Shown: one piece after another, positions 1 to 36,962 of the stretch | How positions within the stretch are numbered: the first letter of the stretch is position 1 | Layout of the letters: each line of letters begins with the position of its first letter | IMG/VR virus record: IMGVR_UViG_2534681703_000017 | Direction: 5' to 3' (one strand) | DNA: 36,962 nt | Origin: a virus | Taxonomy: Duplodnaviria; Heunggongvirae; Uroviricota; Caudoviricetes | Position numbers and translations under genes: made by a program | Notes under the pieces: model-generated | The model's database searches: none | What the model saw: only the letters and a program-made list of their open reading frames with translations | What the model was told of the DNA's origin: nothing

Positions 1-172
1 TTTTTTGCGCTCAAATCTGGACGGTTTTAATCATTAATGGCAGATAATTGATCGCGTTTTAAATGCTTTTAAAACGGGCTTTATCCAGTACCCGTTCCCT
101 CTTCTCATTTCTTAGTTTTGATGTGGTTGTTGCTGATTAGTTAGCAGTATGCGCCCCGCCAAAACGAGGCGC

Positions 173-850
173 TCATGCTAATTTTTTGCTTACAGGCTTC
201 GTTTCTTGCTCCGGCGTGGCAACGGTCTGACCACCAGGCGACCCAGCCCGTGCACGAGATTCGATGCGTCGCAAAATCTCTTTGTCAGTTTCTTCATTAC
301 CAGCCAATGCCATGCAAATAGCGTCTTTAAGCGATTCCCTGATGTTTAGGCTTCTGATGGCAGTCTCTTGTTCGTCCAGGTCGCTGTCGGCCTGCATAGC
401 TTGCCTGGTGGGTTGTTGTAAGCGTTCCAAGACTCCTTTGATACCGATGTTGTAAAAAACATCAAGCAAAACATCTAAATCTTGAGCATTCATGCGCTGT
501 AATAGGAGATTTAATTCTGTTCTTTCGGTCGGATTTTGTTGCGGATTATTGTTTTCTGTAGCGGATTTTCCTGAAATTAACCACTCTACGGGAACATTGC
601 ATGCATGAGCCACCAAAGCTGCGCTGTCTATACCTGGGTAGATCTTCCCCTGCACGTACTTTCGTATTGTGGCTTCAGATAACCCACTCAGTTTTGACAG
701 TGTCATGTAATTTAATCCGCTGCCTTCCATAGCTGATTTAAGGCGCTCGCCGAAGCGGATTATATCCATAGCCTCAATAATCCGTTCTTTCTCGGTTTGC
801 TTGCTTGCGGTTTTATCTGCGTAACCGTTTCTTTTTAAAGAGTTTTTCAT
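173..850 (-). CDS. Prophage repressor (Mu c-like position), XRE-type helix-turn-helix
   Basis: 225-aa ORF on minus strand, divergent from ner/A/B; N-terminal HTH-like segment (LSKLSGLSEATIRKYVQGK...VPVEWL); operator repeats lie between it and ner. Family assignment from memory only. Confidence 0.65.
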   Translation of the reverse strand: MKNSLKRNGYADKTASKQTEKERIIEAMDIIRFGERLKSAMEGSGLNYMTLSKLSGLSEATIRKYVQGKIYPGIDSAALVAHACNVPVEWLISGKSATENNNPQQNPTERTELNLLLQRMNAQDLDVLLDVFYNIGIKGVLERLQQPTRQAMQADSDLDEQETAIRSLNIRESLKDAICMALAGNEETDKEILRRIESRARAGSPGGQTVATPEQETKPVSKKLA

Positions 851-867
851 ATTGCACCTGTGGCATA

Positions 868-916
868 CAAAAATCCGTCAAGACAAATACAAAAATCCGT
901 TGACAGCGGATTTTTG
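868..916. promoter_or_regulatory. Operator-like repeats: CAAAAATCCGT direct repeat at 868-878 and 890-900 plus inverted copy CGGATTTTTG at 907-916
   Basis: Seen directly in sequence; sits between the divergent repressor and ner starts and overlaps the putative rightward promoter. Confidence 0.5.
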
Positions 917-928
917 TTTCACTAGGAT
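900..928 (+). promoter_or_regulatory. Putative sigma70 early promoter (Pe-like): -35 TTGACA 900-905, 17-nt spacer, -10 TAGGAT 923-928
   Basis: Hexamers and spacing read from sequence; located about 60 nt upstream of the ner start, with a GGAGAGG RBS just before the ATG at 989. Confidence 0.45.
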
Positions 929-988
929 TTATCACATCAGATAAATGGTTTTGATTATCTGAATCGATAAATTGGAGAGGATCACACA

Positions 989-1261
989 ATGCAGTTATCG
1001 AGACAAGATCTAACTGACTTGTTTGTTCGTCGCGGACAAGACTGGTCTAGCAAAGCAATTGCAGCCGCCCTTGATAATAAAGGGGTTGATATCACTACGA
1101 TGGAGCGTGTACGCGGCTTAAAACCTGGTGCAATGCGTAACGTGTTTTATCGCCGCGTACCTGCATATGAATCAGCAATTGCAGAAGCAATTGGTGTGGA
1201 ACCGGAAGTTATCTGGCCATCACGTTATCGGAATAAAAATCCGCATAGCAACGCTGCATAG
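989..1261 (+). CDS. ner: Ner/Nlp-family DNA-binding regulator
   Basis: 90-aa ORF immediately upstream of the transposase; C-terminal EAIGVEPEVIWPSRY matches the Ner/Nlp signature (..DPWVIWPSRY) as remembered. Confidence 0.7.
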   Translation: MQLSRQDLTDLFVRRGQDWSSKAIAAALDNKGVDITTMERVRGLKPGAMRNVFYRRVPAYESAIAEAIGVEPEVIWPSRYRNKNPHSNAA

Positions 1262-1269
1262 GTGATGTT

Positions 1270-3312
1270 ATGTGGATTACAGCAAAAGAGTGTGCTGGCA
1301 TTGGAGGGCTACCAACACGTGAACACAATGTCAGAGCACGTCTAGATCGTGTAATTGAGAATAAACCTGAATTAAGGCGCAAGCGTGAAGGCACAAAAGC
1401 ATTCGAGTATCACATCGACTGCCTGCCCGCTGAAGCGGAGAAAGTTTTACGTAAGCGCCTGACCCATCAGGTCCTGGAAGATACGCAACTGCCCGCCGTG
1501 GTTGAGCAGAAGGCAGTTAAAAACGTTACCGTTCGCGATGAACTGGAGGTGATGGTCAAATGCCCGGAACTGGCATTACGCGAAGTTCAGGCACTGACTG
1601 ACAAGCAAAAAGCCATCGCAGATGCGCGGATATTGCTGGCTACCGAAGTGCATAAACTGCGTGAATACGCAGGAATGTCCAGGACGGCGGCGATAAAACA
1701 CATCGTTGATGGTATCCGGCAGGAGGCTTTGCCCGAGCGTGTTATTGTGGCAGGTAATACCGCCAATGCCCGACAGGGTAAGCGAACTGGCGTCAGTACA
1801 GGGAGTTTACAGGAATGGTATTCCGCCTGGCTGATGGCGCGCGGTGATGCCAATCAGTTACTGGCGTTACTGGCTCCCGGTCATCATAAGGGGACACCGT
1901 GGGAGCAGGTCTGGTGGTTGAGCGATTTCTTAATGTTCTATCGCTCATGGAAGCGCCCGACCGTTGAATATGCGTATCGCGAGTTTTCAGCCTGGTGGCA
2001 TGAAAAACACGCGAATGATGCGGGAATGCTGGCAGCACTGCCTTCAGTTCATGCAGTAAGACGGGTGTTAAGCAGCGTCCCGGTGATTGTTAAAGAGCGT
2101 TTCCGCTCCACCGGTTCAGCCTGGCGTTCGCTCAATCCCTTTGTGCGGCGCGACTGGACATCATTACCGGTTAATGCGGTATGGGTCGGGGATGGTCACT
2201 GTATGAAAATGACCGCGTTTAACCCCCTGACCGGCAATATTTTCCGGCCAGAAGTAACGCTGGTTATGGATGCGGGACAACGCTTTGTTGTGGGCTGGTC
2301 ACTGTCCCTGTCGGAGAACGTGATAGCCGTTGCTGATGCGTTACGTTACGGCATGGCGCAGCACGGGATACCGCTGGTTTATTACTCCGATAACGGGGGC
2401 GGTGAAAAAAACCGGGTGCTTGATGCCGATATTACCGGGATTCTGCCCCGGCTGGGTGTGGAACATCACACGGGGATACCAGGTAACCCGCAGGGGCGCG
2501 GGGTGATTGAAAGGCTTAATAAGGAAATTCCCCGGGATGTGGCCCTGAGTTTCCAGACGTACTGCTCAAAGGGAGCAGACAAGGAAACCGTAATGATGCA
2601 GCAACGGATTATGCAGTCAGCCATTAAGGCCACCCACAAAGGGAAAGAACTGACAAAACGGCAGGTTAAGGCGAGGGATGAAATCCCCACCTTTGAGCAG
2701 CTGATGGCAGCTATAGAGCTGGAGGTCAGACGCTATAACAACCGACCACACAGCAGCCTTCCCCGCAAAGAGGATGGCGAATATTACAGCCCGGCAGCGT
2801 ATCGCCGGAAACTGATAAAAGAGCAGAATGTTGAAATTGATTTCCTGTCGCCGGAAGAACTGCATGAAATGTTCAGACCGGAAGTGACGCGCAAAACATT
2901 TCGCGGGGAAATTCAGTTATTCAACAATATTTATTACTCGTATGAGCTGGCCGCAGAGCACGGGAATGAAGTCAGGGTCAGTTACGATATTCATGATGCA
3001 AACAGCGTCATTGTCCGGCGGGCTGATGGCTCTTATATCTGCGATGCCATCTGGAACGGTAACAAGGTTGATGCCTTCGCTAAACCAGTTATCGAACAAA
3101 AACTGGAGAAACGCGTCAGAGGCCGCATTGCACGGGCCACGCAGAAAATCGAAGAGGCTAAACGCGAGCTTACCCCGGCTATTACGCAGAAACCTGACTT
3201 TAATTTTGGATTTGGTCTGGAGCGCCCGGAGAAAAAGGATAAAGAAGAACTTTATTTATTTGCATCTGAACGCGAACGCAATTTAAAGAAAAACGGCACA
3301 AACAACCGTTAA
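1270..3312 (+). CDS. A: MuA-like DDE transposase
   Basis: 680 aa, position after ner and before a MuB-like ATPase; candidate DDE residues in VGDGHC, YYSDNGGG and GVIERLNKE contexts; N-terminal ...AKECAGIGGLP resembles the MuA N-terminus. Confidence 0.85.
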   Translation: MWITAKECAGIGGLPTREHNVRARLDRVIENKPELRRKREGTKAFEYHIDCLPAEAEKVLRKRLTHQVLEDTQLPAVVEQKAVKNVTVRDELEVMVKCPELALREVQALTDKQKAIADARILLATEVHKLREYAGMSRTAAIKHIVDGIRQEALPERVIVAGNTANARQGKRTGVSTGSLQEWYSAWLMARGDANQLLALLAPGHHKGTPWEQVWWLSDFLMFYRSWKRPTVEYAYREFSAWWHEKHANDAGMLAALPSVHAVRRVLSSVPVIVKERFRSTGSAWRSLNPFVRRDWTSLPVNAVWVGDGHCMKMTAFNPLTGNIFRPEVTLVMDAGQRFVVGWSLSLSENVIAVADALRYGMAQHGIPLVYYSDNGGGEKNRVLDADITGILPRLGVEHHTGIPGNPQGRGVIERLNKEIPRDVALSFQTYCSKGADKETVMMQQRIMQSAIKATHKGKELTKRQVKARDEIPTFEQLMAAIELEVRRYNNRPHSSLPRKEDGEYYSPAAYRRKLIKEQNVEIDFLSPEELHEMFRPEVTRKTFRGEIQLFNNIYYSYELAAEHGNEVRVSYDIHDANSVIVRRADGSYICDAIWNGNKVDAFAKPVIEQKLEKRVRGRIARATQKIEEAKRELTPAITQKPDFNFGFGLERPEKKDKEELYLFASERERNLKKNGTNNR

Positions 3313-3330
3313 TTTAAAAGGTATTTAATT

Positions 3331-4224
3331 ATGAGTTTAATTACGCAATTAAATGACGTAATGGCCCGTCGCGGCTATACGCAGACCCACGTCGCCCGTG
3401 CTATTGGTCGTAGCAGCGCCGTTATCAACCAGTATTTACAGGGTAAATATCAGGGCGATATGGCTGATATTGAAGAACGCATTTCTGCCTTCGTGACCCG
3501 TGAGCGGGAAAAGGAAAACAGCCGCCGTATTAAAGCAAAGTTTGTGACCACCGGTATGGCTGCCAAAGGACTGGAGGTGCTGGCCTACGCTCACCTGGAA
3601 TGTGAAATCTGTGTGCTGTATGGCGCGGCAGGTCTTGGCAAAACAATGATTCTGCGTGAATACGCCTCCAGAAACCGGGATGCGGTCCTGATTGAGGCTG
3701 ACCCGGGCTATACAGCCAGGACACTGCTTGAGGAGTTGTGCCGCCAGCTGGGGGTAAAGGTTCGCGGCAACATTCACGAACTGATTGATGCCTGTGTGCG
3801 CGAACTGCGTGATTCCGGTCGTCTGCTGATGGTGGACGAGGCTGAACTGCTCCCCTATCGCGCACTGGAGGTTCTGCGCCGTCTGCATGACAAAGCGGGT
3901 ATCGGGGTTGTCCTGGCGGGTATGCCTCGTCTTCTGATTAATCTCAAGGGGCGTCGTGGTGAATTTGCGCAGTTATACAGCCGCGTGGCGCTGGCGCTTA
4001 ACCTGGGCGACATGCTGGCGCAGGAAGATTTTAACCAGATAGCCACCGGGCTGATGCCGGAAGCAGCAGAACGGGAAATCAGCGAGGCGCTTTACGCACG
4101 CTCGCTGGGTAATGCCCGCCGCCTGTTCAAACTGGCGCGTGGTGTGTACCGGATTTGTGATATCAGCGATGCGCCGGTCAGTGTGCAGGCCATTGATAAA
4201 TTCGCAGAAATGTTAATTCACTGA
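3331..4224 (+). CDS. B: MuB-like AAA+ ATPase (transposition target protein)
   Basis: 297 aa directly downstream of the transposase; Walker A GAAGLGKT; Walker B-like LLMVDEAE. Confidence 0.8.
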   Translation: MSLITQLNDVMARRGYTQTHVARAIGRSSAVINQYLQGKYQGDMADIEERISAFVTREREKENSRRIKAKFVTTGMAAKGLEVLAYAHLECEICVLYGAAGLGKTMILREYASRNRDAVLIEADPGYTARTLLEELCRQLGVKVRGNIHELIDACVRELRDSGRLLMVDEAELLPYRALEVLRRLHDKAGIGVVLAGMPRLLINLKGRRGEFAQLYSRVALALNLGDMLAQEDFNQIATGLMPEAAEREISEALYARSLGNARRLFKLARGVYRICDISDAPVSVQAIDKFAEMLIH

Positions 4225-4463
4225 TGGAGAACAAGATGATGGACAAGCAGACCATTAACGCCGTCCGTTCCCGTGCCCGTGTGGCCATCCACACCACCGG
4301 CGGTCGCGTAACTGGGCAACATCACCGTTTACCTGTGGTTTATGCCTGCCCGCCCGTGGGCGGCCCTGTATGGCCGGTAACGGAAATCATCCAGACATTC
4401 AGCGGCCTGCGCCGCGTGGTGAAAACGTCCTGTATCGACGGCTGCACCGTCGTATGGCAATAA
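4224..4463 (+). CDS. Hypothetical early protein (79 aa)
   Basis: ORF in operon context; start overlaps the B stop (ATGA). No recognisable motif. Confidence 0.4.
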   Translation: MENKMMDKQTINAVRSRARVAIHTTGGRVTGQHHRLPVVYACPPVGGPVWPVTEIIQTFSGLRRVVKTSCIDGCTVVWQ

Positions 4464-4475
4464 GAGGAAATCAGA

Positions 4476-4691
4476 ATGGCGGTTAAGTTAGAAGTAATTA
4501 TCTATACCGATGAAAAAGGCTGTGTTTTAACCCAGACCACGGGGAGTTATTCGAAGGACGGAGCTTCCGAAAAGGAGTTTCAGGTGGCAACAAGATTACA
4601 TGATGCTATCAAGGAAACGCTCAGAAATGACTATAACGGCGTGAATCTTTTTTCTGAAAATGTTGCGCCTCGCGCACATAACACACATTAA
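4476..4691 (+). CDS. Hypothetical early protein (71 aa)
   Basis: ORF in operon context; AGGAAA-like RBS a few nt upstream. Confidence 0.4.
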   Translation: MAVKLEVIIYTDEKGCVLTQTTGSYSKDGASEKEFQVATRLHDAIKETLRNDYNGVNLFSENVAPRAHNTH

Positions 4692-4720
4692 TCTGTAAAT
4701 ATCACTGAGGTAATTTAATT

Positions 4721-5365
4721 ATGACGACTGAAAATAAAGTTAAGCAATACACGAAAACTCAAGCGCCTGAAGGTTACTGGGTGGATGCCCGTGGCGTAAT
4801 GACACCTGAAAGCCTTATCAAAGATATTGACCGCGACCGCGAGCAGCTGGTCGGTGAGCTTGTGGAGATGGTGATTACTGCCTCCGCCTCACTGCGGGAA
4901 CTGAAACTGCGTGCGTTTGGTGATATCCAGGCATTTATTGACCTGTCGGCAGAGAAATACGGTGCTGTGAAAGGCGGCAAAAAAGGGAATATCACGCTTT
5001 ACAGCTTTGACGGGCGTTACAAGATTCAGCGCGCCATGCAGGACCGTATCGCGTTTGATGAACGCATTCAGACCGCGAAGGCGCTGATTGACGACTGTCT
5101 GGCTGACTGGACGGAAGGTGCGCGCCCTGAAATTAAAGCCATCATCAGTGAGGCATTCAGCACGGACAAGGAAGGCAACATCAACACCGGGCGCGTTCTG
5201 GCCCTGCGTCGCCTCGAAATTGAGGACGAACGCTGGAATAACGCCATGTCGCTGATTGGTGAAGCCGTCCAGGTGATTGGCAGCAAGAGCTATATTCGTG
5301 TGTATGAGCGCGTTGGTGATTCTGATGAATACCGCGCAATCCCTCTTGATATTGCAGGGGTTTAA
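4721..5365 (+). CDS. DUF3164-like protein of Mu-like phages
   Basis: 214-aa ORF in the early region; overall resemblance to the DUF3164 family seen in Mu-like prophages (recollection, not searched). Confidence 0.5.
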   Translation: MTTENKVKQYTKTQAPEGYWVDARGVMTPESLIKDIDRDREQLVGELVEMVITASASLRELKLRAFGDIQAFIDLSAEKYGAVKGGKKGNITLYSFDGRYKIQRAMQDRIAFDERIQTAKALIDDCLADWTEGARPEIKAIISEAFSTDKEGNINTGRVLALRRLEIEDERWNNAMSLIGEAVQVIGSKSYIRVYERVGDSDEYRAIPLDIAGV

Positions 5366-5366
5366 T

Positions 5367-5600
5367 ATGCATCAGAATATCAAAGAGTACAGAGCCGGAA
5401 ATAGTTGCGCGGCGTATTCGCTGGGCGCGTCCAGAGCAGAACAACGCGGCGATTATGACGAGGCAGAAAAACTGTGGCGCAAGGCAGCGCAAAGCCCGTG
5501 TAGCACCCTGCGCCGCACCTGGGCTGAACATCGTGCGGAGTTCTGCGCTAACGCTCACCTGAAGGGATGGAGGCCACGCCATGAATGCGAAGAACTTTAA
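5367..5600 (+). CDS. Hypothetical protein (78 aa)
   Basis: ATG at 5367 one nt after the stop of the preceding gene; in frame with track ORF 5277..5600, whose upstream part overlaps the DUF3164 gene. Confidence 0.4.
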   Translation: MHQNIKEYRAGNSCAAYSLGASRAEQRGDYDEAEKLWRKAAQSPCSTLRRTWAEHRAEFCANAHLKGWRPRHECEEL

Positions 5601-5772
5601 TAAGTTATATCCGCTTGGTACTCGTTTCATGCACATTGCACATCAGGCGGTGCGTGGTGGGCGGGTGGTAAAAACTGTTGCACCGGCCAGAGATTTTAAA
5701 TGTGGTTGTGTGATTGAAATTAATGTCGAGCCTTATTTCGTAAAAGTCGAAACACTGAAAGCACCGCATTAA
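5581..5772 (+). CDS. Hypothetical protein (63 aa)
   Basis: Track ORF overlapping the end of the preceding gene; operon context only. Confidence 0.3.
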   Translation: MNAKNFNKLYPLGTRFMHIAHQAVRGGRVVKTVAPARDFKCGCVIEINVEPYFVKVETLKAPH

Positions 5773-5780
5773 TTTAATTT

Positions 5781-5848
5781 GTTTTTAATTGTTATTTAAA
5801 ACAGGCGTAAACCCGCCGGGGCTGGCTTACGCCTGAATCTGGAGGATT
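5781..5848 (+). repeat. Leader element copy 1: AT-rich block, hairpin GGCGTAA-N16-TTACGCC (5804-5833), then TGAATCTGGAGGATT carrying the RBS
   Basis: Near-identical ~65-bp element repeated at 6407-6472; each copy ends 6-10 nt before a start codon. Confidence 0.6.
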
Positions 5849-5853
5849 TGTAT

Positions 5854-6399
5854 ATGAAAGATAAAGTCTGGGATTTTATTGTTGCTCCTGAAGGTTTTGC
5901 CACCCGTTCATCTGAGAAGTTAACCAATGTAACGTTATGGGCATCATCATTGCTGGGCCATCTGGGAGCACCTGCCGATTTTATGTATGTGGTACTTGAT
6001 GCGCAGATTGCCGGAAATGCTGTGGCCAGTAATGGGGCTTATATTCAGGGGGATTTGTTCGCCATGATGGCGAATGACACAGCAGCGCTGTATATCGCCA
6101 CACGGAACATACTGACAAGAATATCCATGCTGTCTGACTGTAAGGATATGGAAGACCTCGCATACATCCTTGAAGATGATTTGCTCACTATTTCAGGTGT
6201 GCAGGAATCCCTCTCGCGTCAGTTGCGGTTTATTGAACTGATGGAGTCATATAAAGATAAGCCTGATTTTTTTCAGATTCGATTCAGCGGGATGGAACTG
6301 CTGGATAAATATTATCCGCTGGATTCGATTGCCCGTGATGTGAAGGCGTTCGTTAAGTCTGTTGGCCGCCATTACTGGAAAGCTGAACGTCGTAGTTAA
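5854..6399 (+). CDS. Hypothetical accessory early protein (181 aa)
   Basis: ATG at 5854 lies 8 nt after GGAGG (5841-5845); the track start at 5848 is a TTG in the same frame. No recognised domain. Confidence 0.5.
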   Translation: MKDKVWDFIVAPEGFATRSSEKLTNVTLWASSLLGHLGAPADFMYVVLDAQIAGNAVASNGAYIQGDLFAMMANDTAALYIATRNILTRISMLSDCKDMEDLAYILEDDLLTISGVQESLSRQLRFIELMESYKDKPDFFQIRFSGMELLDKYYPLDSIARDVKAFVKSVGRHYWKAERRS

Positions 6400-6406
6400 T
6401 AAGTCT

Positions 6407-6472
6407 GTTTTTAATTTTATTTGTATATGGCGTAAACCCGCCGGGGCTGGCTTACGCCTGAATCTGAGGGAT
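6407..6472 (+). repeat. Leader element copy 2: hairpin 6429-6458 plus TGAATCTGAGGGATT
   Basis: Second copy of the 5781-5848 element, immediately upstream of the gene at 6478. Confidence 0.6.
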
Positions 6473-6477
6473 TCATT

Positions 6478-7194
6478 ATGGAAAATAAAAGCAAATACAT
6501 CGCCAAAATTAAAAAGCTGTTACGCCTTGCCAGAGGAACATCAAGCCCGGAAGAAGCCGCTAACGCTATTGCAAAAGCCCAGGCTTATATGCGCCAGCAT
6601 GGCATCAGCGAAAACGACGCTGAATTGTTCGACATTCAGGAAGCTGCCAGCGCGGGTGCGCCGAGTGATGCCAGTACACCGCCGCGTTATATGCACATCC
6701 TGTGTGACCTGGTCTGTAAAGCCTTCGGTGTCGAGTGTTACATCTCCGGCGAATACCGGGCTTCTGGTTCACTCAAACGTTACGTTCGTTTTTATGGTCC
6801 TGACAGCCGCCCGGAAATTGCGGCATATGCGTTTGATGTGCTTTCCCGTCAGATGATGGCAGAGCGCAAGAAATATCAGGATAAACACTGCAAACGTTGC
6901 GGCCCGTCCACGCGGGTGGCCCGTGGCGACCAGTTCTGCGAAGGCTGGGTCTTTGGTGCCCGTGATGTCATTGCGGTGTATGACGTCTCCCCGGAAGAAA
7001 AAAGCCGCCTTGAGCTTTACAGAAAGAACCTGCACAGCACTAAGGGACTGCGCGACGGGGATATGCGCACAGCTAAAGCGTGCCGGGGTGCAGAGTTTGC
7101 CGCTACTGCCGGTTTTATCGCCGGGAAAAACGCCAGACTGCATCAGGGGGTTAATGGTCAGAGCAACAAAACGCTGGCACTGGGGAGGGTGTAA
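6478..7194 (+). CDS. DUF2786-like protein
   Basis: N-terminal KIKKLLRLARGTSSPEEAANAIAKAQAYM resembles the DUF2786 signature as remembered; Cys-containing C-terminal half (CKRCG...CEGW). Confidence 0.5.
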   Translation: MENKSKYIAKIKKLLRLARGTSSPEEAANAIAKAQAYMRQHGISENDAELFDIQEAASAGAPSDASTPPRYMHILCDLVCKAFGVECYISGEYRASGSLKRYVRFYGPDSRPEIAAYAFDVLSRQMMAERKKYQDKHCKRCGPSTRVARGDQFCEGWVFGARDVIAVYDVSPEEKSRLELYRKNLHSTKGLRDGDMRTAKACRGAEFAATAGFIAGKNARLHQGVNGQSNKTLALGRV

Positions 7195-7196
7195 CG

Positions 7197-7424
7197 ATGG
7201 CTTTTAAACTTCTCAGTGTTACCGAAGCAATATACCAGCCGCCCGGAGAACGCCACGAATACAGGATGAATGACGGTAGCGCGGCGGTTGAGTTCCCCGG
7301 ATATCCGGGGGCTTCCCGGTGGCGGTTCTATGACAGTGCGGGACGCCGGATTATTAAAAGAATCGTGCACAACGCCATGAAAGCCGCTGTAGAACGTCAC
7401 AAAAGGAGGTTTAACTGCAAATGA
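7197..7424 (+). CDS. Hypothetical small protein (75 aa)
   Basis: Start 3 nt after the previous stop; part of a chain of translationally coupled small ORFs. Confidence 0.4.
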   Translation: MAFKLLSVTEAIYQPPGERHEYRMNDGSAAVEFPGYPGASRWRFYDSAGRRIIKRIVHNAMKAAVERHKRRFNCK

Positions 7425-7645
7425 ATATTGAATTTTATAACTATGGGACTAAAGCAAAAATCATTGTTACCTGCTGGCTCTGGGAGTTTCGCCGCTATAA
7501 CCGGGTTGTGGATGCGGCGCTTTTTGTGGCCCCTGAAGTGCACCATCAGAGCGGTGGCGGTCTTTTAATGAGAACCGTCATCTACGGTAAGACGGTCCCG
7601 ATGTTACGGGCGTTTAAAGTGGCAAAACAGGAGGCTGCACAATGA
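7421..7645 (+). CDS. Hypothetical small protein (74 aa)
   Basis: Start overlaps the previous stop (ATGA-type coupling). Confidence 0.4.
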   Translation: MNIEFYNYGTKAKIIVTCWLWEFRRYNRVVDAALFVAPEVHHQSGGGLLMRTVIYGKTVPMLRAFKVAKQEAAQ

Positions 7646-7833
7646 GTAACGAGCACATCCATCATTATCAGCGTGATGGGTCAATTTTCATATGCCAGCG
7701 TTGCGGCACAGCAAAGCATCGTAATGGTAAATACTGGTGGGCCGGTCGCTATTCAGAATCTGAACCACCATGTGTTGATGATGTTGTGGGGCAGGATGCG
7801 TGGTTTGAAACTGCAAAAAGCGAGGAAGGATGA
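7642..7833 (+). CDS. Small CxxC-containing protein (63 aa), possible zinc ribbon
   Basis: CQRC motif plus a third Cys and several His; start overlaps the previous stop. Confidence 0.4.
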   Translation: MSNEHIHHYQRDGSIFICQRCGTAKHRNGKYWWAGRYSESEPPCVDDVVGQDAWFETAKSEEG

Positions 7834-7834
7834 G

Positions 7835-8023
7835 ATGAAAAACCGTAAGGCAAGACTGCTGATAGCAAAGCCCGGGCAGTGTATCCGTATCTCAAACAGG
7901 CTTGTTATTTACTATAGATATCTGGGTTTTAGGGGGGGTTCCTCTATTCGTTTTTACGGTGTCTGGCGGAGCAGAAGCGCGGCGCAAAACCGCTGGAGGA
8001 ATCACGGAGCAACAACACGATGA
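7835..8023 (+). CDS. Hypothetical small basic protein (62 aa)
   Basis: ATG at 7835 just after the previous stop and preceded by GGAAGGA; in frame with track ORF 7673..8023. Confidence 0.35.
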   Translation: MKNRKARLLIAKPGQCIRISNRLVIYYRYLGFRGGSSIRFYGVWRSRSAAQNRWRNHGATTR

Positions 8024-8205
8024 AAACTATCACTGTAACGGTTGAAATCGACGTTCCTGATAACGCAACGGACAATGATATTGCTGATTTTGTCGATGTC
8101 GAGTATGGGGAGTGCGGAAAAATGGCACTTGATAACCCATGCCGGACAGATGGAACGGAAATACTCGATGCCAGATGGGAACACGGACCTGATTACGCGA
8201 GGTGA
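8020..8205 (+). CDS. Hypothetical small acidic protein (61 aa)
   Basis: Start overlaps the previous stop. Confidence 0.4.
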   Translation: MKTITVTVEIDVPDNATDNDIADFVDVEYGECGKMALDNPCRTDGTEILDARWEHGPDYAR

Positions 8206-8208
8206 AAT

Positions 8209-8466
8209 ATGAGATTGGTTGACCTTTTTATTATCGCTCTGATTATTACGGTTATTGCGCTTTGCGTTACAACGGGCAAGGAACCTGATGTTCCTGGTGA
8301 TACGGGTGGGCATTGCGTGGTAAGGAGAAGTTTCATCAAAACCATTACGCATTGTGATGATGGAAGCGCCACCATGACCAGCGGCGATAAGTTTATATAC
8401 TGCTCTGCCGGGAAAGATGGCACGCCATCCTGTCATGAAGTGACGCTCAGTGATGGTGATAAATAA
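8209..8466 (+). CDS. Small exported or membrane-anchored Cys-rich protein (85 aa)
   Basis: Hydrophobic N-terminus (LVDLFIIALIITVIALCV) followed by a four-Cys soluble part. Confidence 0.4.
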   Translation: MRLVDLFIIALIITVIALCVTTGKEPDVPGDTGGHCVVRRSFIKTITHCDDGSATMTSGDKFIYCSAGKDGTPSCHEVTLSDGDK

Positions 8467-8499
8467 TTCATCATGTTGAGCGGATAATAATCATGCGCA

Positions 8500-8543
8500 G
8501 ACCAAAACATATGTTTTGGTCTGCCAAAAGTGATGTTTTGGTC
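8500..8543. promoter_or_regulatory. Perfect 22-bp palindrome GACCAAAACATATGTTTTGGTC (8500-8521) plus direct copy of half-site ATGTTTTGGTC (8533-8543)
   Basis: Read directly from sequence; candidate dimeric protein-binding site inside the early region. Confidence 0.45.
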
Positions 8544-8546
8544 ATT

Positions 8547-8825
8547 ATGAAAATTGAACAAATCGGAATAGCTGCCTTCAGGCAGCAGGCTGAAAGCGGT
8601 GGTGTGGATGAGTTCGTCGTGCAGCGGTTCGGTGGTGTGTATCACCTCTTCGCTGTGAATCGCCGCGCCGGGGTGTCCTATTTTCTACAGGAACGCCGTG
8701 GCGATTACAAGACGTGGCTGTCTCTTGACCGTGCCGCCGCGTTCCTGTCGGGGATTGGTGTTTCACGTTTTACCGTGCGTTTTGAGGATAACAAACATGC
8801 TGAAAAAGATGATCGGGGCCATTAA
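8547..8825 (+). CDS. Hypothetical protein (92 aa; track ORF starts at 8493)
   Basis: In-frame ATGs at 8493, 8511 and 8547; the first two lie inside the palindrome, so the start is uncertain. 3' end overlaps the GemA-like gene. Confidence 0.3.
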   Translation: MKIEQIGIAAFRQQAESGGVDEFVVQRFGGVYHLFAVNRRAGVSYFLQERRGDYKTWLSLDRAAAFLSGIGVSRFTVRFEDNKHAEKDDRGH

Positions 8826-9192
8826 AGCCGGTCAGGCGTATCTGGGGTGGGATGATGCCCTTTATCGCCAGACGCTGGCCCGCCTGACCGGTAAAACCAG
8901 CACCACACGCTGCAATCTCGATGAACTGCGCATCATCCGGGAATACATGCACGAACAGGGATTCCCGCGCAAGGCACCCGCTGGTAAAGGTCGCCGCCCT
9001 CGTGTTGCAATGAGCAGAAAATCAGTATTATCCAAAATTGAAGCGTTGCTGGCTGATGCCGGTCGTTCCTGGGCGTATGTAGAAGGACTGGCATCTCACA
9101 TGTATAAGCAACATGTGATCGAATGGCTGACGGATGAACAGCTTTTTGGAGTGATGGTGGCGCTGGTTAAAGATTCAAGGAGACGTAAATGA
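8797..9192 (+). CDS. GemA-like (Mu gp16 family) protein
   Basis: ATG at 8797 preceded by GAGGA; LGWDDALYRQTLARLTGKTS...LRIIREYM resembles GemA/DUF1018 as remembered; the track ORF 8698..9192 extends upstream in the same frame. Confidence 0.5.
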   Translation: MLKKMIGAIKAGQAYLGWDDALYRQTLARLTGKTSTTRCNLDELRIIREYMHEQGFPRKAPAGKGRRPRVAMSRKSVLSKIEALLADAGRSWAYVEGLASHMYKQHVIEWLTDEQLFGVMVALVKDSRRRK

Positions 9193-9527
9193 AAAAACTG
9201 TTATTACTTATTCTGACTTTATGTTTTACAGGGATATCCCATGCTTCTGATTCAGAGGAAGATTTGATCAAAAAAACATTACAGGGCGATTATCAGGCAC
9301 AACGTAATCTGGCTTATTCATACATGAATGGCTGGGATGATATTTCAAAGGATACCATCAGAGGATGCGCTCTCAGGAAGGTTATTCTCTTAACACAAGC
9401 CCAAGCTGACATTGGCGATTATGGAAATGAAGCCATAGATTGTCGAAAAGTGCATCCAACAGATAACCAGAAAGTATGGGAGTATGTCAGAGGATACCTG
9501 GTGTTGATAAACGAGAATAAAAAATAA
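9189..9527 (+). CDS. Secreted (signal-peptide) protein, unknown function
   Basis: N-terminus MKKLLLLILTLCFTGISHA is a classic cleavable signal peptide; sits between the GemA-like and Mor/C-like genes. Confidence 0.5.
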   Translation: MKKLLLLILTLCFTGISHASDSEEDLIKKTLQGDYQAQRNLAYSYMNGWDDISKDTIRGCALRKVILLTQAQADIGDYGNEAIDCRKVHPTDNQKVWEYVRGYLVLINENKK

Positions 9528-9539
9528 TATGAATAACAA

Positions 9540-9563
9540 CCTTCGCAAACGCGGAGGTTTTTT
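9540..9563 (+). terminator. Putative intrinsic terminator: CCTTCGC-AAAC-GCGGAGG (one G-U pair) followed by TTTTTT
   Basis: Stem-loop and T-run read from sequence, directly downstream of the gene ending at 9527. Confidence 0.5.
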
Positions 9564-9569
9564 ATGGTC

Positions 9570-9597
9570 TGTACAGGCGATCATGTATGGCTATAAT
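9570..9597 (+). promoter_or_regulatory. Putative promoter with strong -10 (TATAAT 9592-9597) and weak -35 (TGTACA 9570-9575)
   Basis: Hexamers read from sequence, 16-nt spacer; placed between the terminator and the Mor/C-like gene. A poor -35 would fit an activator-dependent promoter. Confidence 0.35.
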
Positions 9598-9626
9598 AAC
9601 AGTAAGTTACTAACGGAGACGCCATC

Positions 9627-10094
9627 ATGCAGACCTTCAGTGAAACAGATCTTCGCGATGCACAGGCACTGCTACCCGATTCCGTACAGCAACTGATTAG
9701 CGTGATTGGCTTCCCCGCCCTGACCCGGTTGATTTGTTCTTTTGGTGGTGTGACGTTAAGTGGTAAAACCGGCGCACACGCCGAACGCACCGGCGGTGTC
9801 CATGCCCTGTTACATGACGTGCTGACCGAAGACGAAATCAACAAACTGATCCGCTTTCTTGGCGGTGCACCGTTTTACATTCCCCGTTGCGATCATGCGT
9901 TACGTGCCCTGCGTAACACCCGTTTTATGGCTGATTTACAGCAGCATGTAAAAGGCGGATGCTCACACCGGCAGGCGCTGGCACTGCTCTGTCCCCGTTA
10001 CGGCATTTCAGACCGGTACGCATGGCAGCTGATACACCGACGACAAAAACAGACTTCGCTGAAAAGCCCCACCCAGGTGGGGCTTTTTGATTAA
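9627..10094 (+). CDS. Mor/C-family transcription activator
   Basis: 155 aa; FLGGAPFYIPR and C-terminal HTH-like ISDRYAWQLIHRR resemble the Mu Mor/C family (..GGQVYIPRG..) as remembered. Confidence 0.6.
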   Translation: MQTFSETDLRDAQALLPDSVQQLISVIGFPALTRLICSFGGVTLSGKTGAHAERTGGVHALLHDVLTEDEINKLIRFLGGAPFYIPRCDHALRALRNTRFMADLQQHVKGGCSHRQALALLCPRYGISDRYAWQLIHRRQKQTSLKSPTQVGLFD

Positions 10095-10121
10095 TGGGCC
10101 TCAGAAAAAAGGAGACACGAA

Positions 10122-10409
10122 ATGATGCGTTCTGACACCGATATCGACTATGCAGTACTCGGTGAATATACCGCATTTTCAGACAAGGCCCGGGATGCAG
10201 CCCGTCGCCGACATGCTGAAATGTGTAATTTATCCAGTTACCTGGCGAAACAGGCCCAAAGCCCGGAATCAGTAACGAATCATGATGAAGTGCTGTCAGC
10301 CGTAAACAGAATGATTGACGCAGAACGGGAAATGCGTAATGCCGTGGAAAGAGCTAACCTGCTGGCGCGGGCATGTTATAAGCCACCATTAAAACTCGCT
10401 TCTCTTTAA
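10122..10409 (+). CDS. Hypothetical protein (95 aa)
   Basis: Track ORF with AAGGAGA-like RBS upstream. Confidence 0.4.
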   Translation: MMRSDTDIDYAVLGEYTAFSDKARDAARRRHAEMCNLSSYLAKQAQSPESVTNHDEVLSAVNRMIDAEREMRNAVERANLLARACYKPPLKLASL

Positions 10410-10432
10410 CCCATCCAGATAATCAACCTGCC

Positions 10433-10461
10433 GGGGGTGCTGAACTCCCCCAGCAGTACCC
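10433..10461. promoter_or_regulatory. Conserved late-region motif, copy A (GGGGGTGCTGAACTCCCCCAGCAGTACCC)
   Basis: Shares GGGTGCTGAAC plus C-rich tract and CAGTACCC with 17855-17883; lies in the ~190-bp gap upstream of the lysis genes. Confidence 0.45.
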
Positions 10462-10596
10462 ACCACACCAGACCGTTTACCCTGTCCACTCAGACCACAA
10501 GGCACCTTAAGGGATAGCGCCCTGCAAAAGGCTTTTGTGCCTTTGACAGGGTGTTATTTACGGGCCGTCAGTGGCTCAGATTTACAGGAGAAACTC

Positions 10597-10989
10597 ATGT
10601 CTGAACCCTTATCAGGCGGCGGAGCTGTGGCAGTCACCATCGGTGGTGCCAGTGTGTTTGGCCTTCTCACCAATACTGATTTCGGGGTCGTGGTGGGCGC
10701 GTTTGCTGGGGCGCTTTTTGTTGTCACGCAGCAGAAAGAAATCCCGGCATGGCGAATGGCTATTCACCTGCTCGTCGCGTTTGTGGTTGGCGTTCTGGGG
10801 GCTGGCGTGGCTGCGTCACTGATGCAGTGGCTGACCCACTATAACGACAAACCGCTTGATGCATTGTGTGCGGTCGGTGTCTCGGCGTTATCCATCAAGA
10901 TACTGACCTTTCTTTATCAACAGGAAATTTCATCGCTGTTCGGCCTGTTTTCCAGACTGCGCGGCGGAGGGGGTGGAAATGGAAAGTAG
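10597..10989 (+). CDS. Multi-pass membrane protein, putative holin
   Basis: ATG 10597 after CAGGAG; three to four hydrophobic segments; first gene of the lysis cassette. Confidence 0.45.
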   Translation: MSEPLSGGGAVAVTIGGASVFGLLTNTDFGVVVGAFAGALFVVTQQKEIPAWRMAIHLLVAFVVGVLGAGVAASLMQWLTHYNDKPLDALCAVGVSALSIKILTFLYQQEISSLFGLFSRLRGGGGGNGK

Positions 10990-11275
10990 CCTTGCCGGTA
11001 TCGTGAACGTCTGGCTGTGTCTCGCCATTGTGCTGGGGTTGTTTGTATATCGCCGACACGGTGCGGCGCATAAACCGATGATTACCTGGCTGGCGTACTG
11101 GCTGATGCTCGGCTACATCATCATCCCGTTCCGCTGGCTGTCCGGTACATACACGCACTCCAGCTGGCTGGTTGTGGCGCTGAATCTGGTTTTCTGTGCG
11201 CTTATCGTGTGGGCGCACGGGAATTTGTCAAAAATCCTTTCGTTACTGAGGCATCCACATGAAATCAAAAGATGA
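10973..11275 (+). CDS. Membrane protein, putative holin/antiholin
   Basis: 100 aa with about three predicted transmembrane helices, immediately upstream of the endolysin. Confidence 0.45.
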   Translation: MEMESSLAGIVNVWLCLAIVLGLFVYRRHGAAHKPMITWLAYWLMLGYIIIPFRWLSGTYTHSSWLVVALNLVFCALIVWAHGNLSKILSLLRHPHEIKR

Positions 11276-11804
11276 CATTTTTGATGAAGTCCTGGGCAAA
11301 GAAGGCGGTTACGTCAATCACCCGGACGATAAGGGCGGTCCGACCAAATGGGGCATTACGGAAAAAGTTGCCCGCGCCCACGGATACCGTGGCGATATGC
11401 GCAATTTAACCCGCGAACAGGCGCTGGACATCCTTGAAGCTGATTACTGGTATGGCCCGCGATTTGACCAGGTTGCGGCATTATCCCCTGATATTGCCGC
11501 AGAGCTGTGTGATACCGGTGTGAATATGGGGCCATCTGTGGCGTCAAGAATGCTTCAGCGCTGGCTGAATGTGTTCAATCTGCGCGGCAGGATGTATCCC
11601 GATATGGATGCAGACGGACGCATCGGGCCTCGCACCATCAGTGCATTGCGCGCCTTCCTGAATAATCGCGGTCAGGACGGTGAACGGGTGATGCTGACGG
11701 CCCTGAACTGCACGCAGGGGGACTGCTATCTGGAACTGGCAGAGAAACGCGAGGCTAACGAATCGTTTGTTTATGGCTGGCTGAAGGAGCGCGTGGCGGT
11801 ATGA
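11259..11804 (+). CDS. Endolysin, GH108-type lysozyme with C-terminal peptidoglycan-binding domain
   Basis: N-terminal GGYVNHPDDKGGPTKWGIT is the GH108 signature as remembered; no N-terminal signal-anchor. Confidence 0.7.
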   Translation: MKSKDDIFDEVLGKEGGYVNHPDDKGGPTKWGITEKVARAHGYRGDMRNLTREQALDILEADYWYGPRFDQVAALSPDIAAELCDTGVNMGPSVASRMLQRWLNVFNLRGRMYPDMDADGRIGPRTISALRAFLNNRGQDGERVMLTALNCTQGDCYLELAEKREANESFVYGWLKERVAV

Positions 11805-11983
11805 CGCGTCAGTACTGGACCCACAGAACGCCACGTAAAGCCGCGCGCTGTGTTCTGGCCCTGTTTCTGGTGATGTTGCTTCCGGTGGGATGCACAGACA
11901 TTAACAGAGCGGGCCAGCTGTTTGACGCGGCGGCGCAGGTCTGCCGGATTATTGACGGTATCCGGCAGTGTTCGCAGAACTGA
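11801..11983 (+). CDS. Small lipoprotein-like or membrane protein (60 aa), possible spanin component
   Basis: Basic N-terminus, hydrophobic stretch ending LPVGC, three Cys; overlaps the endolysin stop. Lipobox is non-canonical. Confidence 0.3.
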   Translation: MTRQYWTHRTPRKAARCVLALFLVMLLPVGCTDINRAGQLFDAAAQVCRIIDGIRQCSQN

Positions 11984-12056
11984 TTTTTTGAGGTCTGACA
12001 TAGTGAGCATTATCAGATTTACAGAATACAGAGGTTCAGGAGGTGCTGGCGCTGTC

Positions 12057-12209
12057 ATGGTGCTCGCTGAACGCATCACCCATTTTTACCGTCAGTACGG
12101 TACACATGATGGCACGGTCATTGAACTGGATACCGGGAAAAACGTGTATGTTCTTGAAAATCCCGACGAAGTTAAATGTCTGATTGAACAGGATCAGAAG
12201 GACACTTAA
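12057..12209 (+). CDS. Hypothetical small protein (50 aa)
   Basis: ATG 12057 about 13 nt after AGGAGG; in frame with the longer track ORF 11922..12209; start uncertain. Confidence 0.25.
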   Translation: MVLAERITHFYRQYGTHDGTVIELDTGKNVYVLENPDEVKCLIEQDQKDT

Positions 12210-12709
12210 TGGCGTGGTCACAGGATATCAGGGACAAAGTCCGTAACGGGTACATCTTTGACCAGCTTCCGCTGGATATCGTCGCCATGAAGTACGCCGT
12301 GCCGCACGACACCGCGCGGCGCTGGAAAACGCAGGCAATGAAGAACGGCGACGACTGGGACAAGCTGCGGGCCGCGCACGCGCTCGCCGGTGACGGGCTG
12401 GAAAGTGTCGCCCGCACCGTGCTTATCAGTCTGGTGGTGAAGTGTCAGACGACGCTTGAGCGGCTGAACCAGAACCCGGACATCCCGCCGCAGGAGTCCG
12501 TCGAACTGCTGGCGAGTCTGTCTGACAGTCTCAGTAAGGCGGTGGCCAGCAGCAAAAAAATCCTGCCGGAAACCGACCGGCTCGCCACGGCACTGGAAGT
12601 GGTGCAGCGGCTCGGCGCGTTCATCAAGGAGCGTCACCCGGCACAGTATGCCCCGTTTCTTGAGGTGCTCGAAGGCTTCGCTAAAGAGCTTGAGGATAAT
12701 TTCAGTTAA
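12209..12709 (+). CDS. Putative terminase small subunit (Mu gp27-like, DUF1804-like)
   Basis: 166-aa ORF immediately upstream of the large terminase; family assignment from memory and synteny. Confidence 0.45.
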   Translation: MAWSQDIRDKVRNGYIFDQLPLDIVAMKYAVPHDTARRWKTQAMKNGDDWDKLRAAHALAGDGLESVARTVLISLVVKCQTTLERLNQNPDIPPQESVELLASLSDSLSKAVASSKKILPETDRLATALEVVQRLGAFIKERHPAQYAPFLEVLEGFAKELEDNFS

Positions 12710-12715
12710 CCACAG

Positions 12716-12735
12716 CGGCCCGGTTTTCCGGGCCG
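12716..12735 (+). other. Stable hairpin CGGCCCGG-TTTT-CCGGGCCG between the two terminase genes
   Basis: Perfect 8-bp GC stem with 4-nt loop read from sequence; the following sequence is only weakly T-rich. Confidence 0.4.
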
Positions 12736-12743
12736 TCTGATAT

Positions 12744-14402
12744 TTGTATACCAGGTGTGACGTGGCAAAACGTAAACTTTCCATTAAAGAGTTTCAGAGA
12801 AGCTTACAGGAATATATCGCCAACCTCCGCCAGACCATTGAGGCTGAATGTCTGGGGTTCGATGTTAACCCGCAGGCCACACAGGCCCGCCGGGCGGCAG
12901 TCTGCGACCCGGTGACGGGCTACGATTATTTTGTCGAAAACTATTTCCCGCACTACGTCCGCAACCCGGCAAAAAGTGAGCTGCATAAATACCTGTTCAG
13001 CCGTCTGCCACAGGTTGTGGCAAGCCCTGACCCGGAGAACGACGCCATCGCCGCGCCCCGTGGTGAAGCAAAATCCACGCTGGTGACGCAGCTGTTTACC
13101 CTGTGGACCATTATCCGGGCCATTAAACATTACCCGGTCATCATTATGGACAGTATCGACCAGGCTTATCCGATGCTGGAAGCCATCAAGGCTGAACTGG
13201 AATTTAACCCCCGTTTAAAAAACGATTTCCCGGAAGTGTGCGGTCAGGGGCGCGTCTGGCGTATGGGGACCATTGTCACGGCTAACAATATCAAGGTGAC
13301 CGTTGCCGGTAGTGGTAAAAAGCTGCGTGGTCTGCGCCACGGTCCGTACCGTCCTGACCTGGTCATCCTCGACGACATCGAGAACGACGAGATGGTGCGT
13401 AACCCGGAGCAGCGCGACAAGCTGCATGACTGGCTCACTAAAGCCGTGATGCCGCTGGGTGAGGCTGGCGGTAAAACCGATATTATTTATATCGGGACCA
13501 TCCTGCATTACGACTCCGTACTGTCGCGCACGCTGAATAACCCGATGTGGAAAACGGCCCGCTTTAAGGCAGTTATTCAGTGGCCTGCCAATATGAAGCT
13601 GTGGGACGAGTGGGAAGAACTCATCCGCAACAAACAGCCGGAAGCAGCAGAGGCACTTTACCGACAGAACGAAGCTGACATGCTCGCCGGGTCGGTGGTG
13701 TCATGGGCGGCGCGTCCCCTGCTGGCACTGATGAAAATCCGTGTCCGTGACGGTCATGACACCTTTGATTCTGAATACCAGAACGACCCGGTCAGCGGTG
13801 AAGATGCGCTGTTTGCGGGCTGCATTAAGTTCTGGGTTAACCGTCTTGATGAATGGGTGTTTTATGGTGCGGTTGACCCCAGTCTCGGGAAGAAAAACAA
13901 AAACCGTGACCCGTCGGCCATTCTCGTGGGGGGCTTTAACCGCTTTACCGGCATTCTGGATGTGGTTGAAGCCGATATCCGCCGACGACTGCCAAACAAA
14001 CTTATCGAGGACGTGATTAAGTATCAGCGGGAATATCACTGCCTGTGCTGGTCGTTTGAGTCCGTTCAGTTTCAGGAGTTTCTGCGTACCGTGCTGGTTG
14101 AGCGTTCGGCGGCGCTGGGCGTTCCGGTTCCGGCGCTGCCGGTCATCCCGCTGGAGGATAAGGCGCTGCGTATCGAATCCCTTCAGCCGCATATGGCCAA
14201 CGGCCTGATTCGTATCAGTCACACACATCAGACACTGATTGACCAGCTGCGCCACTACCCCAAAGCCGACCACGATGATGGCCCGGACTGTCTGCACATG
14301 CTGTGGACGCTGGCGGTATCGCGTAGCGCAAAATTTCAGATACACACCCCACGCAGCACCGGGCGTGACCGTGGCGGGCGTTTTGGTTCAGGAGGATGGT
14401 AA
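12744..14402 (+). CDS. Terminase large subunit (Mu gp28-like)
   Basis: 552 aa; Walker A-like motif around PRGEAKST; position before the portal. Start uncertain (TTG 12744 or in-frame GTG 12762). Confidence 0.75.
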   Translation: MYTRCDVAKRKLSIKEFQRSLQEYIANLRQTIEAECLGFDVNPQATQARRAAVCDPVTGYDYFVENYFPHYVRNPAKSELHKYLFSRLPQVVASPDPENDAIAAPRGEAKSTLVTQLFTLWTIIRAIKHYPVIIMDSIDQAYPMLEAIKAELEFNPRLKNDFPEVCGQGRVWRMGTIVTANNIKVTVAGSGKKLRGLRHGPYRPDLVILDDIENDEMVRNPEQRDKLHDWLTKAVMPLGEAGGKTDIIYIGTILHYDSVLSRTLNNPMWKTARFKAVIQWPANMKLWDEWEELIRNKQPEAAEALYRQNEADMLAGSVVSWAARPLLALMKIRVRDGHDTFDSEYQNDPVSGEDALFAGCIKFWVNRLDEWVFYGAVDPSLGKKNKNRDPSAILVGGFNRFTGILDVVEADIRRRLPNKLIEDVIKYQREYHCLCWSFESVQFQEFLRTVLVERSAALGVPVPALPVIPLEDKALRIESLQPHMANGLIRISHTHQTLIDQLRHYPKADHDDGPDCLHMLWTLAVSRSAKFQIHTPRSTGRDRGGRFGSGGW

Positions 14403-14405
14403 TTA

Positions 14406-16001
14406 ATGGCACAGCTTGTTGATATTTGCGGACGCCCGCTGAAACGTGAGGCACTCAAAACCACGCAGTCGGTCAGAGTGGCGGAACGGCTGCGCATTTA
14501 TCCAGACCACCCGTCGCGTGGTCTGAACATCAGAAAACTGCCGCGCATTCTGGAAGCTGCCGAACGCGGTTATCTTCCGGCGCAGGCGATGCTGTTTGCG
14601 GATATGGAAGAGCGTGATGGTCATCTGTTCGCCGAGATGGAAAAGCGCAAAAAAGCGTTGCTGACGCTGGACTGGTCGGTGGAGCCGCCCCGCAATGCCT
14701 CGAAGGCAGAAAAGGAGCTGACTGCCGCCGTGGATGAGTGGCTGCACGGCATCCCGGACATGGAGGACATCATCCTCAACGGGATGACCAGTGTCGGTTA
14801 TGGCTTCAGTTGTCAGGAAATCAGCTGGGCGTTCGTGGATAAAACGTGGTTACCGGATGCGGTGACGCTGCGCCCGCATAACTGGTTTATTACCCTGCCG
14901 GAACACAATGACGAACTCCGGCTGGATGACGGCAACCGTGGGGAAGATGGTAAGGACGGCTCTGCACTGTGGCCGTTCGGCTGGCTGGTTCATCGTTACA
15001 ACGCCAGGTCGGGATTTCTGGGTTCATCCGGCCTGTTCCGCGTACTGGTCTGGCCGTATCTGTTTAAAAACTTCGCGCTGCGTGATATGGCGGAGTTTCT
15101 GGAGATTTACGGCCTTCCGGCGCGCATTGCGTACTATGCACAGGGCACCAGTGACGAGGACCGGGACAACATTCTTGAGGCGCTGGTCAATCTGGGTCAT
15201 GAAGCGGTGGCAGCCCTGCCGCAGGGTAACGAAATTGAGTTCAAGGAGGCCGCGTCCGGCGGACCGGAGGCGTTCATGTCGATGGTGGAATGGGCAGAGC
15301 GCACCACCTCAAAAGTGATTCTGGGCAGTACGCTGACCAGCCAGGCCGACGGTAAAACCTCCACCAACGCACTGGGTAATGTCCATAACGAGGTCAGGCA
15401 CGACATTCTGGCCGCCGATGCGCGCCAGCTGTCCGGCATGTTCAGCAGCCTGATACAGATGATGTCCAGCCTCAACGGCTGGCAGGATATCCCGCCACGC
15501 CGTCTGCCGCGACTGGTGTTTGATGTGCAGCAGGAAGCCGACATTAAGGGCGTGGCGGAAGCCGTCAGCGTGCTGGTCAACAATGTGGGAATGAAGGATA
15601 TCCCGGTGTCGTGGGTACGCAAAAAAACCGGTATCCCCACCCCGAAAGACGGCGAAGAGGTACTGGTGCCGGTGGCACAGCGTCTCCCTGTGCAGGCGGG
15701 CCTCAGCCAGTTGCGTGAGCGGCTGAATGTCGTCGCACTCAGTCAGCAGGACAACGGGGAGGACGACCCGGCACAACGCGCCATCGACCGGGCAGAACTT
15801 CCGGCAGAGGCCATCGCGCAGGGGATGAACGAACTGGTGGCCCCGCTGGTGCAGGCCATACAGGAAGGCCGGGATGCAGACGAGGCTATGAACGTACTGG
15901 CGGAAGCATGGCCGGAACTGCCGGATGAAACGCTGCGGCAGTTGCTGACACAGGCATTCTTTGTGGCGGATATCTGGGGGCGACTGAATGCCGAAAGCTG
16001 A
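14406..16001 (+). CDS. Portal protein (Mu gp29-like, DUF935)
   Basis: 531 aa following the large terminase; synteny and size. Confidence 0.75.
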   Translation: MAQLVDICGRPLKREALKTTQSVRVAERLRIYPDHPSRGLNIRKLPRILEAAERGYLPAQAMLFADMEERDGHLFAEMEKRKKALLTLDWSVEPPRNASKAEKELTAAVDEWLHGIPDMEDIILNGMTSVGYGFSCQEISWAFVDKTWLPDAVTLRPHNWFITLPEHNDELRLDDGNRGEDGKDGSALWPFGWLVHRYNARSGFLGSSGLFRVLVWPYLFKNFALRDMAEFLEIYGLPARIAYYAQGTSDEDRDNILEALVNLGHEAVAALPQGNEIEFKEAASGGPEAFMSMVEWAERTTSKVILGSTLTSQADGKTSTNALGNVHNEVRHDILAADARQLSGMFSSLIQMMSSLNGWQDIPPRRLPRLVFDVQQEADIKGVAEAVSVLVNNVGMKDIPVSWVRKKTGIPTPKDGEEVLVPVAQRLPVQAGLSQLRERLNVVALSQQDNGEDDPAQRAIDRAELPAEAIAQGMNELVAPLVQAIQEGRDADEAMNVLAEAWPELPDETLRQLLTQAFFVADIWGRLNAES

Positions 16002-17154
16002 CGATGTTGACCTGGGGTATGCGTACACCCTGAAACCGGAAGAAGCGATTAAGTATTTCGAAAGCAAGGGATACGTTATCGGCTTCCGCTGGCACGATGT
16101 GAAGGACATCGCCAGTGCCCGGGCGTTCACGGTGGCGGGCGTGCTGAAACTGGATGTGCTGAAGGATATCCGTGATGGACTGACGGCGGCACTGGCTGAC
16201 GGCGGGACGTTCCGGGAGTTTGCTGCACAACTGGAACCACTGCTGGAATCAAAAGGCTGGCTGGGTAAAAAACTGATTGTGGACGAGGACACCGGCGAAC
16301 TGCATGGCAGGCAGCTGACGCCGCGCCGGTTGCGTACGCTATTCGATACCAATATTCAGTCGTCATATAACGCCGGGCGTTATCAGCAACAGATGGCGAA
16401 CGTGGCTGACCGGCCTTATTTTGAGCGCGTGGCGGTGATGGACCTTCACACGCGCCCGAAACACGCCGCCCTGAACGGTTTTACCGCCCGGGCGGATGAC
16501 CCTGTCTGGGAGTATTTCTACGCGCCGGACGGATACGGATGCCGCTGCCGTATCCGTGCGCGTTCGGCGTCTGATGTGGAGAAATACGGCCTGACGGTGC
16601 AGAGCAGCGAGGGGCGACTGGTTGAGGTTGAACAGGAATATGGCCAGCCGGGCCAGACCATCAGAACGATGGGTCTGAAGATGCCGGATGGCTCCGTGTA
16701 TACCGCCGACCCGGGCTTCGGATTTAATCCCGGTCGGGTGGCATGGCAGCCGGAACTGGAAAAATATGATTACCGTAGCGCCCGCCAGTATGTCACCGGC
16801 ACCCTGACCGGGCCGGATTTTGCCCGGGGACTGGCGAACGTCAGCAAACTGGATGCGCGCCAGCGATATCCGCTGGCCATCCGTTCACCGGAACAGGTCG
16901 CTGCCACGGGCGCTGCACGGCAGACGGTAAACCTGACGGCTGACGTCATGAAGCGCCTCAGTGCAACAGACACGCCCCCGACCGCCGCCGACTATGTGCT
17001 GATGCAGCAGACCATCGAACGGGCGGAGCATGTCACGCAGGACGGCAACGCGTGGCGGTATGCGTTACAGTCAGGCGACCGCTGGTCGGTGGTGACGGTT
17101 GAGGATGACGTGCTGACAGACTGGGTTATGCAGGACACACCGGAGGCATCATGA
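15988..17154 (+). CDS. Head morphogenesis protein (Mu F / gp30-like)
   Basis: 388 aa after the portal, start overlapping the portal stop; Mu F position. Confidence 0.7.
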   Translation: MPKADDVDLGYAYTLKPEEAIKYFESKGYVIGFRWHDVKDIASARAFTVAGVLKLDVLKDIRDGLTAALADGGTFREFAAQLEPLLESKGWLGKKLIVDEDTGELHGRQLTPRRLRTLFDTNIQSSYNAGRYQQQMANVADRPYFERVAVMDLHTRPKHAALNGFTARADDPVWEYFYAPDGYGCRCRIRARSASDVEKYGLTVQSSEGRLVEVEQEYGQPGQTIRTMGLKMPDGSVYTADPGFGFNPGRVAWQPELEKYDYRSARQYVTGTLTGPDFARGLANVSKLDARQRYPLAIRSPEQVAATGAARQTVNLTADVMKRLSATDTPPTAADYVLMQQTIERAEHVTQDGNAWRYALQSGDRWSVVTVEDDVLTDWVMQDTPEAS

Positions 17155-24334: not shown

Positions 24335-26603
24335 TTTCAAAGTTGGCATGACCCTGACTGCGAAGGACGAAGCCTCGCAGGTTCTGGAAAAGGGGCAAAA
24401 ACAGGTTATCAAAGCCACCGAAGGTGTAACAAAGGCGACACGGAAGGCAGGCGCAGAGCAGAAGCGTACCGAGCAGGAAAGCATTAACAGCACGAAAAAG
24501 GCCGCAAAAGAGATACAGCGTGCCGCTCGTGCCCGGGAAACGCTCGGTATTCGTGCAGAGCGTGAGATCCAGCGTGAAATTTATCTGACGGTTGCCAGTT
24601 ATAACCGTCTGGCTCGTGCCGGTTTTGAATCTGCGCAGGAGCAGGAGCGCGCCATGCAGGCCACCCGGGAAAAAGCCCGGGCACTCAAGCGCGAACTGGA
24701 TGGCGTTACTCAGGCTCAGATGAAGATGGCGAAAACGCCTGTTATCCCTGAACCGGGTCGTTTTGCCCGTGCAGCTGCATTTGGCGGGAATGCCGTGACA
24801 ATAGGTGGTGGTATTGCAGCAGGTGCTGCCATTATGGCGCAGCCGGTCAAAAAGCAGATGAGCTACGAACGCCAGCTGGCAATGATGGCCAATACCGCCT
24901 TCAGTGATGGCGGGCTGGAGGGGCGCAGGGCTGGTCTTGAGCAGATGAAAAGCAGCATCCGTAACGCGGTGACCTATGGCGGCGGTACGAAAGAAGACGC
25001 AGCCGAAACGCTGGATGCCCTGCTGAAAGACGGCATTTCATTTGAAACAGCCAACAAGTGGCTGCCCGAACTGATGAAATACGCCACTGCTTCAGGCGCA
25101 TCTGCAACAGACCTGGCCAAGGTGATGATTAAGGGCAAAAAGACCTTTGGATTCAGGGATGAAGATATTTCCACCGTTCTGAATATGGCGATTGCAGCGG
25201 GCAAAGAAGGCAGCTTTGAACTGAACGACATGGCCCGCTGGTTATCCCAGCAAATGGGCGCTGCGTCAGCTGCGGGGATGAAAGGCAAGGATGATTTCGT
25301 CAAGATTCTGGCGCTGAATGAAGCTTCCGCCATCACGGCTGGCAGTAGTGATGAAGCTGGAAATAACGTGGTTAACCTGCTGGCAAAACTGACCAGTAAG
25401 GATATTGAAACAGCGGCTGCGGGGATAAAATACAACGGTAAGGGAATCGACTTTTCCGGCACGCTGACTGAAGCACGCGAGAATGGACTTAATCCGATAG
25501 ACGCGCTGTCCAGCCTGATAGACAAAATTGTTGCCAGTGATAAACGCTATCAGGAGCTGCAAAAGAAACTGGCATCCGCCCGGGACAAAGGCGAGCAGAC
25601 GGCTGTTTATGATTCGATGGCAAAACTCCTTGAAGGCTTTGGTGTCGGAAAGCTGGTTGCAGACCGTCAGGCGTTGATGGCGTTGTTAGCCTACCGTAAC
25701 AACCCGGAATACCGGAAAAAAGTTGAAGACGCGATTAATCAGCAGCGCACCCTGCCAGAAGGTCAGCGCGCCGGGGATGTGGATTTTAAATTCATATCAG
25801 ACACGAATGATTTTAAAACCGGGCAGGCTAAAAACACGCTTGAATTTTCACAAATGGATGGTGTGAAAAAACTGGCGGATGCATCCGGTACTGTGGCCGA
25901 TGCCATAAGCTGGGCGGGTGAAAAATTTCCGGGGCTGACCACAGCAGTGGTGGGTGCCACGACCGCCATTGAAGCGATGACCGCAGCGGCTCTGACATGG
26001 GCCGGGATCAAAATCCTGACCGGAGGTAAACCCGGTGGCAAGGCTGGCGAGGTTGTCGGTGATGTAATTGAAAACACGGTCAAAAAAGGCAAAGGATTTA
26101 AATTCCCCGGTATTGCCGGTGGCCTGCTTTCTTTAGGTGGCACTGTTACGGCACTGGCCACCGCAACCAGTCCGGAAGAAGATGCCGCCGTCGAAGGAAG
26201 CGAGGAGCGCTGGAAAAATATACGGGCTAAATATCCTCAGTGGCTGATTGATGCTGCCCGTGAAAAATATCAGCCGTGGTGGCAGTTTGGCGAAGGTTAC
26301 TCAACAGAAAACGAGAAATGGATCCAGCAGTATCTTGACGAACTGAAAAAAACTGGGGTTATCGCCGGTGATTCTCTGCCGACACCAGAACAAGTCCGAC
26401 AGCAAGCCGGAATGGCAGCGTCTGAAACGGCATCAAAGCAACCCGGACGCATCACCCAGCCGGAATACCTCACGCACTGGGGACCACCTGCCAGCCCCAT
26501 TAATTTCACCACACAACTGGTGCTCGATGGTCAGGTCGTGGCGGAAGCGGTGAATAAATACAACCTTCAGGACGGCAACAGAGGCACGGGAGGAACTTAC
26601 TGA
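24324..26603 (+). CDS. Tail tape measure protein
   Basis: 759 aa, Ala/Gly/Lys-rich, positioned after tube and chaperone. Confidence 0.75.
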   Translation: MAGNFKVGMTLTAKDEASQVLEKGQKQVIKATEGVTKATRKAGAEQKRTEQESINSTKKAAKEIQRAARARETLGIRAEREIQREIYLTVASYNRLARAGFESAQEQERAMQATREKARALKRELDGVTQAQMKMAKTPVIPEPGRFARAAAFGGNAVTIGGGIAAGAAIMAQPVKKQMSYERQLAMMANTAFSDGGLEGRRAGLEQMKSSIRNAVTYGGGTKEDAAETLDALLKDGISFETANKWLPELMKYATASGASATDLAKVMIKGKKTFGFRDEDISTVLNMAIAAGKEGSFELNDMARWLSQQMGAASAAGMKGKDDFVKILALNEASAITAGSSDEAGNNVVNLLAKLTSKDIETAAAGIKYNGKGIDFSGTLTEARENGLNPIDALSSLIDKIVASDKRYQELQKKLASARDKGEQTAVYDSMAKLLEGFGVGKLVADRQALMALLAYRNNPEYRKKVEDAINQQRTLPEGQRAGDVDFKFISDTNDFKTGQAKNTLEFSQMDGVKKLADASGTVADAISWAGEKFPGLTTAVVGATTAIEAMTAAALTWAGIKILTGGKPGGKAGEVVGDVIENTVKKGKGFKFPGIAGGLLSLGGTVTALATATSPEEDAAVEGSEERWKNIRAKYPQWLIDAAREKYQPWWQFGEGYSTENEKWIQQYLDELKKTGVIAGDSLPTPEQVRQQAGMAASETASKQPGRITQPEYLTHWGPPASPINFTTQLVLDGQVVAEAVNKYNLQDGNRGTGGTY

Positions 26604-27952
26604 TGGGCTGGGCTGAAAACCTGCAAAACGCCTCCTTTCGTGGCGTTCAGTTTGATGTACTGAACACGGATGAACAAATCAGCCGCGACCATGCGGTCTA
26701 TGAATACCCGTTTGTTGACGGGGCGGATTTGCACGACCTCGGGCGCAAGGCGCGACCGTTCCGCATGACGGCGTTCCTGTGGGGGGAGTATTACGAATAT
26801 AAACTCGAAAAGCTGATCGCCGCCCTGGACGAAGGCGGCGATGGTGAGCTGATTCACCCGGTTTATGGCTCCGTTCCGTCGGTGATTGTGACCGGCTACA
26901 GCATTCGCCATGACGCAGAAAGCCCGGACAGCTGCACCATCGACATGAGCTTTCTGGAGAATCGCACCGGCAGCGCGTTGTTCAGCACCCCGTTACCGGA
27001 GCTGTTTGCACAGCAGTTATTTGAAGAACTGGATAAGTTACTGGCACAGTTAAGCGAATTATTTGACGCTGTTACGGCCCCTTTAAAGACCATTAACAGC
27101 GTGATTAAAAAAATCCAGACGGTGCGTGCCACGCTGGTAAATACCCTGCTGACGTTCAAAAGTGATTCATTCTCCACAGTCGATAATGTTGTGTCACTGG
27201 CCAGCGAACCCGGAAAGTTTATCGGCGGGCTGGCAGAGGTGCTGGAAATCCACACGTCAGATGTCGGGCACGCGGTGCCGGTGCTGGAACGTACTGATTC
27301 CGCCACCACGACCGGGCTGACCGGAGAAGACAGCGTCGCCAGTTCTGCGACCGTGATGACCTGCTGGAATGAGGTGATGGCAGATATGGATGAGCTGGTC
27401 GCGCTGCCGGTCGCGCTGGTCAGCGGTGATAAAACGCCGTCTGTGGCACTTCCGCCGGATGCGTCCGTGGAAGACGTGCAGGATGTGAAAGCGGCTTATG
27501 CGGTTCTGGCGGCCTCAGAGCTGGCCAGCGTGGCGACGGCGATACTGTCCGATGAGGCCCAGTCAGAACAACTTATACCGGCGGATATCGGGCGACTGGT
27601 CGGGGATGTGCGCACCCGCTTACAGGCCGCCATCACGCTGTTCCGTGAACGCTATGAAGGCGAACGCGAACGGATAACCGAAACCGCATCACCACTGGGG
27701 CTGATGTACCCGGAAATCATTCAGAGCATGAAGAACGTGGCGGCATCCGTGCAGGATGTCGGCCTGCTGGTTCTGTCACGCCGCCCACCGCTGACGCAGA
27801 AACAGGTGCAGGCGGACAGCTGTCTGCTGTTGCTGGCGTGGCAGTGGTACGGTGATTACAGCCGTGCGGCAGAGCTGCAACGTCTGAACCCGCAGCTGCG
27901 TGCCCCGAACAACATAACCGCCGGGATGGTGATTAATGCCTACGCAAAATAA
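26603..27952 (+). CDS. DNA circularization protein (Mu N-like)
   Basis: N-terminus MGWAENLQNASFRGVQFDV matches the conserved W..L..ASFRGV.F start of the family as remembered; start overlaps the tape measure stop. Confidence 0.65.
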   Translation: MGWAENLQNASFRGVQFDVLNTDEQISRDHAVYEYPFVDGADLHDLGRKARPFRMTAFLWGEYYEYKLEKLIAALDEGGDGELIHPVYGSVPSVIVTGYSIRHDAESPDSCTIDMSFLENRTGSALFSTPLPELFAQQLFEELDKLLAQLSELFDAVTAPLKTINSVIKKIQTVRATLVNTLLTFKSDSFSTVDNVVSLASEPGKFIGGLAEVLEIHTSDVGHAVPVLERTDSATTTGLTGEDSVASSATVMTCWNEVMADMDELVALPVALVSGDKTPSVALPPDASVEDVQDVKAAYAVLAASELASVATAILSDEAQSEQLIPADIGRLVGDVRTRLQAAITLFRERYEGERERITETASPLGLMYPEIIQSMKNVAASVQDVGLLVLSRRPPLTQKQVQADSCLLLLAWQWYGDYSRAAELQRLNPQLRAPNNITAGMVINAYAK

Positions 27953-29138
27953 CGACGACAAAATCAGACTGGTCATTGCCGGAAGGTCGCATTCTGACTG
28001 GAGCAGTTATCGTATTGACAGCGATTTCCTGAAAGCCGCCGACGGCTGGCAGCTTCAGCTGGGACTGCCTGAAAAGGTGTTCCCGGCGGATATCGTCCGG
28101 GGCGCGCCGGTCCGGTTGCAGGTGGGAGACGAGACGGTGCTCAGTGGTCGCGTGGACAGCGTGCGCCGCAGTGTATCCCGTCAGAGCTGCACGCTGACCC
28201 TGTCCGGGCGTGATGATGCCGCCATCCTGGTGGACTGTGCCGCACCGGTGTTCAGCGCCAACCAGCTGACACTTGATGAGGTCATCGACAGGATAGTCAG
28301 ACCGCTGGGGATACAGCGCATCCGTATTCAGGCGTCCGGTGTGTCACGTAATGACAAGGTCGTTATAGAGCCGGGGATGCGTGCGTGGGATGCACTGGCT
28401 AAAGCTGCCGCCGGTCGCGGCTTATGGCCGTGGTTTGAGCCTGACGGGACGCTGGTTGTGGGTGGCCCTGACTACACCACCACGCCGGTGGATACACTGA
28501 TTCTGAAGCTGGATGGCACCGGGAACAACGTGATGGAGCTGGACGATACCCGGTCCATTAACGGCTGTTTCTCCGAGCTGACGGTGCTGGCCCAGAGCCA
28601 CGCCCGCCGCGCAGACAGCAAGAAACAGGTGGCCGTGGTGCCGCTGGATATCTGGAACGAGGACGGCAGCGTGCGCACGTTATCCAGGCAGGGCAGCGGT
28701 AATACAGGCAGTGGTCAGACAGGCATTCATAACATGAAAGCCGTGGCCACCGACCCCACCGTGGATTATTACCGCCCGCAGATTATCACCCAGGGCGACA
28801 CCAGTAACATGGAGCAGGTGAACTGGCGCGCAAAAAAAATGATGAGTGATGCCCGCCTGTCGGGGCTGGATATCGTCGCACTGGTTGCAGGTCATCGCAC
28901 GGCGGATGGTGTTCTGTGGCAGCCCGGCCAGCGGGTGCGGATTGTCAGCGAACTCCACGGCATTGATGCCATCTTTTTCCTGATGGGGCGTGAGTTCAGC
29001 GGAGGCCGGAACGGGCAGACAACCCGGCTTCGCTTTAAGGAGGACGGCGTGTGGATACCTGACGCCTTCCCGCGCGAGAAGAAACGCCATCGCAAAAAGA
29101 AAAAAGAGGTCGCCATTGTTAAGGTCTGGGAGAAATGA
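27936..29138 (+). CDS. Baseplate hub protein (Mu gp44 / P2 gpD-like)
   Basis: 400 aa in the baseplate block; synteny. Confidence 0.6.
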   Translation: MPTQNNDDKIRLVIAGRSHSDWSSYRIDSDFLKAADGWQLQLGLPEKVFPADIVRGAPVRLQVGDETVLSGRVDSVRRSVSRQSCTLTLSGRDDAAILVDCAAPVFSANQLTLDEVIDRIVRPLGIQRIRIQASGVSRNDKVVIEPGMRAWDALAKAAAGRGLWPWFEPDGTLVVGGPDYTTTPVDTLILKLDGTGNNVMELDDTRSINGCFSELTVLAQSHARRADSKKQVAVVPLDIWNEDGSVRTLSRQGSGNTGSGQTGIHNMKAVATDPTVDYYRPQIITQGDTSNMEQVNWRAKKMMSDARLSGLDIVALVAGHRTADGVLWQPGQRVRIVSELHGIDAIFFLMGREFSGGRNGQTTRLRFKEDGVWIPDAFPREKKRHRKKKKEVAIVKVWEK

Positions 29139-29788
29139 TGTGGGACAAGGTTAATCAGCGCGTACAGCAGGCACTGGCCGCCGTTCGCCAGGCATTCAGG
29201 GTGGTGACCGGTACGGTGGATAGTTCGACCAAAGTACAGCTACTTCAGCTGAGCGGGCTGGCAGGCGAACAGCTGGACGGTGCGGAGTATTTTCAGCATT
29301 ACGGCCTCACCACATCCCCGCCGCCCGGCTCAATGGGTATTGCCGTTCCGCTGAACGGTAATACCTCCCATACCGTCGTCGTGGCCACCGAGCACGGCGC
29401 ATATCGCCTGACGGAACTGAAACCCGGCGAGGTGGCCCTGTATACCGACGAAGGCGCGAAAATTGTGCTGAAGCGCGGACGGGTTATTGAGCATGAATGT
29501 GATATTTTTCGCGTGAAATGCAAACGCTATGAGGTTGAGGCAGAGGAAAGCGCCGCATTCACGACACCGTTACTGACGGCCTGCGATAAGCTGACGGTGG
29601 AAGGTAAAATCACCGGCAACGGTGGCATGGCCATCAGTGGGGGCAAGAAATACGCCGCCACCTTTGAAGGCAACATCAACCATGTGGGTGGTGTGATTAC
29701 CTCCGTTGACGTCACCATTAATGGCGTTAAAATCGGAACGCACAAACACCCGACCCCACACGGCATGTCTGACACGCCGGTTAATTAA
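29135..29788 (+). CDS. Baseplate spike/assembly protein (Mu gp45 / gpV-like)
   Basis: 217 aa, overlapping start; synteny. Confidence 0.55.
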   Translation: MMWDKVNQRVQQALAAVRQAFRVVTGTVDSSTKVQLLQLSGLAGEQLDGAEYFQHYGLTTSPPPGSMGIAVPLNGNTSHTVVVATEHGAYRLTELKPGEVALYTDEGAKIVLKRGRVIEHECDIFRVKCKRYEVEAEESAAFTTPLLTACDKLTVEGKITGNGGMAISGGKKYAATFEGNINHVGGVITSVDVTINGVKIGTHKHPTPHGMSDTPVN

Positions 29789-29803
29789 GTGCTGAACACC
29801 CTC
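29789..29803. promoter_or_regulatory. Conserved late-region motif, copy C (GTGCTGAACACCCTC)
   Basis: Exact 15-mer shared with 17858-17872; sits in the 53-nt gap starting right after the gp45-like stop, 38 nt before the next ATG. Confidence 0.4.
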
Positions 29804-29841
29804 ACCTGATTCTGACCTGTCCATGCTGCCAGACTGGCGGC

Positions 29842-30192
29842 ATGGACCAGACGATTTCACCTGCAACCGGCGACTACGAACGCCGCCGGATTTATACACT
29901 CCATAACTCGGTTTATCTGCGACTGGCGACACCGCTTGGCAGTTACTGGGCGGATACGTCGCTGGGGTCACGCCTGCACGAACTGAAGCGGGAAAAAGAC
30001 GTTTCCCGTGTTCACAGGCTGGCGGCGCAGTATGCCAGCCAGGCACTTCAGCCCCTGCTTGATGACGAGCGGGCAAAATCCATTACCGTTGACACGAAAG
30101 CGGGCCAGCGCGGCTGGCTGTTGCTGTTAATCACCGTCACGGATAACGCGGGCACACCGCAGACGTTTGAACACCCTGTGAGGATTATGTAA
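29842..30192 (+). CDS. Baseplate protein (Mu gp46 / GPW-like)
   Basis: 116 aa before the baseplate J-like gene. Confidence 0.55.
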   Translation: MDQTISPATGDYERRRIYTLHNSVYLRLATPLGSYWADTSLGSRLHELKREKDVSRVHRLAAQYASQALQPLLDDERAKSITVDTKAGQRGWLLLLITVTDNAGTPQTFEHPVRIM

Positions 30193-31271
30193 TGCCGTTT
30201 CCTGTTCCGGGCGTTGCTGAAAACACAGAACGCCAGCTACGTGATATCGCTAACGCTCTGCCGGGAGAAACCATAGATACCAGCGCAGACAGCGATTACC
30301 GCATTCGTGCCAATGCCGTATCCGGCGTGGCTGACGGGCTTTATATGCATCAGGGGTGGATACTCCGTCAGGTGTTTCCTGACACGGCAGACCCTGAATA
30401 TCTGGAGCTGCACTGCCGCACACGCAATGTTTTTCGTAAAAAAGCAACTGCCTCATCCGGTCAGGTGGTGATTACCGGCGCACCCGGTAAGACACTGCCA
30501 GCCGGTGCGGAAATTCGTGGTGAAGGTGTCAGCGTGGCCACCACAGCAGACTGCACCATCGGTGATGAAGGCAGCGCAGAGGTGACGGTAAAAAGCACCG
30601 CCACAGGTGCACAGACGAATGCATCCACGACGCAGACGGCAATGCTGGTCAGTCCGCCGGAAGGCATCAACAGCACGGTGACGATTAAATCCCTGACCGG
30701 CGGAACGGACAGGGAAAGCGACGCCGACCTGCTGGCGCGTTATCTGGATATTCTGCGCAGGCCGCCCGCTGGCGGTAACAAATATGATTACAAACGCTGG
30801 GCGCTGGAAGTGGATGGCGTTACGTCTGCGTATGTGGAGCCGTTGCGCCGTGGTCTGGGGACGGTTGATGTGGCCATTACGTCAGCCAATGACCTTCCCT
30901 CGCAGGAACTGATTAATGCCGTGCTGGCTCATATTGAGGAAGTCCGCCCGGTGACAGCGAAGGACATGATGGTACTGGCCCCGACGAAAAAAGCCGTTGA
31001 TTTCGTTGTCCGGGTAAAAACCAGCGGCCTGACCGTTGAGCAGATAAAACCGCAGATAACTGACGTTATCACGGATTTTATGAACCGACTGGAGCCGGGG
31101 CAGGAATTAATTATTTCACAACTGGAAACCCAGATTTCATTAATTTCCGGTGTCAGTGACCGGCGAATCATTACGCCAGCAGACAACGTAAAAGCCATTA
31201 TTAACGCGTCAACGTGGGAATGGCTGCGCCCCGGAAATATTGATATTCAGCCTTTTCCGCGTGAGGGGTGA
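30192..31271 (+). CDS. Baseplate wedge protein (Mu gp47 / gpJ-like)
   Basis: 359 aa; synteny. Confidence 0.65.
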   Translation: MPFPVPGVAENTERQLRDIANALPGETIDTSADSDYRIRANAVSGVADGLYMHQGWILRQVFPDTADPEYLELHCRTRNVFRKKATASSGQVVITGAPGKTLPAGAEIRGEGVSVATTADCTIGDEGSAEVTVKSTATGAQTNASTTQTAMLVSPPEGINSTVTIKSLTGGTDRESDADLLARYLDILRRPPAGGNKYDYKRWALEVDGVTSAYVEPLRRGLGTVDVAITSANDLPSQELINAVLAHIEEVRPVTAKDMMVLAPTKKAVDFVVRVKTSGLTVEQIKPQITDVITDFMNRLEPGQELIISQLETQISLISGVSDRRIITPADNVKAIINASTWEWLRPGNIDIQPFPREG

Positions 31272-31274
31272 TTC

Positions 31275-31847
31275 ATGAATATGGTCGATTTATTTCGCGC
31301 CATGCTGCCACCTGTCAGTTATGACCCGAACGGGAAATATATTTCCGCAGAACTGACCGCCGAGGCTGACGTCATGGAGGCCGTGAAGGCCTCAGCGGCG
31401 CGCGTTCTGGCACAAATCACCCCGTTGCAGGCATCGATGACGCTGTCCGACTGGGAGCGCGTGTACGGTGTTGTCCCCCGTGAAGGGGCAACACAACAGG
31501 AGCGGCGGCAGAATATTCTGGTAAAAATGGCAGCCACGGGCGGGCTGTCAATCCCTTACTTTAAGAGCCTTGCCGCCAGTCTGGGCTATACCATCACCAT
31601 TACGGAGCCGCGACCGTTCCGGGTGGGGATAAACCGCTGTGGTGACCATCTGCTGATACCGGAAATCCGCTGGGCGTGGCAGGTCAACGTTATCGGGACA
31701 AAAACACCGGTCTACCGGTTCAGAACGGGTGCATCGGCAACCGGTGAACCGCTGACGGCCTTCGGGGAATCCATTTTAGAAAACACGTTTAAAGACCTTA
31801 AACCGGCTTTTACAGACTGTTATTTCACGTATGAGGTGGAGGAATAA
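31275..31847 (+). CDS. Tail protein (Mu gp48 / P2 gpI-like, DUF2313-like)
   Basis: 190 aa between baseplate J and the tail fiber. Confidence 0.55.
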   Translation: MNMVDLFRAMLPPVSYDPNGKYISAELTAEADVMEAVKASAARVLAQITPLQASMTLSDWERVYGVVPREGATQQERRQNILVKMAATGGLSIPYFKSLAASLGYTITITEPRPFRVGINRCGDHLLIPEIRWAWQVNVIGTKTPVYRFRTGASATGEPLTAFGESILENTFKDLKPAFTDCYFTYEVEE

Positions 31848-32650
31848 TGCGGAATTTAATGCTCCCGGTGAATACGCCGGATAAGTTATTTCATGACGGT
31901 GACCCGACTCAGGGAATTGAGGGAACCATCGTTACTGCTGAATTTATGAATAATCATCAGGCGGCAACGCGTGATTTGCAGCAGGAGGTGATTAACGTCC
32001 TTAAAGAGGCCGGCGTCACCCCTGACCCGGAAAAACAAAACCAGCTGGTTGAGGCGCTGACCTCGTTTATTGGTCAGAAAGTCCCGGATGCATCACTGAC
32101 GCAAAAAGGCGTGGTGCAGCTTAACAGTGCTGTTAACAGTGAATCAGAAACAGAAGCAGCTACGCCAAAAGCGGTCAAGATTGCGATGGATAACGCAAAC
32201 GCCAGACTGGCAAAAGACCGTAACGGCGCAGACATCCCGAATAAACAATTGTTTCTGGATAACATCGGCGGTGCGCCGAAAACGCGCAAAATTAACAATA
32301 TGCCCCTGACGTCGGATATCACCATCAACAACATCGGCGGCAACGCCGGAACGGCAACCCGACTTCAGACGGCCCGCAGGATTAACAATGTGCTGTTTGA
32401 TGGCACCAGGGATATCACCATCAGTACCACCGATTCCGGCGCGGTGCGTAATTTTCAGTACACCAATGAGGTGTTTCACAACCCGGGTGGTAACGAAATC
32501 ACCTGGACGTTCCGCGCGCCTTCAGGCTGTCAGTTGTCGGGAATTTATGTCCAGGATACAGGAAGAGGTTCTGCGGATAACATCGGAGGTGTGTATTACA
32601 AACAAGCCCAGATTTATATCAATGGCGGATGGCGCGCGGTATCCGGCTAA
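31847..32650 (+). CDS. Tail fiber protein (short)
   Basis: Contains the conserved fiber motif KGVVQLNSAVNSESETEAATPKAVKIAMD; followed by a Tfa-type chaperone. Confidence 0.65.
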   Translation: MRNLMLPVNTPDKLFHDGDPTQGIEGTIVTAEFMNNHQAATRDLQQEVINVLKEAGVTPDPEKQNQLVEALTSFIGQKVPDASLTQKGVVQLNSAVNSESETEAATPKAVKIAMDNANARLAKDRNGADIPNKQLFLDNIGGAPKTRKINNMPLTSDITINNIGGNAGTATRLQTARRINNVLFDGTRDITISTTDSGAVRNFQYTNEVFHNPGGNEITWTFRAPSGCQLSGIYVQDTGRGSADNIGGVYYKQAQIYINGGWRAVSG

Positions 32651-32664
32651 TTAAGGAGAAAATA

Positions 32665-33189
32665 ATGGAACTCAGAAACGTTTCGCGTTATTACCCGGAA
32701 GAGATGCCTTATGGTGAAAACATTCAGTATTTTCGCAGTGAAGACGGACAGGATTTTTATGAATCACTGGATAAATTCACGAAGAAATACAAATTGTGTA
32801 TTCACCCTGAAAGCGGCGTGATTTATTCAATGGCGGAAGACGTGTCCCGTCTTTATCCGGCTGGCTTCACCATTGTGGAAGTGGATGAACTGCCGGAAGA
32901 TTTTGGCATTGAAGCCAGCTGGTATTACAAAGACGGCGAAGTGCTGCCGGTTCCTGTTGATTACTCGCGACTGGCAGAAAAAAAACGCCAGAGCCTGCTG
33001 AATGAAGCGAAGGACATCACCTCAGACTGGAAAACCGAGCTGGAGCTGGGCACCATCAGCGACGATGACAAAGCCCGTCTTACGCAGTGGATGGCATATA
33101 TCAAAGCGGTAAAGGCGCTGGATTTAAGTCAGGTCAGTGACGAATCCTCCTTTTATTTAATTCAGTGGCCTGAAAAACCTGACGTGTAA
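32665..33189 (+). CDS. Tail fiber assembly chaperone (Tfa/U-like)
   Basis: ATG 32665 is 6 nt after AAGGAG (32653-32658); C-terminal region resembles the lambda Tfa C-terminus. Confidence 0.65.
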   Translation: MELRNVSRYYPEEMPYGENIQYFRSEDGQDFYESLDKFTKKYKLCIHPESGVIYSMAEDVSRLYPAGFTIVEVDELPEDFGIEASWYYKDGEVLPVPVDYSRLAEKKRQSLLNEAKDITSDWKTELELGTISDDDKARLTQWMAYIKAVKALDLSQVSDESSFYLIQWPEKPDV

Positions 33190-33197
33190 AACAATAA

Positions 33198-33223
33198 CGG
33201 TCGCTGTCTGGCGACCGTTTTCA
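33198..33223 (+). terminator. Intrinsic terminator: CGGTCGC-TGTCTG-GCGACCG followed by TTTTCAGTT
   Basis: Perfect 7-bp stem and T-rich tail, between the first fiber/chaperone pair and the second fiber gene. Confidence 0.55.
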
Positions 33224-33236
33224 GTTCAGAGGCTTT

Positions 33237-36221
33237 ATGTCTGTATTAATTTCAGGTGCGCTGATTAATGGCGCTGGCGTTCCGATGGCGGAATGCAAAA
33301 TTTATTTAGATGCACTGGTTAATACCAGTGAAGTGGTTATTGAATCATTTGCGGTTATTGAAACCGATGCGGCGGGACAGTATGCCTTTGAAGCACAAAA
33401 AGGCAAATACACCGTACACATCAAGCAAAAGAACGGCCCTAAGTGCTGTGTGGGTGACATTTCGGTTTACGAAGATTCAAAGCCCGGCACGCTGAACGAC
33501 TTTCTGACTGCCCTTGATGAAGGCGATTTAAAGCCGGATGTAGTGAAACGCTTTGAGGAAATGGTGGCGCAGGCGCAGCAGAGCGCGGAAGCGGCAGCGA
33601 AAAGCGAACAACTGGCCGGGCAACACGTCGCTGATGCGCAGAAGATAAAGGCAGACTGTCAGACGCTGGCGGATAACGTAGCGCAGAACGCAGAAGACGT
33701 TGCTGAAGACAAAAAGCAGGTGGCGCTGCTGGCATCATCTGCCACACAGGATGCGGCCCGCGCAGAGCAGGCGGTCAAAGATGCCGACACGATAGTCCAG
33801 AAAGCGGTCGATAAACTCGGTGAAGCCGCAACGCTGAGCGGCGAGGCAAAGGCCAGTGCAGAAGCGGCAGCAAAAAGCGAGCAGGGCGCAAAACAGCACA
33901 GGGACGAGGCGCAACGGATAGTTGATGACCTGAAGGGAAGCAGTGCTTCCACGACAGAAAAAGGCCTGGTGCAACTCTGTAGTGATACGGACAACGACAG
34001 CGAAGAACTGGCAGCCACACCGAAGGCCGTCAAAACCGTCATGGACGAGACGAAAACAAAAGCGCCGCTGGACAGCCCGGCATTCACCGGCACGCCCACC
34101 ACACCAACCCCACCGGACGATGCTGCCGGTCTGGAAACAGCGAACGCGGCATTTGTCCGCAAACTGCTCGCTGCACTGGTTGACTCGTCACCGGAAGCCC
34201 TGGACACGCTGAACGAGCTGGCAGCGGCGCTGGGAAATGACCCGAATTTTGCGACGACAGTCACCAAAGCACTGGCAGGTAAACAGCCACTCAGTGACGT
34301 GTTAACCGCAATCAGTAATCTGGAAGAACGGGCAGATAATCTTCTGTGCTTTAATCAGGACGGAAATGCTTCACTGTCTCCACTGTCAGAAAAAGCCCGG
34401 TCACTGCTGGCACAGGCCACAGTGGAAGCTATGCGCAATGAGCTTGAGCTGAAAAGCGCAGCGGTAATGGATATTCAGACAGACATTCACGACAGCACGA
34501 AAGGCCGCATTGCGCTTCCCGGTGCGTATGGTTACGGAATGACGGACGCCGGAGCGCGTTCAATTATTGCCAGCGATATGGTGACTGTAGCCAGAACTGC
34601 GCACAACGTACATCCGGGACGGTATTACACCTTTTCCACGCAAACGGAAGAAACAACCGGGATAACAGAAATTATCTGGCTGGATAATGGCCGGGCCGAC
34701 AAAACCAGCCAGACAGCAACAAAGCTGGTTCTGTTTTTTGGAAAAGACGGACGGATTCTTATGACCGTTCGTGGCGATAATATCTCCGCCCCGGTCACCT
34801 GGACGAATCTGACGCCACAACTTGGCAATGCAGCACAGAAGGATGCGCAGGAGAATATTTACGACCGCACCGAAGGCCGTCTGGCGATTCCCGGCATGTT
34901 TGGATTCGGGAAAGTATTTTCCAGCGGCGACAGGACCGAGTTTAAAACAGAGGCCGATTTTCTCCGCTGGGTAAAAACGGCAAATCCCGGACGCTATGCC
35001 GTTTATGCAGATACAAATGCGGTAATACAGGGCGTGCTGTTCAAGGGTACCGTTGAAATTATCTGGCCGGAATCTCAACCCAGTCCCAATCCGGAATATG
35101 TGGCCAAAATCATTATTTTTTACGGTATTAACGGTCATATTTATTACAATCGCTACTGGACTACCGGAGATGGTTATCTGGTTGGCTGGGAAAACCTGAA
35201 GGTTGATGAGGCTTCACTCCGGGCACTGATTGAAACCCGCGCGCCACTGAACAGCCCGGCACTGACCGGAACGCCGTCCACGCCAACACCACAGGATGAT
35301 GCAGCAGGCACTGAAATAGCCAATGCGGCGTTTGTGCGCAAACTGCTCGCCGCACTGGTTGGCTCATCACCGGAAGCCCTGGACACGCTGAACGAGCTGG
35401 CAGCGGCACTGGGCAATGACCCGAACTTTGCGACAACCGTCACTAATGCACTGGCAGGTAAACAGCCGCTTAACGATACGTTAACCAGTATCAGCAAGGC
35501 AGGGGTGGGACAAAACTCTCTCCTTTATTTTGGTGATAACTTTAAAGCAAAAGCAATTCCATGCAGCAACAAGGCTCGCTCATTACTGGCACGAAACACG
35601 CCTGAATCCATGCGCGCGGAGCTTGAACTGAAAGCGGCTGCGACGATGGAACCCCAGACCGATATCCGTGACCGTACACCCGGCAGGCTGTCGCTACCGG
35701 GCGCTTTTGGCTTTGGTAAGGCATTCAGTAACACAGAAGCCCTGACATTTAACGGGCAGGCTGATTTTGCTGAATGGCTGAAGGAAGCCATGCCGGGGCG
35801 TTATGCGGTCAGTATTGCGGACTCTTCCACGCTGCTGGCTGGCACAACGAAATTTAACGGCATCATTGATGTGATGTGGTCACCCTTTGATAACGACGAG
35901 TCAGACACAGTGCGTAAATTCAAAACGCTGCTGTGTTTTAACCAGTATTACGAAGGTGAGCACAGTATTCATCGCCTGACTTACCGCTGGAGTGGAAACA
36001 ACTGGAATGCAACAGTAAGCCCCATTATTTACGACGGCGATTCGCTGGCCTTCCTGCTGTCCAGGACGGCGGGCTCAGGCTCATATTTCAAATACCCGGC
36101 AGTGGGTGTTCCAGTGCTGGCTGTTTATCGCGGAACAACTTTCGGGGATAAAGAAATCAATATTGGCCTGGGTGATGTGGTGCAGGGGTCACAACTGGGC
36201 GGAGTTAATCTTCGTGCTTAA
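33237..36221 (+). CDS. Side tail fiber protein, lambda Stf-like, with duplicated internal module
   Basis: N-terminus (ISGALINGAGVP...YEDSKPGTLNDFL) and the KGLVQL...LAATPKAVK...APLDSPA..GTP...LNELAAALGNDPNFATT..ALAGKQP block resemble lambdoid Stf as remembered; the block occurs twice. Confidence 0.75.
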   Translation: MSVLISGALINGAGVPMAECKIYLDALVNTSEVVIESFAVIETDAAGQYAFEAQKGKYTVHIKQKNGPKCCVGDISVYEDSKPGTLNDFLTALDEGDLKPDVVKRFEEMVAQAQQSAEAAAKSEQLAGQHVADAQKIKADCQTLADNVAQNAEDVAEDKKQVALLASSATQDAARAEQAVKDADTIVQKAVDKLGEAATLSGEAKASAEAAAKSEQGAKQHRDEAQRIVDDLKGSSASTTEKGLVQLCSDTDNDSEELAATPKAVKTVMDETKTKAPLDSPAFTGTPTTPTPPDDAAGLETANAAFVRKLLAALVDSSPEALDTLNELAAALGNDPNFATTVTKALAGKQPLSDVLTAISNLEERADNLLCFNQDGNASLSPLSEKARSLLAQATVEAMRNELELKSAAVMDIQTDIHDSTKGRIALPGAYGYGMTDAGARSIIASDMVTVARTAHNVHPGRYYTFSTQTEETTGITEIIWLDNGRADKTSQTATKLVLFFGKDGRILMTVRGDNISAPVTWTNLTPQLGNAAQKDAQENIYDRTEGRLAIPGMFGFGKVFSSGDRTEFKTEADFLRWVKTANPGRYAVYADTNAVIQGVLFKGTVEIIWPESQPSPNPEYVAKIIIFYGINGHIYYNRYWTTGDGYLVGWENLKVDEASLRALIETRAPLNSPALTGTPSTPTPQDDAAGTEIANAAFVRKLLAALVGSSPEALDTLNELAAALGNDPNFATTVTNALAGKQPLNDTLTSISKAGVGQNSLLYFGDNFKAKAIPCSNKARSLLARNTPESMRAELELKAAATMEPQTDIRDRTPGRLSLPGAFGFGKAFSNTEALTFNGQADFAEWLKEAMPGRYAVSIADSSTLLAGTTKFNGIIDVMWSPFDNDESDTVRKFKTLLCFNQYYEGEHSIHRLTYRWSGNNWNATVSPIIYDGDSLAFLLSRTAGSGSYFKYPAVGVPVLAVYRGTTFGDKEINIGLGDVVQGSQLGGVNLRA

Positions 36222-36383
36222 TATCTTCTCCTGGGGTTGGCTCCTACAATTCCGCACCGAGTGCAGGAGCTACAGGGTACACTTTCCCGGGGCGTTATAT
36301 GGCGCTATCCGGGGTCAGGGACTCTAAAGGAATAACCGGTCGTATCTGCCTGTTTGTGCGCATCGAGTAACGGGGAATAAAAC

Positions 36384-36962
36384 ATGAAAATCAGAGCGGT
36401 AAAGGGCATCAGAAACGCCCATTATCTTGAAAATGGTGCGGTTGACTGCGAGGTGTTATTTGAAGGTGAAACGGAATTCGTCCCGTATACCGCCATGCAG
36501 GATGATACCGCACCGACAGGCCAGCGCATCTGGGAAGAGTTGCAGAACGGCAAATGGGGCGAAATCGCCCCTTTCACTGTCACGCCGGAACTTATCGCCG
36601 CGGCGAAGGATGCCAAAAAGCAGGAAATCGAGGCATGGCGCACAGAACAGGAAGCACTGCCGTTCACCTTTGAATGGAACGGTCGCACCTGGAACGCTGG
36701 CCCCGACTCAATGGCCCGTCTTTATCCGGTAGTAATGGCGGCGAAATCCGATACGGCACGAACCGCCCTTGCATGGGGTGATGCCGATAATCAACAGGTG
36801 AAACTGTCAATGCCGGAACTGGAAGAACTGGCGACAGCAATGGCGCAGGCGCAGGTCGATCGCAATGACGAGATTTATCAGCGCCAGCGTGAAATGAAGG
36901 AAGAACTGAATAACCTGAATGATTTACGCTCAGTCAGAGCGATGCTGATTAGCAGTAATTAG
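36384..36962 (+). CDS. Putative tail fiber assembly/chaperone-like protein (DUF4376-like)
   Basis: 192-aa ORF after the Stf-like fiber with AACGGGGAATAAAAC upstream; family assignment uncertain. Confidence 0.4.
   Translation: MKIRAVKGIRNAHYLENGAVDCEVLFEGETEFVPYTAMQDDTAPTGQRIWEELQNGKWGEIAPFTVTPELIAAAKDAKKQEIEAWRTEQEALPFTFEWNGRTWNAGPDSMARLYPVVMAAKSDTARTALAWGDADNQQVKLSMPELEELATAMAQAQVDRNDEIYQRQREMKEELNNLNDLRSVRAMLISSN

What the first reader, a model, noticed from the sequence alone, without database searches (positions are those of the whole stretch)
34062..35497. About 250-bp internal direct repeat (core ~143 bp at roughly 90 percent identity) 1.18 kb apart inside the Stf-like fiber gene
The collar-like block (APLDSPA..GTP..ANAAFVRKLLAALV.SSPEALDTLNELAAALGNDPNFATTVT.ALAGKQPL) is encoded twice, at about 34062-34318 and 35242-35497, in frame and in the same orientation. 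A following ELELK..QTDI.D.T.GR..LPG..G.G module also recurs (three copies in the protein). Homologous recombination between the DNA repeats would delete exactly 1,180 bp in frame, giving a shorter fiber. The repeat may be a source of fiber length or receptor-domain variation, or a record of a past duplication.
Basis: seen in the sequence. Interest (0 to 1): 0.5.

Follow-up and report, generated by a model that had tools for sequence, protein, structure and literature searches.

The report
Duplicated joint module in prophage tail fibre
The repeat is real: a Mu-like E. coli prophage's side tail fibre gene contains two old copies of a very common fibre building block, which marks where fibre parts get swapped or occasionally deleted by recombination, and this is an ordinary feature of phage tail fibre genes.

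Summary
Window 34062-34318 and 35241-35497 are 257-nt direct repeats at 83.3% identity, ungapped and in frame. They lie 1,179 nt (393 codons) apart, not 1,180. The core is 155 nt at 90%, and the longest exact run is 41 nt.

The DNA repeat is the best-conserved part of a larger protein duplication. A unit of [86-aa block, 54-aa linker, ~130-aa M domain] occurs twice, and a third M domain lies between the units.

The gene is a lambda-Stf-family fibre (PF08400) in a Mu-like E. coli prophage. The duplication is old and stable. All 120 best database clusters keep the same layout, and each copy keeps its own residues.

The block is one of the commonest phage fibre repeats. It matches 18,673 representative proteins, with up to 13 stretches per protein, and phage P1 gene S carries it as the annotated tandem elements b1/b2.

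Recombination inside the block has happened in nature. Three single-block E. coli alleles are A-5'/B-3' hybrids with different switch points, and one is exactly one period shorter than the long allele at its locus. Short forms are rare.

The window differs from its nearest relative almost only in a 484-nt patch that starts where linker B ends. This is an ordinary finding of modest interest.

The parts
33237..36221 (+). Stf-family side tail fibre ORF as it stands in the window (994 aa). It is cut short by a frameshift; intact relatives are 1044 aa.
   Evidence: ORF list. Pfam phage_tail_N and Phage_fiber_2. PHROG tail fibre families. P0001 is 98% identical and 1044 aa long.
33237..33635 (+). 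N-terminal attachment domain (residues 1-133), the 'prophage tail fibre N-terminal' domain.
   Evidence: PF08400, E = 2.8e-48. PDB 9e7m ('Tail fiber protein', 94 residues), E = 1.4e-16.
33948..34067 (+). Phage_fiber_2 repeat (residues 238-277), immediately before block A.
   Evidence: PF03406, E = 7.9e-16. Aligns to Mu fibre protein S, PDB 5yvq/8ju3.
34062..34318 (+). Block A, DNA repeat copy 1 (residues 276-361). The 90% core is 34134-34288 and the 41-nt exact run is 34188-34228.
   Evidence: Block HMM E = 1.4e-54.
34320..34481 (+). Linker A (residues 362-415), ending in ELELK.
   Evidence: Linker HMM E = 5.8e-37. Aligned with linker B.
34482..34871 (+). M1 domain (residues 416-545), first copy of the GR..LPG..G.G module.
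   Evidence: M HMM E = 5e-52. Pairwise alignments.
34872..35240 (+). M2 domain (residues 546-668), second copy. It has no block or linker of its own.
35241..35497 (+). Block B, DNA repeat copy 2 (residues 669-754). The 90% core is 35313-35467 and the 41-nt exact run is 35367-35407.
   Evidence: Block HMM E = 5.7e-55. Matches P1/P7 gene S 'repeated element b2' at 83-85% DNA identity.
35499..35660 (+). Linker B (residues 755-808), ending in ELELK.
   Evidence: Linker HMM E = 6.4e-38.
35661..36065 (+). M3 domain (residues 809-943), third copy, followed by the C-terminal tip.
   Evidence: M HMM E = 7.7e-54.
35659..36142 (+). Divergent patch. It holds 61 of the 65 mismatches between the window and its 99.1%-identical relatives, and it starts exactly at the end of linker B.
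   Evidence: No donor was found.
36210..36212 (+). Site of a 1-nt deletion (CTTTCG to CTTCG) that creates the stop codon at 36219-36221.
   Evidence: Three-frame translation, sequence, alignment to L010/L011 with a single gap.
36211..36359 (+). Out-of-frame remainder of the fibre gene. It encodes the normal C-terminal ~50 residues (...SCLISS...CLFVRIE).
36384..36962 (+). DUF4376 gene, the constant downstream partner of this fibre type. The ORF listed ends at the last base of the window, and the relatives L010/L011 call a product of the same 192 aa.
   Evidence: PF14301, E = 8.5e-17. PHROG 1141. The same partner follows the fibre gene in every E. coli locus fetched with annotation.
31847..33189 (+). 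Context: the prophage's other fibre set, a 267-aa fibre with Phage_fiber_2 and a Caudo_TAP assembly protein.

Best explanation
The 257-nt repeat is the most conserved stretch of an old, stably kept internal duplication in a lambda-Stf-family accessory tail fibre of a Mu-like E. coli prophage. The duplicated unit is a cassette: an 86-aa block, a 54-aa linker and a ~130-aa M domain. The fibre reads: N-terminal anchor, Ala-rich stem, Phage_fiber_2, [block A, linker, M1], M2, [block B, linker, M3], C-terminal tip.

The block is a generic, widely reused fibre module. Both copies stay similar mainly because each must still encode that module (purifying selection), not because they homogenise each other.

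As a by-product, the conserved core gives homologous recombination a foothold. Recombination between block A and block B removes exactly one period (1,179 nt, 393 codons) in frame. This has happened rarely but repeatedly in nature. Recombination between this gene and other fibre genes at the block or linker swaps the distal, presumably receptor-binding part.

Shown here: the repeat, the cassette layout, its stability, the hybrid single-block alleles and the swapped patch. Inferred: that the block builds the fibre trimer, that M1 and M2 are shaft knobs, that M3 plus the tip binds the receptor, and that RecA or a co-resident phage recombinase does the recombining.
For: Repeat and frame.

Cassette duplication: units A and B are 50% identical over 260 aa, E = 4e-74. 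M2 is a third M copy.

Family: PF08400 and PF03406, PDB tail fiber chain 9e7m at the N-terminus, and a Mu-like prophage context.

Old and stable:
- 25 synonymous against 11 non-synonymous codon differences between the copies.
- All 120 best clusters have the layout b-l-M-M-b-l-M with a spacing of 391-394 aa.
- Copy-specific residues are nearly fixed: position 4 is D (119/120) in A and N/K in B, position 8 is F in A and L (119/120) in B, position 24 is L in A and N/T (119/120) in B. Within-protein A=B identity equals the permutation expectation, 812 against 812.1.

Generic module:
- The block hits 18,673 representative proteins at E <= 1e-3, with 2-13 matched stretches per protein in most of the top 150.
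- P1 gene S carries two adjacent copies that its GenBank record annotates as repeated elements b1 and b2.

A x B recombination in nature:
- The SC418 allele equals the W allele minus 1,176 nt at the same chromosomal site.
- At the 13 columns inside the block that distinguish A copies from B copies, SC418, CEA224S and C311 are A-type on the 5' side and B-type on the 3' side, with different switch points. STEC383 is A-type and A36 B-type at all but one of the 42 diagnostic columns, as their layouts predict.

Distal swaps:
- Phage Rac-SA53 and related E. coli alleles match the window gene contiguously up to nt ~2241, near the end of block B, and then diverge. In Rac-SA53 the M domain after linker B is only partial.
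- The window and its 99.1%-identical relatives differ almost only in a 484-nt patch that begins at the end of linker B.

Feasibility: phage recombinases recombined 79-88%-identical segments whose longest exact runs were 41-49 bp. The frequency reported for the 79%-identical, 41-bp case was 8e-7 per phage. The minimal exact pairing is 23-27 bp for Red-beta and 31-34 bp for RecA (PMC3945230).
Against: - The direction of the long/short events is not proven. A hybrid block could also arise by recombination between two different fibre genes rather than within one long gene.
- SC418 is a single genome. A collapsed assembly across the repeat cannot be excluded from here.
- The 41-nt exact run is not by itself unusual given the synonymous divergence of the rest of the block. 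That is my own rough estimate, not a tool result. DNA-level selection for recombination is therefore not shown.
- No recombinase was recognised among the ten early ORFs scanned, so the enzyme is unknown.
- The gene in this window is frameshifted, so this copy may not make a working fibre at all.
Confidence: 0.78

Rival explanations
1. Active length or host-range switch. The repeats are kept because frequent A x B recombination produces a mixed population of long and short fibres, as a contingency locus would.
For: Deletion is in frame. The 41-nt exact run exceeds the published minimal pairing lengths. Three natural A/B hybrid alleles have different crossover points.
Against: All 120 best clusters are long. 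No close short allele appears among the best 120 hits to the predicted deletion product. The SC418-type allele is unique in 5,426 complete E. coli genomes, against about 20 long ones. A deletion cannot be reversed, so it is not a switch. The copies are 17% diverged and show no homogenisation.
Confidence: 0.1
2. Two-tier fibre. Unit A (block, linker, M1, M2) is a former fibre tip that is now internal but still binds a second receptor, or docks another protein to form a branch. The duplication would then give dual specificity.
For: STEC383 has unit A with M1 and a partial M2 followed directly by a C-terminal end, with no unit B. A36 and P0126 show further cassette arrangements. M-domain relatives occur in fibres of the virulent phages Goslar and Av-05. 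The stable retention of about 390 extra residues suggests they are useful.
Confidence: 0.08
3. Module exchange here is driven by site-specific invertases (Cin/Gin/Min type) acting at cix-like sites next to the block, as proposed for the P1, Mu and p15B fibre genes, and not by homologous recombination.
For: In P1 the cixR crossover site lies about 150 nt after element b2, at a position equivalent to the ELELK end of the linker. PMC3945230 mentions this idea for stf genes, citing Sandmeier 1994.
Against: No cix-like sequence occurs at either ELELK site. The best 26-mer match between 31001 and the window end is 16/26, and it lies elsewhere. There is no inverted copy of the block or its core in the window. 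The hybrid alleles switch inside the high-identity core, as homologous recombination predicts.
Confidence: 0.03
4. Chance similarity or an assembly artefact.
For: None.
Against: E = 4.7e-75. The 41-mer appears in none of 100 shuffles. The same layout is present in two independent 99.1%-identical assemblies and in 120 protein clusters.
Confidence: 0.01

Closest known systems
Lambda Stf / Rac StfR-type side tail fibres (the 'prophage tail fiber N-terminal domain-containing protein' family, PF08400)
   Same: Same N-terminal domain: PF08400 at E = 2.8e-48, and PDB tail fiber chain 9e7m at E = 1.4e-16. Ala-rich stem, Phage_fiber_2 repeat, the block and linker, and a small partner gene downstream. 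Hundreds of E. coli and Salmonella database entries carry this name and the same ~1045-aa layout.
   Different: The gene sits in a Mu-like contractile-tail prophage beside a second fibre set. The partner gene is DUF4376, not the lambda-type Caudo_TAP assembly protein. The block-linker-M cassette is present twice. From my memory of its sequence, lambda Stf has one block; I did not test this here.
Phage P1 (and P7, p15B) gene S constant part with repeated elements a0/a1/b1/b2 (Sandmeier, Iida and Arber 1992, as annotated in GenBank NC_005856)
   Same: P1 elements b1 and b2 are two direct copies of the same block. My block HMM matches residues 253-329 (E = 9.3e-26) and 327-410 (E = 2.7e-36). Block B matches b2 at 83-85% DNA identity. 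In both cases the block ends the constant part, just before the exchangeable distal part.
   Different: In P1 the copies are adjacent (222-nt period, 63% identical to each other) and lie next to a Cin invertase site. Here they are 1,179 nt apart with two M domains between them, are 83% identical, and have no cix-like site.
Mosaic exchange of tail fibre gene segments among unrelated phages (Haggard-Ljungquist et al. 1992; Sandmeier 1994), and relaxed homologous recombination of stf genes (De Paepe et al. 2014, PMC3945230)
   Same: Breakpoints between alleles fall at the conserved block or linker. The identity and exact-run length here lie within the range shown experimentally to recombine.
   Different: Those studies concern exchange between genomes. 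Here the same homology also exists twice within one gene, so an in-frame deletion is possible. The two 1992 papers and the 1994 paper could not be read here. I know them from the reference list of PMC3945230 and from general knowledge.
Repeated knob or shaft domains of contractile-tail fibres (R2 pyocin fibre PDB 6cu2/6cl6, T4 gp34 5nxh, Mu S 8ju3)

Membership tests
Lambda Stf-type side tail fibre (PF08400 family) | N-terminal 'prophage tail fibre N-terminal' domain | tested here: met
   PF08400 covers residues 1-133, E = 2.8e-48, 163.8 bits against a cut-off of 26.6. The 94-residue PDB tail fiber chain 9e7m aligns at E = 1.4e-16.
Lambda Stf-type side tail fibre (PF08400 family) | Phage_fiber_2 repeat followed by the conserved block and linker before the distal part | tested here: met
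   PF03406 covers residues 238-277. Block and linker HMM hits follow. The same block is present in P1 S.
Lambda Stf-type side tail fibre (PF08400 family) | Downstream Tfa-type (Caudo_TAP) assembly gene | tested here: not met
   The downstream gene is DUF4376 (PF14301), not Caudo_TAP. A Caudo_TAP gene lies upstream, but it belongs to the other, 267-aa fibre.
Lambda Stf-type side tail fibre (PF08400 family) | Mounted on the side of a non-contractile lambdoid tail tip | not testable with these tools
   The context is a Mu-like contractile-tail prophage with sheath, Mu portal and gp44/47/48-like baseplate proteins. The attachment site is unknown.
P1-type repeated elements b1/b2 in gene S | Two direct copies of the block within one fibre gene | tested here: met
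P1-type repeated elements b1/b2 in gene S | Copies adjacent, head to tail | tested here: not met
   The copies are 1,179 nt apart, with linker A, M1 and M2 between them.
Invertase-switched fibre host-range systems (Cin/Gin/Min) | cix/gix-type crossover sites at the constant/variable junction | tested here: not met
   No cix-like 26-mer at the ELELK junctions; the best match is 16/26 and lies elsewhere.
Invertase-switched fibre host-range systems (Cin/Gin/Min) | Alternative distal segments in inverted orientation, plus an invertase gene | tested here: not met
   No inverted copy of the block or its core. In relatives L010 and L011 the DUF4376 gene is followed by host genes.
Contingency locus (recombination-driven phase or length variation) | Length variants common among close relatives | tested here: not met
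   All 120 best clusters have the long layout. No close short allele was found. One SC418-type allele exists in 5,426 genomes.
Contingency locus (recombination-driven phase or length variation) | Measurable switching within a clonal population | not testable with these tools
   This needs PCR or deep sequencing of cultures and lysates.

The most novel reading that the evidence does not exclude
The long allele is a two-tier fibre. Unit A (block, linker, M1, M2) would be a former tip kept as a working second receptor-binding or docking site. Rare RecA- or phage-recombinase-mediated A x B recombination would then be a one-way, in-frame long-to-short conversion that changes host range in part of the population.
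Probability: 0.08. Interest if true: 0.5.

Novelty: new member of a known kind. Interest (0 to 1): 0.25.

Why it matters
The finding gives a clean, well-documented example of how tail fibre genes are built from reusable cassettes and rearranged at a shared homology joint. The same joint is present twice in one gene, natural alleles are exactly one period shorter, and a recently swapped distal patch starts at the joint.

This helps in annotating prophage fibres. Many copies of this protein are mislabelled 'shikimate transporter', and no Pfam or NCBIfam model covers the block or the M domain.

It also helps in choosing splice points when engineering chimeric fibres for altered host range. It does not reveal a new mechanism.

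Tried and rejected
- **Gene conversion between copies A and B.** Across 120 protein clusters, within-protein A=B identity at the 14 columns polymorphic in both copies equals the permutation mean (812 against 812.1). Two nucleotide sites shared by both copies within a genome were therefore not pursued.
- **Invertase site.** No cix-like sequence was found.
- **Phage-encoded recombinase.** None was recognised in ten early ORFs, all of which were of unknown, regulatory or lysis function.
- **Structure of one full period.** pLDDT was 52, and the Foldseek PDB hits had TM 0.1-0.16, which is uninformative. M2 alone gave a usable but only moderate model.
- **Donor of the swapped M3 patch.** It was found neither in the fetched loci (best 88.7%) nor in complete E. 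coli genomes (best 86.8%).
- **Close short allele of this fibre.** The best 120 hits to the predicted 651-aa product are all at least 951 aa long. Long forms score on both block copies and may crowd out weaker short forms, so this is a lower bound on sensitivity.
- **A literature source for PDB entry 9d93.** The full-text search returned nothing relevant.
- **The 1992 Sandmeier paper.** It is not held in the library.
- **Some 'query_to ~2230-2260' rows (H23-H30, H33).** These are two-piece matches. I infer that the target's single block A was also aligned to the query's block B. They were not counted as breakpoints at block B; only the one-piece matches (H21, H31, H41) were.
Full report
**1. 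The observation**

The window has one long ORF at 33237-36221 (+), 994 aa. Within it, the repeat finder reports a single strong direct repeat: 34062-34318 and 35241-35497, 257 nt, 83% identical, ungapped, with start-to-start spacing 1179. Self-blastn of the gene gives the same pair at 83.3% identity, E = 4.7e-75.

By my count 214 of 257 positions are identical. The longest stretch at 90% or more is 155 nt (34134-34288 / 35313-35467). The longest exact run is 41 nt (34188 / 35367). That 41-mer occurs exactly twice in the window and in none of 100 shuffles.

The spacing of 1,179 nt is 393 codons. The 85 encoded residues differ at 11 codons non-synonymously and at 25 synonymously. Both copies are therefore under purifying selection, and the duplication is not recent.

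**2. What the gene is**

Pfam finds the 'prophage tail fibre N-terminal' domain (PF08400, residues 1-133, E = 2.8e-48) and a Phage_fiber_2 repeat (residues 238-277). PHROGs gives tail fibre families. The N-terminus aligns to the 94-residue PDB tail fiber chain 9e7m.

The window is a Mu-like transposable prophage. It encodes Mu-type transposase and ATPase, a Mu portal, a tail sheath, and gp44/gp47/gp48-like baseplate proteins. It has no close DNA relative among sequenced phages.

Upstream lies a second, shorter fibre (267 aa) with a Caudo_TAP assembly protein. Downstream lies a DUF4376 gene.

The last 7.7 kb of the window is 99.1% identical to two E. coli assemblies, L010 and L011, so the host is E. 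coli.

**3. The repeat at protein level**

The DNA repeat is only the best-kept part of a larger duplication. Residues 276-535 align with 669-930 at 50% identity over 260 aa, E = 4e-74.

I built HMMs for three modules: block (86 aa), linker (54 aa) and M domain (about 130 aa). With these the fibre reads block A, linker, M1, M2, block B, linker, M3, C-terminal tip.

M2 is a third M copy without its own block. It is 25% identical to M1 and 48% identical to M3 over 66 aa.

**4. Age and stability**

The best 120 protein clusters (79-98% identical; E. coli, E. marmotae, Salmonella) all have this layout, with a block spacing of 391-394 aa. Copy-specific residues are nearly fixed across them: at position 4, D in 119 of 120 A copies and N/K in all B copies; at position 8, F in all A copies and L in 119 of 120 B copies.

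At the columns polymorphic in both copies, within-protein identity of A and B equals the permutation expectation (812 against 812.1). The two copies therefore evolve independently, and the long form is the stable state.

**5. The block is a generic fibre module**

A 90-residue query covering the block hits 18,673 representative proteins (E <= 1e-3) in the 50%-clustered library. Most of the top 150 carry 2-13 matched stretches. The sequences show tandem runs of the block, or of block plus linker.

Phage P1 gene S has two adjacent copies. Its GenBank record annotates them as 'repeated element b1' and 'b2', just before the cixR site that starts the invertible variable part. Block B matches b2 at 83-85% DNA identity.

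No Pfam-A or NCBIfam model covers the block, the linker or the M domain. 'Collar-like' is thus a nickname only. The sole solved relative of the block by sequence is PDB 9d93, 'Tail collar fibers, gp4'.

**6. Has recombination between the copies happened?**

Yes, but rarely. At the same chromosomal site, next to uspF/ompN, E. coli W has a 1046-aa allele and E. coli SC418 a 654-aa allele. SC418 equals W minus exactly 1,176 nt, which is W's own repeat spacing.

SC418's single block is identical or nearly so to A copies on the 5' side and to B copies on the 3' side. The switch falls inside the high-identity core.

I then used 42 columns that are fixed differences between A and B in three double-block alleles, 13 of them inside the block. 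At these columns SC418, CEA224S and C311 are all A-then-B hybrids, and their switch points differ. STEC383 (unit A only) is A-type and A36 (a block preceded by an M domain) is B-type at all but one of these columns.

A clean 5'/3' partition is what a crossover leaves. Divergence from a single ancestral block would not leave it.

The events cannot be oriented with certainty. They could be intragenic deletions or exchanges between two fibre genes.

Short forms are rare. SC418's allele is unique among 5,426 complete E. coli genomes, against about 20 long ones. The best 120 hits to the predicted 651-aa deletion product of this window's fibre are all long.

**7. The block as an exchange joint**

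Phage Rac-SA53 and related E. coli alleles match the window gene contiguously up to nt ~2241, near the end of block B, and then diverge. In Rac-SA53 the M domain after linker B is only partial. Many other alleles share only the part up to block A plus linker.

The clearest case is the window itself. It differs from L010/L011 at 65 positions in 7,727 nt. Of these, 61 lie in one 484-nt patch, 35659-36142, whose first mismatch sits at the last codon of linker B. The patch has 23 synonymous and 22 non-synonymous codon changes, which fits an imported diverged homologue. I found no donor.

Published experiments show that lambda and phi80 recombine with prophage segments 79-88% identical whose longest exact runs are 41-49 bp. 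The phi80 segment with 79% identity and a 41-bp run gave 8e-7 recombinants per phage. Phage Rad52-like recombinases tolerate divergence better than RecA, and the minimal exact pairing is 23-27 bp against 31-34 bp (PMC3945230). The repeat here, at 83% identity with a 41-nt exact run, falls in that range.

No cix-like invertase site is present. No recombinase was recognised among ten early ORFs.

**8. Structure**

A model of one full period was poor (pLDDT 52), and its Foldseek hits were uninformative.

In BFVD the closest matches are fibre proteins of the virulent E. coli phages Goslar and Av-05, at 39-46% identity. This agrees with the DNA hits to Av-05. That M is a fibre knob-type domain is a reasonable inference, not a demonstration.

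**9. Verdict**

The repeat is a record of an old duplication, and recombination between the copies can and did delete one period. However, the long form is stable, and the main visible role of the block is as a homology joint for swapping distal parts.

Repeated block elements in fibre genes (P1 b1/b2) and mosaic exchange at conserved fibre motifs have been known since the early 1990s. This is therefore a new member of a known kind, of modest interest.

The most novel reading left open is a two-tier fibre with a functional internal former tip. I give it about 8%.

Noticed in passing
window 36210-36221 (and 36211-36359): The fibre gene carries a 1-nt deletion in a T run (CTTTCG to CTTCG) relative to two 99.1%-identical E. 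coli contigs. This creates a stop at 36219-36221 and removes the last ~50 residues. The rest of the gene is readable in another frame up to 36359. It could be a real inactivating mutation or a homopolymer sequencing error.
   Followed up: yes
window 35659-36142: 61 of the 65 mismatches to the nearest relatives (L010/L011, over 7,727 nt) fall in this 484-nt patch at the start of the M3 domain, beginning exactly where linker B ends. It looks like an imported segment. No donor was found in complete E. coli genomes.
   Followed up: partly
window 31847-36962; loci L001-L008, L010, L011: The same cassette of Stf-like fibre plus DUF4376 gene sits at the end of several kinds of prophage. These are Mu-like (window, L010, L011), Rac-SA53-like next to uspF/ompN (L001, L002, L003, L005), one with a baseplate J/YmfQ/phage tail protein/tail fiber assembly gene set next to ssrA (L007), and P2-like directly after the gpD/late control gene (L004, L006, L008). 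It behaves as a portable accessory fibre module, and the Mu-like prophage thus carries two fibre sets.
   Followed up: partly
database entries P0008, P0010, P0011, P0036 and many others: Many public copies of this tail fibre protein are named 'shikimate transporter'. This appears to be an annotation error that has spread between records.
   Followed up: no
window 34062-35240 and 35661-36209: No Pfam-A or NCBIfam model covers the block and linker or the M domains, even though the block alone matches 18,673 representative proteins. This very common fibre repeat appears to lack a curated family model in these libraries.
   Followed up: partly
L004 2291-4255 (E. coli STEC005): An allele annotated as a pseudogene ends right after M2, about where block B would begin, with ~320 nt before the DUF4376 gene. 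This may be another rearrangement at the block B position.
   Followed up: no
window 34530-34750 (gene nt 1294-1514, start of M1): This stretch is 80-86% identical in DNA to fibre genes of virulent E. coli phages (Av-05, 18-1-2, vB_EcoM_TH18). M-domain sequence is therefore shared between temperate and virulent phages.
   Followed up: partly
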